Part shown: positions 1 through 39,519 of the stretch, one piece after another
How positions within the stretch are numbered: the first letter of the stretch is position 1
How the letters are laid out: each line of letters starts with the position of its first letter
UHGV virus genome: UHGV-0148166
DNA from: a virus
DNA length: 39,519 nt
Direction: 5' to 3' (one strand)
The notes under the pieces: generated by a model
The model's database searches: none
What the model was told of the DNA's origin: nothing
Seen by the model: the letters and a program-made list of their open reading frames with translations, nothing else
Program-made: the position numbers and the translations under genes

Positions 1-51
1 AGATCTACACGTAAGGAGTCGTCGGCAGCGTCAGATGTGTATAAGAGACAG
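1..51. other. Illumina Nextera/Tn5 adapter remnant (AGATCTACAC + index GTAAGGAG + TCGTCGGCAGCGTC + mosaic end AGATGTGTATAAGAGACAG); technical, not biological
   Basis: Matches the Nextera read-1 adapter with 8-nt i5 index; exact reverse complement at 39471-39519. Confidence 0.95.
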
Positions 52-673
52 AATTTATATAGGCGCCCATTCAACTGAAAATTTAGATGATGGATATATG
101 GGTTCTGGTAAATTATTAAAAAGAGCCCAAGATAAGTATGGTATAGAAAATTTTTCTAAAGAAATATTAGAGTTCTTTGACGATAAAACCTCTATGTTTG
201 AGTCAGAAAAGAATATTGTGACTGAAGAGTTTTTAAAGCGCCCTGATGTTTATAATTTGAAATTAGGTGGTGAAGGTGGTTGGGACCATTTAAACACTAA
301 AGAATATTTGGATAAAAAGAAAGAAGCTTCCTTAAAAGGAGCTGCCGCTTTTAAAACCAGATTTGAGAACGACCCAGACCTTAAAGAAAAATATCGTAAA
401 ATGGGTTCAGAAAGGTTTAAACAGCTTTGGGATAATCCTAAGTATAGAGAGAAATTTTTAAATACTAAATCTTTCTTGGGTAAGACCCATACTCCTGAAA
501 CTATTAATAAAATGAAAGAATCTCACGCCAGAAATAAACACCAACAAGGTGAAAAGAATTCCCAATTTGGTATGATGTGGATTCATTCATTAGATGAAAA
601 AGTTTCTAAACGTATTAAGAAAACTGACCCAATTCCAGAAGGATGGTTTAAAGGTCGAAAAATGAAATTTTAA
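52..673 (+). CDS. GIY-YIG homing endonuclease, SegB-like, 5'-truncated at adapter boundary
   Basis: GIY-YIG motif (IYIG...YMGSG), NUMOD-like basic repeats; immediately upstream of a tRNA gene as segB is in T4; track N-terminus MCIRDR is adapter-derived. Confidence 0.7.
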
Positions 674-676
674 CTA

Positions 677-753
<77 letters not shown>

Positions 754-1070
754 GACAAGAAACCGGGTCGCTACCGGTAAGTCGTCGGACTGATGTTCCC
801 TGTTTAAGGACTGGCATTAATAAATCTTTATGTTTTGTTGATGCCCTCTTACATCACAGCAGAAACGGCGCACCGAATTATCGATTCGAGGAAATATCTT
901 TGCCGTAAGCCGAGTAGCGTTTTTGACGGAACGTTCGGATATGGTCGAGATATGGCCTTTTAAAAATATTGAGTAGCGTCAACTACTTAATAACCGGGTT
1001 CAAGTCCCGGCGTTTCGTACAAACACTTGCCTTAGCAGGTGGAACCCCGACAAGGTTGCCGCAAGGCTTA
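754..1070 (+). ncRNA. Structured non-coding stretch; candidate small stable RNA(s), possibly T4 species-1/2-like; contains tRNA-like T-arm (CCGGG-TTCAAGT-CCCGG at 994-1010) but no canonical cloverleaf
   Basis: No ORF with RBS; several hairpins; GAGTAGCGT repeated at 912 and 971; lies between a tRNA and a terminator. Confidence 0.3.
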
Positions 1071-1097
1071 GCCCCGACCGAAAGGTTGGGGCTTTTT
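1071..1097 (+). terminator. Rho-independent terminator
   Basis: GCCCCGACC-GAAA-GGTTGGGGC stem-loop followed by TTTTT. Confidence 0.7.
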
Positions 1098-1204
1098 GGT
1101 ATCTAGGCCTTTCTGGGCCTCTCTAGGCATCATTTAGTTTATACCCTTTATAATATATTATCCTATCTTTTAATTGCCCCTCCCCGCCCTAGAATTCCCT
1201 AAAA

Positions 1205-1250
1205 ATTTTTCACAAAACTGTTTACATCCCTGTTCTTCCATGGTACTATA
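1205..1250 (+). promoter_or_regulatory. T4-type early promoter
   Basis: A/T-rich UP region, -35 TTTACA (1221-1226), 17-bp spacer, extended -10 TGG-TACTAT (1241-1249). Confidence 0.6.
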
Positions 1251-1292
1251 CAACTATCAACTACTGATACAGAAAACAACTTGGAGAATGAA

Positions 1293-1556
1293 ATGGATAA
1301 TTACGGCGAACTGTTCAACTTCTTTATGAAATGTGTTTCAGAAGATTTTGGTCGTACAGTGAATGATATTAAAGTTATCGGTCCTGACCATCCGATGTTT
1401 GAAACCTATGCAGTAATGGGTAATGAAGATGGTCAGTGGTATACTGTAAAGGTTGTGATTAACATGTTCACTGCTGAAGGTTATGTTAAACTGTCTTCTA
1501 AAGTTTACCATGATAACGATGAAATCGCAGAAGAATATTTCAATAATATGAAATAA
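1293..1556 (+). CDS. Hypothetical protein (e-region small ORF)
   Basis: ORF with GGAGA RBS before first in-frame ATG at 1293; track start 1281 is a TTG. Confidence 0.55.
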   Translation: MDNYGELFNFFMKCVSEDFGRTVNDIKVIGPDHPMFETYAVMGNEDGQWYTVKVVINMFTAEGYVKLSSKVYHDNDEIAEEYFNNMK

Positions 1557-1625
1557 TTGTGTACAAACGCCAAGGACGGTGTTATTATAGACTTATCAAA
1601 ACAAATACAGAAAACGGAGAAATAA

Positions 1626-1802
1626 ATGACTACTTTAATTATTTGGTTCGACGAAAATGAAGAAACATACTGCGTGAACATTGGCGAAAGCCCAATGCCA
1701 GAATTTGAATCTTCGGATAAAAACTCGGTTGTATCTTGGGCTGAAGGTTATAAAGCAGCAAAAGGCGATGTTGAAATAGTTTACAAACTATCCGGAGTAT
1801 AA
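1626..1802 (+). CDS. Hypothetical small protein (58 aa)
   Basis: ATG preceded by ACGGAGAAATAA RBS; hand-translated, below track length cutoff. Confidence 0.5.
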   Translation: MTTLIIWFDENEETYCVNIGESPMPEFESSDKNSVVSWAEGYKAAKGDVEIVYKLSGV

Positions 1803-1845
1803 TACTCTCACGGATTTTAAATCTTAATTAACCTAAGGAAATACT

Positions 1846-2439
1846 ATGAACACACTGAAGAAAATTGTTGAGTTTATTCGCACTAAACTTGGTTCTGCTA
1901 TGGCTAAAAATCTATCTGTTGAAGAACAGTATACTGCTGCAGCAGCAAAACTACTTGATAAAATTAAAGACCTAAAAACTGCTTCTGTTAAATCTATTAA
2001 TGAAGAAAAGCGTATTCGTGAACTTATTGCTGAAAAGAATAAACAGGCTGAATCAAAAGAGCGTGAAATTCGCAAGCTTCTTTCCGAAGGTCAAGATGTA
2101 ACAATGCATGCTAAACTCGGTTTGCTATATCGTCGAACAGCTGAACAGTTGACTACTAAAGCTGATGGTTATGCTGAAATGCGAATTGAAATCGCCAAGA
2201 AAGTAGTTGAGTTAGATGATGCTCGTCAAGAACTTGCGGTTAAATTGGAATATATCCGTGAAACTCGTGCAGCAAATGCCCTTGGAATTAGTACTGCCGA
2301 TGATGTAGTTGAAATTGCAGCGCTGACTAAGGTTGATATTGAAGATACCCTTGCTCGAGTTGAAACCTTTAACGGTAATATTTCTGGGGTTGAAACTACC
2401 TCTGCCGATGTTCAGGAATACATTAATTCTCTGAAATAA
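1846..2439 (+). CDS. Hypothetical alpha-helical coiled-coil protein (197 aa)
   Basis: AAGGAAA RBS; Ala/Glu/Lys-rich heptad-like sequence; followed by strong hairpin. Confidence 0.6.
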
Positions 2440-2443
2440 TGAT

Positions 2444-2461
2444 AAGGGGCTTCGGCCCCTT
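2444..2461 (+). terminator. UUCG-tetraloop hairpin (terminator/RNA stability element)
   Basis: AAGGGGC-TTCG-GCCCCTT directly after stop codon; no clear U-run. Confidence 0.5.
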
Positions 2462-2480
2462 ATACTTGGAGTAAATAGGA

Positions 2481-3095
2481 ATGAAAATGAAAATGCAAAG
2501 TGATTTCAATTCAATGTTTGAAGAGTTCCAAAGACAGGTTGATGTTCCAGACCAATTACTAAATGCTCTTAAACGCATGGCAGAAGGACGTAATTACTAT
2601 TGGGGGTCTTCATATGAAACTGATGAAAGCCTTTCCGGAAGATTTTCTAGAGGTAAAAAGTCTTTAATACGTCCTGGAATACTCATTAACAGTATTGAAT
2701 CAATTCATTCATTGACGTGTGATTTTGATGTTGAATTTACTGATTTCATTTCTCCTGAATGGACGGTTTGTTATTTAAACGACGATTATGATTATCTTGG
2801 CGTTTATAGTTTAAGTGATGCATGGTTTAAACGTAATTTACAAAAATCAAATTTATTTTATATTGATACTACGGTAAAATTTCAGGGCAAGAAATATTTC
2901 TTTACTCTTATAGTTGATTCTGAAACGAAGCATGAAAATAAACGTATTCTTAGTAAAAAGAATATCTTAACTATTGTTGATGATCTTTTTGATAAATTCG
3001 TAGAAAATCCCAATTTTGAAAGCGATTTATTATTAGAAAAATTTGTTAAGGAATGTAGAGAATATGTCAAAGCCATCACTATACCTTCCAAGTAA
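2481..3095 (+). CDS. Hypothetical protein (204 aa) with C-terminal KFVKECREY motif shared with downstream membrane paralogs
   Basis: ORF with GGAGTAAATAGGA RBS; C-terminal motif similarity. Confidence 0.6.
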   Translation: MKMKMQSDFNSMFEEFQRQVDVPDQLLNALKRMAEGRNYYWGSSYETDESLSGRFSRGKKSLIRPGILINSIESIHSLTCDFDVEFTDFISPEWTVCYLNDDYDYLGVYSLSDAWFKRNLQKSNLFYIDTTVKFQGKKYFFTLIVDSETKHENKRILSKKNILTIVDDLFDKFVENPNFESDLLLEKFVKECREYVKAITIPSK

Positions 3096-3456
3096 ACCTG
3101 TGAAGTATGAACCAAAGCGTCAGCTAATTTCTACTGATGTGTTAATAGGTCCTGTGGTAGCTGTATCATTTGTGATTTTGGTGATTGCTGGAATGGTTAT
3201 AGACGTTATGACTGATATTGAATCTGGTGTAATATTTGGAGCAACACTAATTCTTCCATTGGTAGTTCCGCTTTTATTAGTACCTGTAAATTGGGTAGGA
3301 TACTGGTATCAAGGAAGACATTATCGTAAACGTGTACGTGATTGGAAAGCTCAGTGTAAAAAGATTAAAAAGGAACATCAGCTTAAGCTAGATATGTATG
3401 AATTTGATGAAATTATGAAATTTGTTAAGGAATCACGATGCAAAAGCCAAAACTAA
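3064..3456 (+). CDS. 2-TM membrane protein, paralog 1 (C-terminal tail KFVKESRCK)
   Basis: Two hydrophobic helices then basic tail; AAGGA RBS before ATG 3064; junction DNA nearly identical to that at 3420-3445. Confidence 0.6.
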   Translation: MSKPSLYLPSKPVKYEPKRQLISTDVLIGPVVAVSFVILVIAGMVIDVMTDIESGVIFGATLILPLVVPLLLVPVNWVGYWYQGRHYRKRVRDWKAQCKKIKKEHQLKLDMYEFDEIMKFVKESRCKSQN

Positions 3457-3800
3457 ATAAAGTCAAATATTCGCTTCCTGAGTCATTTTTAATTTTTGCT
3501 GTGGCGTTGGCTGCAGCTCTTGCGGGTAGTCTTTTTGGATTGTTAATTGACTGTCTTATTTTAAACATTGACGGCACAGTAAATATAATAGAAGTTTGGA
3601 GTGAACTTCATTATACTATAGCGATTTCATTATTTTCATTCTTTGGTATCATTTTATATTTTCATTATGATAATTTTAAAATAAATTGGCAAAGAAAAAA
3701 AGATTACAAAATACAATTAAAAGAATATAATAGCTACATGTCTTATATTGAAAATGAGTCAATGAAAGAGTTTGTGAGTGATTGTAGGAAAATTAAATGA
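3438..3800 (+). CDS. 2-TM membrane protein, paralog 2 (C-terminal tail EFVSDCRKIK)
   Basis: Two hydrophobic helices; AAGGA RBS; N-terminus MQKPKL resembles MSKPSL of paralog 1. Confidence 0.6.
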   Translation: MQKPKLNKVKYSLPESFLIFAVALAAALAGSLFGLLIDCLILNIDGTVNIIEVWSELHYTIAISLFSFFGIILYFHYDNFKINWQRKKDYKIQLKEYNSYMSYIENESMKEFVSDCRKIK

Positions 3801-4281
3801 TTTTAAAAACTCGCTGGTATGATTTAGATGATGGGGATGATGGCATTTCAGTTGATAGAGTTGACTGGAATGGTTGTTCCGAAGATATGAAAAATTTGTT
3901 GATTAGGGAGTTTAGAATGGGATATCAAGCAGCTAAGCCATTTACTGTAACAGATGATAAGTTCGTATGTATTCAAAACGGTCGCGCTAAGTTAACGAAT
4001 GCTGATTGGTTCACAGATAAGAAGGTTCTTCTGTGGTATATCATTAGTCTTCCTATATCATCGTTCGTATTTTACTTTTTTATAAAAAATCCAATGGACA
4101 GAATAGGAGATTGGATTCTTTTAACCATACTTGTTAATATTTTTACAGCAGCAGTATTATCAGGAATATGGCGTATGTTCATTGAAATGCCATGGCGTTT
4201 ACGCAGACAACAAAAGATTTTTGATGAAAAGAAATATACTCAAAATTTAAATAACTTTATCACTGAATGCAGGAAATTAAA

Positions 4282-4285
<4 letters not shown>
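3797..4285 (+). CDS. 2-TM membrane protein, paralog 3 with N-terminal soluble domain (C-terminal tail NFITECRKLK)
   Basis: Hydrophobic helices in C-terminal half; AGGAAA RBS; ATGA overlap with next gene. Confidence 0.6.
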
Positions 4286-5254
<969 letters not shown>

Positions 5255-5259
5255 AGTTG

Positions 5260-5288
5260 TTTACTTTCTCCTAGAATTGTGATAGTAT
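5260..5288 (+). promoter_or_regulatory. T4-type early promoter upstream of denV
   Basis: -35 TTTACT, 17-bp spacer, TGTG-TAGTAT extended -10. Confidence 0.5.
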
Positions 5289-5313
5289 ATTCACAGTTAC
5301 TTGGAGGGATAAA

Positions 5314-5730
5314 ATGACTCGTATTAATTTGACTTTAGTATCTGAACTTGCTGATCAACATTTAATCGCAGAATACCGTGAACTGCCGCGTGTTTTTGGT
5401 ATAGTTCGTAAACATGTTGCAAATGGTAAGCGGGTTAAAGATTTTAAAATATCTTCCGAGTTTATTTTAGGTTCTGGTCATGTCACGTTCTTTTACGATA
5501 AGTTAGAATTTTTGCGAAAGCGTCAATCAGACATTATAGCGGAATGCTTAAAACGTGGGTTTAGTATAAAAGATACTGAAGTTCCTGACATCAGCGATAT
5601 TCCAGCAGAATGGAAAAATGATTATAACCCATGCAAATCGGCTATTAAATTGAGTCAACAACGACTCGATGAAAAAATTTTAATGAAGCCACACTGGTAT
5701 AAATACTACGGCAAAAATATTTACATTTAA
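5314..5730 (+). CDS. denV: Endonuclease V, pyrimidine-dimer DNA glycosylase (DenV)
   Basis: 138 aa, N-terminal [17 protein letters not shown] and overall sequence match T4 endo V as recalled. Confidence 0.95.
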
Positions 5731-5876
5731 ATAACATGGGAATAACCTGGACCTCATGATTCTGTGAGGGATTCCCGCCAACCTGTAATAAGGTCGAGCC
5801 CAAGTGCGGTAATGGGTAAATACAGAAATGGACAATTCATGCGCCATGGAATGGCCCAAACCTAGAGAGAACAAAA

Positions 5877-6416
5877 ATGAGAACATTTTTAACTGGTCCT
5901 TATCTATCCCTGATGAATGCTTTTACACACCATTCTGATGCTAGAGTAGAAGAAATTTGTAAAAACGATTATATCCTATCATTTGAAGACTTACTTAAAC
6001 AGTATTGCACACTTCGACTAGATGGTGGACGTCAATCCGGTAAATCAATTGCTGTGACTAACTTTGCTGCTAATTGGTTGTATGATGGCGGAACAGTTAT
6101 TGTTCTTTCTAATACTTCAGCTTACGCTAAAATTTCTGCAAATAACATCAAAAAGGAATTTTCGCGTTATTCTAATGATGATATACGTTTTCGTTTATTT
6201 ACTGATTCTGTACGCAGTTTTATTGGTAATAAAGGAAGCAAGTTCAGAGGTTTATCGCTTTCGCGAATTTTGTATATAATTGATGAGCCTGTCAAATCTC
6301 CTGATATGGATAAGATTTATGATGCTCATATTGACACTGTACAGTACTGCTGCAATAGTAAATGCTGCATTGGCGGTATTACTCGTCCGCAGTTTTTCGT
6401 AATTGGAATGCAATGA
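5877..6416 (+). CDS. Hypothetical small P-loop NTPase-like protein (179 aa)
   Basis: Walker A-like GGRQSGKS and Walker B-like ILYIIDEP; vs-region position. Confidence 0.5.
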   Translation: MRTFLTGPYLSLMNAFTHHSDARVEEICKNDYILSFEDLLKQYCTLRLDGGRQSGKSIAVTNFAANWLYDGGTVIVLSNTSAYAKISANNIKKEFSRYSNDDIRFRLFTDSVRSFIGNKGSKFRGLSLSRILYIIDEPVKSPDMDKIYDAHIDTVQYCCNSKCCIGGITRPQFFVIGMQ

Positions 6417-6742
6417 TGACAGATACGCAACTTTTCGAATATCTTTATTTTTCGCCAAAAACTATTAAAAATAAATTGGTGAATCATTTTGAAATTTTGG
6501 CAAATAACAACGTCTTGAGCGAATTTTATCCCAAGCAATACAAATTACAAAAAGGTGTATTCAAAGGATGCAGAGTTTTGTGCACTGCTCCTAATGCACG
6601 GCTAATGAATAAAATTCCATATTTTACCATGGAATTTATTGATGGACCTTTTAAAGGATTAATTACGCAAAGTTTAATGGCATATGATTCTGAGCCATTT
6701 TTAATTAAAGAACAATCTTGGATAAATTTATTTTCTAATTGA
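6413..6742 (+). CDS. Hypothetical protein (vs-region)
   Basis: ORF with ATGA overlap to upstream gene. Confidence 0.5.
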
Positions 6743-6749
6743 GGTTTAT

Positions 6750-7112
6750 ATGAAAGCATATCAAATTCTTGAAGGCACACATAAAGGTACTATTTATTTT
6801 GAAGATGGTATTCAAGCACGAATTATTGTTTCTAAAACCTTTAAAGAGGACTCTTTTGTAGACCCAGAAATTTTCTACGGTTTGCGTGCCCGTGAAATTG
6901 AAATTGAGCCACAACCTACAGTTAAAATTGAAGGTGGTCAACACCTGAACGTTAACGTTCTGCGTCGTGAAACTCTGGAAGATGCAGTTAAGCATCCGGA
7001 AAAATATCCGCAATTGACTATCCGTGTATCCGGTTATGCAGTTCGCTTTAACTCTCTGACTCCGGAACAGCAGCGCGACGTTATCGCTCGTACCTTTACC
7101 GAGAGTTTGTAA
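6750..7112 (+). CDS. Autonomous glycyl-radical cofactor, GrcA/YfiD-like (T4 Y06I-like)
   Basis: C-terminal 70 aa match the glycyl-radical domain as recalled for E. coli GrcA ([60 protein letters not shown]). Confidence 0.9.
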
Positions 7113-7333
7113 TGGCAAAGATAATTATTGAAGGTTCTGAAGATGTGCTAAATGCTTTCGCCGAGTGGTTTAGTAATTCAGGTGAACAACAATTTAATGA
7201 AGCGTGGAATATGGGTGATATTGATGGAATTTATCCTACGACAGAAATTTCTGTTCAGGGATATGGCATTCATGAACCTATTCGTTTAGTTGAATACGAT
7301 TTATGTACTGGCGAGGAAGTCAAATATGATTGA
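7112..7333 (+). CDS. Hypothetical small acidic protein (73 aa)
   Basis: ORF with ATG overlapping upstream stop. Confidence 0.5.
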   Translation: MAKIIIEGSEDVLNAFAEWFSNSGEQQFNEAWNMGDIDGIYPTTEISVQGYGIHEPIRLVEYDLCTGEEVKYD

Positions 7334-7592
7334 AGATATTAAGGGTTATAAACCACATACTGAAGAGAAAATCGGTAAAGTGAATGCTATCAAAGACGCT
7401 GAAGTTCGTTTAGGACTTATCTTTGATGCTTTATATGATGAATTCTGGGAAGCGTGGGATGATTGCGAAGACTTTGAACTCGCGAAGAATTATGCTGAAA
7501 GCCTCGATCAGTTAGCTATTGCTAAAACGAAACTCAAAGAAGCCAGTATGTGGGCTTGTCGTGCAGTGTTCCAACCAGAGGAAAAATACTAA
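7326..7592 (+). CDS. Hypothetical small acidic protein (88 aa)
   Basis: GAGGAAG RBS before ATG 7326. Confidence 0.5.
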
Positions 7593-7870
7593 TGGCTCAA
7601 TTAAGCGCAGGGTTTGGTTATGAGTATTATACTGCCCCTCGTCGTGTATCTGTTGCTCATAAGAAAATTCAAAGTCTTGATGACTTCCAGGAAGTAGTCC
7701 GTAACGCTTTCCAGGACTATGCACGTTATCTTAAAGAAGATTCGCAGGACTGTCTCGAAGAAGATGAAATTGCTTACTATACGCAGCGTCTTGAACAGCT
7801 CAAAAATCTACATGAGGTTCGTGCAGAAGTTTCAAAGTCTATGAATAAATTGATTAGATTTAAAGAATAA
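7592..7870 (+). CDS. Hypothetical small protein (92 aa)
   Basis: GAGGAAAAA RBS; TAATG overlap with upstream gene. Confidence 0.5.
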
Positions 7871-7873
7871 CTG

Positions 7874-7902
7874 TTTACTTTTCCTCTTGACTGTGGTATA
7901 AT
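7874..7902 (+). promoter_or_regulatory. T4-type early promoter upstream of regB
   Basis: -35 TTTACT, 17-bp spacer, TGG-TATAAT. Confidence 0.6.
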
Positions 7903-7929
7903 TTTTCTATCAGTTAAGAGGAGAACAAC

Positions 7930-8391
7930 ATGACTATCAATACAGAAGTTTTTATCCGTCGAAATAAGCTTCGTCGTCACTTTGAGTCGGAGTTTCGTCA
8001 AATTAACAATGAGATTCGTGAGGCATCAAAAGCAGCAGGAGTCTCATCGTTTCATCTAAAATATTCTCAGCATCTTCTTGATCGTGCAATTCAACGGGAG
8101 ATTGATGAGACATATGTTTTTGAATTATTCCACAAAATAAAAGACCATGTTTTAGAAGTTAATGAATTCCTGAGTATGCCTCCGCGTCCTGACATTGATG
8201 AGGATTTTATTGATGGGGTTGAATACCGTCCTGGACGTTTAGAAATCACAGATGGAAATCTTTGGCTTGGATTTACAGTTTGTAAACCTAATGCGAAGTT
8301 CAAAGACCCGTCGCTTCAATGCAGGATGGCAATTATCAATAGTCGTCGTTTACCAGGAAAGGCTTCTAAAGCAGTAATTAAAACTCAATGA
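7930..8391 (+). CDS. regB: RegB site-specific endoribonuclease
   Basis: 153 aa, length and sequence match T4 RegB as recalled; AAGAGGAG RBS. Confidence 0.85.
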   Translation: MTINTEVFIRRNKLRRHFESEFRQINNEIREASKAAGVSSFHLKYSQHLLDRAIQREIDETYVFELFHKIKDHVLEVNEFLSMPPRPDIDEDFIDGVEYRPGRLEITDGNLWLGFTVCKPNAKFKDPSLQCRMAIINSRRLPGKASKAVIKTQ

Positions 8392-8398
8392 GGTAAGC

Positions 8399-8944
8399 AT
8401 GAGAAAAGCACTACTCGCTGGTCTATTGGCCATTTCAATGATGGCACATAGCTCCGAGCATACTTTCAGTAATGTCCAACTCGATAACATGCGTTACGCG
8501 TATCAATTCGGGGAACAATTTTCTAAGGATGGAAAATATAAAACACACAAAAACATCCATAAGAGCGGATTGGGTCATATAATGGCTGCTATTTTGTGGC
8601 AAGAAAGCTCTGCCGGAGTTAATTTAAAATCTAAACCAAAGCATCATGCCTATGGAATGTTCCAAAATTATTTGCCTACTATGCGAGCGAGAGTCAAGGA
8701 ACTTGGTTATAATATGACCGATGCTGAAATAAAAAGAATGTTGAATAAACGATCCAATTCAGCTTCCTGGGCGTACATTGAACTTTCTTATTGGTTAAAT
8801 ATACATAAGGGCGATATAAGAAAAGCAATATCCTCTTATAATTCGGGATGGAATGTTAAAGCAGGTTCTAAATATGCTTCTGAAGTCCTAGAAAAGGCTA
8901 ATTACCTTAAAAATAATAAACTTTTGGAAATAGTAAATGACTAA
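8399..8944 (+). CDS. Secreted lytic-transglycosylase-like protein (SLT-domain motifs)
   Basis: N-terminal signal peptide; motifs WQESS, AYGMFQ, YNSG resembling the SLT catalytic region. Confidence 0.6.
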   Translation: MRKALLAGLLAISMMAHSSEHTFSNVQLDNMRYAYQFGEQFSKDGKYKTHKNIHKSGLGHIMAAILWQESSAGVNLKSKPKHHAYGMFQNYLPTMRARVKELGYNMTDAEIKRMLNKRSNSASWAYIELSYWLNIHKGDIRKAISSYNSGWNVKAGSKYASEVLEKANYLKNNKLLEIVND

Positions 8945-9278
8945 AATTTTGGTTTTATGTGTAGGATTAATTTCATTTTCTGCGTTAGCAAATACATCAT
9001 ATACTGAAATTAGAGAATATGTAAACCGCACTGCGGCAGATTATTGTGGGAAAAATAAAGCATGCCAAGCTGAATTTGCACAGAAATTAATATATGCATA
9101 TAAAGACGGAGAAAGAGATAAATCAAGCAGATACAAAAACGATACATTATTAAAACGATATGCTAAAAAGTGGAATACCTTAGAATGTTCAGTTGCGGAG
9201 GAGAAAGATAAAGCCGCTTGTCATTCAATGGTTGACCGTTTGGTAGATTCTTATAATCGAGGATTGAGTACTAGATGA
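8937..9278 (+). CDS. Small secreted protein with 4 Cys (113 aa)
   Basis: Signal peptide (MTKILVLCVGLISFSALA); ATGA overlap with upstream gene. Confidence 0.55.
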   Translation: MTKILVLCVGLISFSALANTSYTEIREYVNRTAADYCGKNKACQAEFAQKLIYAYKDGERDKSSRYKNDTLLKRYAKKWNTLECSVAEEKDKAACHSMVDRLVDSYNRGLSTR

Positions 9279-9742
9279 TTGTAAAATATATCAAGGGCGA
9301 TATTGTCGCCCTATTTCTTCAAGGTAATATTATTGCGCATGGATGTAATTGTTTTCATACTATGGGTTCAGGCGTAGCGGGTCAATTAACCAAAGCTTTC
9401 CCTAAAATTTTGGAAGCTGATAAATTACAGACTGAATGGGGTGATGTAACTAAACTCGGTTCTTACTCAGTCTATGAAAAATACTTTAGGACTCATAAAG
9501 CGTATTGCTTCAACCTTTATACTCAATTTCAACCAGGGCCAAATTTTGAGTATTCCGCTTTAATGAATTGTATGTTAGAATTAAATGAGTTTGGTGAAAA
9601 TAAACTGATTAAACCTACAATCTATATGCCTAGGATTGGTGCAGGCATAGGTAAAGGGAACTGGGATATTATTGAAGATATTTTAGATACATATTCCTCT
9701 AAATTAGAAATTGTGATTGTTGATTGGGAACCGTTATTATGA
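9275..9742 (+). CDS. Macro-domain protein (ADP-ribose binding/processing fold)
   Basis: Motifs KGDIV..AHGCNC..MGSGVAGQL and IGAGIGKGNW match the macro-domain GDIT / GGGVAGAI / GxGxxG pattern. Confidence 0.65.
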   Translation: MIVKYIKGDIVALFLQGNIIAHGCNCFHTMGSGVAGQLTKAFPKILEADKLQTEWGDVTKLGSYSVYEKYFRTHKAYCFNLYTQFQPGPNFEYSALMNCMLELNEFGENKLIKPTIYMPRIGAGIGKGNWDIIEDILDTYSSKLEIVIVDWEPLL

Positions 9743-9951
9743 ATATACATTATCCACATCCGTATGACCCAAAGAATAAGGCAGTAATTATTCGTCAATG
9801 GGAACGCATTTGCCGTACTAAATGCCCAATTAATAGTCCACATGATGTAGATAAAGACTATATTGGAACATTCGTTGAATATACCTTTATTGATAGGAAA
9901 GGTCGTAAACAACATGTAGAAGAATATTGTTTAAAGGTTACATGGTTATGA
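9739..9951 (+). CDS. Hypothetical small protein (70 aa)
   Basis: ATG with ATGA overlap; track start 9724 is a TTG. Confidence 0.45.
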   Translation: MNIHYPHPYDPKNKAVIIRQWERICRTKCPINSPHDVDKDYIGTFVEYTFIDRKGRKQHVEEYCLKVTWL

Positions 9952-10154
9952 GCCAAACTAGTATTCTTAAAAATGCCCATTGTGAAAAGTGTAAGTGGCC
10001 GATTGTTTTTGCTTTATGTAATGATGAAATGGCTTGTGATTTCGATTATTGGTGCTATTGTTCTAATAAAGGATGCATCAATCATAAAGGTGAAGGATTT
10101 TATTCAGGATTTTATCCTTATCCTGATTTCGTTAAAGAAGGTAAACCGAAATGA
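9948..10154 (+). CDS. Small Cys-rich putative zinc-binding protein (68 aa)
   Basis: CEKC...C..C...CYC..GC cysteine pattern. Confidence 0.45.
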   Translation: MSQTSILKNAHCEKCKWPIVFALCNDEMACDFDYWCYCSNKGCINHKGEGFYSGFYPYPDFVKEGKPK

Positions 10155-10324
10155 ATAGTTTTGAGTTACAATATGAAGTGTTACGTGAGCTTGATAATTT
10201 AATTGAACTCGCTGTCAATAAAGGTTTTGCCATTGGAATCGGTCAAAAAGATACTGGTCATTTAACTATGGAAATATTTAAGCAAAAGCGAATTATTTTA
10301 AAACTCCTGGAAATTAATATATGA
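10151..10324 (+). CDS. Hypothetical small protein (57 aa)
   Basis: Hand-translated ORF; ATGA overlap with upstream stop. Confidence 0.4.
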   Translation: MNSFELQYEVLRELDNLIELAVNKGFAIGIGQKDTGHLTMEIFKQKRIILKLLEINI

Positions 10325-10515
10325 GTCTGAGTAAAGAATAAAAAGATAAATTGTTTGAGCTTATCCATGAACTTCTAGATGAGCATGCAGAAGCAAACAC
10401 CTTTTATGATGAATACGGCCCGCTATCTCCCGAACAGCAAGAAGAATTTGCTGATCGGTTTGATAAGAAAGAAAACGAATTAATAGCTTATGTGAATATG
10501 CTTTAAGAAGGTGAT

Positions 10516-11097
10516 ATGGCGAGTTTAATTTTTACTTACGCAGCAATGAATGCTGGAAAATCTGCTTCTCTTTTGACTGCTGCACATAATTATAAAGAAC
10601 GCGGAATGGGTGTATTAGTTCTTAAGCCTGCTATTGATACTCGCGATTCTGTCTGTGAAGTCGTTTCTCGCATTGGAATTAAGCAGGAAGCGAATATTAT
10701 TACGGATGATATGGATATTTTTGAGTTCTATAAATGGGCTGAAGCACAAAAAGATATTCATTGCGTATTTGTAGATGAAGCTCAGTTTTTAAAAACTGAA
10801 CAGGTGCATCAATTAAGTCGAATTGTTGATACATATAATGTTCCTGTTATGGCTTATGGATTAAGGACTGATTTCGCTGGAAAATTGTTTGAAGGTTCTA
10901 AAGAACTTTTAGCGATTGCAGATAAACTTATTGAACTAAAGGCAGTTTGTCATTGCGGCAAAAAAGCGATTATGACAGCTCGATTAATGGAAGATGGAAC
11001 ACCAGTTAAAGAAGGTAATCAAATCTGTATTGGTGATGAAATTTATGTTTCTTTGTGTAGAAAACATTGGAATGAATTAACTAAAAAGCTCGGTTAG
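10516..11097 (+). CDS. tk: Thymidine kinase
   Basis: 193 aa; P-loop GKSASL, TK family motifs, C-terminal Cys zinc cluster. Confidence 0.92.
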   Translation: MASLIFTYAAMNAGKSASLLTAAHNYKERGMGVLVLKPAIDTRDSVCEVVSRIGIKQEANIITDDMDIFEFYKWAEAQKDIHCVFVDEAQFLKTEQVHQLSRIVDTYNVPVMAYGLRTDFAGKLFEGSKELLAIADKLIELKAVCHCGKKAIMTARLMEDGTPVKEGNQICIGDEIYVSLCRKHWNELTKKLG

Positions 11098-11106
11098 TGC
11101 AAAAGT

Positions 11107-11114
11107 TATAAATA
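11107..11114 (+). promoter_or_regulatory. T4 late promoter core TATAAATA
   Basis: Exact TATAAATA upstream of the rI-region genes. Confidence 0.5.
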
Positions 11115-11139
11115 GGTTTATCTAACTAAAGGGGTATAT

Positions 11140-11352
11140 ATGCTACAATTAACTGAAAAGCAACTTCGCAATCTTACTGTGCTTCAATTAGATGAAATTC
11201 GTAGGGAAGTTGGAAATATCATTTCAGCTTTGCGTCGAGAAGTATCACTCAACCAATCTCCGGCAGACTATACTAGATTGCGAAATTTTGAAAAATACCT
11301 TGATAAAGTTAAGGCCGTGCATCGGCATAAAGTAAATACAGGACAAAAATGA
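11140..11352 (+). CDS. Hypothetical small protein (rI.1 position)
   Basis: GGGGTATAT RBS; ORF. Confidence 0.5.
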
Positions 11353-11364
11353 TAGGAGGCCTTT

Positions 11365-11658
11365 ATGGCCTTAAAAGCAACGGCACTATTTGCCATGCTA
11401 GGATTAGCGTTTGCTTTATCTCCACCAATTGAAGCGAATGTCGATCCTCATTTTGATAAATTTATGGAATCTGGTATTAGACACGTTTATATGCTTTTTG
11501 AAAATAAAAGCGTAGAATCATCTGAACAGTTCTATAGTTTTATGCGAACGACTTATAAAAATGACCCGTGCTCTTCCGATTTTGAATGTATAGAGCGAGG
11601 CGCGGAGATGGCACAATCATACGCTAGAATTATGAACATTAAATTGGAGACTGAATGA
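11365..11658 (+). CDS. rI: Lysis-inhibition regulator RI-like membrane protein
   Basis: 97 aa with N-terminal signal-anchor; position downstream of tk as in T4. Confidence 0.7.
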   Translation: MALKATALFAMLGLAFALSPPIEANVDPHFDKFMESGIRHVYMLFENKSVESSEQFYSFMRTTYKNDPCSSDFECIERGAEMAQSYARIMNIKLETE

Positions 11659-12041
11659 AATTCAGCGACTTTTCACAAAGTGGAAAACCTTCAAAGGCAG
11701 ATGAATACTTAGGTTTATTAATGGCTGCACAAGCTTATTTTCATTCTGCACATTTTGAAACTAAAAGTTATGCTAGACACAAAGCATACGATTTTATTTT
11801 CTCTGAGTTGCCAGATTTGATTGATAAATTTGGTGAGCAATATTTAGGGTATTCTGGTAGAAAATACACGCCTTCTATTCCAGATGCCAGTAAACTTCCT
11901 ACCGACACAATTAAAATGATTGATCGCATACTAGACCAATCTAACAGCATTTATAAAGAAATGCCTCCAGCCATCCAAAGCACGATAGATGATATTACTG
12001 GAATGTTTTATCAGAGTAAATATCTTCTTTCCCTCGAATAA
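11655..12041 (+). CDS. Hypothetical protein (rI.-1 position)
   Basis: ORF with ATGA overlap; followed by terminator. Confidence 0.55.
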
Positions 12042-12046
12042 CGTTA

Positions 12047-12068
12047 GTCTCCTTCGGGAGACTTTTTT
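12047..12068 (+). terminator. Rho-independent terminator (UUCG tetraloop)
   Basis: GTCTCC-TTCG-GGAGAC followed by TTTTTT. Confidence 0.8.
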
Positions 12069-12079
12069 CATTTTACCGG

Positions 12080-12108
12080 TTTACTTTCCATTTGAGCTGT
12101 GATACTAT
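12080..12108 (+). promoter_or_regulatory. T4-type early promoter
   Basis: -35 TTTACT, 17-bp spacer, -10 TACTAT. Confidence 0.55.
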
Positions 12109-12136
12109 ACAACCATCGGATAAAGAGGAGAACATC

Positions 12137-12325
12137 ATGAAAATTGAAGCACTTAATCAAGAAGGAAATATCTACGTCATCATTAATGGTGATTTTTTCG
12201 TCGACATGGATGAAGTTACCAGTGAAGAACTTGTAGAACTTCTCAAGAAACGTTATAATATGTGTGATGAAGTTGCAACTCACATGGCGTGTGCAATATT
12301 CTCTCTTTCATATGTGGTGGAATAA
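12137..12325 (+). CDS. Hypothetical small acidic protein (62 aa)
   Basis: AAGAGGAGAA RBS before ATG 12137. Confidence 0.55.
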
Positions 12326-12528
12326 TGAAAACTGAAAAGCAAGCGGATAAAATTAAGGAATTGGTAGCTTTAATTCGTAAAGCAGACGAGGAACTTAGTG
12401 ACTTTGCTTGGTTTTCGTCAGGCATTGCAAATAAAGGCATTGATGAACTTGAAGCTAAAGTTGATAATGCTTTAGAAGCGTTAGATATGTTTCTTGATGA
12501 AATTATCGATCATAATACGAGAGTTTAA
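12325..12528 (+). CDS. Hypothetical small protein, MKTEKQ paralog A (67 aa)
   Basis: Start context TGGAATAATGAAAACTGAAAAGCA duplicated at 12707. Confidence 0.5.
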   Translation: MKTEKQADKIKELVALIRKADEELSDFAWFSSGIANKGIDELEAKVDNALEALDMFLDEIIDHNTRV

Positions 12529-12530
12529 GT

Positions 12531-12725
12531 ATGCTAACACGTAAACAGTTTGAAAAAATCATTAAATTAGCACGTGATGTTGAAATAGATTCATATCAAT
12601 TAGCAGTTGAGCATTGTGAAGGATATTCATACGATGGTATAGAAGCAGCTAAAAAGGATTTGGATAAATCTAAAGCTAAGTTAGTTCAATATCTTGAAAT
12701 GATTAGGTGGAACAATGAAAACTGA
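12531..12725 (+). CDS. Hypothetical small protein (64 aa)
   Basis: ORF with GAG RBS. Confidence 0.5.
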   Translation: MLTRKQFEKIIKLARDVEIDSYQLAVEHCEGYSYDGIEAAKKDLDKSKAKLVQYLEMIRWNNEN

Positions 12726-12888
12726 AAAGCAGATGTTTTTAATGAAACTAATTGAAGAATATGCTAATGCAGTTTCTGACTATGAGTGTTCTTCTCGGGA
12801 AAGAGGTACAGCTTTCGCCAAAGAAGAATTGAAAATCATGGTTGATGCTCACACAAAGCTTCAGAATTTTATTGAAAACGTCATTTAA
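12715..12888 (+). CDS. Hypothetical small protein, MKTEKQ paralog B (57 aa)
   Basis: Hand-translated; same start context as 12325. Confidence 0.45.
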   Translation: MKTEKQMFLMKLIEEYANAVSDYECSSRERGTAFAKEELKIMVDAHTKLQNFIENVI

Positions 12889-12891
12889 TGG

Positions 12892-12920
12892 TTTACAAGT
12901 TGGCAAGGTTATGATATAGT
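12892..12920 (+). promoter_or_regulatory. T4-type early promoter
   Basis: -35 TTTACA, 17-bp spacer, -10 TATAGT. Confidence 0.5.
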
Positions 12921-12948
12921 AATCTTGTCAACTGTCAAGGAGAAGAGA

Positions 12949-13053
12949 ATGAAAGTTTTGTTTGTTGTGTATGTAATGATTCAATATAATTACCCAATGT
13001 TTACTTATAATCTGGTGAACAACATTATTGATATTATTCAAAGGAGTATGTAA
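12949..13053 (+). CDS. Possible small hydrophobic leader peptide (34 aa)
   Basis: Strong RBS CAAGGAGAAGAGA before ATG; ends 2 nt before next start. Confidence 0.3.
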   Translation: MKVLFVVYVMIQYNYPMFTYNLVNNIIDIIQRSM

Positions 13054-13055
13054 TT

Positions 13056-13613
13056 GTGAGTGAGTCGAAGAGAATCAATATGAAACGATTAGTATTAGAA
13101 GTTAGTCCACTTTTTGGTGAATTGGCTATAGAAAAAGTAAATAATATGTATCGTTTGACGCAAGAAGACGATATGCTATATTTTACGCCTAGTGAAATCA
13201 TTCATTTAACCCAAATTGAATATCCTTATACTGATAAAATAGTAAGTATCAATGATGAGCACAAAATTCATTTTTATTCTTCATGCCCAGGATTTAATAT
13301 TAAAAGTGAGTCAATGTGTTTATCAGTTATCCATTGGGATAGTTTTATAGCTAAGATTAAATATTTTTATTATTCTAATGAAAGAAAACATAGTTTAAAA
13401 TGGCTCAAAAATTGCAATGCTATTATTACTAACGCTTGCAATCAGAATGATGAAACTCTTTTAAATGTATCAAAATGTTATGAAGAGGGAGATGTCTTAA
13501 CTATTCGCCAAATCGACGATTTTCGATCACATATTGTCACATTTACCAAAGACGAAGCTATTGCACTAAAGACTTATCTTGATTCTGTCATTCCAACTAT
13601 GATTTCAAAGTGA
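13056..13613 (+). CDS. Hypothetical protein, paralog A of tandem pair (185 aa)
   Basis: GTG start after AAGGAG; C-terminal motif TKDEAIALKTYLDSVIPTM shared with next ORF. Confidence 0.55.
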   Translation: MSESKRINMKRLVLEVSPLFGELAIEKVNNMYRLTQEDDMLYFTPSEIIHLTQIEYPYTDKIVSINDEHKIHFYSSCPGFNIKSESMCLSVIHWDSFIAKIKYFYYSNERKHSLKWLKNCNAIITNACNQNDETLLNVSKCYEEGDVLTIRQIDDFRSHIVTFTKDEAIALKTYLDSVIPTMISK

Positions 13614-13619
13614 GGAAAT

Positions 13620-14141
13620 ATGTTTATTTCAAGTGGAAGTGGTTTAATTCGTGTTGAATTTAAAAATGACATCTTTCTTATTCAAGGAGATGATATTATT
13701 AAAATGAGTTATGATGAAATTAAGAAAATTTGTAATGCTCTTGAAAGTCATGGAAAAGTGAACGCTGTTATTGATATTGGTGATTTATGGGTGACACTTT
13801 ATGAAGTATCCGAAGGATTTAATATTGAAGATGAAAACAACATCTTAGCTATTGATAAAAGAAGCGATTTGTTTGATGTGTTAAAAGTTTATGAACAGTC
13901 AAACGGTGGAAGAAAAGCTGTATTGATTTATCAAAAACCACATTCATGTGGAACTGCTTCAATCATTTCAGATATTGAAGATGAAACTGATACTTATATG
14001 TGTGTTTTAAAAGCTGGTGGTGACCGTCATCCGGATTTTATTTCTATTCGTCAAAACAATGGAGAAATTTCATTATCAAAATCAGAAGCTGAAGCTATGA
14101 TTAAGTATTTAACAACTGTTACACCTTCAATGAAAGGATAA
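13620..14141 (+). CDS. Hypothetical protein, paralog B of tandem pair (173 aa)
   Basis: GAGGAAATATG; C-terminal motif SKSEAEAMIKYLTTVTPSM. Confidence 0.6.
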   Translation: MFISSGSGLIRVEFKNDIFLIQGDDIIKMSYDEIKKICNALESHGKVNAVIDIGDLWVTLYEVSEGFNIEDENNILAIDKRSDLFDVLKVYEQSNGGRKAVLIYQKPHSCGTASIISDIEDETDTYMCVLKAGGDRHPDFISIRQNNGEISLSKSEAEAMIKYLTTVTPSMKG

Positions 14142-14143
14142 TT

Positions 14144-14605
14144 ATGATTATTAATGAAAACTCTTGGCACTATAAATTATTCAAACTGTTTAACGACGAA
14201 TGGAAACGACCTAAGACACTATGCGCATATTTTTGGTCTATTGCCATTCCTACATTTTTCGTTTCTATTTTTGGATGTGCTATACTCGTAGGGCTAACAA
14301 TTATTTGTGCAGAAAGCCTACAACGTTGGCTTATTTTCGGTAGTTTATGGACTCTTCTTCCATCGGCATTTATACTTGCGCTTTTGGTTGTTTTACTTAT
14401 TATCGGTTCATTTGTTATTCCTGCACATTTGCGTGAAAAATATAAAGATTATAAATGGAAAAAGGATTATGCTTTACACGTAGAAAATATTGATAGGGCG
14501 TATAAAGGTTTACCTCCTATTCAACCCAAGAAATCGATTATCGTTGAATTTTTAAAAGCTCGTAAAGCTAAAGTATGTCCTGTTATTGAATATAAGGCTG
14601 AATGA
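14144..14605 (+). CDS. Membrane protein with 2 predicted TM helices (153 aa)
   Basis: Two long hydrophobic segments; ATGA overlap with next gene. Confidence 0.6.
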   Translation: MIINENSWHYKLFKLFNDEWKRPKTLCAYFWSIAIPTFFVSIFGCAILVGLTIICAESLQRWLIFGSLWTLLPSAFILALLVVLLIIGSFVIPAHLREKYKDYKWKKDYALHVENIDRAYKGLPPIQPKKSIIVEFLKARKAKVCPVIEYKAE

Positions 14606-15615
14606 TGAAAACAGTAATGAAAAGCTATTTTGGTAGTCATCTTTATGGAACTTCTACTCCAGAATCTGATGTAGATTTTAAAGAAATTTTTGTTCCTCCT
14701 GCTCGCGATATTCTTATCGGAAATGTTAAAGAGCATATGAGCAAAAACACTAACAACACATCATCTAAAAACACTAAAGATGATATTGACCATGAACTAT
14801 ACAGTCTTAAGTATTTCTTTAAATTAGCGGCAGATGGTGAAACTGTAGCATTGGATATGCTTCACACTCCGCCTGAACTAGTGGTTAAATCTGATTTGCC
14901 TGATGTATGGAAGTTTATTCAAGACAACCGTTCTCGTTTTTATACGACTAACATGAAATCCTATTTAGGATATGTTCGCAAGCAAGCTTCTAAATACGGT
15001 GTTAAGGGTTCTCGTTTGGCCGCATTACGTGATGTATTGAAAGTAGTTAATCAAATCCCTGAGCAATGGGTTGATTACCAAGAAGACGGTTCCATTAAGC
15101 AGCGTCGAACTAAAGTTGAAGATATTAAGCATCGTCTTCCAGAGAACGAATTCTGTGAATGGGTATTCCATAATCATGAGAAAACAGGCCCACAAACGTT
15201 CTACACTGTGTTGGGTCGTAAATATCAAACAACACTTTCTCTTATTGAGCTTAAGCAATCTTTGAATAAACTTGATGCTGAATACGGCGAACGTGCTCGT
15301 AAGGCTGAAGCGAATGAGGGCATTGACTGGAAAGCTCTGAGTCATGCTTGCCGTGGTGGACTCCAACTATTGGAAATTTACAAAACTGGCGACTTAGTCT
15401 ATCCACTTCAAGACGCTCCATTTATTCTCGACGTGAAGTTGGGTAAACATCCATTTAAAACCGTTCAAGAGTTTTTGGAAGATGTGGTCGATCAAGTAGA
15501 AGCAGCATCTACTGAAGCTTCTAAGAACGGTATGCAGCAAAAAGTAGACATGGGTTTCTGGGATGACTTCCTTGAGAAGGTCTATCTTGAAAACCACCGA
15601 AGTTATTATAAATGA
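14602..15615 (+). CDS. Pol-beta-superfamily nucleotidyltransferase-like protein (337 aa)
   Basis: N-terminal G-S-x3-G-T-x5-S-D-V-D motif (FGSHLYGTSTPESDVDF) and a later Asp (ETVALDMLH); helical C-terminal region. Confidence 0.6.
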   Translation: MMKTVMKSYFGSHLYGTSTPESDVDFKEIFVPPARDILIGNVKEHMSKNTNNTSSKNTKDDIDHELYSLKYFFKLAADGETVALDMLHTPPELVVKSDLPDVWKFIQDNRSRFYTTNMKSYLGYVRKQASKYGVKGSRLAALRDVLKVVNQIPEQWVDYQEDGSIKQRRTKVEDIKHRLPENEFCEWVFHNHEKTGPQTFYTVLGRKYQTTLSLIELKQSLNKLDAEYGERARKAEANEGIDWKALSHACRGGLQLLEIYKTGDLVYPLQDAPFILDVKLGKHPFKTVQEFLEDVVDQVEAASTEASKNGMQQKVDMGFWDDFLEKVYLENHRSYYK

Positions 15616-15617
15616 TA

Positions 15618-15642
15618 GGGAGCCTTCGGGCTCCCTTTTTTT
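15618..15642 (+). terminator. Rho-independent terminator (UUCG tetraloop)
   Basis: GGGAGCC-TTCG-GGCTCCC followed by TTTTTTT. Confidence 0.85.
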
Positions 15643-15667
15643 ATTTCAAAAATTTTTCACAAAACGG

Positions 15668-15696
15668 TTTACAAGCATAAAGCTTTATGGTACTAT
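15668..15696 (+). promoter_or_regulatory. T4-type early promoter
   Basis: -35 TTTACA, 17-bp spacer, TGG-TACTAT; 22-nt identity with promoters at 1241 and 17824. Confidence 0.6.
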
Positions 15697-15730
15697 ACAA
15701 CTATCAACTGATACGGATTTGGAGAATAAA

Positions 15731-16699
15731 ATGAAAACTGTAACTATCAATAAGGGTATCTACTTCGGTAAAGAAATCTCTGGAACTTTTGAGCTCTTAG
15801 GCGAATGGTTCCCAGATAATGCTCCGGTGGATGCACAAGGAGATGGTAAAGTTTTTGTTGAAATTGACGGTAAGCGTCGCGGTGTTTGGGTTTACAAATC
15901 AGACATTTCATATGATGGTGTAAAAGTTGAAGAAGTTAAAGAATCATATGAAGATATGAAAACCCGCATTAATAAAAGATTTAATGTTATGGGAATGATG
16001 ACGAATGGTATTATTAACGGAAACATTCGTTCATTAATTATCTCTGGTGCGGCGGGTATTGGTAAAACGTATTCTTTAGATAAAGCTTTAAATAAAGCAA
16101 ATGATATTGGATACATTGAGTATAAAAGCATTAATGGTAAAATCTCAGGTATCGGTCTTTATGAGCAGCTCTGGAATAATCGTGAAGAGAATTCTGTCCT
16201 TTTGATTGATGATGTGGATGTTTTCTCTGATATGGACATTCTTAATCTTCTGAAAGCTGCTCTGGACACTGGAGAGACCCGTAAAGTCTGCTGGAGCACT
16301 GCATCTTCTTACTTAGAAGAAAAAGGCATTGAGCGTGAGTTTGAATTTAAAGGAACGATTGTTTTTATCACAAACGTTGATATTGACCGCGAATTAGACC
16401 GTGGTACTAAACTTGCTCCACATTTACAAGCATTAGTGTCCCGCTCAGTTTATTTGGATTTGGGTGTTCACACTAATGAAGAAATTATGGTCAGGGTTGA
16501 AGATGTTATTCTTTCAACTGACATGATGCAAAAGCGCGGTCTTTCTGATGAAGAAACTTATAAAGCATTATCATGGATGAAAGTCAATGTTAACCGTTTA
16601 CGCAATGTTTCACTGCGTACTGCTCTTTATCTTGCTGACTTTATTATGACCGACAAAAACTATTGGGAAGAAATCGCTGAAACGGTATTGTTAAAATGA
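15731..16699 (+). CDS. AAA+-like P-loop ATPase (322 aa)
   Basis: Walker A GAAGIGKT, Walker B VLLIDDVD, sensor-like FITN; GGAGAATAAA RBS; the track's N-terminal extension covers the terminator and promoter. Confidence 0.65.
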   Translation: MKTVTINKGIYFGKEISGTFELLGEWFPDNAPVDAQGDGKVFVEIDGKRRGVWVYKSDISYDGVKVEEVKESYEDMKTRINKRFNVMGMMTNGIINGNIRSLIISGAAGIGKTYSLDKALNKANDIGYIEYKSINGKISGIGLYEQLWNNREENSVLLIDDVDVFSDMDILNLLKAALDTGETRKVCWSTASSYLEEKGIEREFEFKGTIVFITNVDIDRELDRGTKLAPHLQALVSRSVYLDLGVHTNEEIMVRVEDVILSTDMMQKRGLSDEETYKALSWMKVNVNRLRNVSLRTALYLADFIMTDKNYWEEIAETVLLK

Positions 16700-17415
16700 A
16701 AAAATATTTTACTATCTATAAAACTGAAATATTAAATTTAAAGACTGGCGTTAAGAAATATTATTATGGTCGACATATAACTAATAATATCAATGATTCG
16801 TATGTTGGTAGTGGAAATTATATAGAACGTGTAAAAGTGTCAAATGACCACATATTATCAAAAACGGTTTTAGAAGTTTTTGATAATTATGATAAAATGG
16901 TACAAGCTGAAATATTATATATCATGGCAGGTAAATTGAAATATGGAAAAAACTGTGTTAACCTGTCATACGGGGGTGAAGGAGGAAAGGTTGCAGATGA
17001 AACTAGAATAAAATGCAAAAAGCATTCTATAAATTTATGGAAAAATCCTAATCATATACAGCATATGAAGAAAAAGATGAAAGAGGTCACATCCACGCCG
17101 GAAGCTAAATTAAACACTTCAATAAAAACTTCGCAACGATATAAGGACCCGGTTTTTGTTAGAAAAGTTAGTAATATTATTAAAAAGAAACTAAGCAATC
17201 CTGCAGTAAAAGAAAAGCATATTAATGGAATTAAAGCTGCAAAGCGTTCTCATTTAACTATATGGCAGTATGAAGATGAATTATTCGAGCTTTGGAAAGA
17301 AACTAAATGTGGATGGAGAAAATTTACAAAGGAAGCTATAAAACACGGATATCCAAATGAACCGTATCGTAGTATGGTATCAACTTTTCAGAAAAGACAT
17401 TTAGAAGAATCCTAA
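16696..17415 (+). CDS. GIY-YIG homing endonuclease (Seg-like)
   Basis: YYYG...YVGSG GIY-YIG motif, GGEGG motif shared with the SegB-like ORF, NUMOD-like repeats, AT-rich. Confidence 0.7.
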   Translation: MKKYFTIYKTEILNLKTGVKKYYYGRHITNNINDSYVGSGNYIERVKVSNDHILSKTVLEVFDNYDKMVQAEILYIMAGKLKYGKNCVNLSYGGEGGKVADETRIKCKKHSINLWKNPNHIQHMKKKMKEVTSTPEAKLNTSIKTSQRYKDPVFVRKVSNIIKKKLSNPAVKEKHINGIKAAKRSHLTIWQYEDELFELWKETKCGWRKFTKEAIKHGYPNEPYRSMVSTFQKRHLEES

Positions 17416-17494
17416 GACAAAAAGGCAGTTCAGAAATAGATTATATGGACTGCCATTAAAAAGATGACTAGAATTAAACTGGTAAATGGAGGTA

Positions 17495-17800
17495 ATGATG
17501 TTATACTCAAAGGCTCGTGAAATTTACGAAACTAAGATTAAAGAAGCTGTACTTCAATTCGCAACAACGATGCGCTGGACAAATGATTGGGAATATTCAA
17601 AAAATCATAAGAAGCCCATGGTGACAAGAAAGGCACATATGTTAGTGTTAATAGACCGTGAGCAGATTAAAGCCCGAGAAGCCCTCCAGAATCATAAAAA
17701 GGCTGCCTTTGAATGGTTTATGGATAACACTGCTCCTGAGACTAAGAAAGCAGTGAGCGCTTGGTTCAGTGGAAAAAATTGTGAAAGAAGTTTCTTTTAG
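17495..17800 (+). CDS. Hypothetical protein (about 101 aa)
   Basis: GGAGG RBS before ATG ATG. Confidence 0.5.
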   Translation: MMLYSKAREIYETKIKEAVLQFATTMRWTNDWEYSKNHKKPMVTRKAHMLVLIDREQIKAREALQNHKKAAFEWFMDNTAPETKKAVSAWFSGKNCERSFF

Positions 17801-17803
17801 TTG

Positions 17804-17832
17804 TTTACAAGACTGTTCCTCTGTGGTACTAT
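17804..17832 (+). promoter_or_regulatory. T4-type early promoter
   Basis: -35 TTTACA, 17-bp spacer, TGG-TACTAT. Confidence 0.6.
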
Positions 17833-17860
17833 ACAACTATCAACTACGGAGGAACACAAA

Positions 17861-18388
17861 ATGAACGCTAAAGATATTTTCAACCTGGTAAATTACAACG
17901 ATGGTAAATTTAAATCAGAAGCACAAAGCAAGTTCTTTAATGACATCTCAATCGGAGGTGAAATCACGGTTGATGGAGGACAAATTTACAAATCCCGTTG
18001 GAATTGGATCGTTATTATTGATGAGATTGGTATTGTAGAAATTTACAAGAATACGAATAAAAATCGTACATTACACTGGTCTCGTGATACTAACGAACAG
18101 TACAAAAAGGATAAAGCATCTAAATTATCTCGTGTAACTCAAGAAGATATTGAGTTCATCAAGAAAGATATTTTGATGTATGATAACTTAATTGCTGAAG
18201 AGCAAGCTGTTATTGATAAATTTGACGAGATTAAAGCTTCTCGTGAAATTCCTGATTTTATGAAAGAATCAGTAAATGAACGATACACTCTCATTTCAGA
18301 GCGTATTGAAACTTACAAAAAGCAAAGAGCTGAACGCCAAAATACTCTTCGGAAGTTTGAAGAACGGTTAAAGACGGTACTCGCATAA
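17861..18388 (+). CDS. Hypothetical protein (175 aa) with charged helical C-terminal half
   Basis: ACGGAGGAA RBS before ATG 17861. Confidence 0.6.
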   Translation: MNAKDIFNLVNYNDGKFKSEAQSKFFNDISIGGEITVDGGQIYKSRWNWIVIIDEIGIVEIYKNTNKNRTLHWSRDTNEQYKKDKASKLSRVTQEDIEFIKKDILMYDNLIAEEQAVIDKFDEIKASREIPDFMKESVNERYTLISERIETYKKQRAERQNTLRKFEERLKTVLA

Positions 18389-18414
18389 CCGCTTTATACC
18401 AAGGATGGTATAAT
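18389..18414 (+). promoter_or_regulatory. Candidate T4 middle promoter (MotA box + -10)
   Basis: CGCTTTA about 30 nt upstream of putative +1, TATAAT at 18409-18414. Confidence 0.4.
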
Positions 18415-18443
18415 GGTTCTAAGCCCTTTTAATTGAGATTATT

Positions 18444-18851
18444 ATGAAACAGTTGATAATTAAAAGATTGAATTTATTGATATGTTGTTTATGTGTAGTA
18501 GTTGCATATGGTTATTACGCAATTAATGATTATATGCATTATAAAGATTATGATGTTACTGTAGTTAATACCCTTACAGGAACTCAAGGAAAAGGGTCTA
18601 GTTTATCGTTTATTGCCGTGTATGAACTCAAAGATGGTTATAGATTTAGCGAATATATTTCACCAGAGATGTATTCTTCAATAGAAAAAGGCGATAATAT
18701 TACTGTAAGTTTACGTCCTTTCGACGTAAAACAGACATGGTTTAATAATATTGTTTGGTTCTTTGGAATGGCATTAGTTCAATCTGTGTGTGGTGCTTAT
18801 ATAGTCTGTTCCATCTTATTCTGTATATTTAGTAAAATTGAAATTGAGTGA
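18444..18851 (+). CDS. Membrane protein with N- and C-terminal TM helices (135 aa)
   Basis: Hydrophobic segments at both ends. Confidence 0.55.
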   Translation: MKQLIIKRLNLLICCLCVVVAYGYYAINDYMHYKDYDVTVVNTLTGTQGKGSSLSFIAVYELKDGYRFSEYISPEMYSSIEKGDNITVSLRPFDVKQTWFNNIVWFFGMALVQSVCGAYIVCSILFCIFSKIEIE

Positions 18852-18858
18852 GGAAAAT

Positions 18859-19746
18859 ATGTCAGTAGTAATTAATAATGTCAATGCAGTAATTAAATCT
18901 TTAGTTAATAAAAAATTGAATGAATGGACTGTACTTCGTCGCGGAGAGCCAGATAAATTTTTTCATAGATTTAACCCAACTTTGGATTTGAATGTTATTG
19001 ACAGAGATGTTCATGCAGAAATTTTAGATAAGTTTAAAGTTGATATTGGATTTGGATTAGATAAACATTTGCAGCGAACAAACGGGTCTGGAATGGGTTT
19101 ATCTAATCGCATCATGAAAGCCCTTAATAAAATTGGAGCGTTGTCTCGTATTAATGCGAGTGAAATCCTTCGCAATTATAATAAAGGATATGACCTTTAT
19201 GGTCGACTAATGCCGAAATTGTCATTCGATCAAATGATTGCGGATTTATGGGAAAATCAACGACGATTATTAGCATTAGGTGCTCGATTAGCTAAAGGTC
19301 TAGATAAACAAATGATTTTTAAAACTAATAATACAGAAGACCTTAAATGCTTTAAATTTAGTATTCGCGGAGATGATTATTACATCAGAGCTCGCTCTAC
19401 TGATTATGTTAATATGGGGCATCATCTCTGTTTAGCTTTTGAAGTTTTAAAAGAAGCCGGAACACTAGAATATGTGTCTGGTGCTAAATGCCCGATTGGT
19501 TCAAATTGTATTTTAATTTATCGCCCGGATGAATCCAGTTCAACTAAATTGCCTACAAAACCTGTACCAGTTCGTAGTAACGAAAAACATTCTGAACAAA
19601 TTGATTATTTTAATAAACAGATTGAAGAGCTGAATATTTCTATTCAACAATATGATGATGAAATTTTCAGACTATCTGGATTGAGTAGTAAAGCTAAATC
19701 TGAGCGTGAAAAGTTAATTAAAATTGTTGATTTACTTAAATCTTAA
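18859..19746 (+). CDS. Hypothetical protein with C-terminal coiled coil, family member P1 (295 aa)
   Basis: GAGGAAAATATG; last about 45 aa heptad-like. Confidence 0.6.
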   Translation: MSVVINNVNAVIKSLVNKKLNEWTVLRRGEPDKFFHRFNPTLDLNVIDRDVHAEILDKFKVDIGFGLDKHLQRTNGSGMGLSNRIMKALNKIGALSRINASEILRNYNKGYDLYGRLMPKLSFDQMIADLWENQRRLLALGARLAKGLDKQMIFKTNNTEDLKCFKFSIRGDDYYIRARSTDYVNMGHHLCLAFEVLKEAGTLEYVSGAKCPIGSNCILIYRPDESSSTKLPTKPVPVRSNEKHSEQIDYFNKQIEELNISIQQYDDEIFRLSGLSSKAKSEREKLIKIVDLLKS

Positions 19747-19754
19747 GGAACACC

Positions 19755-20774
19755 ATGAAAACTCGTTCTCAAATTGAAGATATGGTTCGTAATGCCAGTT
19801 ATACTCGTGATGTTATGACATTTTTGTGCCAAAATAATTTAGACCCTGATAGAGTTAATAGTTCCATTCACTTTAAGTATATGAATAGCAGTGAATGGCT
19901 GCGACATTTTGATAAAGCTGGATATATTACGCAAATGACTGCTCGCGAACAGCTCACCGATTTCTGTAAAACTATTGATTATAAAAATCCTCTATTTGTT
20001 CAAGGCGTTGGTCAGAGTAAGGTTGATTTATCAACAGGATTTTTTAATCCAAATCATTACCGTCTTGAATGGAGATTTATTGCTCTATTCCGTAAACAAT
20101 TAAAGCAAATTTTGTCGACGGCTAGTCGATTAAAAGGTTCTGACATTAACTTAAAGAACCTGAAATTTGATGGTTATACTCTTCAGATGGAAGTAAGACC
20201 ATTAAAAGAAAATAATAGAACTGCGCGAATTAGCTTTAAACCTAATACAAAAAATTCTCTTTCAATTTGTGAATGCCTTAAATCGCAGTTGACAGAAGCA
20301 TTTAAGTATATGGATGTTGTTGCCGCTGTTCATTCTAAGATTTTACCTCGTTTTGAGCGAAATTGGGAACATACAACAACATATGAACTTGATATGGTCG
20401 TTTCATTTAAATACGATTTTTTGAGAGAGGACGAAGTCCCGCAAGAGAAAAAGCAAGAAGTGCAAGATAACTTAAATTTATCTAATTGCTCATCAAACGA
20501 TCCTAAATTTTGGATGTATAGCTCAGGTAATAAAGATGCATGGAAATTCAATAAAGTGAATTTTCTTCCTATTGAAAATCCGAGTCTTAAACCTGTTGAA
20601 AAATGGCACGCGGATGCGATTGAGAAGTCTATCAAGGCAGTAGATGATGAACTCGTTAAAGCAACTAATGAAGTGCTAGAAGCTGAAAAGATGCTAGAAA
20701 AAGCTCAAGAAAAAGTCAAAAATCTCACGAAGCAACGTTCTAAATTGAACAATGCACTAAATGCACTGAACTAG
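19755..20774 (+). CDS. Hypothetical protein with C-terminal coiled coil, family member P2 (339 aa)
   Basis: AAGGAACACC RBS; internal motif FRKQLKQILSTASRL; coiled-coil tail. Confidence 0.6.
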   Translation: MKTRSQIEDMVRNASYTRDVMTFLCQNNLDPDRVNSSIHFKYMNSSEWLRHFDKAGYITQMTAREQLTDFCKTIDYKNPLFVQGVGQSKVDLSTGFFNPNHYRLEWRFIALFRKQLKQILSTASRLKGSDINLKNLKFDGYTLQMEVRPLKENNRTARISFKPNTKNSLSICECLKSQLTEAFKYMDVVAAVHSKILPRFERNWEHTTTYELDMVVSFKYDFLREDEVPQEKKQEVQDNLNLSNCSSNDPKFWMYSSGNKDAWKFNKVNFLPIENPSLKPVEKWHADAIEKSIKAVDDELVKATNEVLEAEKMLEKAQEKVKNLTKQRSKLNNALNALN

Positions 20775-20803
20775 TTTACTTTGCCACAAGGATGTGGTAT
20801 AAT
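20775..20803 (+). promoter_or_regulatory. T4-type early promoter
   Basis: -35 TTTACT, 17-bp spacer, TGG-TATAAT. Confidence 0.6.
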
Positions 20804-20831
20804 GTTCTTACTTTCTACTGAGGAGATTAAT

Positions 20832-21833
20832 ATGACTCGTAACGAATATATCAAATCATTCAATAGCGTTATTGATGATAAAGTTAAACCTATGTCTAGT
20901 CAGAATAGTGTTCTTTCTATTATCAATCAGTGGCTCAACAATACTGATGCAAGTATTGTTTCTTCCAGCAAATTTATTCATGAAGTTCATAAAATTTCTA
21001 GTCGTGTAGATAAAGATGATATTAAGGAAACCTTTAAAGGTTCTCGTCTTCTTTCATATTTAGTTAATCAGGATATTCTTGGTAAATTTGGGAAAGAAAT
21101 TAAACGAACTAAAGATGTAGTAGGATATAATTGGTTCGGTGATGTTAATTCTTATCATCTTAATATTAAAGAAGACCCTGAGAATATTTTTACTCGTCGT
21201 TGGATTAGTAATTTCAGACTTTTCAAAAAGCAAATTCTAAAATCAGCTTCTAAATTATGTTATGGCGATTATCGTCAAATTCATCCTTTGGCTTCTGATA
21301 TGATTATCATAAAAGAATATGAACTTGATAAAAATAAAGCAGCTATTTTTGTGAATTATGAATTTTTTACACCAGAAGCTAATCAAAAGAACATTAATAA
21401 ATTTTTCTCAATTGCTAGTGATACAACTCGTCAGTTAGAGACTGCATTACTTTGTATGGAAACGGTAGAAAATATTCATACTTATCCTTTTAAGAATATA
21501 TGCGGTTGGGAAGGATATAAAATTGTAGTTAGTCTTCGTGAAGTAAAGTGTGCGTACTCACCGACTGATAAAGAAATTTACCAACAAAAATGTGATGAAA
21601 TTGTGAATACTCCTAAAGAAGAAACTACCCTTGAGGAACTAATGGATAATCTTGATGATTCACCTGAACCGGTAGAAATTCGTCCAGAAGTTATTGCATT
21701 AGAAAAAGCTTATAAAGAAGTTCTAGAAATTTCTAATAAAGCACAGAAAGAATATGAGCAGGCTAAAAGGATTTGGGAAGAATCTGTTAATCGCCTGGAT
21801 CGTCTTGAACAAGCTTTACAGTTAATTAAGTAA
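20832..21833 (+). CDS. Hypothetical protein with C-terminal coiled coil, family member P3 (333 aa)
   Basis: GAGGAG RBS; internal motif FKKQILKSASKL; coiled-coil tail. Confidence 0.6.
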   Translation: MTRNEYIKSFNSVIDDKVKPMSSQNSVLSIINQWLNNTDASIVSSSKFIHEVHKISSRVDKDDIKETFKGSRLLSYLVNQDILGKFGKEIKRTKDVVGYNWFGDVNSYHLNIKEDPENIFTRRWISNFRLFKKQILKSASKLCYGDYRQIHPLASDMIIIKEYELDKNKAAIFVNYEFFTPEANQKNINKFFSIASDTTRQLETALLCMETVENIHTYPFKNICGWEGYKIVVSLREVKCAYSPTDKEIYQQKCDEIVNTPKEETTLEELMDNLDDSPEPVEIRPEVIALEKAYKEVLEISNKAQKEYEQAKRIWEESVNRLDRLEQALQLIK

Positions 21834-21887
21834 AATTTAAAGCCAAGGATGGCTCGGAGTATAAACCATTAACCAAGTGAGAAGAAC

Positions 21888-22817
21888 ATGAAAACTCGTA
21901 AACATTATATTGATTATTTTGACAGTCTTATTACTAAACATCGTGATTATCAGATAGGACACAGAGCAGTAATCAATAATATTCTTCGTGATTTCCTTCA
22001 GTATGTTGGCCAGGAAAATCATATCTGTAAAGATACTCAGAACGCTTATTCTCATTCGTTAGGCAATTTACTTGAATGGTTTAAACGTTCTCGTATGTTA
22101 TCTTCTACTGTAGCTAGCGATAACATTAAAAACTTTATGAAGCCGAGATTCATTAAAACTGCGACATCTATAACCGATTTGGTTGAATTTACTATTGTTA
22201 ACGATGTTAAAAAGACCCATTTGGCTGATTGGTTATCTACCATTCCCGAAACTAAATTTGCTGATAAATTCGCTTGTCAATTCAATGACCAAGTGAATAT
22301 GCTTTTTAAGCATGCTCGTAAACTATTTACCGCGGGCGATGACCGTACAAATACAGTTCATGTTAAGGATTGGGTTATTGCTGATGAAGTAACACACAAG
22401 CCAGGTGGTTCATCAGTATTAATTAATATCCAGGTTCCTTATTATTACTCACGTAATCTCGGCACCATGACAGCTAGAGAAATTAATAAGCACAACAAAA
22501 TTATTCGTTCGTTGTCTTATAAACTCTGCACGATGGTGGAGATGATGGACGTAGTGGAAATGTATGATGAAACCGAAGATAATGGTTCAATGTTATACAG
22601 TTCACGCATTCTAATTAAACTGAAGAACCCTAATACGTATAAGCCAGTTGTAAAAGAACCTAAAGTAGAAAAGGTTGATAACTTGAGCGAAGAACGTGAA
22701 TATCTCAATGCTCGTTTGATTGAAGTTGAAGCCCAAATTGAAGAACACACCAAATTGTTAAAAGCTCTTAATGCAAAAGCAAATGGTTTACGTAATGCTA
22801 TTGAGGTATTGAAATGA
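21888..22817 (+). CDS. Hypothetical protein with C-terminal coiled coil, family member P4 (309 aa)
   Basis: GAGAAGAAC RBS; coiled-coil tail. Confidence 0.6.
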   Translation: MKTRKHYIDYFDSLITKHRDYQIGHRAVINNILRDFLQYVGQENHICKDTQNAYSHSLGNLLEWFKRSRMLSSTVASDNIKNFMKPRFIKTATSITDLVEFTIVNDVKKTHLADWLSTIPETKFADKFACQFNDQVNMLFKHARKLFTAGDDRTNTVHVKDWVIADEVTHKPGGSSVLINIQVPYYYSRNLGTMTAREINKHNKIIRSLSYKLCTMVEMMDVVEMYDETEDNGSMLYSSRILIKLKNPNTYKPVVKEPKVEKVDNLSEEREYLNARLIEVEAQIEEHTKLLKALNAKANGLRNAIEVLK

Positions 22818-23128
22818 AAAAGCGTCTATTAGAAGACATTGCAGCTTCAAGTAATTCTAGTCTAATTAAAATTATTATGGCTGGTGAAGAAGACAATTTG
22901 GAAATGCGTGGAAAGATTTATGGTTGTGATGATTATAGCCCTCCTGTTAATTGGGATTCTGTAATGGTCATGGTTGAACGTCGTGAAAGGGCTTCTAAAA
23001 ACGTTCCTAATTGCCCTGAATGTGGAACTGAACAGGTTCAATTGATTCATTGGCAGACTAGTATTCTTCGTTATAAATGTCGCCATTGTAAACACCGATT
23101 TGACCGAGAAGAAAATGACAAAGCGTAA
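22814..23128 (+). CDS. Zinc-ribbon protein (104 aa)
   Basis: CPECG...CRHCKH two CxxC pairs. Confidence 0.55.
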
Positions 23129-23357
23129 AGAATATATGGAGACTGCTGAAAAGGCAGTCCGTGAATTAGCAATAGCTTATTATAATGAACATGGTAAATT
23201 TCCTGATAGATACAGCGTGCTTAAATCTGCTTTAACTCGTTCATATAAAAATATGCTATCAGAAGTAAGTGATATTATATACAAACATAAAGAACAAACG
23301 GGCCAAAGTCTTGATTACGACGAGACTTTTAAACAAGTACTAGGAATTAAGGAATAA
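23115..23357 (+). CDS. Hypothetical small protein (80 aa)
   Basis: ATG after GAGAAGAAA; track start is TTG. Confidence 0.5.
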
Positions 23358-23358
23358 T

Positions 23359-23622
23359 ATGTTTAAAGTATATGGTTATGATAGCAACATCCATAAATGT
23401 GTGTATTGTGATAATGCAAAACGTCTTTTGACTGTGAAGAAACAGCCGTTTGAATTTATCAACATTATGCCGGAAAAAGGTGTTTTTGATGATGAGAAAA
23501 TTGCTGAGCTTCTGACTAAACTGGGTCGTGATACTCAAATTGGCTTGACGATGCCTCAGGTATTTGCTCCTGATGGAAGTCATATTGGTGGATTTGATCA
23601 ATTGCGGGAATACTTTAAATGA
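23359..23622 (+). CDS. nrdC: Glutaredoxin/thioredoxin NrdC
   Basis: 87 aa, active-site CVYC, matches T4 NrdC as recalled. Confidence 0.9.
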   Translation: MFKVYGYDSNIHKCVYCDNAKRLLTVKKQPFEFINIMPEKGVFDDEKIAELLTKLGRDTQIGLTMPQVFAPDGSHIGGFDQLREYFK

Positions 23623-23834
23623 TGCTCGAAGGAACTGACTATATTCATGATTACCGCGGAAGCGCGGTATATGTAGGTGATGAAGTTGCAGTTTATTATG
23701 GGTATGGAACTTTGATGACAGCCAAGGTTATTCAAATTAAAAATAATCGTGCTAAACTCGAAGTTTATTATTCTAATGGTGAAAAGTCTATTTCTAAGTG
23801 GAAATACGGTGATTGCATGGTCAAACTGGGGTAA
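23619..23834 (+). CDS. Hypothetical small protein (71 aa)
   Basis: ATGA overlap with nrdC. Confidence 0.5.
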   Translation: MMLEGTDYIHDYRGSAVYVGDEVAVYYGYGTLMTAKVIQIKNNRAKLEVYYSNGEKSISKWKYGDCMVKLG

Positions 23835-23836
23835 AT

Positions 23837-24007
23837 ATGATATACGATATTAGTGCAGCAAGAGCTCCATCAATGGTTACTATTCCTGTTGAAGAATTAG
23901 ATCGTCTTCATAAAATTGAAGAACTTCTTTGGGAAATTGAATGTGACCTGCCATCAGGATTAGAATCCTGGGTTGATTATGAAGAACTTAATAAGCTTCG
24001 GGGTTAA
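23837..24007 (+). CDS. Hypothetical small acidic protein (56 aa)
   Basis: In-frame ATG within track ORF 23813-24007. Confidence 0.4.
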   Translation: MIYDISAARAPSMVTIPVEELDRLHKIEELLWEIECDLPSGLESWVDYEELNKLRG

Positions 24008-24129
24008 ACCTTGGTGGGCGGCTAGATGGGAAACTGTAGAGCCAGAGCCGGAAGAACCGGTTTACACTGATGAAGAAACAGTATATAATGAACCAACGAT
24101 AAATGACTTAATTGATATGGAGATGGGAC

Positions 24130-24615
24130 ATGATTACAGTAGATAAGTGGTTTAGAATTAATCGTGCTGATACAGGGCTATGTAATTACTGGCCGGAACT
24201 TAGTGCAGGTACTGTCTTTAAAGTTCGTGAACTTGCAAAAGAATGTGAAGATGATATAGAACCTGATACTGGAATTATTGAAATTGAACTTTCCGACGGA
24301 AAGATTATTAACATCTACGATAAGCCAATTACGTATTGGTGCTTGTGGAATACTGAATCAGTCGAAAATGGCGAAATTGAAGAAGTTGTAGAGAGAACTA
24401 GCCAAGATGTTCAGAAGCCTAAAGCCGCTTTTCAAGGTGAACGTATTTCATACGCATTAGCTAAATTAGCTGCGCAAGAAAATAACGATGGCTATGAAGG
24501 TAACCTGATGCAAGCTGCCGCAGAGTACATTGAATGGCTTGAAACTCAAATTTCTTTTTCTGACCAAATGATTCGGCAATATAAGCGATTGCATCGAATG
24601 TTTTACAATACTTGA
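24130..24615 (+). CDS. pin: Pin-like protein (host protease inhibitor position)
   Basis: 161 aa from first ATG with GGAGATGGGA RBS; position between nrdC and gene 49 as in T4. Confidence 0.55.
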   Translation: MITVDKWFRINRADTGLCNYWPELSAGTVFKVRELAKECEDDIEPDTGIIEIELSDGKIINIYDKPITYWCLWNTESVENGEIEEVVERTSQDVQKPKAAFQGERISYALAKLAAQENNDGYEGNLMQAAAEYIEWLETQISFSDQMIRQYKRLHRMFYNT

Positions 24616-24657
24616 AAATAATAAATACCCTTATCTATTTAAGGTAAGGGTTTTATT

Positions 24658-25131
24658 ATGTTATTGACTGGCAAATTATATAAAGAAGAAAAACAGAAAT
24701 TTTATGATGCACAAAACGGTAAATGCTTAATTTGCCAACGAGAACTAAATCCTGATGTTCAAGCTAATCATCTTGATCATGACCATGAATTAAATGGACC
24801 GAAAGCTGGAAAGGTACGTGGATTGCTTTGTAATCTTTGTAATGCAGCAGAAGGTCAAATGAAACATAAATTTAATCGTTCTGGCTTAAAGGGACAAGGC
24901 GTTGATTATCTTGAATGGCTAGAAAATTTACTTACTTATTTAAAATCCGATTACACCCAAAATAATATTCACCCTAACTTTGTTGGAGATAAATCAAAGG
25001 AATTTTCTCGTTTAGGAAAAGAGGAAATGATGGCCGAGATGCTTCAAAGTGGATTTGAATATAATGAATCTGACACCAAAACACAATTAATAGCTTCATT
25101 TAAGAAGCAGCTTAGAAAGAGTTTAAAATGA
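24658..25131 (+). CDS. 49: Endonuclease VII (Holliday-junction resolvase, gene 49)
   Basis: 157 aa; Zn-binding CLIC...C..C and HDHE motif; sequence as recalled for T4 gp49. Confidence 0.9.
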   Translation: MLLTGKLYKEEKQKFYDAQNGKCLICQRELNPDVQANHLDHDHELNGPKAGKVRGLLCNLCNAAEGQMKHKFNRSGLKGQGVDYLEWLENLLTYLKSDYTQNNIHPNFVGDKSKEFSRLGKEEMMAEMLQSGFEYNESDTKTQLIASFKKQLRKSLK

Positions 25132-25949
25132 ATGTAGTATATAAACTATCATTTATTAATAGAATTAATGCTAAAACCCCACCATATTATTACATTGGAA
25201 GTAAAACCAATTGCACTTTTGATGGAACGAATATTATTGATAAAAATGGTAAATTTTATTATTCGTCTTCGTCATCTTCTGAATTTCAAAAAGCCTTATT
25301 GAAAGAAACGCCGAAAGTTGAAATATTATATTTTCAATTAGTCGGAGATGAACAAATAACTAGCATTGAAGCTGAATTTCAAAAGAATATAGAAAAAGAT
25401 GTATGGAATAAAGAGTATTTTAATTTAGCATATGCTGATGGCAAATTTACGACATATGGTATTTCTCCTTCTAAAGAAACTAGAGAAAAGCAATCAATAA
25501 CCATGATTAAAAGAAATCGTAATAAAGGCAAAAATCATGGATTTTATGGAAAGCATCATACTAATTTAGCTAGAAAGAAAATATCAGAAGCTTCTAAAAA
25601 ATACTGGAAAGAAAATCCACATCGTGGATTTTCGCATACAAAGGAAGCTAAAATTAAAATTGGAATTTCATCTTCTATCAGGCATAAAGGAAGTGGAAAT
25701 CCGATGTATGGTGTAAAACCTTGGAAAACTCCGAGCGCAATTAAATCTGGTACTTGTATATTATGGTTAAAATACGCAGAAATTTTATATGATTATTTAA
25801 GTCCAGATTTTAAAAGTAAATCATCTATTTTTGCGGATTTAAACTTACCGAAATTTAGAATTGATAATTTCATCAAAAGGTTTAAAATGGGTTGGAACCC
25901 ATATTTAGACGAAGAATTTCAAAAGGATAAATTAGAATTATGTCTTTAG
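25128..25949 (+). CDS. GIY-YIG homing endonuclease (Seg-like, 273 aa)
   Basis: VVYKLSF...YYIGSK motif, NUMOD-like repeats, AT-rich; N-terminus paralogous to terminal ORF 39243. Confidence 0.75.
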   Translation: MNVVYKLSFINRINAKTPPYYYIGSKTNCTFDGTNIIDKNGKFYYSSSSSSEFQKALLKETPKVEILYFQLVGDEQITSIEAEFQKNIEKDVWNKEYFNLAYADGKFTTYGISPSKETREKQSITMIKRNRNKGKNHGFYGKHHTNLARKKISEASKKYWKENPHRGFSHTKEAKIKIGISSSIRHKGSGNPMYGVKPWKTPSAIKSGTCILWLKYAEILYDYLSPDFKSKSSIFADLNLPKFRIDNFIKRFKMGWNPYLDEEFQKDKLELCL

Positions 25950-27757
25950 AAAAAGATGTTTTAAATTTTATTTCAAATAAAGATAAAGAATTAAATACAG
26001 AAAACGCCAACAAAGATTCTCGCGTCTTTCCAACAAAAAGAGATTTAATGGCCGGTATTGTTTCTAAACATATCGCTTGTCGTATTCTTCCAAGTCATAT
26101 TGTAAATGCCCATAATGTTGGATTAATTCATTTTCATGATTTAGATTACAGTATATCATTGCCTTTTACTAATTGCTGTTTAGTAGATTTAAAAGGAATG
26201 CTTGAGAACGGGTTTAAGCTCGGTAATGCACAGATTGAAACTCCTAAATCAATCGGTGTTGCTACTGCGATTATGGCACAAATTACTGCGCAAGTTGCTT
26301 CCCATCAATATGGCGGAACGACTTTTGCTAATGTAGATAAAGTACTTTCTCCTTATGTTAAACGCACCTATGCAAAACATATCGAAGACGCAGAAAAATG
26401 GCAAATCGCCGATGCGTTAAATTATGCTCAATCTAAAACAGAAAAAGACGTATACGATGCATTCCAAGCTTATGAATATGAAGTAAATACTCTCTTTAGT
26501 TCAAACGGACAGACTCCTTTTGTAACAATTACATTTGGTACAGGAACTGACTGGACTGAACGAATGATTCAGAAAGCAATTCTGAAAAATCGTATTAAAG
26601 GTCTTGGTCGTGATGGGATAACTCCTATTTTCCCTAAGCTTGTTATGTTTGTTGAAGAAGGTGTTAATCTTTATAAAGACGATCCGAACTATGATATTAA
26701 GCAGCTTGCTCTAGAGTGTGCAAGCAAAAGAATGTATCCTGATATTATTTCAGCTAAGAACAATAAAGCTATCACTGGTTCATCTGTTCCTGTTTCTCCA
26801 ATGGGTTGCCGTAGTTTCTTGAGCGTATGGAAAGATTCGACTGGTAATGAAATTCTTGATGGACGTAATAATCTTGGTGTTGTAACACTGAATCTTCCTC
26901 GCATCGCGTTAGATTCTTATATTGGAACACAGTTCAATGAACAGAAATTTGTTGAATTATTCAATGAACGAATGGATTTATGTTTTGAAGCTTTGATGTG
27001 TAGAATTAGTTCCTTAAAAGGAGTTAAAGCGACTGTTGCTCCTATTCTTTACCAAGAAGGTGCATTCGGGGTTCGTCTTAAACCTGATGACGATATAATT
27101 GAGTTATTTAAAAATGGTAGAAGTTCAGTGTCCCTAGGATACATTGGTATTCACGAATTGAATATTCTTGTCGGTCGTGATATTGGACGAGAAATTTTAA
27201 CTAAAATGAATGCTCATCTTAAACAGTGGACTGAAAGAACCGGATTTGCTTTTAGTTTATATTCTACTCCTGCTGAAAATCTTTGTTATCGCTTCTGTAA
27301 ACTCGATACAGAAAAATATGGAAGTGTAAAAGATGTTACCGATAAAGGTTGGTACACTAATAGTTTCCACGTTTCAGTAGAAGAAAATATTACTCCGTTT
27401 GAAAAGATTTCTCGTGAAGCGCCATATCATTTCATTGCGACAGGTGGTCACATTTCTTATGTTGAACTTCCTGATATGAAAAATAACCTAAAAGGTCTTG
27501 AGGCCGTATGGGATTATGCTGCACAACATTTAGATTATTTTGGTGTTAATATGCCAGTAGATAAATGTTTTACATGTGGAAGTACCCATGAAATGACTCC
27601 TACTGAAAACGGATTTGTTTGTTCTATTTGTGGAGAAACTGATCCTAAAAAGATGAATACCATAAGAAGAACATGCGGCTATCTTGGAACTCCTAGCGTT
27701 GTTCCATGGAATTTAGGTAAAATGAAAGAAATGGTAAAACGAGTAAAACATGCATAG
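25940..27757 (+). CDS. nrdD: Anaerobic ribonucleoside-triphosphate reductase NrdD (intron-less)
   Basis: 605 aa continuous ORF; C-terminal Zn ribbon CFTCGS...CSICG and glycyl-radical motif RRTCGYLG. Confidence 0.95.
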   Translation: MSLEKDVLNFISNKDKELNTENANKDSRVFPTKRDLMAGIVSKHIACRILPSHIVNAHNVGLIHFHDLDYSISLPFTNCCLVDLKGMLENGFKLGNAQIETPKSIGVATAIMAQITAQVASHQYGGTTFANVDKVLSPYVKRTYAKHIEDAEKWQIADALNYAQSKTEKDVYDAFQAYEYEVNTLFSSNGQTPFVTITFGTGTDWTERMIQKAILKNRIKGLGRDGITPIFPKLVMFVEEGVNLYKDDPNYDIKQLALECASKRMYPDIISAKNNKAITGSSVPVSPMGCRSFLSVWKDSTGNEILDGRNNLGVVTLNLPRIALDSYIGTQFNEQKFVELFNERMDLCFEALMCRISSLKGVKATVAPILYQEGAFGVRLKPDDDIIELFKNGRSSVSLGYIGIHELNILVGRDIGREILTKMNAHLKQWTERTGFAFSLYSTPAENLCYRFCKLDTEKYGSVKDVTDKGWYTNSFHVSVEENITPFEKISREAPYHFIATGGHISYVELPDMKNNLKGLEAVWDYAAQHLDYFGVNMPVDKCFTCGSTHEMTPTENGFVCSICGETDPKKMNTIRRTCGYLGTPSVVPWNLGKMKEMVKRVKHA

Positions 27758-27769
27758 GGTTAAACACCA

Positions 27770-28402
27770 ATGAATTATGACAGAATCTATTCAAATCTAG
27801 TTAATTCTGCTGAACACCCATCTAAGCCCCGTCAAACTAAAGCCGGGTATGAACTTCATCATATAATTCCAAGAAGCATGGGTGGTCCAGATGATTTAGA
27901 CAACTTAGTATTTTTAACTTATAAGGCCCACTATACTGCTCACCATTTATTGGCTAAAATATATGGTGGAAAGATGTATGATGCATATTGGATAATGAGT
28001 AATAGTAAGCATAGAAAAGTTACTTCTTCACAATACGCGTATGCAAAAGCTAAGAAATTTGAAAATCAGCGTGGCGCAAAAAGAAGCGATAAAACTAAGA
28101 AGCTAATGAGCATAGCTAGGTCTAAAGTAACTCTTCCTGATGATTTTGGAAAAAGGATATCTGATGGGCTAACAGGAAGAACTTTGTCTACTAGTCATAA
28201 AGAGCATATCAAAAATAGTTCTAGAAATCGCTTTAACACCAAAACGGTTATTGGCTATTCACCAGACGGAAATACAATAGAACTAACTGGAGCAACTGAA
28301 ATAAGAAATGCAGGATTTTTTCATTCTGCTGTTTATAAATGTTGCAAAGGAATTCAATCTATTCATAAGGGATATACTTGGAAATATAAAGATGAATTAT
28401 GA
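27770..28402 (+). CDS. HNH homing endonuclease (Mob-like, 210 aa)
   Basis: HNH motif ELHHIIPRSMGG...DNLVFLT..AHYTAHH; NUMOD-like repeats; first 7 codons MNYDRIY duplicate the nrdG start. Confidence 0.75.
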   Translation: MNYDRIYSNLVNSAEHPSKPRQTKAGYELHHIIPRSMGGPDDLDNLVFLTYKAHYTAHHLLAKIYGGKMYDAYWIMSNSKHRKVTSSQYAYAKAKKFENQRGAKRSDKTKKLMSIARSKVTLPDDFGKRISDGLTGRTLSTSHKEHIKNSSRNRFNTKTVIGYSPDGNTIELTGATEIRNAGFFHSAVYKCCKGIQSIHKGYTWKYKDEL

Positions 28403-28862
28403 TAGAATATACCCGTGCTGCTTTGTTAATGGTCCTGGATGCAGGGTCGTTCTCTTCGTCACTGGATGTTTGCATAAATGCGAAGGTTGTTATAATCGTA
28501 GTACTTGGAATGCTCGTAACGGACAGTTATTCACTATGAATACCGTTAAAGAACTTGCGTCCCATTTAAGCAAATCGTATATCCAAGGCCTTACCTTAAC
28601 CGGTGGTGACCCACTTTATCCACAGAACCGAGAAGAGATTTCAAATTTAGTTTCTTGGGTTAAAGCAAGATTTCCGGAGAAAGATATCTGGTTGTGGACA
28701 GGATATAAGTTTGAAGATATTAAACAACTAGAAATGCTTAAATATGTTGATGTTATTATTGATGGGAAGTATGAGAAAAATCTTCCGACTAAAAAGCTGT
28801 GGCGAGGATCAGATAATCAGCGGCTTTGGTCAAATACCGATGGGGTGTGGAAACATGATTAA
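28392..28862 (+). CDS. nrdG: Anaerobic RNR activating enzyme NrdG (radical SAM)
   Basis: 156 aa from ATG 28392; Cys cluster CLHKCEGC; the track's longer ORF is an upstream extension. Confidence 0.9.
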   Translation: MNYDRIYPCCFVNGPGCRVVLFVTGCLHKCEGCYNRSTWNARNGQLFTMNTVKELASHLSKSYIQGLTLTGGDPLYPQNREEISNLVSWVKARFPEKDIWLWTGYKFEDIKQLEMLKYVDVIIDGKYEKNLPTKKLWRGSDNQRLWSNTDGVWKHD

Positions 28863-28980
28863 ATTGAATTATATTATGGATACTATAAATGATATGATTT
28901 TTCATTTTGGTCCAGAATTTTATTCCCAATATAGTTTAGTGCTTATCAACGCTTGGTTAATCAATTAAAGGTAAATGTAA

Positions 28981-29196
28981 ATGTATAAATTTCGTAAAGG
29001 TTTAGCTGATTTTCTTACAACTGTAACATTCTTTCTGTTTATGGCAGTTGGAGCTATTTTCCTTATTCCTTTTATTGCTATATTTTTCGTGATTAGTTTT
29101 ATTTCTCCAGAAAAGGGCTTATCTTCTAGTGAGTTCAATGAACGTCTGGATAAAATTACTAATAAGTTGAATGCTGTTCTTGATAAAAAGGCTTAA
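28981..29196 (+). CDS. Small membrane protein (71 aa)
   Basis: One long hydrophobic segment. Confidence 0.5.
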   Translation: MYKFRKGLADFLTTVTFFLFMAVGAIFLIPFIAIFFVISFISPEKGLSSSEFNERLDKITNKLNAVLDKKA

Positions 29197-29198
29197 TT

Positions 29199-29510
29199 AT
29201 GATTAGTTTTGAGCGGTATGTAGTAGAGAGTTGGAATGGTTTTGATATGTTCGGTAATGACTATTATTTCTATGAATGTAGTCTGAACCCAAGCTTCTGG
29301 GCTGGACGTGAACAAGACCTCGAAGAAATCAACGCTCGTGCCGATTTGTTAGGTGAACTGCCTACTACTTATTTCACCTTTGATGAATCCGGCTTCGTTA
29401 TCCAGGTTTATTTTCCTGAAGAAAACTCTGGTGAGGATTCTGTTAACCCGCCATACTGGGCTTATCAAGGAATTATTTCTCGTGGAACAAAACTCGAACT
29501 TAAAGAATAA
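29199..29510 (+). CDS. Hypothetical acidic protein (103 aa)
   Basis: ORF with RBS. Confidence 0.5.
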   Translation: MISFERYVVESWNGFDMFGNDYYFYECSLNPSFWAGREQDLEEINARADLLGELPTTYFTFDESGFVIQVYFPEENSGEDSVNPPYWAYQGIISRGTKLELKE

Positions 29511-29805
29511 GATTGAAATCTATGGCATCCCCGAAGAAGTAGGTCGTTGTCCTGGATGTCAATCAGTTACAAAACTTCTAAAGGAGCTCAATGCTCCTTT
29601 TACTTTCTATAAAGTTCTTACAAATAATGGTAAGATTGAGTATGATCGTCCACTGATTGTATCTCTTGCTAAACGCGCTGGATTCACATCTCTTAACATT
29701 CGTTATCCAGTCATTTTCATTAATGATTCTAGACAAAAGAACATTAAACACTTCAAAGAAACTCTCATTTCACTTGGATATGATAGAGATATCATAGAAG
29801 ACTAA
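29482..29805 (+). CDS. Glutaredoxin-like protein (NrdH-like?) with uncertain, non-ATG start
   Basis: IEIYGIPEEVGRCPGCQS thioredoxin-fold start with CPGC; no in-frame ATG near domain start; GTG 29482 or ATT 29512 possible. Confidence 0.45.
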   Translation: MEQNSNLKNKIEIYGIPEEVGRCPGCQSVTKLLKELNAPFTFYKVLTNNGKIEYDRPLIVSLAKRAGFTSLNIRYPVIFINDSRQKNIKHFKETLISLGYDRDIIED

Positions 29806-29809
29806 GACG

Positions 29810-29829
29810 GGCCCTCTGGGCCTTTCTTT
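29810..29829 (+). terminator. Hairpin terminator candidate
   Basis: GGCCC-TCT-GGGCC followed by T-rich run. Confidence 0.45.
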
Positions 29830-29904
29830 CTCACATTCTGTATATTACCATTCTAAGTTATCGTTCCTTTCTTATCATTCCCTAAAATATTTTTCACAAA
29901 GTTG

Positions 29905-29933
29905 TTTACAACAAGTTCAAACCGTGGTATTAT
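29905..29933 (+). promoter_or_regulatory. T4-type early promoter
   Basis: UP tract, -35 TTTACA, 17-bp spacer, TGG-TATTAT. Confidence 0.6.
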
Positions 29934-29963
29934 TAACATATGAATTGCCTTTGAGGAATTGAT

Positions 29964-30146
29964 ATGGTTATGATTGATAAAGAAATTAAAAAGGGACAGT
30001 ATTATCTTATTAATGGTAATGCTGTTCGCGTTACTTACGTAAATGGTTATGATGTTTATTATCTTATACTTAAGTTACATAAACACATGATTTGCGATCG
30101 TGCTGCATTTAGTTCAGTTGCTAAGGAAATTAAACTCCATGGGTAA
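29964..30146 (+). CDS. Hypothetical small protein (60 aa)
   Basis: GAGGAA RBS. Confidence 0.5.
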   Translation: MVMIDKEIKKGQYYLINGNAVRVTYVNGYDVYYLILKLHKHMICDRAAFSSVAKEIKLHG

Positions 30147-30432
30147 AACGTATCGTCGTAAAGACTTAAAAGTGCGTGATTATGACTATTTCGGAAAGCG
30201 TAAAGCTCCTGATGGTGTAAGTCATAAAGATATGGTTGAAAACATTTTTCGCTCAGATAAATGGCGACGTATGCGAGGTGTTGATTCAGAGGTTAAGAAT
30301 GAATTGAATCGTCAATTACGTGGTGAAGTAAGAAAGTTGAAAAAATCAGTTTACATTGACGATGATTTTGATTATAATATTTCTCAACGAGTTGCTAAAC
30401 GTAAATCAAACGAGCGCTATCGTTACAGCTGA
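30139..30432 (+). CDS. Highly basic small protein (97 aa), possible nucleic-acid binder
   Basis: Arg/Lys-rich; ATG overlapping upstream stop. Confidence 0.5.
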   Translation: MGKTYRRKDLKVRDYDYFGKRKAPDGVSHKDMVENIFRSDKWRRMRGVDSEVKNELNRQLRGEVRKLKKSVYIDDDFDYNISQRVAKRKSNERYRYS

Positions 30433-30439
30433 GGAAAAT

Positions 30440-30571
30440 ATGAATATCAAACGAATGCTTTTTAAGCAAGGGCTATATACTTTAAATGTTACTCCAAAAG
30501 GTGATACAACTAAGTGGTCAGTAAATGACTGGATTAAATTTATTGATGAAAATGGCAATTGGGAAATTTAA
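30440..30571 (+). CDS. Hypothetical small protein (43 aa)
   Basis: GAGGAAAATATG. Confidence 0.4.
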   Translation: MNIKRMLFKQGLYTLNVTPKGDTTKWSVNDWIKFIDENGNWEI

Positions 30572-30772
30572 ATGAATCCTGAATCTAAATTATCGCAGCG
30601 AATTGCCGAAGCTCGTCGTCAGTTCTTTGAAAATATGATAGCCCAAGGTATTGATGACGAAGTTTTTCTGAACTGGTTTTGGAATCACAAATATTCAAGC
30701 TGTTCAGGGGCAATATTAATATCAGTCGCAATGATGTACGAAGGCTGGAAGGGTGCCAAAAAGTTTAGCTAA
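30572..30772 (+). CDS. Hypothetical small protein (66 aa)
   Basis: ORF followed by terminator. Confidence 0.5.
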   Translation: MNPESKLSQRIAEARRQFFENMIAQGIDDEVFLNWFWNHKYSSCSGAILISVAMMYEGWKGAKKFS

Positions 30773-30789
30773 GGGCTTCGGCCCTTTTT
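30772..30789 (+). terminator. Rho-independent terminator (UUCG tetraloop)
   Basis: AGGGC-TTCG-GCCCT followed by TTTT. Confidence 0.75.
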
Positions 30790-30824
30790 GGATAATAAAA
30801 TTTTAACGTAATTGAGGATAATGT

Positions 30825-31151
30825 ATGACTATTCAAATTAAAAACGCCATCAATTCTTACGCATATGATAAAGTAGTTTCTTTGCTAGAAAAAGGCAATA
30901 TTGTAACTCCTCAAATTTTGGATAAATGGGAAAAAGAGCTTCATCAGACGATGAAACAGAATGATCAGAAGATTGGACGCAATACTGTCCGTGAATTGTT
31001 GGTTCAATATATCTTGTCAGAATTTGATGTTAAAGCTTTTGGTGTAGAATCTAAAGCTTATCAAAAGCATGAAATTTCCGATAAAACTATTCGTCGCATG
31101 AAAAATCAACGCAAGAAAAAATTTGCTGATCTGAAAATTGCTAAGGTATGA
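30825..31151 (+). CDS. Hypothetical protein (108 aa)
   Basis: GAGGATAATGT RBS. Confidence 0.55.
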   Translation: MTIQIKNAINSYAYDKVVSLLEKGNIVTPQILDKWEKELHQTMKQNDQKIGRNTVRELLVQYILSEFDVKAFGVESKAYQKHEISDKTIRRMKNQRKKKFADLKIAKV

Positions 31152-31369
31152 ATATGAACGAAGCTCTTATTAACGATTTACGTCTTGCTGGGTATGAAGT
31201 AAATACAAATGGCATTGGTTTAACTCAAATTGAAGGAAACGGATTCATCCTTGAGTATGAATTTAGCCAATGGTGGTTATATGCCAATTACGGCGAATTG
31301 ATTGAATATGTTGACCAATTTGATTCACTAGATGCAGCTCTTGAAGCGGCTAAGTTGATGAATGTATGA
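31148..31369 (+). CDS. Hypothetical small acidic protein (73 aa)
   Basis: ORF with overlap. Confidence 0.5.
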   Translation: MNMNEALINDLRLAGYEVNTNGIGLTQIEGNGFILEYEFSQWWLYANYGELIEYVDQFDSLDAALEAAKLMNV

Positions 31370-31635
31370 AATTTATTAATATTTCTATTACTATTGAAAA
31401 TTATGGCATTTTCTATGTTGACCAATACATGAAAATTTCATTTTTCCCAAATAAGACTGGTGTTGGATATTGGGAAAGCCATGTTTCTGAATTAACTGGA
31501 AGTAAATATTCTAATACCCATAAAAAGTTTTTAGACTTTTTATATCGCGCTGATATTAATGATCATTACATAGATATTCATGAATTTAAAAAGATGATGG
31601 AGAAAGTGTTCCAAGCATACTGCTTACTTAGATAA
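31366..31635 (+). CDS. Hypothetical protein (89 aa)
   Basis: ORF with ATGA overlap. Confidence 0.5.
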   Translation: MKFINISITIENYGIFYVDQYMKISFFPNKTGVGYWESHVSELTGSKYSNTHKKFLDFLYRADINDHYIDIHEFKKMMEKVFQAYCLLR

Positions 31636-31713
31636 CTGATATCCTCTATGCTTTAAGATAGATCTTCAAATATTATGATATAATAGATCTATGAATTGAG
31701 CTAAGAGGTGAAA

Positions 31714-32271
31714 ATGTCAGAAACTAAGCCTAAATATAATTACGTAAACAATAAAGAGCTTTTACAAGCTATTATTGATTGGAAAACAGAATTAGCAAAT
31801 AATAAAGACCCAAATAAAGTAGTTCGTCAGAATGATACTATCGGATTAGCCATTATGCTTATTGCAGAAGGCTTATCTAAACGTTTCAACTTTTCAGGAT
31901 ACACCCAGTCTTGGAAACAAGAAATGATTGCAGATGGTATAGAAGCTTCTATTAAGGGGCTTCACAATTTTGATGAAACGAAATATAAAAACCCACATGC
32001 GTATATAACTCAAGCTTGTTTTAATGCATTCGTCCAACGTATTAAAAAAGAACGTAAGGAAGTTGCAAAGAAATACAGTTACTTCGTTCACAATGTCTAT
32101 GACAGTCGTGACGACGATATGGTTGCGTTAGTAGATGAAACTTTTATTCAAGACATCTACGATAAAATGACGCATTACGAAGAATCAACCTATAGAACAC
32201 CGGGGGCTGAAAAGAAAAGTGTTGTAGACGATTCTCCTAGTTTGGATTTTTTATATGAGGCTAACGATTAA
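31714..32271 (+). CDS. 55: Late-transcription sigma factor gp55
   Basis: 185 aa from ATG 31714 (AAGAGG RBS); sequence matches T4 gp55 as recalled. Confidence 0.93.
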
Positions 32272-32473
32272 CCTCTCCGGATTCTTGGAAGAAATACCTG
32301 AAGTTGAAGCTATTCCCTATTTACTTAAAATGTATCTCAGGGAAGTTTTAGCTCTTGACATTGATATTGATCCAGAAAATCCGTATGATACCGCTTTTAA
32401 ATCTAATGGTGTAGAATTAAACTATCGGTATCATTTAACAGATGATGATTTTTATTTTATATTAGAGAAATAA
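32255..32473 (+). CDS. Hypothetical small acidic protein (72 aa)
   Basis: ORF overlapping gene 55 end. Confidence 0.45.
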
Positions 32474-32474
32474 T

Positions 32475-32792
32475 ATGACTGATAAACCCGAAATTAATAA
32501 TGAAGTGGAAAAGCTTATTTCTTCTATTGAAGAAAAGAACCGTCTTGAAGCAGAAAGAAAAGCAAATAAGTTATTGTCTAAAAACAAACGCGAACTGAAT
32601 CGTCTTTATAAGCACGCTCAGATCGCAGCTGAAAACAATAATTTTGCTCAATACGAATATGCTATCAAGAAAAGTCGGGATATTCTAAAACAGCCATATA
32701 ACGATGAACTCATCAGTATTCTTTGGAAGACTACTAGATCGCAAATTGAGGATATGATTGATGCTTACACACGTAAAATTCAAGCGTCTTAA
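32475..32792 (+). CDS. Hypothetical helical protein (105 aa)
   Basis: GAGAAATAAT RBS. Confidence 0.55.
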   Translation: MTDKPEINNEVEKLISSIEEKNRLEAERKANKLLSKNKRELNRLYKHAQIAAENNNFAQYEYAIKKSRDILKQPYNDELISILWKTTRSQIEDMIDAYTRKIQAS

Positions 32793-32967
32793 AATTAATG
32801 CAGGATTTACTGAATCTTTGAATGGTCATCTTTGTGTGAAAATTTCTGAAAAAGAATACCATGATAGTTCAATTAAAGAAGTTAATCCTCCTATTGTAAG
32901 AGCAGACCCCAATATGAAAGTGTGGGTTGATTCTTATCAAGTCAAAAAATGGTGGCAACTGTGAAAG

Positions 32968-33141
32968 ATGAACACCCAGACTTCTGAAATAGATTATAAT
33001 AAAATTCGTTCCTCTAAAGTAGAAATGATGAGACGCTTTAAAGAGTCTCATGATAAAGCTAAAGCAGAAGGAACTATAAAATATAAGCGCATAAAATTTA
33101 AAAGTTCTAACGAGCCTCTGTATGGTGTATTATGTGGATAG
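32968..33141 (+). CDS. Hypothetical small basic protein (57 aa)
   Basis: Hand-translated; weak RBS; ends in terminator hairpin. Confidence 0.3.
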   Translation: MNTQTSEIDYNKIRSSKVEMMRRFKESHDKAKAEGTIKYKRIKFKSSNEPLYGVLCG

Positions 33142-33157
33142 GAGCTTCGGCTCCTAT
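33138..33157 (+). terminator. UUCG-tetraloop hairpin terminator
   Basis: ATAGGAGC-TTCG-GCTCCTAT. Confidence 0.6.
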
Positions 33158-33208
33158 ATTGCTTTATAAATTTTTGGTAAAATAAACCAAAACAATGGGG
33201 GATATTAA

Positions 33209-34411
33209 ATGAAAGTATGTATTTTTATGGCTCGAGGTCTTGAAGGTTGCGGTGTAACTAAATTTTCTCTTGAGCAGCGTGATTGGTTTATTAAAAATGG
33301 TCATGAAGTAACTTTGGTTTATGCTAAAGATAAATCATTTACTCGTAATTGTGCGCATGATTATAAATCATTTTCAATTCCGGTTTTATTAGCAAAAGAA
33401 TACGATAAAACACTTAAGCTGGTAAATGATTGTGATATTCTAATTATCAATTCAGTTCCTGCTACTTCGGTTGAAGAAGACACTATTAATAACTATAAAA
33501 AAATTATTGATAACATTAAACCTTCTGTTCGTGTTGTAGTTTATCAACATGACCATTCTTCTCTTTCTTTGCGTCGAAATTTGGGATTAGAAGAAACTGT
33601 TCGTCGAGCTGATGTTATTTTTAGCCATTCTGATAATGGTGATTTTAATAAAGTTCTGATGAAAGAATGGTATCCTGAAACAGTTTCTTTGTTTGATGAT
33701 ATTGAAGAAGCACCTACAGTATATAATTTTCAGCCTCCTATGGATATTGCGAAGGTTCGATCAACCTACTGGAAAGATGTTTCTGAAATTAACATGAATA
33801 TCAACCGTTGGATTGGTCGTACGACTACATGGAAAGGTTTTTACCAGATGTTTGATTTTCACGAAAAACATCTTAAACCTGCAGGACTAAGTACTATTAT
33901 GGAAGGTCTGGAACGTTCTCCAGCGTTCATTCCTATTAAAGAAAAAGGAATTCCATATGAGTATTATCGTCTTCATCAAGTAGACCAAATTAAAATTGCT
34001 CCTAATTTGCCAACGCAAATTCTTGACCGTTATGTAAATAGCGAAATGCTTGAACGCATGAGTAAATCCGGATTTGGTTATCAGTTGAGTAAGTTGGACA
34101 AAAAATATCTACAACGTTCTTTAGAATATACTCATCTCGAGCTTGGTGCATGTGGAACAATTCCGGTATTTTGGAAATCTACTGGCGAAAATTTAAAATT
34201 CCGTGTTGATAATACTCCTTTGACCTCGCATGATAGCGGTATCATTTGGTTTGATGAAAATGATATGGAATCAACGTTTGAACGTATTAAAGAACTGTCA
34301 TCTGACCGAGCTCTTTATGACCGTGAGCGAGAAAAAGCATATGAATTTTTGTATCAGCATCAAGATTCAAGCTTCTGCTTTAAAGAACAGTTTGACATTA
34401 TTACAAAATAA
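33209..34411 (+). CDS. agt: DNA alpha-glucosyltransferase
   Basis: 400 aa; N-terminus MKVCIFMARGLEGCGVTKF and length match T4 alpha-gt as recalled. Confidence 0.85.
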   Translation: MKVCIFMARGLEGCGVTKFSLEQRDWFIKNGHEVTLVYAKDKSFTRNCAHDYKSFSIPVLLAKEYDKTLKLVNDCDILIINSVPATSVEEDTINNYKKIIDNIKPSVRVVVYQHDHSSLSLRRNLGLEETVRRADVIFSHSDNGDFNKVLMKEWYPETVSLFDDIEEAPTVYNFQPPMDIAKVRSTYWKDVSEINMNINRWIGRTTTWKGFYQMFDFHEKHLKPAGLSTIMEGLERSPAFIPIKEKGIPYEYYRLHQVDQIKIAPNLPTQILDRYVNSEMLERMSKSGFGYQLSKLDKKYLQRSLEYTHLELGACGTIPVFWKSTGENLKFRVDNTPLTSHDSGIIWFDENDMESTFERIKELSSDRALYDREREKAYEFLYQHQDSSFCFKEQFDIITK

Positions 34412-34435
34412 AGGGCTTCGGCCCTTTAGCTTTAT
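34411..34435 (+). terminator. UUCG-tetraloop hairpin terminator
   Basis: AAGGGC-TTCG-GCCCTT directly after stop. Confidence 0.6.
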
Positions 34436-34450
34436 ACGGAGTTTGATATA

Positions 34451-34591
34451 ATGATATTTCTTGGATATGTGATACTTTTTCTTGCATTTTATCTATTCAC
34501 TAGAGCATGCTGGATTGGTTTCTTTAGCACACCAGATGGGTTTATTTCAATAATTTTATTTTGCATTTCAATGACGGTTCTTGATATATGA
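34451..34591 (+). CDS. Small hydrophobic membrane protein (46 aa; 47.1 position)
   Basis: GGAG RBS; hand-translated; ATGA overlap with gene 47. Confidence 0.45.
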   Translation: MIFLGYVILFLAFYLFTRACWIGFFSTPDGFISIILFCISMTVLDI

Positions 34592-35607
34592 AAATTTTAA
34601 ATTTAGGTGATTGGCATTTAGGCGTTAAAGCTGATGATGAGTGGATTCGCGGTATTCAAATTGATGGAATTAAGCAAGCGATAGAATATTCTAAGAAAAA
34701 TGGAATTACGGTATGGATTCAATACGGTGATATTTTTGATGTGCGAAAAGCGATCACGCATAAAACTATGGAGTTTGCCCGTGAAATAGTTCAAACGCTT
34801 GATGATGCTGGAATTACATTACACACTATTGTAGGAAATCACGATCTCCACTATAAAAATGTAATGCATCCAAATGCCTCTACTGAGCTTTTGGCTAAAT
34901 ATCCTAATGTTAAAGTATATGATAAGCCTACTACAGTAGATTTTGACGGGTGTTTGATTGATTTGATTCCTTGGATGTGCGAAGAAAATACTGGTGAAAT
35001 TCTTGAGCATATCAAAACTTCATCTGCTTCTTTTTGTGTTGGTCACTGGGAACTGAATGGATTTTATTTTTATAAAGGAATGAAATCTCATGGTCTTGAA
35101 CCTGATTTCCTTAAGACTTATAAAGAAGTGTGGTCTGGTCACTTCCATACTATCTCTGAGGCTGCAAACGTCAGATATATTGGGACACCATGGACACTAA
35201 CTGCAGGTGACGAGAATGACCCTCGTGGGTTCTGGATGTTTGATACAGAAACAGAACGAATGGAATTTATTCCAAATAATACTACCTGGCATCGTAGAAT
35301 TCATTATCCATTTAAAGGAAAAATTGACTATAAAGATTTTACAAATCTATCAGTACGTGTTATAGTAACTGAAGTAGACAAAAATCTAACGAAGTTCGAA
35401 TCTGAACTAGAAAAAGTTGTGCATTCATTACGAGTTGTGTCAAAGATTGATAACTCTGTCGAGTCAGATGACAGTGAAGAAGTTGAAGTTCAATCGCTTC
35501 AGACATTAATGGAAGAGTATATTAATGCAATTCCAGACATCACTGATTCTGACCGTGAAGCACTTATTCAATATGCAAATCAGCTATATGTAGAGGCAAC
35601 ACAATGA
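34588..35607 (+). CDS. 47: Recombination endonuclease subunit gp47 (Mre11-like)
   Basis: 339 aa; phosphoesterase motifs GDWHLG, GDIFD, GNHD, GHFH. Confidence 0.93.
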   Translation: MKILNLGDWHLGVKADDEWIRGIQIDGIKQAIEYSKKNGITVWIQYGDIFDVRKAITHKTMEFAREIVQTLDDAGITLHTIVGNHDLHYKNVMHPNASTELLAKYPNVKVYDKPTTVDFDGCLIDLIPWMCEENTGEILEHIKTSSASFCVGHWELNGFYFYKGMKSHGLEPDFLKTYKEVWSGHFHTISEAANVRYIGTPWTLTAGDENDPRGFWMFDTETERMEFIPNNTTWHRRIHYPFKGKIDYKDFTNLSVRVIVTEVDKNLTKFESELEKVVHSLRVVSKIDNSVESDDSEEVEVQSLQTLMEEYINAIPDITDSDREALIQYANQLYVEATQ

Positions 35608-35867
35608 CTTTTGATGAATTTAAAAATGTTATGATGAGTCAGCATTTTGAATGCGAAGTAAAAGATGATATTGGGCATAAAGAAATTATTGAATACTGGT
35701 TTGAACCACTAGAGGTTGAAGATAATTGTATTAAAAAGGTTACAGTCTGCACTGACTGGGCTGTATCTTTTAACTTCAACATTTTAGATAATGACACACC
35801 TAAATCATTGCGAGATATGGCTGTATCTTGTATTAAGGATGCGTATTGTGAAGTTTTCGACATTTGA
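35604..35867 (+). CDS. Hypothetical small protein (87 aa; 46.2 position)
   Basis: ATGA overlap with gene 47. Confidence 0.5.
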   Translation: MTFDEFKNVMMSQHFECEVKDDIGHKEIIEYWFEPLEVEDNCIKKVTVCTDWAVSFNFNILDNDTPKSLRDMAVSCIKDAYCEVFDI

Positions 35868-36054
35868 CATTAATGATGAATTCATAGCAAATATTGATTA
35901 TACCGAAGAAGATTCTAGATATGTTGGAATAATTTATATTACATCAAAAACAGCGCAAGGTGTTGTTTGCATGGCTGAATTTGATGAATACTTTTTAGAT
36001 TATGATGATATGATAGAATGGTCTAAAAGATACATTAAAAGGAATCTTTTGTGA
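35848..36054 (+). CDS. Hypothetical small protein (46.1 position), GTG start
   Basis: AAGGA RBS before GTG; first 12 codons (VKFSTFDINDEF) near-duplicate of the HNH gene start at 36051. Confidence 0.4.
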   Translation: MKFSTFDINDEFIANIDYTEEDSRYVGIIYITSKTAQGVVCMAEFDEYFLDYDDMIEWSKRYIKRNLL

Positions 36055-36905
36055 AGAATTTTAAACTTGACATTAATGATGAATTTTTAATAAAGGAATT
36101 AGTTGAAAAATTAGCGTTGAGTGAAGAAGACGCCAAGTCTTACATTAATTTTATTTCTATGAATTCAACTGTTAAAACTCCAGGTAAAACGGAAGCACAC
36201 CACGTGCTTCCTAAATCAATATTTCCTGAATATTTAAAATCTACATGGAATTTAGTTAATTTAAGTCATTTTAATCATTTTAAAGCACACTTCTTATTAG
36301 CAAAAGGTAAAAATGGAAAAATGCTAAATGCTTTAAATAGAATGATGTCAGGGAAAACATATAAAAATTTATCTTTAGCCGAAGTTGATTTAATAGCTGC
36401 TGAATATAGTTTTATAAAACAAGATGTAAGTGACACAATATCAAAAAGGCTTCAACAGTATTATTCAAATCCGCAAAATAGAAATGCTGCTAGAGAAAGG
36501 GCATTAAAATATTTTTCAGTAGCAAAAAATAGGAAAGATAACAAAGAAAGATTAAATAATTTTAAAACAAAACAAAAAATTTCAATGGCTTCAAGGGAAT
36601 GGTTTAATAACGAAGAAAACAAAATTAAACACCAAAAGGCTGTTCGTGCTGCTTTATCAAAACCTGAATATAAAATAGCTATATCAAATTCAGTAGCTGC
36701 TAGTTGGAAAAATCCGGAGATTAGAAAAGCTCATATAGCATCTAGACGAAAAGGCTATCATTGGGATAATAAAGATAAATTGTATGAATTGTGGATATCA
36801 TATAATCGTCCTAAACATGTGATGTTTAGGAAAATGTTAGTTAAGAATGGATATCCAATAGAGGCTTCATTACAGGCTTTAGTTAAAGAATTTTCTTCAT
36901 TGTGA
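36051..36905 (+). CDS. HNH homing endonuclease (Mob-like, 284 aa)
   Basis: EAHHVLPKS...NLVNLSHFNHFKAH HNH motif; NUMOD-like repeats; very AT-rich; GTG start with AAAGGA RBS. Confidence 0.7.
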   Translation: MKNFKLDINDEFLIKELVEKLALSEEDAKSYINFISMNSTVKTPGKTEAHHVLPKSIFPEYLKSTWNLVNLSHFNHFKAHFLLAKGKNGKMLNALNRMMSGKTYKNLSLAEVDLIAAEYSFIKQDVSDTISKRLQQYYSNPQNRNAARERALKYFSVAKNRKDNKERLNNFKTKQKISMASREWFNNEENKIKHQKAVRAALSKPEYKIAISNSVAASWKNPEIRKAHIASRRKGYHWDNKDKLYELWISYNRPKHVMFRKMLVKNGYPIEASLQALVKEFSSL

Positions 36906-36920
36906 ACAATTGGATACAAA

Positions 36921-38603
36921 ATGAAATCATTTAAACTTAATAGAGTAAAATATAAAAATATAATGTCAGTTGGTCAAAATGGAGTTGACATTCAATTAGA
37001 TAAGGTTCAAAAAACTCTTATTACTGGACGAAATGGCGGTGGTAAGTCTACTATGCTAGAAGCCATCACATTTGGGCTTTTTGGCAAGCCATTTCGTGAT
37101 GTAAAGAAAGGCCAATTAATAAACAGCACAAATAAGAAAGAACTTTTAGTTGAACTGTGGATGGAATATGATGAGAAAAAGTACTATATCAAAAGAGGAC
37201 AAAAACCAAACGTTTTCGAAATCACCGTTAACGGTACACGTCTTAATGAATCTGCCAGCAGTAAAGATTTCCAAGCAGAATTTGAACAGCTTATCGGAAT
37301 GTCATATTCCAGTTTCAAGCAGATTGTTGTCCTTGGTACAGCAGGGTATACCCCTTTCATGGGTTTGTCGACCCCTGCGCGAAGAAAGCTTGTGGAAGAC
37401 CTGCTTGAGGTAGGAACATTAGCTGAAATGGATAAGCTTAATAAAGCACTAATACGTGAATTAAATTCACAAAACCAAGTGCTTGACGTTAAAAAAGATA
37501 GTATTATCCAACAAATTAAAATATATAATGATAACGTTGAACGCCAGAAAAAATTAACGGGTGACAATCTTACTCGTCTGCAAAATATGTATGATGATTT
37601 GGCAAAAGAAGCTAGAACGCTAAAATCGGAAATAGAAGAAGCTAATGAAAGATTAGTTAATATTGTTTTAGATGAAGACCCGACTGATGCATTTAATAAA
37701 ATCGGTCAAGAAGCAGTTTTAATTAAATCAAAAATTGACTCATATAATAAAGTCATTAATATGTATCACGAAGGTGGATTATGTCCAACCTGCTTGTCAC
37801 AATTGAGTTCCGGTGATAAAGTTGTTTCTAAAATTAAAGATAAAGTTTCTGAATGCACGCATTCGTTTGAACAGCTTTCAACACACCGTGATAATTTAAA
37901 AGTTCTCGTTGATGAATACCGAGATAATATTAAAACTCAGCAGACGTTGGCAAATGATATTCGCAATAAAAAGCAATCTCTGATCGCAGCAGTAGATAAA
38001 GCTAAAAAGGTTAAAGCGGCTATAGAAAAAGCATCTTCTGAGTTTATTGACCATGCTGATGAAATAGCACTGCTTCAAGAAGAACTTGATAAAATTGTTA
38101 AGACAAAAACTAATTTAGTAATGGAAAAATACCACCGAGGAATTTTGACTGATATGCTCAAAGATTCTGGTATTAAAGGTGCTATTATTAAAAAGTACAT
38201 TCCATTATTTAATAAGCAGATTAACCATTATCTTAAAATAATGGAAGCGGATTATGTGTTTACATTAGATGAAGAATTTAATGAGACAATTAAATCCCGT
38301 GGTCGCGAAGATTTTAGTTATGCTTCATTTAGTGAAGGTGAAAAGGCACGAATCGATATTGCTCTTTTATTTACTTGGCGTGATATTGCTTCTATTGTAT
38401 CTGGTGTTAGTATTAGTACATTAATACTCGATGAAGTGTTTGATGGGTCATTTGATGCCGAAGGTATTAAAGGTGTAGCTAATATTATAAATTCAATGAA
38501 AAACACTAATGTTTTTATAATTTCGCATAAAGACCATGACCCGCAAGAATACGGTCAGCATCTTCAAATGAAGAAAGTTGGTCGATTTACTGTAATGGTT
38601 TAA
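36921..38603 (+). CDS. 46: Recombination endonuclease subunit gp46 (Rad50/SbcC-like)
   Basis: 560 aa; Walker A GRNGGGKST, CPTC zinc hook, signature FSEGEKARIDIALLF, Walker B LILDEVFD. Confidence 0.93.
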   Translation: MKSFKLNRVKYKNIMSVGQNGVDIQLDKVQKTLITGRNGGGKSTMLEAITFGLFGKPFRDVKKGQLINSTNKKELLVELWMEYDEKKYYIKRGQKPNVFEITVNGTRLNESASSKDFQAEFEQLIGMSYSSFKQIVVLGTAGYTPFMGLSTPARRKLVEDLLEVGTLAEMDKLNKALIRELNSQNQVLDVKKDSIIQQIKIYNDNVERQKKLTGDNLTRLQNMYDDLAKEARTLKSEIEEANERLVNIVLDEDPTDAFNKIGQEAVLIKSKIDSYNKVINMYHEGGLCPTCLSQLSSGDKVVSKIKDKVSECTHSFEQLSTHRDNLKVLVDEYRDNIKTQQTLANDIRNKKQSLIAAVDKAKKVKAAIEKASSEFIDHADEIALLQEELDKIVKTKTNLVMEKYHRGILTDMLKDSGIKGAIIKKYIPLFNKQINHYLKIMEADYVFTLDEEFNETIKSRGREDFSYASFSEGEKARIDIALLFTWRDIASIVSGVSISTLILDEVFDGSFDAEGIKGVANIINSMKNTNVFIISHKDHDPQEYGQHLQMKKVGRFTVMV

Positions 38604-38658
38604 TTTATAAGAGATTATGCTTTAATTTATTAGAGTATAATCTCTATGGAGGAAAAAC

Positions 38659-38847
38659 ATGGAATATTCAACTGGACAGCATCTATTAACTATTCCTGAA
38701 ATAAAACGATATATTCTGAGAAATAATTTTTCTAATGAAGAGCATATAGTTACTGAATCTATGCTTAGGAATGCATTTAAAGCAGAATATACAAAAATAA
38801 TGTCCAATAGAAATGAAGCTTGGACTGTTACTGATTATTATGACTAA
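38659..38847 (+). CDS. Hypothetical small protein (62 aa; 45.2 position)
   Basis: TGGAGGAAAAAC RBS. Confidence 0.5.
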   Translation: MEYSTGQHLLTIPEIKRYILRNNFSNEEHIVTESMLRNAFKAEYTKIMSNRNEAWTVTDYYD

Positions 38848-38856
38848 AGGTGTATT

Positions 38857-39246
38857 ATGACTAAAATTACTGTGAATTATACTGTTGATGTAAAAGATAT
38901 TCAGCCAAAACACGTGCGTTCTGAATCAAATCCACAAAACCAAAATAAAATTCGTCGAGCATGGGTTTTGTCTCTTTCTGATAACGCAATGGAAGTTATT
39001 CAGAACAAAATTAAATCTGCACCTGCTCGTCATGCGTATTATGAAGCTATCGATCGTGAAGTAAGTAATAAATGGATTGAACTAATGCGCAAACATACTG
39101 CAGAATCCCTAAACGCCGGTGCTAAATTTATTATGACTTCATGTGGTGAACGCCTTGAAGATGATTATTGCGGTAATGCAGATGAACGTCTAATTGTTGC
39201 TGCTCAAATTGTTGCGGAAACAATTGCGGCTGATTTTGATAAATGA
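38857..39246 (+). CDS. RpbA-like protein (RNA polymerase-binding protein position)
   Basis: 129 aa; position downstream of gene 46 as T4 rpbA; identity not verified from sequence motifs. Confidence 0.45.
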
Positions 39247-39470
39247 ATTTAGTATATCTTATTAGCTTTCCAGAGCGGGAAGCTAAAAATATTTTTCCGT
39301 GTTATTATATAGGTTCGAAAATTGACGCAATTTTCGATGGAACAAATATAATTGATTCAGCTGGAAAGATTTATACTGGAAGCGTGTCATCGAGTTATAG
39401 TGATGAATATTTTGAGCTTATTAAAACCACTAAATATACCGTCAAAATTTTAGCTGAAACTATATTAGAT
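39243..39470 (+). CDS. GIY-YIG homing endonuclease (Seg-like), 3'-truncated at adapter boundary
   Basis: [22 protein letters not shown] paralogous to N-terminus of ORF 25128; track C-terminus is adapter-derived. Confidence 0.6.
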
Positions 39471-39519
39471 CTGTCTCTTATACACATCTGACGCTGCCGA
39501 CGACTCCTTACGTGTAGAT
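39471..39519. other. Illumina Nextera adapter remnant (reverse complement of 1-51)
   Basis: CTGTCTCTTATACACATCT + GACGCTGCCGACGA + CTCCTTAC + GTGTAGAT. Confidence 0.95.

What the first reader, a model, noticed from the sequence alone, without database searches (positions are those of the whole stretch)
9275..9742. Phage-encoded minimal macro domain
Seen in sequence: a 155-aa protein with KGDIV...AHGCNC...MGSGVAGQL and later IGAGIGKGNW, matching the macro-domain pattern (GDIT / GGGVAGAI / GxGxxG). Established knowledge: macro domains bind or hydrolyse ADP-ribose adducts and derivatives; T4 itself ADP-ribosylates host proteins (Alt, ModA, ModB), and some defence systems (e.g. DarTG) ADP-ribosylate phage DNA with a macro-domain antitoxin reversing it. 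Inference: this could be a counter-defence de-ADP-ribosylase or a regulator of phage-driven ADP-ribosylation.
Basis: partly seen in the sequence, partly recalled or inferred. Interest (0 to 1): 0.58.

Follow-up and report, generated by a model that had tools for sequence, protein, structure and literature searches.

The report
T4 Tk.4/AdfM macrodomain, anti-DarTG2 factor
This gene is the T4-like phage macrodomain protein Tk.4, recently named AdfM, which lets T4 escape a bacterial defence (DarTG2) that tags phage DNA with ADP-ribose, so the finding is real but already described.

The parts
9275..9742 (+). tk.4 / adfM coding sequence: 155 aa, a stand-alone macrodomain. The end coordinate includes the TGA stop.
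9259..9278 (+). Translation start region. A GAGGA Shine-Dalgarno-like motif lies at 9259-9263. ATGA at 9275-9278 means the tk.4 start codon overlaps the stop codon of the upstream vs gene, an arrangement typical of translational coupling.
   Evidence: Read directly from the sequence. Coupling is an inference.
9338..9352 (+). H22-G23-C24-N25-C26 strand/loop. N25 corresponds to SCO6735 N27 and PhiKZ AdfM N23, and H22 corresponds to SCO6735 H24.
   Evidence: H22, G23, C24 and N25 are at least 90% conserved and C26 is invariant in 61 family members. hhalign register. Mutational data for SCO6735 N27S and PhiKZ N23A.
9362..9382 (+). M30-G31-S32-G33-V34-A35-G36, the glycine-rich substrate-binding loop. 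Invariant A35 sits where, from my own knowledge, MacroD-type enzymes have their catalytic Asp. S32 replaces SCO6735 K34.
   Evidence: Conservation. Alignments.
9419..9421 (+). D49, invariant in this phage family. It lies at a position where the DarG-clade sequences and SCO6735/Bt_1257 examined all have Tyr. Its role is unknown.
9512..9526 (+). N80-L81-Y82-T83-Q84 motif. Q84 occupies the position of the catalytic Lys of DarG (K80) and TARG1 (K84), and of the essential Gln85 of SCO6735.
   Evidence: N80, Y82, T83 and Q84 are invariant. HMMER and hhalign registers. SCO6735 Q85A is inactive.
9629..9664 (+). P119-R-I-G122-A-G124-I-G-K-G128-N-W130, the diphosphate-binding loop. G122 and G124 correspond to SCO6735 G126 and G128.
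   Evidence: P119, I121 and G124 are invariant; G122, G128 and W130 are at least 90% conserved. Alignment. SCO6735 G128E loses activity.
9294..9312 (+). Perfect 8-bp GC-rich hairpin inside codons 7-13 (KGDIVAL), followed by a T-rich tail. It is identical in the five phages compared. Whether it functions at all is uncertain.
   Evidence: Terminator-like scan. Annotated as a rho-independent terminator in phage DalCa. 100% conserved in 5 phages, including the divergent allele. The fold z-score is only -1.58.

Best explanation
The gene encodes the T4-type AdfM (Tk.4), an orphan, antitoxin-like macrodomain expressed from the regB-vs-tk gene cluster. When a host DarT2 toxin ADP-ribosylates thymidines in single-stranded phage DNA (TNTC motifs) to block replication, the protein binds the ADP-ribose moiety in its cleft. 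That cleft is formed by the MGSGVAG loop and the PRIGAGIGKG loop. The protein then hydrolyses the ribose-thymine bond, releasing free ADP-ribose and restoring normal DNA, so infection proceeds. Catalysis is probably of the SCO6735 type. In that type, Gln84, held in place by Asn25, orients the distal ribose for attack by water. This differs from the Lys-based chemistry of DarG and TARG1. What is shown: the ORF, the fold, the conserved residues, orthology to T4 tk.4, and (from the literature) the DarTG2-specific requirement for tk.4 in T4. [quoted passage not shown]
Against: None of the papers I found shows an in vitro assay of the T4-type protein. The family lacks the DarG/TARG1 catalytic Lys. 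It also lacks the SCO6735 DNA-contact lysines K34 and K89, and the longer 'mobile loop' said to characterise the SCO6735 subclass. The SCO6735 mechanism therefore cannot simply be transferred. Catalytically dead SCO6735 also inhibits DarT by binding, so hydrolysis need not be the only mode of protection. The window protein differs from T4 Tk.4 at 5 residues (15, 16, 18, 19, 135), none at a conserved column.
Confidence: 0.8

Rival explanations
1. The protein protects mainly as a stoichiometric inhibitor. It binds DarT2, or shields the ADP-ribosylated site, and hydrolysis is dispensable.
For: The catalytically inactive SCO6735 Q85A, DarG K80A and TARG1 K84A mutants all still reduce DarT activity in vitro, and SCO6735 does so most strongly. 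The T4-type family lacks the canonical catalytic Lys.
Against: The 155-aa protein has no counterpart of the DarG C-terminal DarT-binding domain; it matches only profile positions 2-147 of the 338-position NCBIfam DarG model. The residues that are invariant in the family are the ADP-ribose-pocket and catalytic-position residues, as expected for an enzyme. PhiKZ AdfM works enzymatically.
Confidence: 0.1
2. It is a small-molecule ADP-ribose-derivative hydrolase. The candidate activities are a Poa1p-like ADP-ribose-1''-phosphate phosphatase or an O-acetyl-ADP-ribose deacetylase, as many database labels say ('phosphatase', 'Poa1p-like', 'O-acetyl-ADP-ribose deacetylase').
Against: These labels are homology transfers, not tests. 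Poa1p has Ser where this family has its invariant Gln84 (alignment). From my own knowledge, T4 RNA repair (Pnk plus Rnl1) produces no ADP-ribose-1''-phosphate. The only phenotype known for tk.4 is DarTG2-specific. ALC1-like macrodomains are often promiscuous, so a side activity is possible.
Confidence: 0.05
3. It reverses or tunes the phage's own ADP-ribosylation of host proteins or RNA-protein conjugates made by Alt, ModA and ModB. A variant is that it removes protein or RNA ADP-ribosylation placed by other host defence ARTs.
For: T4-like phages carry ARTs, and SCO6735 and TARG1 also remove Glu/Asp-linked protein ADP-ribose. The family occurs in 2,787 of 50,697 phage records, which may suggest a role wider than DarTG2 alone.
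Against: From established knowledge, Alt, ModA and ModB modify arginine, and Arg-ADPr is normally cleaved by ARH/DraG-type enzymes, not ALC1-like macrodomains. The HIDEN-SEQ screen reported no fitness cost of tk.4 loss without DarTG2. Homologs are common in phage groups of quite different genome size and host. I did not check whether those phages carry ARTs.
Confidence: 0.05

Closest known systems
Phage T4 Tk.4 = AdfM (anti-DarT factor Macrodomain; bioRxiv 10.1101/2025.11.20.689424)
   Same: 150 of 155 residues are identical. The length is the same and the gene order vs.1-vs-tk.4-tk.3...tk is the same. All family-conserved residues are retained.
   Different: There are five substitutions (A15L, E16Q, K18N, N19I, G135D). 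The first four lie in a short patch (9291-9330) that is identical to the divergent ZJUN4-type allele.
Streptomyces coelicolor SCO6735 and Bacteroides Bt_1257 (ALC1-like macrodomains; SCO6735 hydrolyses dT-ADPr DNA)
   Same: Bt_1257 is the best PDB match by sequence and by fold. Gln occupies the catalytic position. The supporting Asn, the His and the Gly of the phosphate loop are conserved.
DarG antitoxin macrodomain of DarTG2 (M. tuberculosis 5M3I, T. aquaticus 5M31/5M3E, T. africanus 7OMU)
   Different: There is no C-terminal DarT-binding domain and no adjacent darT gene. Gln replaces the catalytic Lys80. The NCBIfam DarG score is 31.5 bits against a 250-bit cutoff.
PhiKZ gp104, also named AdfM (Cell Rep 2026, PMC13309987)
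   Same: A stand-alone phage macrodomain of about 160 aa that counters DarTG2. Removal of ADP-ribose from DNA was demonstrated in vitro.
   Different: It is a true DarG-clade protein with the FPTK Lys motif (E=9e-25 to Mtb DarG). BLASTP against the window protein finds only a 33-residue local match at E=0.003. Two different macrodomain sub-clades therefore share one name.
Human TARG1/OARD1 and yeast Poa1p
   Different: TARG1 uses Lys84 and Asp125, whereas here those positions are Gln84 and Gly126. Poa1p has Ser at the position of Gln84 and acts on a small molecule.

Membership tests
Macro domain superfamily (Pfam PF01661) | Sequence score above the curated gathering threshold across the whole domain | tested here: met
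   28.4 bits against a cutoff of 22, E=1.7e-6, model positions 2-117 of 118.
Macro domain superfamily (Pfam PF01661) | Three-layer alpha/beta macro fold with glycine-rich ADP-ribose-binding loops | tested here: met
ALC1-like class (TARG1 / DarG / SCO6735 / Poa1p) | Closest structural and sequence neighbours belong to this class rather than to the MacroD, PARG or viral-nsp3 classes | tested here: met
T4 Tk.4 / AdfM orthologous group | High identity to T4 Tk.4 at the syntenic locus between vs and tk.3 | tested here: met
   97% identity over 155 aa. Gene order matches T4 and T4_ev151.
T4 Tk.4 / AdfM orthologous group | Required for plaque formation on DarTG2-expressing hosts | not testable with these tools
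   Shown for T4 in the literature only.
DarG antitoxin (NCBIfam NF048014, PADLOC DarG) | Full-length two-domain protein (macro plus C-terminal DarT-binding domain) scoring above the equivalog cutoff | tested here: not met
   31.5 bits against a cutoff of 250. Only profile positions 2-147 of 338 are matched, and the protein is 155 aa.
DarG antitoxin (NCBIfam NF048014, PADLOC DarG) | Encoded next to a darT toxin gene | tested here: not met
   The neighbours are vs, vs.1, regB, tk.3 (DUF7202), a zinc-binding ORF and tk.
DarG antitoxin (NCBIfam NF048014, PADLOC DarG) | Catalytic lysine (Taq DarG K80) in the FPTK motif | tested here: not met
   Invariant Gln84 aligns with the Lys.
SCO6735 / Bt_1257 subclass | Gln at the catalytic position, held by a conserved Asn | tested here: met
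   Q84 aligns with Q85 and N25 with N27.
SCO6735 / Bt_1257 subclass | Mobile loop about five residues longer than in DarG and TARG1 | tested here: not met
   There is a 5-6-residue gap in the phage family opposite Bt_1257/SCO6735 after the Gln motif.
Poa1p-type ADP-ribose-1''-phosphate phosphatase | Phosphatase activity on Appr-1''-p | not testable with these tools
   Only fold and sequence similarity is available. Database 'phosphatase' labels are transferred, not tested.

The most novel reading that the evidence does not exclude
The T4-type AdfM may be a separate, essentially phage-only branch of ALC1-like macrodomains rather than a captured DarG antitoxin. On this reading it uses Gln84-based catalysis together with family-specific invariant residues (Asp49, Cys26, Tyr82). 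The two deeply diverged alleles at the same Tequatrovirus locus would then reflect an arms race. The opposing party could be different DarT2 variants or further, still unknown nucleic-acid ADP-ribosylating defences.
Probability: 0.3. Interest if true: 0.4.

Novelty: already known. Interest (0 to 1): 0.15.

Why it matters
The gene is one of the counter-defence genes that explain why T-even phages resist DarTG systems. AdfN removes guanine-linked ADP-ribose placed by DarTG1, and AdfM counters the thymine-targeting DarTG2. Recognising it in a new T4-like genome helps predict host range against DarTG2-bearing strains. The remaining scientific value is mechanistic. The T4-type protein lacks the Lys used by DarG, so its chemistry and substrate range still need biochemical definition.

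Tried and rejected
1. A plain MAFFT alignment with the PDB references put Bt_1257 and SCO6735 two columns out of register at the NLYTQ motif. I therefore relied on the HMMER and hhalign registers, which agree with each other and with the published structure-based alignment.

2. I looked for cellular homologs sitting next to a DarT gene, to test a captured-antitoxin origin. The two homologs labelled as bacterial MAG proteins that I checked (P0074, P0078) lie on T4-like phage contigs, beside Rnl1, a Dda-like helicase, PNK and a spanin. The origin therefore remains unresolved.

3. I searched the literature for enzymology of T4 Tk.4 and found none.

4. The hairpin at 9294-9312 might be a terminator or regulatory element. 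Its sequence is conserved, but the fold is not significantly more stable than shuffled sequence (z=-1.58) and there were too few divergent sequences to test covariation. I left it as a side note.

Full report
**Observation**

The window carries an ATG-initiated ORF at 9275..9742 on the + strand. A GAGGA motif lies 11 nt upstream of the start codon. The start overlaps the stop of the preceding ORF (ATGA at 9275-9278). The TGA stop in turn overlaps the ATG of the next ORF at 9739.

**Is it a macrodomain?**

Yes, by four independent lines.
- Pfam Macro (PF01661) matches at 28.4 bits, above the 22-bit gathering score, over model positions 2-117 of 118.
- phmmer against PDB sequences finds Bacteroides Bt_1257 (1.6e-9), yeast Poa1p (9e-7), Streptomyces SCO6735 (2.6e-4), the T. 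aquaticus DarG macrodomain (4.7e-4) and TARG1/OARD1 (1.5e-3). A 61-sequence family profile raises all of these to between 1e-11 and 2e-18.
- An AlphaFold2 model built on that alignment has mean pLDDT 95.5 and pTM 0.91.

The protein is therefore a stand-alone member of the ALC1-like class (TARG1/DarG/SCO6735/Poa1p).

**Which gene is it?**

The window is a Tequatrovirus (T4-like) contig. The first 25 kb are 95-98% identical to many T4-like phages. The ORF itself hits 654 phage records by megablast, with T4_ev151 best at 99.1%.

The local gene order is regB (7930-8391, PF10715), vs.1 (8399-8944, SLT domain), vs (8937-9278), this ORF, three small ORFs, then tk (10516-11097). This is the T4 order, where the gene is annotated tk.4, 'conserved hypothetical protein'. 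The protein is 150/155 identical to T4 Tk.4. None of the five differences (positions 15, 16, 18, 19, 135) falls on a conserved column. Many GenBank records already call the ortholog 'macro domain protein', 'Poa1p-like', 'ADP-ribose binding module' or 'phosphatase'. PHROG 335 is labelled 'phosphatase'.

**What is known about it?**

A bioRxiv preprint of 20 November 2025 (10.1101/2025.11.20.689424) ran a transposon screen (HIDEN-SEQ) in T4. It reports the following:
- tk.4 was the single significant hit on an E. coli host expressing DarTG2.
- A clean tk.4 knockout sensitised T4 to DarTG2.
- The predicted structure resembles the M. tuberculosis DarG macrodomain.
- The authors named the gene adfM, for anti-DarT factor Macrodomain.
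- They state only that enzymatic removal of ADP-ribose from DNA 'seems likely'.

This complements AdfN (T4 30.3), a NADAR enzyme that removes guanine-linked ADP-ribose placed by DarT1 but does not act against DarTG2. Independently, a 2026 Cell Reports paper gave the same name AdfM to PhiKZ gp104. It showed in vitro that gp104 removes DarT2-placed ADP-ribose from DNA, with an N23A mutant impaired. Phage macrodomains are common in general: 41% of myoviruses have one (PMC9503650).

**How it most likely works**

The family alignment of 61 sequences (36-95% identical to the query) has these invariant residues: C26, G33, A35, D49, N80, Y82, T83, Q84, P119, I121 and G124. Residues conserved in at least 90% of sequences are G8, H22, G23, C24, N25, M30, G31, P43, G62, G88, G122, G128 and W130.

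HMMER and hhalign agree on the register. Q84 aligns with the catalytic Lys of TARG1 (K84) and DarG (K80), and with the Gln of Bt_1257 and SCO6735 (Q85).

SCO6735 is the informative precedent (PMC9411070):
- It lacks the Lys yet hydrolyses DarT-made thymidine-ADPr on ssDNA faster than DarG or TARG1.
- It does not touch guanine-ADPr.
- It rescues E. coli and S. coelicolor from DarT.
- Q85A abolishes activity, and N27S and G128E largely abolish it.

The equivalents here are Q84, N25 and G124, and all are conserved. I therefore commit to this mechanism: the protein binds the ADP-ribose on DarT2-modified thymidine in single-stranded phage DNA. It then hydrolyses the ribose-base bond by water attack, with Gln84, positioned by Asn25, orienting the distal ribose. 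Confidence is about 0.8 for the function. It is lower for the chemical details.

**Differences from the precedents**

- Against DarG: there is no C-terminal DarT-binding domain and no neighbouring darT. Gln replaces Lys. The NCBIfam DarG score is 31.5 bits against a 250-bit cutoff, although the PADLOC DarG model hits at 1.6e-9.
- Against SCO6735/Bt_1257: the phage family lacks the 5-6-residue longer 'mobile loop' that the authors consider characteristic of that subclass. It also lacks both DNA-contact lysines; K34 is Ser32 here and K89 has no equivalent. It has an invariant Asp49 where the DarG-clade sequences and SCO6735/Bt_1257 examined all have Tyr.
- The family profile is equally distant from the two groups (98.9% at 3e-17 versus 99.0% at 4e-18). 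I regard it as its own branch.
- Against PhiKZ gp104: that protein is a true DarG-clade macrodomain with the FPTK motif (9e-25 to Mtb DarG). BLASTP against the window protein finds only a 33-residue local match at E=0.003. The shared name hides two different lineages.

**Rivals**

1. Protection by binding DarT2 rather than by hydrolysis. Dead SCO6735 still inhibits DarT. Against this, the conserved residues are those of the pocket and there is no DarT-binding domain.
2. A Poa1p-like phosphatase or an OAADPr deacetylase, as many labels claim. These labels are homology transfers. Poa1p has Ser at position 84, and the only phenotype known for tk.4 is DarTG2-specific.
3. Reversal of the phage's own Alt/ModA/ModB marks. 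From established knowledge these are Arg-linked and not typical macrodomain substrates.

I give each rival 0.05-0.1.

**Distribution and variation**

tblastn finds homologs in 2,787 of 50,697 phage records. They span T-even relatives and many other large phages of Escherichia, Klebsiella, Salmonella, Pseudomonas, Vibrio, Acinetobacter and Aeromonas. BFVD fold hits agree, including Acinetobacter phage 133 'tk.4'. The two homologs labelled as MAG proteins that I checked are on T4-like phage contigs.

Within Tequatrovirus there are two deeply diverged alleles at the same locus. The ZJUN4-type allele is 60% identical in protein and about 45-68% identical in DNA across 9411-9725. The flanking vs and tk.3 sequences are nearly identical. 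This window's allele is T4-type apart from a short ZJUN4-like patch at 9291-9330.

**Verdict**

The finding is real, correctly read, and already known. The gene is an ortholog of a named T4 counter-defence gene, and its macro-domain nature is already annotated in public records. What remains open is the biochemistry of the Gln-type active site and the substrate range. Interest is 0.15.

Noticed in passing
window 1-51 and 39471-39519: Both ends of the window are Illumina Nextera i5 adapter sequence, not phage DNA. The 5' end reads AGATCTACAC-GTAAGGAG-TCGTCGGCAGCGTC-AGATGTGTATAAGAGACAG, and its reverse complement sits at the 3' end. Homology to phages starts at base 52. The 'MCIRDR...' start of ORF 35-673 is adapter-derived.
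   Followed up: yes
window 9294-9312 (+): A perfect GC-rich hairpin (AGGGCGATATTGTCGCCCT) followed by a T-rich tail lies inside codons 7-13 of tk.4. It is annotated as a rho-independent terminator in phage DalCa. It is 100% identical in T4, DalCa, Mosigvirus ST0 and the otherwise divergent ZJUN4 allele. The fold z-score is only -1.58. It could be an attenuator after vs, a recombination junction, or mere coding constraint.
   Followed up: partly
window 9411-9725 compared with L005 (PP216085.1): Two deeply divergent tk.4/adfM alleles (60% aa identity, about 45-68% nt) occupy the same locus in Tequatrovirus phages. The vs and tk.3 flanks are nearly identical. The window's allele carries a short ZJUN4-type patch at 9291-9330. 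This is the mosaic pattern often seen in anti-defence genes.
   Followed up: partly
window 9948-10151 (+): The ORF in the tk.2 position is a 68-aa 'Phage zinc binding domain' protein (PF23895, E=3.5e-29). Its DNA is only 25-50% identical to the corresponding stretch of T4 and ZJUN4 across 9966-10148. This looks like a gene or allele replacement between tk.3 and tk.1.
   Followed up: partly
window 4267-4722 (+): A 151-aa Nudix hydrolase (PF00293, E=4e-13) lies just upstream of the T4-lysozyme-like gene at 4760-5254, in the position of T4 nudE/e.1. From my own knowledge, T4 NudE hydrolyses ADP-ribose. It could therefore dispose of the free ADP-ribose released by AdfM. This link is speculative.
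   Followed up: no
L003 41-1495 and L004 69-1546: In more distant T4-like phage contigs the macrodomain gene lies in a different neighbourhood. It follows a DUF4326 gene, RNA ligase 1 and a small unannotated ORF, and it precedes a Dda-like helicase. In L003 a PNK-like gene lies about 2.5 kb further downstream. The vs-tk location is therefore not universal.
   Followed up: no

Follow-up and report, generated by a model that had tools for sequence, protein, structure and literature searches.

A phage T4 nrdC.11 ortholog predicted to encode a long-form RlaP nucleotidyltransferase, with a probable role in RNA 3'-end repair

The DNA analysed here, a stretch of 39,519 nucleotides from the virus UHGV-0148166 (hereafter the window), is low in GC (about 34%) and carries essentially all of its genes on the + strand. 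An open reading frame at 14602..15615 (+), reported in the initial annotation and present as described in the ORF list, encodes a protein of 337 aa when counted from its first ATG. Two y05I-like genes and a 153-aa membrane ORF lie upstream, and nrdC.10, which encodes an AAA-type ATPase, comes next downstream, set off by a terminator and preceded by an early-type promoter of its own. The features of the gene, its product and its flanks are as follows.

12892..12920, + strand: candidate sigma-70/T4-early-type promoter, TTTACA-17-TATAGT with a TG, from a consensus scan only
14605..15615, + strand: nrdC.11 coding sequence, 336 aa plus stop, from the ORF list, homology, Pfam and PHROGs
14629..14679, + strand: motif FGSHLYGTSTPESDVDF, residues 9-25, with hG[GS] (G10 S11) and the metal-binding pair D22-x-D24, from invariant columns and the structural model
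14767..14796, + strand: K55-N56...D60-I-D62-H-E64 (KDDIDHELY region), from alignments, with the strand taken from the model
14839..14865, + strand: ETVALDMLH, residues 79-87, with helix 80-86, from predicted secondary structure and hhalign
14971..15015, + strand: long-form signature Y123-x3-Q127-x2-K130-Y131-G-x-K-G135-x-R137, situated in the loop that joins helices 118-129 and 137-150
15064..15228, + strand: variable beta-rich insert of five strands, residues 154-208, from the model, with low conservation and gaps
15241..15609, + strand: C-terminal helical bundle, residues 213-335, with Y227-G-x-R230, D241-W-K243, H247, R250, P267 and K278-x-G280
15617..15643, + strand: intrinsic terminator with an 8-bp G+C stem, a UUCG loop and a T run, directly 3' of the nrdC.11 stop

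The 5' end of the ORF reads ATGATG. Initiation at the in-frame ATG at 14602, which shares bases with the TGA stop of the ORF upstream (ATGATGA), would lengthen the protein by one Met; the second ATG, at 14605, stands at a better distance from an AAGG Shine-Dalgarno sequence, and orthologs are annotated with a start of the 14605 type, giving 336 aa. Residue numbers are counted here from 14605 (336-aa form), and those of the initial annotation are one higher. The product has 100% aa identity to the phage T2 protein P0001 and 98% to T4 NrdC.11 (NP_049709; six aa differences), whose RefSeq product name is 'nucleotidyltransferase'. By these comparisons, the ORF is orthologous to nrdC.11 of phages T4 and T2, a known and annotated gene that the literature has already placed in the RlaP family (PMC12776372). 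The 'thioredoxin' label, which is widespread on NrdC.11 orthologs, is wrong. The gene was detected by megablast in 672 phage records, mostly of Tequatrovirus, and a homolog is encoded in 1565 phage records according to tblastn, in Straboviridae and beyond; an exhaustive HMMER search returned 3416 clusters at 50% identity (E<=0.001). A literature search for direct experiments on nrdC.11 or nrdC.10 returned only comparative-genomics mentions and one deletion study.

The neighbourhood is arranged as in T4, where nrdC.11 is likewise positioned between mobD.1-like genes and nrdC.10, with the same terminator and the same downstream early-type promoter. The gene content directly upstream differs, in that T4 carries the mobD HNH endonuclease, whereas the window carries the membrane ORF and the two y05I-like genes. 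The candidate promoter at 12892..12920 may drive a unit comprising the two y05I-like genes, the membrane ORF and nrdC.11. A preceding terminator-like site lies at 12046-12063, and no further terminator occurs on the + strand until 15617, where the intrinsic terminator folds with -17.5 kcal/mol (z=-3.8) and is identical in T4. We regard nrdC.11 as the last gene of a transcription unit whose start is probably an early-type promoter. As a functional partner, nrdC.10 was considered and rejected: it lies downstream of the homolog in 36 of 85 phage loci, all from closer clades, and in none of 80 cellular loci, and in the window it is set apart from nrdC.11 by the strong terminator and its own promoter. 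The membrane ORF, considered as a HalA-like partner, is found upstream only in closer relatives among the phage loci. Neither an RNA ligase, Pnkp or RtcB nor a second RlaP was found within the window; in T4, pseT and rnlA lie about 80 kb from nrdC.11.

The initial annotation had read FGSHLYGTSTPESDVDF as a signature of Pol-beta-fold nucleotidyltransferases and had described the protein as being of the cGAS/DncV/OAS style. The fit of the motif to this pattern is not a matter of chance: it is kept in hundreds of homologs, and G10, S11, G15, S21, D22 and D24 vary little or not at all among 145 representatives. The hG[GS] and [DE]x[DE] catalytic motif is common to the whole superfamily and is present in cGAS, DncV (a CD-NTase) and OAS as well. 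The family itself is given by profile searches. The Pfam scan returned RlaP (PF10127) at 44.2 bits against a gathering cutoff of 23 (E=2.5e-11), PHROGs returned phrog_388, nucleotidyltransferase (E=8e-137), and all 240 homologs among the matches listed carry PF10127; the generic Pfam model NTP_transf_2 matched below threshold. The Pfam name of PF10127 is 'RNA repair pathway DNA polymerase beta family', and RlaP stands for RNA-ligase-associated Pol-beta. Since Pfam and PHROGs match, and PADLOC and MntA models do not, the motif is best read as the superfamily-wide catalytic signature and the family as RlaP; on this profile evidence, we assign NrdC.11 to the RlaP (PF10127) nucleotidyltransferases as a long form.

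Membership in several other families was considered and rejected. No PADLOC model, those for CD-NTases included, matched NrdC.11 at E<=1, and Pfam SMODS, Mab-21 and OAS1_C gave no match at E<=0.1. For the CD-NTase/cGAS/OAS group, there is accordingly no family HMM match, nor is there such a fold among the structural matches listed, and no signal-activated effector operon was found around nrdC.11, the neighbours being y05I-like genes, a small membrane ORF, an AAA ATPase and a homing endonuclease. The nucleotidyltransferase part of the earlier description is therefore upheld, by the Pfam RlaP match and by the nucleotidyltransferase sheet of the predicted structure, and its cGAS/OAS part has been dropped. 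The NCBIfam MntA equivalog scored 13.2 bits against a cutoff of 60, which led to rejection of the MNT (MntA) family, and the ORF list of the window holds no separate HEPN gene adjoining nrdC.11. The CCA-adding/poly(A) polymerases (PF01743) were set aside in the absence of a Pfam match at E<=0.1, and Hailong HalB because neither sequence homology nor an adjacent HalA channel gene was found.

The AlphaFold2 model, computed from an 81-sequence alignment (pLDDT 89.5, pTM 0.75), contains the nucleotidyltransferase beta-sheet that had been sought in a structure prediction, with D22, D24 and D62 on predicted strands. Its N-terminal part consists of strand 2-9, helix 11-14, strand 23-30, helix 33-38, strand 44-48 and strand 61-67, and the remainder of helices 68-76 and 80-86, further helices up to residue 150, the five-stranded insert (154-208) and the helical bundle (213-335). 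As in Pol-beta nucleotidyltransferases, G10-S11 is placed at the junction of the first strand with the helix, and D22 and D24 at the start of the second strand. Foldseek against the PDB gave weak matches (E about 6e-3, TM about 0.26), those listed being 3c18, ANT(4')/KNTase, Hailong HalB, AAD(9), Tam41 and LinB; the closest solved folds among them are Hailong HalB, 3c18 and kanamycin nucleotidyltransferase. No cGAS, OAS or CD-NTase structure, with which the initial annotation had proposed a comparison, is among the matches listed. In BFVD the fold is common among 'nucleotidyltransferases' of phages and giant viruses. Sequence searches of the PDB with the NrdC.11 protein, the family profile and a canonical short RlaP as queries returned no relevant chain and no RlaP structure.

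The 145 representatives (36-58% identity) and two curated alignments served to assess conservation. Columns that are invariant or nearly so are, in the N-terminal part, G10 S11, L13 Y14 G15, S21 D22 x D24, K26 and P31; in the middle, K55 N56, D60 x D62, G78, D84, Y123, Q127, K130 Y131, G135 and R137; and in the C-terminal part, Y227 G228 x R230, D241 W K243, H247, R250, P267 and K278 x G280. G10, S11, G15, S21, D22 and D24 are kept also in the long and short RlaP paralogs of cellular genomes. The initial annotation had proposed the aspartate of ETVALDMLH (D84) as the third catalytic carboxylate, a proposal that does not agree with the structural and comparative data: this residue, at least 97% conserved, lies in helix 80-86 and is replaced by Glu in 17 of 17 short RlaPs. 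D62 fits instead, as it opens strand 61-67 and does not vary among 70 long and 17 short RlaPs or in either curated alignment. Alignments and model together identify D62, on the sheet, as the predicted third catalytic carboxylate. In an hhalign comparison with a Deferribacter RlaP, D84 stands opposite the E of NPNILE, which makes D84 a fourth acidic residue under conservation and the likely equivalent of the Glu in the RlaP 'NPNxLE' motif. D22, D24 and D62 are Asp in every short RlaP aligned with long forms. For PfRlaP, 'three strictly conserved aspartic acids' have been reported (PMC12776372), which, to judge from the alignments, must correspond to D22, D24 and D62 of NrdC.11.

Long and short RlaPs share G10, S11, G15, S21, D22, D24, D62, [DE]84, K243, [HY]247, R250 and P267. 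Compared with PfRlaP and PaRlaP, two short RlaPs of Pseudomonas, NrdC.11 has the same G-S, the same D-x-D, the third Asp and an acidic residue in the next helix, and a C-terminal helical domain in which K...[H/Y]..R and Pro recur; part of its cellular homologs also resemble them in lying near RNA-repair genes. It differs from them in being about 80 residues longer, with the beta-rich insert 154-208, and in its own motifs K55-N56, D60, E64, Y123/Q127/K130-Y131/G135/R137, Y227-G-x-R230, D241 and K278-x-G280. The motifs confined to long forms are mostly basic, and the signature Y123...R137 is invariant or nearly so in long forms, and short RlaPs lack it or have gaps in its place. NrdC.11-type proteins match the Pfam RlaP model only at positions ~20-144 of 249, because the insert splits the helical domain of NrdC.11; for NrdC.11 itself the match spans model positions 23-142 and takes in the N-terminal ~135 residues of the protein. 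The C-terminal half alone gave no Pfam match, and direct hhalign of the NrdC.11 profile against a short RlaP was insignificant. A 338-aa protein from a Deferribacter megaplasmid provides an intermediate, in that it covers the whole Pfam RlaP model (2-246), and hhalign pairs it with the NrdC.11 profile along 301 columns (prob 99.6%). From this intermediate, and from K243, [H/Y]247, R250 and P267, which the C-terminal bundle has in common with canonical RlaPs, it follows that the C-terminal half of NrdC.11 is, at the level of profile comparison, homologous to the canonical RlaP helical domain, but divergent, although this is the half that would be expected to contact the substrate. Short RlaPs are encoded in 86 phage records, of phiKZ-like and other phages, none of which is an Escherichia phage; T4-type phages have the long form only. 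In the sequence clusters of PMC12776372, NrdC.11 belongs to cluster 5 of PF10127, where the T4 protein is listed as an 'RlaP of unknown function', and the assayed Pseudomonas RlaPs belong to cluster 1a. The RlaPs that have been assayed are short forms, from a sequence cluster other than that of NrdC.11.

The gene neighbourhood of homologs is informative chiefly in cellular genomes. Of 85 phage loci, only about 8 have a ligase, Pnkp or RtcB gene no more than 10 kb from the homolog; the phiM12 homolog sits between genes for Rnl2-type and Rnl1-type ligases, and metagenomic phage-like contigs have RtcB or HD genes near the homolog. For cellular genomes, one genome per species was scanned, which yielded 80 loci with full-length long-form homologs (33-54% identity), many of them on Mb-scale chromosomal contigs, and neighbours were counted by tblastn, de novo ORF clustering and Pfam checks. 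A second RlaP occurs within the fetched flanks of 23 of the 80 loci, in about 21 directly downstream on the same strand and often overlapping. Pnkp and RtcB are each near the long form in 10 loci, Hen1 in 7, Ro60/TROVE and an HD phosphohydrolase in 6 each, and RtcA in 2. At least one of these seven neighbours is present in 39 of 80, and the other 41 have no recognisable RNA-repair neighbour. The clearest case is an operon on plasmid pASDW145_1 of Asticcacaulis sp. DW145, in the order Hen1-Pnkp-long RlaP-short RlaP, whose long RlaP has 35% identity to NrdC.11 over 328 aa (E=5e-62). In such bacterial pairs the long form is a full-length NrdC.11 homolog with the same invariant residues, and it is followed at once by the short RlaP within a ligase operon, whereas T4-type phages carry the long form alone and have their ligase and kinase genes elsewhere.

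The biochemistry of the family has been described for PfRlaP and PaRlaP, which are encoded in RtcB-RlaP-RtcA operons and add 1-2 NMPs or dNMPs to RNA 3'-OH ends (PMC12776372, a December 2025 preprint). Both prefer Mn2+, are inactive on 3'-phosphate ends, DNA and protein, act preferentially on the 5' half, at its 3' end, in a tRNA mimic that carries a nick, and recover part of the aminoacylation of a tRNA that lacks one anticodon-loop nucleotide (PMC12776372). The name RlaP reflects the association with RNA ligases, and these proteins were predicted to restore nucleotides lost from RNA ends, e.g., after RloC, as cited in an earlier study, which also reports that RlaP and RNA ligases have parallel distributions in jumbo phages (PMC7824862). 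The wobble nucleotide is cut out by RloC, and this damage is expected to impede tRNA repair by phages (PMC2610378, PMC3458546).

Against this background, we infer a putative RNA 3'-end activity for NrdC.11, and for any long form, from its family, its catalytic core and its operon context. Among the roles that had been suggested for the enzyme at the outset, the repair of RNA 3' ends is plausible in light of the RlaP family and the RNA-repair operons of homologs. As a whole explanation, it is probable that NrdC.11 is a long-form RlaP that refills nucleotides at RNA 3'-OH ends before sealing by Rnl1 in T4-type infection. D22, D24 and D62 would hold two divalent metal ions, probably Mn2+, and the enzyme would move one or a few untemplated NMPs from NTPs onto the 3'-OH of broken RNA, chiefly of the 5' halves of tRNAs that host anticodon nucleases have cut. 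In the proposed sequence of events, the nuclease would cut the tRNA with or without nucleotide excision (RloC-type), phage Pnkp would convert the 2',3'-cyclic phosphate to a 3'-OH and phosphorylate the 5' end, NrdC.11 would restore the missing nucleotide, and Rnl1, a 5'-P/3'-OH ligase, would close the break. The 3'-OH product of RlaP suits 5'-phosphate ligases (PMC12776372), and T4 Rnl1 is such a ligase. nrdC.11 would be expressed from the early region, last in its unit, and would be dispensable on laboratory hosts; in T4, the nrdC.11-mobD.3 segment can be deleted (PMC9825161).

Other uses of the same fold have to be weighed against this refilling of broken ends, and all three that we considered are less well supported. 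The one closest in mechanism, which we judge distinctly unlikely, is CCA-end repair or general RNA tailing, where NrdC.11 would extend the 3' ends of full-length phage or host tRNA or of mRNA, and thereby restore CCA ends that have been trimmed or label RNAs for degradation. Its chemistry is identical to that of refilling at anticodon breaks, the window carries a phage tRNA gene, and to our knowledge T4-type phages do not have a CCA-adding enzyme of their own. Bacterial CCA-adding enzymes have an HD domain, and in at least six loci the long form has an HD phosphohydrolase gene next to it. RlaP also labelled full-length tRNAs and rRNA-sized species, but when offered the nicked mimic, the assayed enzymes acted more readily on the 5' tRNA half, at its 3' end (PMC12776372). 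The recurrent neighbours, moreover, are factors that seal breaks (Pnkp ligase, Hen1, RtcB, RtcA) and not 3'-end maturation factors, and the Pfam search gave no CCA/poly(A) polymerase match.

Far less credible still is a synthase of signals or decoys directed at host defence, which would make a linear oligo(deoxy)nucleotide or another nucleotide signal, e.g., a substitute for the HalB product or a decoy for CBASS or Thoeris. Hailong HalB makes an oligodeoxyadenylate that keeps the HalA channel closed, as far as PDB titles and citing papers convey (PMC7824862, PMC12776372, PMC13276650). The likeness of NrdC.11 to HalB is, however, at the level of the fold only (14% identity, Foldseek TM 0.26, E about 8e-3), with no match to a PDB sequence even when the family profile is used; HalB (PDB 9dbh/9dbj) is a 217-aa protein with the HalA channel as partner and a DNA signal, and NrdC.11 is without such a partner. 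The cellular homologs of NrdC.11 reside in RNA-repair operons, not beside effectors or channels, and the assayed RlaPs halt after 1-2 additions. Together with the missing PADLOC match and the lack of cGAS, OAS or CD-NTase structures among the fold matches listed, this leaves the CBASS/Thoeris-type decoy role suggested in the initial annotation poorly supported. Nucleotidylation of a protein or small molecule in the manner of kanamycin nucleotidyltransferase, MNT or GlnE, in which a host factor or metabolite would be AMPylated by NrdC.11, appears highly improbable as well; fold neighbours that would agree with it include ANT(4')/KNTase, LinB, AAD(9), MNT-HEPN pairs, GlnE and DrrA, and the C-terminal bundle resembles the substrate-binding helical domains of HEPN/KNTase_C.

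If NrdC.11 does refill RNA ends, it would be a third enzyme in the classic T4 tRNA-repair pathway, beside Pnkp and Rnl1, and would account for the escape of T4-like phages from RloC-type defences with their 'smart' anticodon nucleases. Because the idea of refilling was predicted in 2016 and 2021 and received biochemical support for bacterial relatives in 2025, this role constitutes a testable extension of known biology and no discovery. The gains made here are the correction of the catalytic residues (D22, D24 and D62, with D84 as a fourth acidic residue), the recognition of the long-form subfamily and the flagging of the 'thioredoxin' label. The remaining interest resides in the long forms themselves and in the tandem arrangement of long and short RlaPs within RNA-repair operons of cells. 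As the long form is usually paired with a short RlaP in cells, the two may differ in their job. The beta insert, the extra basic motifs and this pairing, near-obligate in about a quarter to a third of cellular loci, lead to the tentative and rather doubtful suggestion that long-form RlaPs may be a distinct enzyme class that divides labour with the short RlaP and that, in T4-type phages, would act with Pnkp and Rnl1 as the missing counter-measure to RloC. By analogy, comparison with the CC-adding and A-adding enzymes suggests that the long and short partners might add different nucleotides, act on different ends or form a heterodimer.

In cellular genomes, a short canonical RlaP lies directly 3' of the long NrdC.11-type RlaP in about 21 of the 80 loci compared, and a second RlaP occurs anywhere in the flanks of the long form in 23. 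These long/short pairs, located on an Asticcacaulis plasmid (L093:2077-7790) and among loci L098-L171, are frequently embedded within clusters of RNA-repair-linked genes, either Pnkp/Hen1 or RtcB/RtcA/Ro60. No mention of a tandem long-plus-short cassette was found in the RlaP literature surveyed. Furthermore, an HD-domain phosphohydrolase gene is located directly beside the long form on several contigs, both phage-like and bacterial (L007:912-2371; L008:1451-2910; L130:7001-8507), and its product is a possible 3'-end-healing partner.

The phage neighborhood of nrdC.11 comprises the following features in the window:

13056..13613, +, y05I/mobD.1-like paralog, first of a tandem pair (Pfam T4_y05I_N and T4_y05I_C)
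13620..14141, +, y05I/mobD.1-like paralog, second of the pair (same two Pfam domains)
14144..14605, +, membrane ORF, 153 aa
15668..15696, +, early-type promoter belonging to nrdC.10
15731..16699, +, nrdC.10, AAA/STAND-like P-loop ATPase (weak AAA_14, AAA_22 and nSTAND3 matches; phrog_1250)
16696..17415, +, homing-endonuclease-like ORF, 239 aa (phrog_314, E=3.8e-30)

Upstream, the two paralogs and the membrane ORF (13056..14605, +) lie at the position that in T4 holds a single mobD.1 and the mobD HNH homing endonuclease. Downstream, nrdC.10, which is more conserved among relatives than nrdC.11, follows the latter in 36 of the 85 phage loci and in none of the 80 cellular ones. The homing-endonuclease-like ORF, whose start falls within the nrdC.10 stop region, comes next, whereas in T4 no gene intervenes between nrdC.10 and nrdC.9; in RB32 and RB33, a "site-specific intron-like DNA endonuclease" is annotated between these two genes.

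In many GenBank and UniRef entries, NrdC.11 orthologs are labeled "thioredoxin", and the label [quoted passage not shown] is given to mobD.x genes; both annotations seem to have spread from the gene names and not to rest on homology.

A single tRNA gene lies close to the window start:

677..753, +, tRNA-Arg, anticodon TCT

Follow-up and report, generated by a model that had tools for sequence, protein, structure and literature searches.

A run of four adjacent genes of similar size in a phage genome raises the question of whether they constitute a single family and, if this is the case, what such a family may serve for. The genes are located in a stretch of viral DNA of 39,519 nucleotides, which was analyzed as a whole (the window). 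We address below their identity, their relatedness, the architecture of their products, their variation among related phages and their probable function.

Identity of the four genes

The window belongs to a Tequatrovirus and shows a 99.2% match to Shigella phage SHFML-11. Comparison with the T4 map identifies the four ORFs as the orthologues of T4 nrdC.6, nrdC.5, nrdC.4 and nrdC.3. The first-pass annotation had described four adjacent ORFs of 295–339 aa, and their coordinates were all borne out (Table 1). Each has an ATG start and a GAGG-type ribosome-binding site on the + strand. The encoded proteins are of 33–40 kDa; those of nrdC.6, nrdC.5 and nrdC.3 are basic (pI 9.0–9.2), with basic segments in the N-region or core of their globular parts, and that of nrdC.4 is acidic (pI 5.9). 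As had been pointed out, the proteins of nrdC.5 and nrdC.3 both begin with MKTR.

Table 1. Features of the nrdC.6–nrdC.3 array in the window
Feature	Coordinates	Strand	Remarks
nrdC.6 orthologue, 295 aa	18859..19746	+	PHROG 2257, PF26899 on homologues
nrdC.6 central motif helix, aa 123-149	19225..19305	+	..NQRRLLALGARLAKGLD
nrdC.6 C-terminal helix, aa 246-295	19594..19743	+	AF2 helix 245-294
nrdC.5 orthologue, 339 aa, 39.7 kDa	19755..20774	+	Pfam DUF7235 (PF23882)
nrdC.5 central motif helix, aa 103-130	20061..20144	+	AF2 helix 107-126
nrdC.5 C-terminal heptad helix, aa 284-339	20604..20771	+	AF2 helix 283-338, pLDDT 82-91
T4-type early promoter, GTTTAC-N18-TGGTATAAT	20774..20803	+	5' of nrdC.4
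nrdC.4 orthologue, 333 aa	20832..21833	+	PHROG 1435, PF26897 on homologues
nrdC.4 central motif helix, aa 119-146	21186..21269	+	
nrdC.4 C-terminal helix, aa 285-333	21684..21830	+	Basis: sequence
nrdC.3 orthologue, 309 aa	21888..22817	+	PHROG 1435; allele class unlike T4, T2, T6
nrdC.3 central motif helix, aa 123-151	22254..22340	+	
nrdC.3 C-terminal heptad helix, aa 266-309	22683..22814	+	Heptad score

The window nrdC.5 is about 90% identical to T4 nrdC.5 and matches DUF7235 over its full length (E 8.9e-124, 413 bits, cut-off 30). The other three have no DUF7235 match in Pfam and hence lie outside that family at the Pfam level. Full-length profile matches were obtained to PHROG 1435 for nrdC.4 (E 1.3e-166) and nrdC.3 (E 9.2e-116), on whose homologues PF26897 is precomputed, and to PHROG 2257 for nrdC.6 (E 1e-152), with PF26899 present on 105 of 105 nrdC.6 homologues. 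Each window protein is thus a full-length member of one of the entries PF26897 (NrdC.4/NrdC.3), PF26899 (NrdC.6) and PHROGs 1435, 2257 and 2351; in the databases they make up three distinct families of unknown function, with nrdC.4 and nrdC.3 alone being merged (PHROG 1435). Searches for a solved structure, a known domain or a bacterial homologue of the four proteins gave nothing, and PADLOC and NCBIfam yielded no meaningful match.

Many GenBank records name these genes 'thioredoxin'. We rejected the thioredoxin/glutaredoxin label, as neither Pfam nor NCBIfam returned a thioredoxin match; it appears to stem from the positional names nrdC.x of the genes, and this widespread misannotation can now be corrected.

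A promoter-like element had been noticed at 20775–20803. The sequence at 20774–20803 is a good match to T4 early promoters (GTTTAC-N18-TATAAT, with TGG ahead of the -10 hexamer), of which the window contains eight, against 0.54 expected. A second promoter, 'TATAAAcc' near 21860, had also been proposed but is not supported. It is absent from the output of the promoter scan and, on reading the sequence, has neither a -35 hexamer nor a MotA box and differs from the late TATAAATA.

The four proteins are diverged paralogs

In direct BLASTP comparisons of the four proteins, nrdC.4 and nrdC.3 form the only significant pair (E 2e-6; hhalign 98%). When family-only profiles were compared by hhalign, nrdC.6 matched the other three with a probability of about 1%, and intermediates were required. 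The bridges are two single-copy proteins of Klebsiella and Enterobacter phages, KpV477_324 and ZX14_338. The merged profile of nrdC.4, nrdC.3 and KpV477 matches nrdC.5 at 87.3% (E 3.8e-6), and that of nrdC.6 and ZX14 matches the nrdC.4, nrdC.3 and KpV477 profile at 79.5% (E 1.5e-5), nrdC.6 being joined to the other three via intermediates, with modest E-values and within a local database of 334 proteins. The direct link between nrdC.6 and nrdC.5 is weak (10.6%).

The last 60 residues were then cut from every protein, and HMM iteration still linked all four; in this tail-less search, the central motif helix of nrdC.6 is the segment that connects to the 338-aa protein of Enterobacter phage ZX14. 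The multiple alignment of the four paralogs is colinear, with pairwise identities of 12–22%. When the AF2 model of nrdC.6 was submitted to Foldseek, full-length matches were obtained to proteins of 300–375 aa from T4-like phages of Enterobacter, Klebsiella, Acinetobacter, Pectobacterium, Yersinia and Erwinia. Multiple alignment, tail-less HMM search and merged-profile hhalign agree on a relatedness that goes beyond low-complexity coiled coil, as the first-pass annotation had supposed. As judged from these comparisons, nrdC.6, nrdC.5, nrdC.4 and nrdC.3 are true diverged paralogs, not chance coiled-coil look-alikes. They probably arose long ago by tandem duplication from one early, non-essential gene that is present across much of the Straboviridae.

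A whole-library HMM search with the nrdC.4 and nrdC.3 profile retrieved only 10 proteins, one of them a spurious long coiled-coil protein, and no bacterial homologue. At the DNA level, a search for repeats or gene conversion between the copies gave nothing but short chance matches. Several candidates for additional members were discarded. nrdC.8, which has a helical tail, shows no HMM or hhalign link; syntenic-position candidates in KP15, POP12 and kvi, and the 256–268 aa neighbours in ZX14 and Acj61, bear no detectable relationship to the array. nrdC.8 is also far more conserved: most Tequatrovirus records show an identity of at least 99%, and the identity to Dhakavirus is 68%.

The genes and one phenotype were already known. 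The superfamily link, of which the libraries queried contain no record, and its breadth appear not to have been described in the library searched. nrdC.5 was handled as a single uncharacterised gene by Srikant, Guegler & Laub (2022, PMC9391042); here, the three flanking genes are joined to it, by profile and fold comparisons only. Merging the three database families of unknown function is suggested.

An apparently common layout with divergent C-terminal helices

A central motif shared by nrdC.5 and nrdC.4 had been noted previously. It is real and, moreover, the alignment places it in all four proteins: DLWENQRRLLALGARLAKGLD in nrdC.6, WRFIALFRKQLKQILSTASRLKGSD in nrdC.5, WISNFRLFKKQILKSASKLCYGD in nrdC.4 and QFNDQVNMLFKHARKLFTAGD in nrdC.3. 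As the corresponding helix motif, F[KR].SR.LS...A...L..F, aligns in four of four, the view that the N-regions are unrelated between paralogs does not hold. The layout that appears common to the four is a helical N-region, the motif helix, a hairpin, a helix, a second hairpin, a disordered linker and an end helix of 45–55 aa that reaches the C-terminus. The order of elements matches in the AF2 models of the two proteins that were modelled, nrdC.6 (pLDDT 78, pTM 0.66) and, with low confidence, nrdC.5 (pLDDT 49). Matches of the nrdC.5 model in BFVD were not considered trustworthy because the model is too poor for a fold search. The match lists of the two models have Erwinia phage Cronus, Serratia phage PS2 and Klebsiella phage KPV15 in common.

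In both models, a single long helix reaches the last residue. We scored heptad a/d periodicity crudely against 200 shuffles per tail. For nrdC.5 the score is 0.88 (reached by 0 of 200 shuffles) and for nrdC.3 it is 0.78 (1 of 200); by this crude score, nrdC.6 is borderline (0.04 against shuffles) and nrdC.4, with an irregular core, is not significant. The heptad pattern claimed for all four terminal helices is, on this score, supported in nrdC.5 and nrdC.3, borderline in nrdC.6 and not significant in nrdC.4.

The tails appear alike in architecture but are unlike in sequence. Between paralogs they differ as much as the rest of the protein, and the globular part is homologous throughout. We rejected position-specific conservation of the tails between paralogs: the C-terminal register scores no better than registers displaced by 7 or 14 residues in either direction. 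The tail is the most constrained segment within the orthologues of nrdC.6 (pN/pS of 0.02) and of nrdC.4 (0.01). The picture of a constant tail with variable heads applies only within the orthologue groups of nrdC.6, nrdC.4 and nrdC.3 and fails between paralogs.

Variation and selection among related phages

Copy number and alleles vary among related phages: there are one to four copies per genus and two deeply diverged nrdC.3 allele classes. These share 69% nucleotide identity, against about 95% for the rest of that genome region, and they keep the tail and change the core. Their saturated dS (about 1.1) points to imported old alleles and not to rapid recent change. A search of IMG/VR for related loci with nrdC.5 returned only five close relatives.

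The array is dispensable, and lesions in it recur. ACG-C40 carries a natural deletion, P0056 an in-frame nrdC.5/nrdC.3 fusion and phage G8 a split nrdC.4; frameshifts have removed the C-terminal helix of nrdC.6 in the T4 reference genome and affect the nrdC.5 tail of RB69, and fPS-65 is also among the phages with a frameshift, split or deletion. Some copies could hence be decaying. Omega of 0.13–0.38 compares with 0–0.09 for nrdC, endoVII and nrdC.8, and the gene-wide dN/dS of nrdC.5, nrdC.4 and nrdC.3 is 5–10 times the value of the housekeeping genes nearby. Omega is below 0.4, and no sign of positive selection across whole genes was seen.

The recurrent lesions, the low identity between paralogs and the searchable literature, in which we found no phenotype for nrdC.3, nrdC.4 or nrdC.6, would all fit a situation in which nrdC.5 alone inhibits an immune protein and its three paralogs have unrelated host-takeover roles or are slowly decaying duplicates with little function at present. 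However, every paralog is intact in hundreds of genomes (554–654 records), purifying selection is clear (omega 0.02–0.38; tails 0.01–0.02) and nrdC.4 has its own early promoter. We regard this explanation as rather unlikely, albeit the best of the alternatives.

Function of the array

T4 nrdC.5 counteracts the host immune protein Dsr1: once the gene is supplied on a plasmid, a deletion clone plates again on MG1655 carrying ECOR17 dsr1 (PMC9391042). The window ORF at 19755–20774, with its full-length DUF7235 match, is the orthologue of this gene and, probably like it, an early, non-essential and host-range-determining gene. Located 0.3–1.2 kb downstream of the array are NrdC.1, which is anti-Septu, and Gp49.2, which in T6 is anti-OLD. 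Since the literature concerns nrdC.5 against Dsr1 and the neighbours against Septu and OLD, the family of host-target inhibitors proposed in the first-pass annotation is supported for nrdC.5, and we infer it for nrdC.6, nrdC.4 and nrdC.3, which by their paralogy are good candidate immune inhibitors.

We favor, with a probability of roughly 55%, that the array encodes paralogous immune inhibitors that act early and stoichiometrically, the globular part binding a host protein and the terminal helix oligomerising. The proteins would be made from early promoters, ahead of the late phage proteins, as soluble products whose alpha-hairpin-alpha-hairpin core is followed by a flexible linker and, at the end, by an amphipathic helix about 50 residues long. 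Their most likely function would be stoichiometric inhibition of host immune proteins: the globular part may bind a host sensor or effector, Dsr1 in the case of nrdC.5 and other targets in that of its paralogs, and oligomerisation through the terminal helix may provide avidity or fit to an oligomeric target. Even in T4, which has been studied better than any other lytic phage, three of the four array proteins are without a known role; paralogy with a validated anti-Dsr1 protein turns them into specific immune-inhibitor candidates that are cheap to test.

The phage protein DSAD1 reportedly represses DSR2 through direct binding. DSAD1 and nrdC.5 both neutralise a SIR2-type NAD-depleting immune protein, and DSAD1 serves as the working model of how nrdC.5 might act. 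The array proteins were found to have no sequence or fold similarity to DSAD1. Repression of DSR2 by DSAD1, which SPbeta-like Bacillus phages encode, is described in two reports (PMC10981675, PMC10973363).

The roles of the two protein parts might also be the reverse: the terminal helix would bind the target, for instance by docking into the TPR sensor of proteins like Dsr1, and the globular part would act as a scaffold. The tails differ between paralogs and are the best-conserved part within nrdC.6 and nrdC.4 orthologues, a pattern as expected of a specificity element; in Dsr1, capsid protein is recognised by a bilobed TPR sensor (preprint, PMC12803255). Nevertheless, coiled coils typically show such a heptad a/d pattern, and in the two nrdC.3 allele classes the tail is retained and the core changed, a pattern that speaks for the core as the variable interface. 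We consider a binding tail improbable.

Given the basic globular parts of nrdC.6, nrdC.5 and nrdC.3 and a weak likeness of nrdC.3 to XerD, a nucleic-acid-binding function was also considered. Residues 34–88 of nrdC.3 align gap-free to residues 7–61 of the XerD core-binding domain, the top PDB sequence match by phmmer, at an E-value below significance (0.33); NCBIfam Xer models match nrdC.3 far below cut-off (E 1e-3 to 4e-2), and hhalign of nrdC.3 with XerD, a comparison chosen after the match had been seen, gives 36%. As all XerD-type scores are below significance, Pfam gives no Phage_int_SAM match and nrdC.4 is acidic, we give little credit to DNA- or RNA-binding early factors with a SAM-like helical N-domain and tail dimerisation that would relieve Dsr1 indirectly, for instance through trigger expression or timing.

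Within the preferred reading of the array as immune inhibitors, a speculative extension is that each paralog is tuned to a different clade of capsid-recognising TPR-sensor immune proteins (Dsr1, Avs7 and relatives with other effectors), the array being the phage-side counterpart of host sensor diversification. If this were true, T-even phages would be equipped with a small 'library' of related blockers of such sensors, whose copy number and alleles (the two nrdC.3 classes, for example) would follow the host immune repertoire. The four paralogs, the two nrdC.3 alleles and the single-copy relatives in Klebsiella, Enterobacter and Acinetobacter phages constitute a natural series that serves to map the protein part setting target specificity.

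The array shares its genomic style with the T-even genes for NrdC.1, Gp49.2, TifA, Dmd and AdfA (anti-TA island), all of them being in early accessory clusters between conserved genes, variable, and lost or amplified under selection. Those proteins are small, unrelated and single-copy, whereas the array comprises four larger paralogs with a shared multi-part architecture.

Identity and gene order of the array

The sequence 18400-23400 was matched by megablast to 684 phage records, nearly all of them Tequatrovirus, the top match being Shigella phage SHFML-11 (99.2%). Compared with the T4 GenBank entry the window is in reverse-complement orientation, and the four adjacent + strand genes studied here (the array) are orthologues of T4 nrdC.6, nrdC.5, nrdC.4 and nrdC.3. 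Their coordinates, lengths, ATG starts and ribosome-binding sites agree with the first-pass annotation. The array is preceded by mobD, nrdC.9, nrdC.8 and the membrane protein nrdC.7, and followed by nrdC.2, nrdC.1, nrdC, pin and endonuclease VII. Databases split it over three families of unknown function (PF23882, PF26897 and PF26899). Many GenBank records label the array and flanking genes "thioredoxin"; as domain-model searches found no thioredoxin domain in the array proteins, the label looks carried over from positional gene names. Throughout nrdC.1-nrdC.11 the labels "thioredoxin" or "Phage DNA synthesis" are widespread, and the T6 copies bear unrelated structural names; these GenBank labels are propagated misannotations. 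nrdC.8 was termed a nucleotide reductase in a 2026 paper.

A T4-type early promoter is located immediately upstream of nrdC.4. It is one of two promoters previously proposed within the array, the second of which was not supported. The short GC-rich hairpin (AGCCAAGGATGGCT) between nrdC.4 and nrdC.3 has no T-run on the + strand, and the scan flags there only a minus-strand terminator-like site.

Coordinates of the array genes and of other features discussed in the text
Feature	Sequence	Position	Remark
nrdC.8	window	17861-18388	
nrdC.6 orthologue	window	18859-19746	by position and similarity to T4; T4 gene annotated hypothetical
nrdC.5 orthologue	window	19755-20774	by position and similarity to T4; T4 gene annotated hypothetical
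nrdC.4 orthologue	window	20832-21833	by position and similarity to T4; T4 gene annotated hypothetical
nrdC.3 orthologue	window	21888-22817	by position and similarity to T4; T4 gene annotated hypothetical
GC-rich hairpin	window	21838-21857	
nrdC.3 and nrdC.2	window	21888-23128	
nrdC.3 aa 34-88	window	21987-22151	
nrdC.1	window	23115-23357	orthologue of T4 nrdC.1
64-aa ORF	window	23813-24007	89% identical to T6 gp080
nrdC.6	T4 (NC_000866)	10067-10894	275 aa
nrdC.5	RB69	3973-4875	300 aa
Extra genes	ACG-C40	388-1407	between nrdC.11 and nrdC.10
Phosphoribosyltransferase	KP15 (Slopekvirus)	7100-8533	just upstream of nrdC
Phosphoribosyltransferase	POP12	7141-8562	just upstream of nrdC

The four genes are ancient paralogs

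When the four proteins were compared directly, only the relationship between nrdC.4 and nrdC.3 was settled (BLASTP E 2e-6 over 226 aa in the N-terminal two thirds; hhalign 98%; both in PHROG 1435). Family alignments gave 35% for nrdC.5 against nrdC.4 (hhalign, E 4e-4, 132 colinear columns) and about 1% for nrdC.6 against the other three. The syntenic region of other Straboviridae genera supplied two bridging proteins. The single-copy 338-aa protein of Enterobacter phage ZX14 matches the nrdC.6 family over core plus tail (HMM E 1.2e-7; hhalign 93%), and that of Klebsiella phage KpV477 (324 aa) matches nrdC.4/nrdC.3 (HMM E 5e-6, 150 columns; hhalign 51%). On merging profiles, nrdC.4, nrdC.3 and KpV477 aligned with nrdC.5 at 87.3% (E 3.8e-6, 147 columns) and with nrdC.6 plus ZX14 at 79.5% (E 1.5e-5, 99 columns), both alignments being colinear and within the globular part.

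The last 60 residues were then cut from every protein and HMMs were iterated on 334 local ORFs. The tail-less nrdC.4/nrdC.3 profile gained KpV477, next ZX14 and the nrdC.5 family, and last a nrdC.6 orthologue, while the tail-less nrdC.6 core recovered ZX14. The relatedness suspected in the first-pass annotation thus extends beyond the coiled coil. No DNA-level repeat was found among the four genes, and the duplications are therefore old. We conclude firmly that nrdC.3, nrdC.4 and nrdC.5 are ancient paralogs; for nrdC.6 the evidence of the same origin is good but indirect.

A central motif previously noticed in nrdC.5 and nrdC.4 (FRKQLKQILSTASRL / FKKQILKSASKL) is real, and multiple alignment shows it in each of the four, together with an upstream helix (F[KR].SR.LS...A...L..F), a second core helix (L..A...MDVV) and a KPV/PV element immediately N-terminal to the tail. 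The AF2 model of nrdC.6 (pLDDT 78) matched in Foldseek, at probability 1.0 and over its full length, uncharacterised proteins of 300-375 aa with 12-15% identity, from T4-like phages of Enterobacter, Pectobacterium, Acinetobacter, Klebsiella, Yersinia and Erwinia. The low-confidence AF2 model of nrdC.5 arranges its helices and hairpins in the same order.

C-terminal tails

A single unbroken helix runs to the C-terminus in the AF2 models of nrdC.5 (residues 283-338) and nrdC.6 (245-294). Heptad-patterned tails had been claimed for all four proteins; by a simple a/d score against shuffles, nrdC.5 and nrdC.3 lie far above expectation, nrdC.6 is borderline and nrdC.4 is not significant. Nor are the tails conserved between paralogs, as had been proposed: aligned in C-terminal register, their profiles score no better than with shifts of 7 or 14 residues, and what they have in common is their architecture and a loose terminal pattern, L..A[ILM]..L[KN]. 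Conservation does hold within the nrdC.6 and nrdC.4 orthologue groups, where it peaks in the tail (for nrdC.6, identity 0.68 against 0.40 in the N-region). The pN/pS of the tail is 0.02 in nrdC.6 and 0.01 in nrdC.4, compared with 0.12-0.27 in N-regions and 0.36-0.81 in linkers; in nrdC.5 constraint is even along the protein.

An amphipathic helix also ends nrdC.8, which was rejected as a relative of the array on finding no HMM or hhalign link. Conservation of nrdC.8 is unusually high (at least 99% across most Tequatrovirus records, 84% for Mosigvirus and 68% for Dhakavirus).

Variation in copy number and alleles

Copy number among related phages differs by genus. Tequatrovirus carries all four genes; Dhakavirus and Gaprivervirus have nrdC.6, nrdC.5 (22-27% identical) and nrdC.4 and are missing nrdC.3; Mosigvirus has nrdC.6 and nrdC.3, with or without nrdC.5; Kanagawavirus and Jiaodavirus have one copy. 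Acinetobacter phage Acj61 has a tandem pair of genes encoding proteins of 304 and 330 aa that end in helical tails; hhalign detected neither, and the size of the 304-aa one agrees with the Acj61 Foldseek match. Slopekvirus, Krischvirus and Pectobacterium phage POP12 have no member at the array position. Searching the whole library with an HMM of nrdC.4+nrdC.3 retrieved only 10 proteins among 1.84 billion representatives, none of them bacterial.

Natural lesions are found in several phages. In ACG-C40, nrdC.5 through nrdC.3 are gone, and all that is left is a 71-aa stub plus the final 72 codons of nrdC.3. The protein P0056, encoded on a 167,058-bp contig, is an in-frame nrdC.5/nrdC.3 fusion with nrdC.4 deleted: nrdC.5 residues about 145 to 272 are followed by nrdC.3 from "MLFKHARKLF" to its end, the junction falling at a short FN..VN similarity whose positions are not equivalent in the two paralogs. 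In phage G8, nrdC.4 is split. The reference T4 nrdC.6, ending "...NKQIEELIFLFNNMMMKFSDYLD", carries a frameshift when compared with the 295-aa form of the window, T6, VR7, IME08 and RB69-like phages, so the laboratory T4 sequence is without the C-terminal helix. RB69 nrdC.5 has a non-helical, Lys/Thr-rich end and no coiled-coil tail, and looks frameshifted. An additional gene for a ModB-like ADP-ribosyltransferase and a DUF4031 gene are also present in ACG-C40.

Two allele classes of nrdC.3 exist (69% nucleotide identity, dS about 1.1), T4, T2 and T6 having the class other than that of the window. The first ~70 residues and the tail are kept; strong divergence between the classes sets in at about residue 71 and extends through the linker. 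The genes flanking nrdC.3 are 93-99% identical. For nrdC.5, nrdC.4 and nrdC.3 the gene-wide omega is 0.13-0.38, compared with 0-0.09 for nrdC, endonuclease VII and nrdC.8, which indicates relaxed or partly diversifying constraint; at these values no gene-wide positive selection is seen in the three genes. Within Tequatrovirus, both nrdC.3 and the gene of the zinc-ribbon protein nrdC.2 fall into at least two deeply diverged allele classes (59-80% amino-acid identity, with genes either side 93-100% identical), and this segment is a local mosaic or hypervariable spot.

Function and proposed mechanism

The array genes are long-known T4 ORFs, and the literature searched reports a phenotype for nrdC.5 only. 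Neither ECOR17 nor MG1655 with the dsr1 gene of ECOR17 supports plating of a T4 clone whose deletion includes nrdC.5, a defect rescued by nrdC.5 expressed from a plasmid (PMC9391042). Dsr1 is a SIR2 NADase with a TPR sensor homologous to that of Avs7 (PMC12803255); according to this 2026 preprint, the sensor recognises phage major capsid proteins. Nearby, nrdC.1 is reported as a Septu inhibitor (preprint 10.1101/2025.11.20.689424) and T6 Gp49.2 as an OLD inhibitor (PMC13096335), which places the array in an anti-defence neighbourhood.

The array is an early, dispensable family of paralogs with a common architecture, one member of which blocks Dsr1, and nrdC.6, nrdC.4 and nrdC.3 are candidate paralogs of this validated anti-defence protein. 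In the literature searched we did not find described the four genes as one family of defined architecture, its reach by fold across many Straboviridae genera, or its allele and copy-number polymorphism. The result is directly testable, though unsurprising in kind.

We propose that the proteins would build up early and engage host immune proteins ahead of late triggers, for example capsid protein. The specificity surface would be the globular part, where nrdC.3 alleles and paralogs differ; the terminal helix would form homo-oligomers, and its paralog-specific sequence may keep the four proteins from mixing. DSAD1 reportedly binds DSR2 directly, as the DSR2 structure papers have it. Its repression of DSR2 (PMC10981675, PMC10973363) is an analogy for the proposed mechanism; no sequence or fold relationship was found between DSAD1 and the array proteins.

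Among the alternatives, most weight goes to nrdC.5 being the sole inhibitor in the array, and less to the tail itself being the docking element. Least weight goes to nucleic-acid binding, which the basic pI of three array proteins and a sub-threshold resemblance between nrdC.3 aa 34-88 and the XerD N-terminal core-binding domain (XerD aa 7-61; ungapped over 55 residues; "..T.NAY...L....EW..") would favour: XerD is the top PDB sequence match, but at E 0.33, and NCBIfam Xer models (E 1e-3 to 4e-2) and hhalign (36%) are likewise below significance.

In the neighbourhood of the array, nrdC.1 is, unlike the adjoining array, 99-100% conserved among the compared Tequatrovirus genomes, with omega 0 in four of six comparisons. 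T6 gp080, which the 64-aa ORF resembles, is Gp49.2 by gene order, OLD being a defence nuclease; the T4-type 49.2 and 49.3 are missing from the window. In KP15 and POP12 the nrdC.3-6 family is replaced by a nicotinamide/nicotinate phosphoribosyltransferase of the NadV type, an NAD-salvage enzyme, which may be another way of countering NAD-depleting immunity from the corresponding locus.

Follow-up and report, generated by a model that had tools for sequence, protein, structure and literature searches.

The gene for a free-standing HNH homing endonuclease, the mobC of phage T4, lies between nrdD and nrdG in a 39,519-nucleotide stretch of DNA from a T4-like phage (UHGV virus genome UHGV-0148166, hereafter the window). 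Comparison with related loci indicates that mobC is probably lodged in the first codons of nrdG itself, with a start region derived from nrdG, and suggests that the mobile unit consists of the body of mobC together with a replacement nrdG 5′ end, imported from a Jiaodavirus-like donor. Judged from these comparisons, both the start region and the stop of mobC are provided by nrdG sequence, and nrdG itself stays complete. The features of the locus are collected in Table 1.

Table 1. Features of the nrdD–mobC–nrdG locus, in window coordinates
Feature	Position	Strand	Remarks
nrdD, anaerobic ribonucleotide reductase large subunit	25940..27757	+	Pfam NRDD 5.8e-171; without intron
spacer, 12 nt, GGTTAAACACCA	27758..27769	+	same letters directly 5′ of the nrdG ATG in relatives without mobC
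left 21-nt repeat	27770..27790	+	mobC start codon and codons 1–7 (MNYDRIY); equals the nrdG start position in relatives without mobC
mobC, free-standing HNH homing-endonuclease gene, 210 aa	27770..28402	+	3/633 nt different from T4 mobC, which is of the same length (210 aa); Pfam HNH; PHROG 655
endonuclease-specific DNA, 601 nt	27791..28391	+	missing in relatives without mobC
right 21-nt repeat	28392..28412	+	working nrdG start and codons 1–7; first 11 nt double as mobC 3′ end and TGA, in another frame
nrdG, radical-SAM activase, 156 aa	28392..28862	+	Pfam Fer4_12 2e-50; ungapped 471-nt alignments to all relatives
nrdG nt 13–54 allele including Cys10 (28419–28421)	28404..28445	+	common to phages with segH or the PST-type HNH gene
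nrdG nt ~106–296, Klebsiella-phage (Jiaodavirus)-type block	28497..28687	+	92–97% identical to Jiaodavirus nrdG

The region from nrdD through mobC to nrdG is 96.4% identical to that of T4, and the last ~70 nt of nrdD are the segH-linked variant of phage T6, the nrdD 3′ end being identical to that of T6 up to ATGCATAGG. The product of mobC matches the Pfam HNH domain (PF01844; E 5.7e-6, 26.8 bits against a cutoff of 21.4) over residues 28–50 as well as the PHROG 655 homing endonuclease (2e-42), and the HHIIP...N...H residues are conserved in alignment. Among GenBank phage records, from which the mobC-positive loci were taken, mobC was found in 29 records of Tequatrovirus and 3 of Klebsiella phages, most of the 838 records that matched lacking it, and the flanks are collinear; a search of IMG/VR for related loci with MobC returned no close mobC locus. 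Consensus sites for promoters and terminators were no commoner than in shuffled sequence. The only element noted in that scan was TATAAATG at 28334.

The mobC ORF opens with ATGAATTATGACAGAATCTAT (27770) and nrdG with ATGAATTATGATAGAATATAC (28392), both of which are translated as MNYDRIY. The two 21-mers differ only at nt 12, 18 and 21 (18/21 identical), and each of these changes is synonymous. The repeat is sharply bounded, with no similarity in the 15 nt 5′ of the ATG codons and none past codon 7. Since the distance between the copies is 622 nt (3n+1), mobC reads the right-hand copy out of frame, as GAT GAA TTA TGA across the nrdG ATG, and stops at the TGA (28400–28402) made there by nrdG codons 3 and 4 (nrdG nt 9–11), which gives an overlap of 11 nt. 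An earlier note on this DNA had reported the shared heptapeptide, the 18/21 match and the end of the HNH ORF 11 nt inside nrdG, all of which are confirmed from the letters. As raw sequence the match is exceptional, since the maximum among 4753 pairs of first 21 nt, taken from window ORFs that start with ATG and encode 60 aa or more, was 16/21. Given the identity of the peptides, 3 of 6 degenerate codons are identical between the copies against 3.46 expected from the codon usage of the window; beyond the shared amino acids the nucleotide match is uninformative, synonymous sites agreeing at chance level.

The point of insertion is defined by relatives without mobC. In RB51, ESh17, T2H and the Tequatrovirus-type IMG/VR loci, the ATG of nrdG stands exactly at the position of the T4 mobC ATG, behind ...GGGTTAAACACCA; RB51, ESh17, T2H and nine IMG/VR loci read ...ATGCATAGGGTTAA(A/G)CA(C/T)CA followed by the nrdG ATG. 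The 12-nt spacer is, on this comparison, the old initiation context of nrdG, now 5′ of mobC. These relatives carry a single copy of the 21-mer, and the insert comes to 622 nt (601 unique plus 21 of repeat) both in T4 against RB51 and ESh17 and in Shark_ER15 against KP185. The alignment of junctions with and without the endonuclease gene agrees with the proposal of the same note that a homing-endonuclease gene, here identified as T4 mobC, was inserted at the nrdG 5′ end: the upstream sequence is the same, one 21-mer is present, and the nrdG start of the relatives is the mobC start position. That the insertion leaves nrdG intact also holds. The gene is one ORF, not split into two (in contrast to genes-in-pieces), and its 471 nt and 156 aa are of the same length as in relatives without mobC, the product matching Fer4_12 over residues 12–145 and Radical_SAM at 1.1e-7. 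Products of precise excision, with a T4-type nrdG joined straight to nrdD, were not found; all 29 full-length matches (29/29) still contain mobC.

The heptapeptide has a second possible source in the endonuclease family itself. MobC residues 1 to 208 can be aligned, from residue 1 and without a gap, to a family profile (25,857 representatives at E <= 0.001), and the N-terminus MNY..IY is present in 61 of the 153 representatives over which N-termini were tallied. MobB (MNYLNIY) and MobE (MNYQKIY) are encoded at loci unrelated to nrdG, metagenomic HNH relatives also start with MNY..IY away from nrdG, one relative between baseplate genes natively starts with MNYDRIY, and the KP27-type relative upstream of nrdG keeps its own start, MNYQKIY. 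Residues 8–11 of MobC (SNLV) continue the family motif xxLI, and the swap of nrdG codons into mobC is, on this alignment, in register with the family N-terminus. The MNYDRIY identity of the two ORFs is thus largely predicted by the conserved N-terminus of the HNH family. A sharing of N-termini with the downstream gene was not found for MobE and nrdB, for MobB and a-gt, or in three metagenomic cases. An AlphaFold2 model of MobC (7-sequence alignment; mean pLDDT 62) is too poor, at <50 for residues 1–24, for judging the N-terminal helix.

The evidence for capture comes from positions at which the family and NrdG differ, and from other phages. Among the 135 family representatives that carry the N-terminal motif, Tyr3 is present in all and Asp4 in one, and NrdG has Asp4 in 28 of the 31 T4-like loci read. 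The mobC of the Klebsiella phages Shark and Wolf starts with ATGAATTTCGACAGAATCTAT, encoding MNFDRIY; it is identical to the resident nrdG start at 20 of 21 positions and has Phe3 where all 135 motif-bearing representatives have Tyr3. The left copy matches the nrdG allele of the backbone in both Jiaodavirus mobC loci (2/2) and in 6/6 loci of the PST type described below. In Tequatrovirus, by contrast, the left copy is not the resident nrdG allele, and capture is not visible in this genome itself. Its codons 4–7, GACAGAATCTAT (GAC AGA ATC TAT), do not vary among any of the T4-type mobC copies; they agree with the nrdG of Jiaodavirus at 11/12 positions and with that of loci L032–L037 at 12/12, whereas the Tequatrovirus allele is GATAGATTTTAT. 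The idea that the upstream copy was made from the nrdG start of this genome has therefore to be given up. As these codons travel with the cassette and match other T4-like lineages, the capture would have happened elsewhere and the product then been imported.

A different HNH gene occupies the same site in Yersinia phage PST, where it is annotated as "mobC", and is present too in Ozark, EcMI02, Roth04 and others. It encodes 279 amino acids, is ~32% identical to MobC in the HNH region, and overlaps nrdG by the same 11 nt. The two are also alike in their homologous C-terminus (GY.WKY..EL*) and in being fused in frame to nrdG codons and followed by a replacement nrdG start. They differ in that the PST-type gene has taken 13 codons (40 nt) instead of 7, extending beyond the family motif (PSDFVN/PCDFVN), in that its left copy follows the resident allele, and in that its native family motif lies at residues ~24–33, behind a 23-residue extension, that of MobC beginning at residue 1. 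The left 40 nt correspond to the resident allele in 6/6 loci from three backgrounds: EcMI02 equals RB51 and Ozark equals ESh17 (40/40 each), Roth04 and SmallBear equal KP185 (40/40), and PST and BF15 are 39/40 identical to their resident allele. In all six loci the downstream nrdG copy is the diverged PCCF allele, ~8 of 40 positions differing between the copies, a constancy in keeping with a cassette that carries its own replacement nrdG 5′ end. That endonuclease genes have captured the nrdG start here is accordingly supported as real by the sequences of two of them, the Klebsiella-phage mobC with MNFDRIY and the PST-type gene with 13 resident codons. The heptapeptide from which the earlier note argued is not proof of it, given the family-native N-terminus and the chance-level synonymous sites, and the duplication that it placed at the moment of insertion does not stand, the right-hand copy being a diverged, cassette-linked allele.

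The body of nrdG is a mosaic. The mobC genes of T4 and Shark differ at 6 of 633 nt, and nt ~91–300 of nrdG in T4 and the window are ~95% identical to KP185 and ~55% to RB51; the block at nt ~106–296 is ~50% different from RB51, ESh17 and T6. This Jiaodavirus-type block is found in ~140 Klebsiella and Raoultella phage records and, among the Tequatroviruses, only in mobC-positive records (29/29), which points, indirectly, to intergeneric transfer with co-conversion. The pattern points to a putative MobC target inside nrdG rather than at the intergenic nrdD–nrdG junction. Upstream of the block, Cys10 is encoded by the nrdG of T6, the six PST-type loci (PST, EcMI02, Roth04, Ozark, BF15 and SmallBear), Shark and the window, and by none of 17 loci without an endonuclease gene (0/17), all of which have Asp; T4, HP3 and Wolf are mobC-positive with Asp10. 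Cys10 (PCCF) was considered as an allele protecting against these endonucleases; it is not required for mobC, since T4, HP3 and Wolf carry Asp10.

Three other explanations of the repeat were weighed. If the likeness were a coincidence, MobC would keep the family-native MNYxKIY, and the gene would have been inserted just 5′ of the nrdG ATG, with nothing captured or duplicated. The family tally (MNY..IY in 61/153), the N-termini of MobB, MobE, the KP27-type relative and relatives at other loci (one natively MNYDRIY) and the chance-level identity at synonymous sites all accord with this. It must nevertheless accept that the T4 mobC ATG falls on the exact nucleotide of the nrdG ATG of relatives without mobC, behind identical upstream sequence, and that the Klebsiella-phage mobC shares Phe3 and 20 of 21 start nucleotides with the resident nrdG despite a family-invariant Tyr3. 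Asp4 in only 1/135 family members and the 13 nrdG codons of the PST-type gene, which follow the resident allele in 6/6 loci, likewise make coincidence an unlikely explanation.

A transposon-like target-site duplication, in which a staggered cut in nrdG codons 1–7 of this genome was filled in so as to double 21 nt, would produce a direct repeat flanking the insert and a single copy in relatives without mobC, as observed. The repeats are not identical, however (18/21; ~8/40 differing in the PST-type loci), and their differences are systematic: the right copy is cassette-linked across genera, and codons 4–7 of the T4-type left copy are constant with the cassette. Homologous repair, rather than transposition, is the route by which homing endonucleases spread (PMC2988022), and the ~300 nt of putatively co-converted nrdG point to it as well; we regard such a duplication as very improbable. 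The reverse direction of transfer, in which the nrdG start was overwritten by endonuclease N-terminal codons and the MNYDRIY of NrdG is endonuclease-derived, can draw on the KP27 cassette, which replaced the first 15 nt of nrdG so that MNYIR stands instead of MNYDR/MNFDR, and on the cassette-borne 5′ end of the working nrdG in mobC-positive and PST-type loci. Against it, NrdG starts with x-x-Y/F-D-R-I/F-Y in 28 of 31 loci without the endonuclease gene, from several T4-like lineages. As E. coli NrdG begins with MNYHQYY, the motif appears from these two observations to be native to NrdG and older than the insertion, and the reverse direction is scarcely credible.

Under the preferred reading, of a mobC lodged in the first nrdG codons, the left copy, still in the old initiation context beside nrdD, would supply the mobC ATG and first seven codons, and the right copy would restart nrdG. 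Ribosomes would begin mobC where nrdG was formerly initiated, 3′ of nrdD and perhaps in coupling with it, and nrdG would be re-initiated by ribosomes terminating 11 nt past its ATG. The comparisons suggest that the fusion was made outside this genome and that the mobile unit, mobC body plus replacement nrdG 5′ end, spreads via homologous double-strand-break repair with its right crossover inside nrdG and its left crossover in nrdD; where homology upstream is lacking, the left crossover would instead fall within the first, nrdG-like codons. Tequatrovirus would have received the T4-type cassette from a Jiaodavirus-like donor, along with ~300 nt of donor nrdG. Because the family natively begins with MNYxKIYxxLI, by chance like the MNYDRIY of NrdG, an in-register swap would be both possible and harmless.

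The chances seem about even that these genes belong to a Mob-type HNH lineage specialised on the first nrdG codons, in which "start-codon capture" has taken place at least twice at the site (T4 type and PST type) and whose cassettes cross genera. Such a lineage would enter a coding sequence without an intron or intein: recombination in the resident first 7 or 13 codons would create an in-frame fusion that inherits the host initiation signals, nrdG being restarted from the recoded copy of the cassette. T4 nrdG would then be a chimera with about 200–300 nt of Klebsiella-phage nrdG, and the chance likeness of the family N-terminus to that of NrdG may have seeded the association.

In a 2010 review MobC is entered with undetermined activity and an unknown target (PMC2988022). 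The layout of the junction, together with the mosaic tract linked to mobC, directs the search for that target to the first few hundred nucleotides of nrdG, with putatively sensitive RB51/T2-type alleles and endonuclease-linked alleles as natural candidate substrates. The arrangement would also represent a means of entering a coding sequence while keeping the gene whole, in which first codons and start signals are borrowed and a recoded replacement is brought along. A Klebsiella-phage lineage appears to be the source of part of the reference T4 nrdG, acquired together with mobC. The repeat and the in-frame upstream ATG account for recurrent mis-calls of the nrdG start and for the labelling of a different endonuclease gene as "mobC" in some records. 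MNYDRIY gave no match in a full-text literature search, and the shared heptapeptide is not mentioned in the papers on T4 mobC that were examined, a set without Sandegren et al. 2005, the main paper on the locus. The gene mobC is already known; within that scope, its seamless entry into the coding sequence of nrdG seems not to have been described explicitly before.

The closest known system is T4 mobC (gp55.10), the same gene as that of the window at the same nrdD–nrdG position, with the same 11-nt overlap and the same left 21-mer. The two loci differ upstream, where nrdD of the window stops 12 nt before the mobC ATG and T4 has an ATGA overlap, and in nrdG nt 13–54, where the window has the Cys10 allele and T4 a different one. 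In some T-even phages the place of mobC is reportedly taken by segH, the GIY-YIG gene of T6 (Sandegren et al. 2005, cited in PMC2988022 and in bioRxiv 10.1101/2022.08.31.505936). It lies at the same junction, its end overlaps the nrdG ATG (ATGA), and it is linked to the Cys10 nrdG 5′ allele of the window; unlike mobC it belongs to an unrelated nuclease family, has its own start within the nrdD 3′ end (ATGCATAGG...), and carries no nrdG-derived codons and no repeat. T4 mobE, between nrdA and nrdB, is a promoter-less Mob HNH cassette with a start that overlaps the stop codon of the preceding ribonucleotide reductase gene (UAAUGA), for which coupling has been proposed (PMC2988022), and both nicking and homing activity of MobE have been demonstrated (PMC2790892). 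The MNYQKIY of MobE is family-native; unlike mobC, mobE shares no codons with the gene downstream of it, nrdB (MSTVF). Like mobC, T4 mobA, in the topoisomerase gene (39/60) with its 50-nt bypass element, and Aeh1 mobE, in nrdA, are Mob-family HNH genes inside coding sequence, and their cassettes are described as bringing extra sequence that preserves host function (bioRxiv 10.1101/2022.08.31.505936; PMC3045599). In 39/60 and Aeh1 nrdA the host gene is split into two polypeptides, whereas nrdG here remains a single gene, owing to an insertion point within its first 7–13 codons and to the supply of a replacement 5′ end.

The window derives from a T4-like phage of the genus Tequatrovirus, region 27400–28900 showing 99.6% identity to BEU50 and 96.4% identity to T4. 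The 210 amino acid HNH ORF upstream of nrdG is the mobC of T4 (3 of 633 nt differ). Its 5' sequence is ATGAATTATGACAGAATCTAT and that of nrdG ATGAATTATGATAGAATATAC; these match at 18 of 21 nt, the three differences all being synonymous, both specify MNYDRIY, and the likeness breaks off sharply at either edge. The TGA stop codon of mobC constitutes nt 9–11 of nrdG. Rereading of the sequence confirmed the shared peptide, the 18/21 match and the 11-nt overlap exactly as the earlier note had them.

Features of the nrdD-nrdG region in the window and in fetched loci (L numbers)
Feature	Sequence	Coordinates	Strand
gp49, endonuclease VII	window	24658-25131	+
273-aa seg-like ORF, NUMOD3 motif	window	25128-25949	+
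nrdD, without intron	window	25940-27757	+
T6-like nrdD 3' end	window	~27690-27769	
mobC, 210-aa HNH ORF	window	27770-28402	+
Spurious 184-aa "nrdG" ORF	window	28308-28862	
Terminator-like hairpin	window	28310-28329	
Candidate T4 late promoter	window	28334	
nrdG	window	28392-28862	+
nrdG codon 10	window	28419-28421	
nrdG nt ~106-296	window	28497-28687	
nrdG miscall	L058	1894-2448	
nrdG miscall	L060	1469-1861	
PST-type gene	L054 (Yersinia phage PST)	1162-2001	
PST-type gene	L052, L055, L059, L060, L061		
MobC-like gene of KP27	L008	2423-3108	
KP15-like locus compared with KP27	L051	971-1515	

Between gp49 and nrdD, the seg-like homing-endonuclease ORF overlaps the gp49 stop codon (ATGA) and extends 10 nt into nrdD. 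Its N-terminus is GIY-YIG-like (VYKLSF...YYIGSK), and it matches NUMOD3 and PHROG 7504/314. T4 has no gene at this position, but its nrdD possesses an intron with I-TevII; the nrdD of the window is intronless. Within the 3' end of mobC a hairpin fits the terminator pattern, and just after it a candidate T4 late promoter, TATAAATG, agrees with the consensus at 7 of 8 positions; together (28310–28341) they stand approximately 58 nt upstream of nrdG. Automatic annotation of nrdG is evidently misled by the 21-nt repeat and the overlap: an in-frame ATG inside mobC yields a spurious ORF in the window, the Wolf_ER13 record places the start at this upstream ATG, and the Ozark RefSeq record calls the gene truncated.

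Comparison of the junction with mobC-less relatives, the check proposed in the earlier note, revealed a single copy of the 21-mer, an insertion point at the nrdG ATG and 622 nt extra. In RB51, ESh17, T2H and several IMG/VR loci the nrdD stop codon overlaps the nrdG ATG (...ATGCATAGGGTTAAACACCA, then ATGAATTAYGATAGATTTTAT, then CC...). In T4 the sequence preceding nrdG in these relatives leads into the mobC ATG, nrdG following 622 nt further on, and exactly this offset at the nrdG ATG separates two Jiaodaviruses, KP185, which lacks the gene, and the mobC-positive Shark_ER15. These pairs demonstrate the architecture of the insertion: given the 622-nt difference in both, the insert comprises 601 nt of endonuclease-specific DNA and a second 21-mer. 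Since 622 is 3n+1, mobC reads this second copy out of frame (GAT GAA TTA TGA) and ends there. The claim that nrdG was left intact is borne out by its complete 156 amino acid ORF, which aligns without gaps to nrdG of the relatives lacking the gene.

As raw sequence, the 18/21 match is beyond chance: 4753 pairs of ORF starts from the window gave nothing better than 16/21. The peptide is another matter. A profile search with the HNH protein yielded 25,857 representative relatives, and N-termini were counted in 153 sequences (150 listed representatives plus earlier hits). Among these listed matches, 135 of 153 start with M-x-Y-x-x-(I/H/V/Y/L)-Y and 61 with exactly MNY..IY; all 135 motif-bearing sequences have Tyr at position 3, 20 have Arg5 and only one has Asp4. 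T4 MobB starts with MNYLNIY, MobE and the relative in KP27 with MNYQKIY, and metagenomic relatives, none of which adjoins nrdG, with MNYKKIY, MNYSKIY and MNYTKIY; one relative, situated between baseplate genes, is natively MNYDRIY. To judge from this family, the peptide identity is far less surprising than it appears. For the six degenerate codons, codon usage in the window predicts 3.46 identities and three are seen, so the nucleotide identity is uninformative beyond the peptide identity. Because the N-terminus is native to the family and the synonymous codons agree at chance level, the two items of evidence originally offered do not alone show a duplication.

The relative in Klebsiella phage KP27 is a MobC-like gene (44% identical) immediately upstream of nrdG that has a start of its own (MNYQKIY). 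It takes the place of an unrelated 175 amino acid ORF and the first 15 nt of nrdG present in KP15-like phages, and consequently KP27 NrdG starts with MNYIR, not MNYDR.

Three comparisons argue that the upstream 21-mer was derived from nrdG. The mobC genes of Shark_ER15 and Wolf start with ATGAATTTCGACAGAATCTAT (MNFDRIY), which is identical at 20 of 21 nt to the resident nrdG start, ATGAATTTCGACAGAATCTAC, and places Phe where all motif-bearing family members listed have Tyr. Asp4-Arg5 is found in NrdG at 28 of 31 loci from T4-like phages without the gene, and HNH family members hardly ever have Asp4. The third comparison involves the PST type, a 279 amino acid HNH protein whose gene lies at the same site in 22 records from Tequatrovirus and 10 from Klebsiella phages; some records, such as that of Yersinia phage PST, label it mobC. 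Identity to MobC is only ~32%, but the C-terminus is homologous and the overlap with nrdG is again 11 nt. The PST-type gene begins with 13 nrdG codons (MNYDRFYPCDFVN or MNFDRIYPSDFVN), far past the family motif, and the family profile aligns to its product only from residue ~29, which identifies it as resident nrdG codons fused in frame to the body of an endonuclease. At 6/6 loci the first 40 nt demonstrably track the nrdG allele of the resident backbone (EcMI02 with RB51, Ozark with ESh17, and Roth04 and SmallBear with KP185, 40/40; PST and BF15, 39/40), and in every case the working nrdG that follows is a diverged allele, MNYDRIYPCCFVN. On these three grounds, capture of the nrdG start is real and recurrent at this site. 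The BF15 copy (L059) contains a frameshift in an A-run, which indicates that this endonuclease gene is decaying.

As for the left copy of the window, codons 4–7 of mobC are GAC AGA ATC TAT in all T4-type copies of both genera; they match the resident Tequatrovirus nrdG (GAT AGA TTT TAT) at 9 of 12 nt, the Jiaodavirus allele at 11, and loci L032–L037 of another T4-like lineage at 12. The copy was therefore carried by the cassette, captured in another lineage and then imported. MobC residues 8–11 (SNLV) extend the family motif xxLI without a gap, and hence seven nrdG codons replaced the endonuclease's own seven exactly in register, as is expected from recombination within similar 5' ends. Random insertion followed by duplication would not give such a replacement. 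Capture of the nrdG start, as proposed in the earlier note, thus stands for this site through other loci, but on evidence other than that cited, and it did not take place in this genome.

The sequence of nrdG itself is mosaic. In the window and T4, nt ~106–296 are ~50% different from RB51, ESh17 and T6, ~95% identical to KP185 and 92–97% identical to Klebsiella Jiaodaviruses; from nt ~300 on T4 is again identical to RB51, unlike KP185. A search with the 201-nt block matched only 189 records, ~140 of them Klebsiella/Raoultella phages (92–97% identity) and ~33 phages of E. coli, Shigella or Salmonella, which correspond to the mobC-positive records. Within Tequatrovirus this donor-type tract is strictly linked to mobC, making the reference T4 nrdG a chimera between genera. 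All 29 Tequatrovirus records with the T4-type nrdD end and the block retain mobC, with no precise-excision product among them. T4 and Shark_ER15 mobC differ at only 6 of 633 nt. The simplest reading is that mobC, together with ~300 nt of nrdG, recently passed from a Jiaodavirus-like donor to Tequatrovirus, with a left crossover at the first codons or just 5' of them and a right crossover inside nrdG. Such a pattern is typical of homing co-conversion, and suggests that the MobC target lies within nrdG and not at the intergenic junction; the junction as homing site, proposed earlier, is unproven.

The window looks like a further recombinant, of segH flanks and mobC. Its nrdD ends in the T6 variant associated with segH (16 nt longer, with other C-terminal residues, ...VKRVKHA*), identical to T6 up to ATGCATAGG, where it joins the RB51/T4-type GTTAAACACCA. 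Its nrdG nt 13–54 represent the Cys10 allele common to segH and PST-type loci. Codon 10 specifies Cys (TGC) here, in T6, at 6/6 PST-type loci and in mobC-positive Shark_ER15, and Asp at 17/17 loci without an endonuclease gene; Cys10 is absent from the mobC-positive T4, HP3 and Wolf. It could be an endonuclease-linked or protective allele, or else a hitchhiker. The segH-linked nrdD end and the Cys10 allele around mobC suggest that one endonuclease gene has been exchanged for another here.

Overall, the original observation was confirmed and its interpretation is partly supported, the conclusion being essentially right and the stated evidence insufficient. mobC would be translated from the former initiation site of nrdG (which an ATGA overlap would couple to nrdD in T4, and which lies 12 nt past the nrdD stop codon in the window), ribosomes that terminate at the TGA 11 nt inside nrdG would re-initiate on that gene, and the cassette may spread through MobC-dependent double-strand-break repair. 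The mobC gene itself is already known; a review describes it as a promoter-less cassette and lists MobC with an undetermined activity and an unknown target (PMC2988022). Replacement of mobC by segH at the nrdD-nrdG junction is likewise known (Sandegren et al. 2005, cited by PMC2988022 and bioRxiv 10.1101/2022.08.31.505936). No description of the shared start was found in the searchable literature, a scope that does not extend to Sandegren et al. 2005. Other Mob-family genes have invaded coding sequence, namely mobA with the gene 60 bypass element and Aeh1 mobE in nrdA, and there the host gene is split. At the mobC locus, unlike these, nrdG stays in one piece, since the insertion falls within its first 7–13 codons and brings a replacement 5' end.

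Follow-up and report, generated by a model that had tools for sequence, protein, structure and literature searches.

A predicted Mob-family homing endonuclease gene at the start of gene 46 in a T6-like Tequatrovirus and the composite start region at its 5' junction

Genes and features of the locus

The window, by which we mean the whole 39,519-nt stretch of DNA analysed here, is from a T6-like Tequatrovirus and carries genes 46.2 and 46.1, an HNH endonuclease ORF of 284 codons and gene 46 on the same strand (Table 1). The 3' end of gene 46.2 overlaps the start of 46.1 by 20 nt, and 46.1 is full-length from its GTG codon, since residues 1-66 cover profile positions 1-66 of 66 in Pfam PF17589 and the protein matches positions 1-68 of 68 in PHROG 2327. 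The TGA stop codon of 46.1 in turn overlaps the next GTG (as GTGA), and both GTG codons (35848 and 36051) are annotated starts in T4, the former being also where the DUF5487 model begins. An earlier, sequence-only reading of the locus had noted that both ORFs open with GTGAAG after an AAGGA Shine-Dalgarno sequence, which is indeed the case. Gene 46 is a single ORF of 560 residues, and the spacer in front of it contains a weak GGA Shine-Dalgarno sequence (36912-36914).

Table 1. Coordinates of the features in and around the 46.1-gene 46 interval.
Feature	Position	Strand	Basis or remark
Gene 46.2	35604-35867	+	Pfam T4_Y03C, E 2.6e-43; position as in T4 46.2
AAGGA Shine-Dalgarno of 46.1	35835-35839	+	8 nt 5' of GTG; read from sequence
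Gene 46.1 (DUF5487), GTG start	35848-36054	+	Pfam PF17589, E 4.5e-50; same start in T4 46.1 annotation
Repeat copy A	35864-35882	+	End of 46.1 codon 6 to first two bases of codon 12 (F-DINDEF)
AAGGA Shine-Dalgarno	36039-36043	+	7 nt 5' of endonuclease GTG; context identical in T4 and RB32
Native gene 46 start, codons 1-6, GTGAAGAATTTTAAACTT (VKNFKL)	36051-36068	+	Now 5' end of endonuclease ORF
Predicted free-standing Mob-family HNH endonuclease gene, 284 aa, intact	36051-36905	+	PHROG 655
Repeat copy B	36067-36085	+	Inside endonuclease ORF (L-DINDEF); 46.1-derived copy
Insert relative to endonuclease-less phages, 870 nt, in frame	36069-36938	+	Alignments with T4 and RB32
Spacer, 15 nt	36906-36920	+	From endonuclease stop (TGA, 36903-36905) to gene 46 ATG; read from sequence
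Imported replacement gene 46 start ATGAAATCATTTAAACTT (MKSFKL)	36921-36938	+	Differs from native start at 5/18 nt
Gene 46, SbcC/Rad50-like recombination nuclease subunit	36921-38603	+	Pfam AAA_23, SMC_N; T4 annotation match

The endonuclease ORF is, judged by its sequence, a predicted Mob-family homing endonuclease gene (HEG) and hence a known kind of mobile element rather than a new system. Its product matches the PHROG 655 family 'homing endonuclease' over residues 1-282 (E 7.8e-45) and T4 MobD at 30% identity (E 2e-11, tblastn), with a further match to RB43 MobE, and it carries an HNH motif, EAHHVLPKS...WNLVNLSHFNHFKAH, with H50, H51, N67, H76 and H80 invariant in an alignment of six homologues. 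A word-indexed protein search returned only six HEG homologues, and tblastn against phage genomes was more useful; no Pfam HNH model matched at E < 0.1 and NCBIfam gave no match. Alignments with T4 and RB32 place the HEG outside any intron or intein, as a presence/absence polymorphism at a fixed site.

Endonuclease-less relatives and the shared start regions

The proposal of the sequence-only reading that the HEG has inserted between 46.1 and gene 46 is borne out by comparison with relatives, since the 284-aa gene is present in 72 Tequatrovirus records and missing from T4 and about 446 others, in which 46.1 and gene 46 abut without interruption. Aligned with T4 and RB32 the insert comprises 870 nt, and its boundaries may be shifted by up to 9 nt because the 9-nt direct repeat TTTAAACTT is found at both ends (36060-36068 and 36930-36938). 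In the HEG-less genomes that were read, the 46.1 stop codon overlaps the gene 46 start (as GTGA), which reads GTGAAGAATTTTAAACT, and in the window these 18 nt open the endonuclease ORF instead; in T4, gene 46 begins on the 46.1 stop with GTGAAGAATTTTAAACTT followed directly by AATAGAG. The 18-nt start in the window is identical to that of T4 at 18/18 positions and is the same in RB32 and in two IMG/VR contigs, which were the only contigs found when IMG/VR was scanned with conserved gene 46 5' sequence and which are both HEG-less.

Since the in-frame cassette sits after codon 6 of gene 46, the HEG ORF is predicted to use the Shine-Dalgarno sequence, the GTG and the first six codons of gene 46, the AAGGA in front of it being the one that serves gene 46 in HEG-less phages, and it retains the stop/start overlap with 46.1. 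At its 3' end the cassette provides a stop codon, the spacer and foreign codons of Mosigvirus type, which now open the gene 46 ORF while the native 18 nt are kept as the HEG 5' end. The first 15 nt of this replacement start (ATGAAATCATTTAAA) are identical to the gene 46 start of the HEG-less Mosigvirus O157 typing phage 6. Phage Ac3 was considered as a naturally diverged HEG allele and rejected; its block is recoded toward E. coli-preferred codons and is therefore uninformative on natural junction variants.

The DNA similarity between the start regions of 46.1 and the HEG that had been claimed from inspection likewise holds upon pairwise alignment, which joins 35846-35891 and 36049-36094 without gaps over 46 nt at 78% identity. 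The offset is 203 nt and, the alignment being gap-free, the two regions are in phase relative to their start codons, with 29/36 nt matching when counted from both GTGs. An exact 19-mer, TTGACATTAATGATGAATT, forms the core of the alignment; exact repeats of at least 19 nt fall into only two families in the window, of which this is one. The encoded N-terminal peptides are VKFSTFDINDEF for 46.1 and VKNFKLDINDEF for the HEG. Copy A is the only copy in the HEG-less T4 and RB32 and is the source copy, codons 7-12 of the HEG (DINDEF) being a copy at the DNA level of codons 7-12 of 46.1. C36066 is gene 46-specific and G36069 is 46.1-specific, and by sequence the putative crossover from gene 46 to 46.1-type sequence is placed in the TT at 36067-36068. 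A single stretch of 35 nt here combines parts of gene 46, of 46.1 and of the endonuclease gene.

The HEG start also resembles the gene 46 start of the window, as noted earlier, with 13/18 nt matching between GTGAAGAATTTTAAACTT and ATGAAATCATTTAAACTT and TTTAAACTT common to both. The 9-mer match is in itself not significant, and its meaning is supplied by the HEG-less relatives.

These comparisons divide the earlier suggestion that the HEG 5' end stems from a duplicated flanking initiation region. It applies to the 17-19 nt encoding DINDEF, which are a true copy of 46.1, but not to the Shine-Dalgarno sequence and the first 18 nt, which are the original gene 46 initiation region and identical to T4. 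There is indeed a duplicated gene 46 start, but it is the 3' end of the insert and an imported Mosigvirus-type allele. The GTGAAG shared by 46.1 and the HEG is a likeness that the HEG-less T4 already shows, its 46.1 and gene 46 starts having TTGTGAAG in common.

That two AT-rich start regions resemble each other by chance, with no shared history, could be entertained for the GTGAAG and AAGGA likeness of the T4 46.1 and gene 46 starts, which is short enough, but as an account of the repeat this deserves next to no credence and is refuted by the exact 19-mer and by the HEG opening with 18 nt that are exactly those of gene 46 in T4. With up to three mismatches allowed, the window holds two copies of TTGACATTAATGATGAATT against 0.07 expected from shuffles, and none of 60 Markov-simulated windows (0/60) contained any exact 19-mer repeat.

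The repeat would alternatively be functional, as a translational operator or binding site shared by the two genes, with selection or gene conversion keeping the 46.1 and HEG start regions alike. It could for instance be bound by a translational repressor, or by the HEG protein, which would then autorepress on DNA resembling its own homing site. Such a role would agree with both copies being equally far from a GTG that follows an AAGGA Shine-Dalgarno sequence, with the HEG start region still having the left half of the gene 46 junction as it is when uninterrupted, and with the fact that T4 intron endonucleases autorepress by way of operators resembling their homing sites (PMC2988022). It is however very improbable. 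In T2, MLP2, GRNsp7, NRG-P0074 and BEU50 synonymous changes have arisen independently in the two 19-mers (17-18/19 identical, and 17-19/19 over the phages as a whole), and since the substitutions are different ones in different phages, identity of the DNA or RNA is not maintained. Furthermore, HEG-less phages have just one copy, the motif is absent from the Mosigvirus and Gelderlandvirus relatives, and neither the T4 junction nor any of the three start regions folds as RNA into a structure better than those of shuffles (z-scores at the starts of -0.28 to +1.28). A hairpin-regulated start as in I-TevI or segB was dropped, since folding was no better than shuffles. Sigma-70-like promoter sites occur in the region at the frequency seen in shuffles, and promoter and terminator scans of the region found no T4 late-promoter box TATAAATA. 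The independent drift of the two copies argues for a recombination scar rather than a signal, and the shared start region is in all probability such a scar at the 5' junction of the free-standing Mob-family HEG.

Related endonucleases and known Mob systems

The closest relatives of the HEG (42-44% identical) are found directly upstream of gene 46, as in the window, in Mosigvirus (AV112, F2) and in Gelderlandvirus (CF-SP2, Melville), and each of these genes likewise begins at a resident start codon. They differ from the HEG of the window, which follows an intact 46.1, in that they replace 46.1 or directly follow gene 47, in that their N-termini are unrelated to VKNFKLDINDEF, and in that their 3' ends overlap the gene 46 start. 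The Mosigvirus HEG takes the place of 46.1 but keeps its first 22 nt (MTKTDYE, first seven codons), and homology between AV112 and a HEG-less phage stops at AV112 position 1465 to return at the gene 46 start, position 2292. Between genera the first 24 HEG residues are 17% identical as opposed to 55-58% in the catalytic and C-terminal parts (58% between AV112 and the window in the C-terminal 69 residues), which fits a captured, chimeric N-terminus. The reverse notion that 46.1 is a decayed HEG N-terminus is not supported, BLASTP giving 14/39 identities that lie mostly in DINDEF.

The Mosigviruses NRG-P0074 and BEU50 furthermore contain a Tequatrovirus-type patch of about 1.26 kb (corresponding to about 35769-37045 of the window) that comprises the 3' end of 46.2, 46.1, the HEG and the first 85-125 nt or so of gene 46, and that is flanked by Mosigvirus-type sequence, otherwise 62-86% identical. 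We infer from these sequences that the HEG has spread laterally with co-conversion of flanking markers. Co-conversion of flanks is also known for T4 MobE (PMC2988022; PMC2790892), to be compared with the end of the patch 83-125 nt into gene 46. MobE (nrdA-nrdB) is likewise free-standing, its translation being coupled to that of the upstream gene by a stop/start overlap (PMC2988022), and its nicks fall in the 5' region of the gene downstream, at nrdB nt 122-126 (PMC2790892). The activity of MobE has been shown experimentally, whereas that of the gene 46 HEG is predicted, and mobE is not described as sharing start codons with another gene.

T4 MobC (nrdD-nrdG) is also a free-standing HNH protein of PHROG 655, and its ORF, like the present one, starts on the stop codon of the upstream gene (nrdD). 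The parallel with nrdG drawn in the sequence-only reading proved to be real: in both T4 and the window mobC starts with ATGAATTATGACAGAATCTAT on the nrdD stop, which is the native nrdG start in the mobC-less DalCa, and thereby uses the start and first seven codons of nrdG (MNYDRIY), just as the gene 46 HEG takes the start of its downstream gene, whereas nrdG restarts from a duplicate within the mobC 3' end. Most relatives are without the mobC cassette. The two differ in the target, which is nrdG for mobC, in the extra segment from a third gene, which mobC does not have, and in the 3' end, which overlaps the nrdG restart in mobC but is separated by the 15-nt spacer in the in-frame insert at gene 46. 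A further Mob HEG (P0003) opens with 13 nrdG codons.

The MobA element of the topoisomerase gene (T4 genes 39/60), for which many independent insertions are known, brings along a homologous region, HomR, that stands in for its target (bioRxiv 10.1101/2022.08.31.505936). Like the gene 46 HEG it is a Mob-family HNH cassette within coding sequence that brings its own diverged copy of the target and leaves the host gene functional, and the imported ATGAAATCATTTAAACTT, identical to the native GTGAAGAATTTTAAACTT at 13/18 positions, gives the gene 46 cassette the HomR feature. MobA however divides its host gene between two proteins, with a deletion of 55-75 nt and an added translational bypass, whereas gene 46 remains undivided and has lost no sequence, its displaced native codons having become the HEG N-terminus. 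By analogy with MobE and MobA, the HEG presumably targets gene 46 in its 5' region.

Origin of the junction and its implications

The junction probably arose in two steps. The immediate ancestor of the HEG would have been fused to the start of 46.1 with the rest of 46.1 replaced, as in the Mosigvirus relatives, and one-sided homing would have brought it into a phage in which 46.1 and gene 46 were both intact. On the right side homologous recombination would have taken place within gene 46. On the left, the end left by a break at gene 46 codon 6 would have paired in register with the similar 46.1 start (TTGTGAAG...TT), and its extension would have linked codons 1-6 of gene 46 with codons 7-12 of 46.1 and, beyond these, with the body of the HEG. 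Thereafter the enzyme is predicted to nick or cut HEG-less gene 46 alleles near the 5' end, with repair copying the HEG and its flanking DNA, and only in-frame joins would spread, because only those give the HEG a working translation start. Illegitimate repair of double-strand breaks at microhomologies is documented for one-sided homing in T4, and Mob genes are translationally coupled (PMC2988022). The fusion seen in Mosigvirus is a precedent and not the ancestor itself, since it occurs at codon 7 of 46.1 and not at codon 12 as here. Part of DINDEF could also be native to the HEG, since its relatives have (D/E)-(F/T) at about the same N-terminal position, and in that case the identity to 46.1 could have been extended by microhomology.

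Under this proposal a Tequatrovirus with 46.1 codons 1-12 fused to the HEG and without an intact 46.1 may be expected, and was absent among 50,697 phage records; of a 102-nt composite query that represents this intermediate, with the 12 codons joined directly to the HEG body, all full-coverage matches consisted of two pieces 305 nt apart, as in the window. The missing intermediate speaks for an origin in one step, in which one repair event would have placed the cassette at gene 46 codon 6 without such an ancestor. The invading or extending 3' end would then briefly have copied 17-19 nt of the nearby 46.1 start as templated filler by template switching, from the same or a co-infecting genome, before switching to the HEG donor at the GATGAATT microhomology. 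The copied segment is indeed just 203 nt off and in register, the T4 46.1 and gene 46 starts already have TTGTGAAG in common, HEG relatives have D/E-F/T at the right-hand switch point, and microhomology junctions are known from illegitimate T4 homing (PMC2988022). Two consecutive switches, both preserving the frame, would however be needed, and the Mosigvirus relatives demonstrate that fusion of the HEG lineage to the 46.1 start does occur. A single event is thus rather unlikely, and the route in two steps is the simpler one, since a fusion of this lineage to the start of 46.1 is actually seen.

The junction is unusually readable, since three genera offer relatives with and without the HEG from which the origin of every piece can be told, and it illustrates how a promoter-less selfish gene may gain translation signals from an essential host gene and repay it with a replacement start. 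This combination of start capture and replacement start recurs at mobC/nrdG. The proposed history predicts that the enzyme cuts within the first 100 nt or so of gene 46, and that crosses of T6 or T2 with T4 would result in marker exclusion around genes 46 and 47. It is doubtful whether capture of a host start region is a general rule for the establishment of Mob-family HEGs rather than an accident. If it were, the enzymes would break the gene downstream within its first few codons, only in-frame joins to the ribosome site and start codon of that gene would yield a mobile element, and the half-target kept at the HEG start could double as an operator limiting synthesis of the enzyme itself. The duplicated codons would in that case predict the cleavage sites of uncharacterised Mob genes, namely at codons 1-7 of gene 46 and at codons 7 or 13 of nrdG. 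For annotation, the GTG start of the HEG is to be read as the ancestral, conserved start of gene 46.

Likeness of the start regions

The stretch derives from a T6-like Tequatrovirus: over the surrounding 1.8 kb, identity is 99.5% with Shigella phage SHFML-11 and 98.9% with T6. The likeness between the starts of 46.1 and of the homing endonuclease gene (HEG) that follows it, first noticed in the sequence-only reading, is borne out by a pairwise alignment that runs gap-free over 46 nt at 78% identity, with the two regions 203 nt apart, and 29 of 36 nt match when counted from both GTGs. Its exact core, TTGACATTAATGATGAATT, constitutes one of only two families of exact repeats of at least 19 nt in the window, where no further copy is found with up to three mismatches (0.07 expected), and such exact repeats occurred in none of 60 simulated windows. 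The HEG start likewise resembles the gene 46 start, as had also been claimed, with 13 of 18 nt in common including TTTAAACTT.

The two copies of TTGACATTAATGATGAATT differ synonymously (GAC/GAT, AAT/AAC, GAT/GAC), in one or the other copy, in T2, MLP2, GRNsp7, NRG-P0074 and BEU50, where repeat identity is down to 17-18/19 and DINDEF is retained. Folding of the RNA of the three start regions and of the T4 junction gave no structure better than shuffled sequence, the frequency of promoter-like sites does not exceed that of shuffles, and the late-promoter box is absent from the region. Since the copies are not maintained and neither fold nor promoter stands out, we regard the repeat as a scar of past events rather than as a signal. 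The other exact repeat family of this length, TGGTACTATACAACTATCAAC, two copies of which are preceded by AAAAATTTTTCACAAAAC, may represent repeated early-promoter or intergenic modules.

Features of the locus and of related sites in the window
Feature	Position	Strand	Remark
TGGTACTATACAACTATCAAC repeats	1201-1265, 15648-15710, 17824-17848		
gene 49	24658-25131		
GIY-YIG/Seg-like homing endonuclease ORF	25128-25949		PHROG 7504, E 1.4e-33
nrdD	25940-27757		
HNH gene (mobC)	27770-28402		
nrdG	28392-28862		
a-gt	33209-34411	+	local gene order
47.1	between a-gt and 47	+	local gene order
gene 47	34588-35607	+	local gene order
46.2	35604-35867	+	Pfam T4_Y03C
patch content	~35769-37045		46.2 3' end, 46.1, HEG, first ~85-125 nt of gene 46
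46.1	35848-36054	+	Pfam DUF5487, E 4.5e-50, profile positions 1-66 of 66
TTGACATTAATGATGAATT	35864 and 36067		exact core of the repeat
HEG, 284-aa ORF	36051-36905	+	Mob-family HNH homing endonuclease
insert	36069-36938		870 nt (+/- 9-nt repeat)
palindrome in HEG	36191-36211		GGAAGCACACCACGTGCTTCC
gene 46	36921-38603	+	local gene order
second TTTAAACTT	36930-36938		return to T4-type sequence

The insert and the start of gene 46

In T4, gene 46 directly follows 46.1 with no HEG between them, and its start (...AAAAGGAATCTTTTGTGAAGAATTTTAAACTTAATAGAG) and the stop of 46.1 overlap in GTGA. Everything upstream of T4 gene 46, together with the gene's first 18 nt, is identical to the HEG ORF start in the window, which departs from T4 into the HEG after TTTAAACTT; T4-type sequence returns at the second copy of TTTAAACTT and continues into gene 46. 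The same pattern is seen against RB32, which carries the commoner HEG-less allele, and two IMG/VR contigs, and in the phage collection the uninterrupted 46.1/46 junction is present in 446 records and the HEG in 72. By these points of divergence and return the element is an insert after codon 6 of gene 46, and since 870 nt is divisible by three, gene 46 is in frame with the stop codon of the HEG.

Of the two copies of the gene 46 start, the left is native and today serves to initiate the HEG, and the right (ATGAAATCATTTAAACTT) arrived with the cassette; over its first 15 nt the latter equals the start that gene 46 has in a HEG-less Mosigvirus, whereas T4, RB32 and the two IMG/VR contigs, the HEG-less Tequatrovirus genomes that were read, have GTGAAGAAT. 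The HEG is thus shown to occupy the translation initiation region of gene 46, which itself uses an imported one. The earlier proposal, that the HEG had inserted with its 5' end derived from a duplicated start, is right as to the insertion and wrong as to where the duplicate lies, the left copy being native by comparison with T4 and RB32; its observation stands and its interpretation does so in part. Expression of the HEG presumably depends on the GTGA overlap with the 46.1 stop, by analogy with mobE, for which coupling to nrdA by overlap has been suggested (PMC2988022), and gene 46 would be reinitiated 15 nt past the HEG stop.

Directly adjoining the insertion point, the first ~25 codons of gene 46 in HEG-less Tequatroviruses occur as two alleles (RB32 extract 1266-1330 compared with T4 and Mosigvirus). 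The T4-type allele (LNRVKYKNIMSVGQNGID) is found at ≥99% identity in ~124 records and the commoner RB32-type (LNRVRYQNIMSVGGNPID), which has the Mosigvirus protein sequence, in the 90-95% band in ~372 records. This polymorphism could reflect past conversion or resistance to cleavage.

The endonuclease and the proposed origin of its 46.1-like segment

The HEG product is a Mob-family HNH homing endonuclease (PHROG 655, E 7.8e-45), 30% identical to T4 MobD, in which alignment with five homologues shows H50, H51, N67, H76 and H80 to be invariant; it is not recognised by Pfam and NCBIfam, and RefSeq labels it 'homing endonuclease' in T6 and relatives. The catalytic EAHHVLP segment is encoded by a near-perfect palindrome with a 9-bp stem, which a scan picked out as a minus-strand hairpin resembling a terminator.

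The six gene 46 codons are followed in the HEG by GACATTAATGATGAATT, matching 46.1 codons 7-12 (DINDEF) except for the last base of codon 12, and since C36066 is specific to gene 46 and G36069 to 46.1, the switch lies within the TT between them. The GTGAAG common to 46.1 and the HEG, previously taken as copied, does not belong to this copied segment, as the resemblance between the 46.1 and gene 46 starts already exists in T4; the two have TTGTGAAG in common and by our own count match at 12 of 18 nt in register from GTG. We infer that one-sided homing brought an ancestral HEG, by then joined to codons 1-12 of a Tequatrovirus-type 46.1, into a genome in which 46.1 and gene 46 were both intact. 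Its right end would have recombined homologously within gene 46, and the left end, after a break near codon 6 of gene 46, would have paired in register with the look-alike 46.1 start before its extension into the HEG. In T4 homing, illegitimate repair through microhomology of this kind is on record for cases in which homology is missing on one side (PMC2988022).

Outside the T6 type, the nearest homologues share 42-44% identity and likewise directly precede gene 46; they come from Mosigvirus (AV112, F2 and eight other records) and Gelderlandvirus (Melville, and a frameshifted copy in CF-SP2). In Mosigvirus the HEG takes the place of 46.1, the order in ~150 HEG-less Mosigviruses being 46.2-46.1-46, and homology between AV112 and a HEG-less Mosigvirus stops 22 nt into the 46.1/HEG ORF (ATGACGAAGACTGAYTATGAAA, MTKTDYE) and is back at the gene 46 start codon, so that a 46.1 start fused to a HEG does occur in nature. 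The predicted intermediate, 46.1 codons 1-12 joined to the HEG, was searched for among 50,697 phage records and not found, and it is possible that the segment arose in one step, as templated filler copied from the nearby 46.1 start.

In Gelderlandvirus the HEG start sits on the gene 47 stop codon, where a 46.1-like gene begins in S16 and gene 46 itself in STML-198. Between genera, HEG identity is 17% over the first 24 residues, 55% in the catalytic region and 58% over the C-terminal 69 residues, values consistent with an N-terminal part remade whenever the gene inserts and a C-terminal DNA-binding end that is conserved; the latter would recognise the conserved 5' part of gene 46. As in the MobA element, where HomR is a replacement copy of the target (bioRxiv 10.1101/2022.08.31.505936), the cassette brings a replacement copy, but unlike MobA it neither splits nor deletes host sequence. 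What is seen at the locus is a recombination scar with a good explanation, in a so far uncharacterised member of the known Mob family, and in the open-access papers searched no description was found of the chimeric start of the HEG or of the HEG's target.

Mobility, decay and the mobC parallel

In the Mosigviruses NRG-P0074 and BEU50, T6-type 46.1 and HEG lie inside a patch of ~1.26 kb that is 94-100% identical to the window, with the same left edge in both and the right edge at ~37004 in BEU50 and ~37045-37046 in NRG-P0074, and the DNA on both sides is Mosigvirus-type (62-86% identity in most 50-nt windows). Judged by these identities, the patch looks like homing with co-conversion across the genus boundary and indicates cross-genus transfer of the element; its right edge, 83-125 nt into gene 46, is reminiscent of the MobE nick at nt 122-126 of nrdB (PMC2790892).

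Frameshifts, the usual decay of homing endonuclease genes, affect the HEG in T2, RB51/RB68 (homologue P0002) and MLP2; these copies and that of CF-SP2 are split into two ORFs, at positions that differ between T2 and MLP2, and appear to be independent decay events. In Ac3 (OK040907.1), the equivalent of 36051-38603, from HEG start to gene 46 end, has ~73% DNA identity with nearly unchanged proteins and flanks 94-99% identical. The HEG start codon is changed from GTG to GTT, and gene 46 carries 342 synonymous and 28 non-synonymous codon changes (GC3 0.61 vs 0.24) toward E. coli-preferred codons (TTA to CTG, AAT to AAC). The record is given as a natural isolate, yet this block has the look of codon-optimised synthetic DNA or of contamination in the assembly. 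On the opposite strand, just past the end of gene 46, Ac3 has a further HNH endonuclease gene absent from the window (extract 2962-3675; 237 aa, starting MNYKLIYEKLI, with repeated CxxC...H motifs).

The parallel drawn with nrdG holds, since the HNH gene upstream of it, which is T4 mobC, and nrdG both begin MNYDRIY. In T4 the mobC start (ATGAATTATGACAGAATCTAT) lies on the nrdD stop, and the restart of nrdG (ATGAATTATGATAGAATTTAT) falls within the mobC 3' end, the first seven codons being common to both and 19 of 21 nt identical (T4 extract 1447-2539). Of 705 matching records no more than 32 extend across the mobC cassette, which is therefore missing from most, and in mobC-less DalCa the nrdG start itself is on the nrdD stop. 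The mobC gene sits on the native nrdG start, and the nrdG restart is a duplicate in the mobC 3' end. Another Mob HEG (homologue P0003) begins with 13 nrdG codons, and as other HNH genes in mobC's family also start MNY..IY, native similarity may have helped mobC to join. Upstream of nrdD, the GIY-YIG/Seg-like ORF lies between gene 49 and nrdD and overlaps both; at the equivalent position in T4, gene 49 abuts nrdD.
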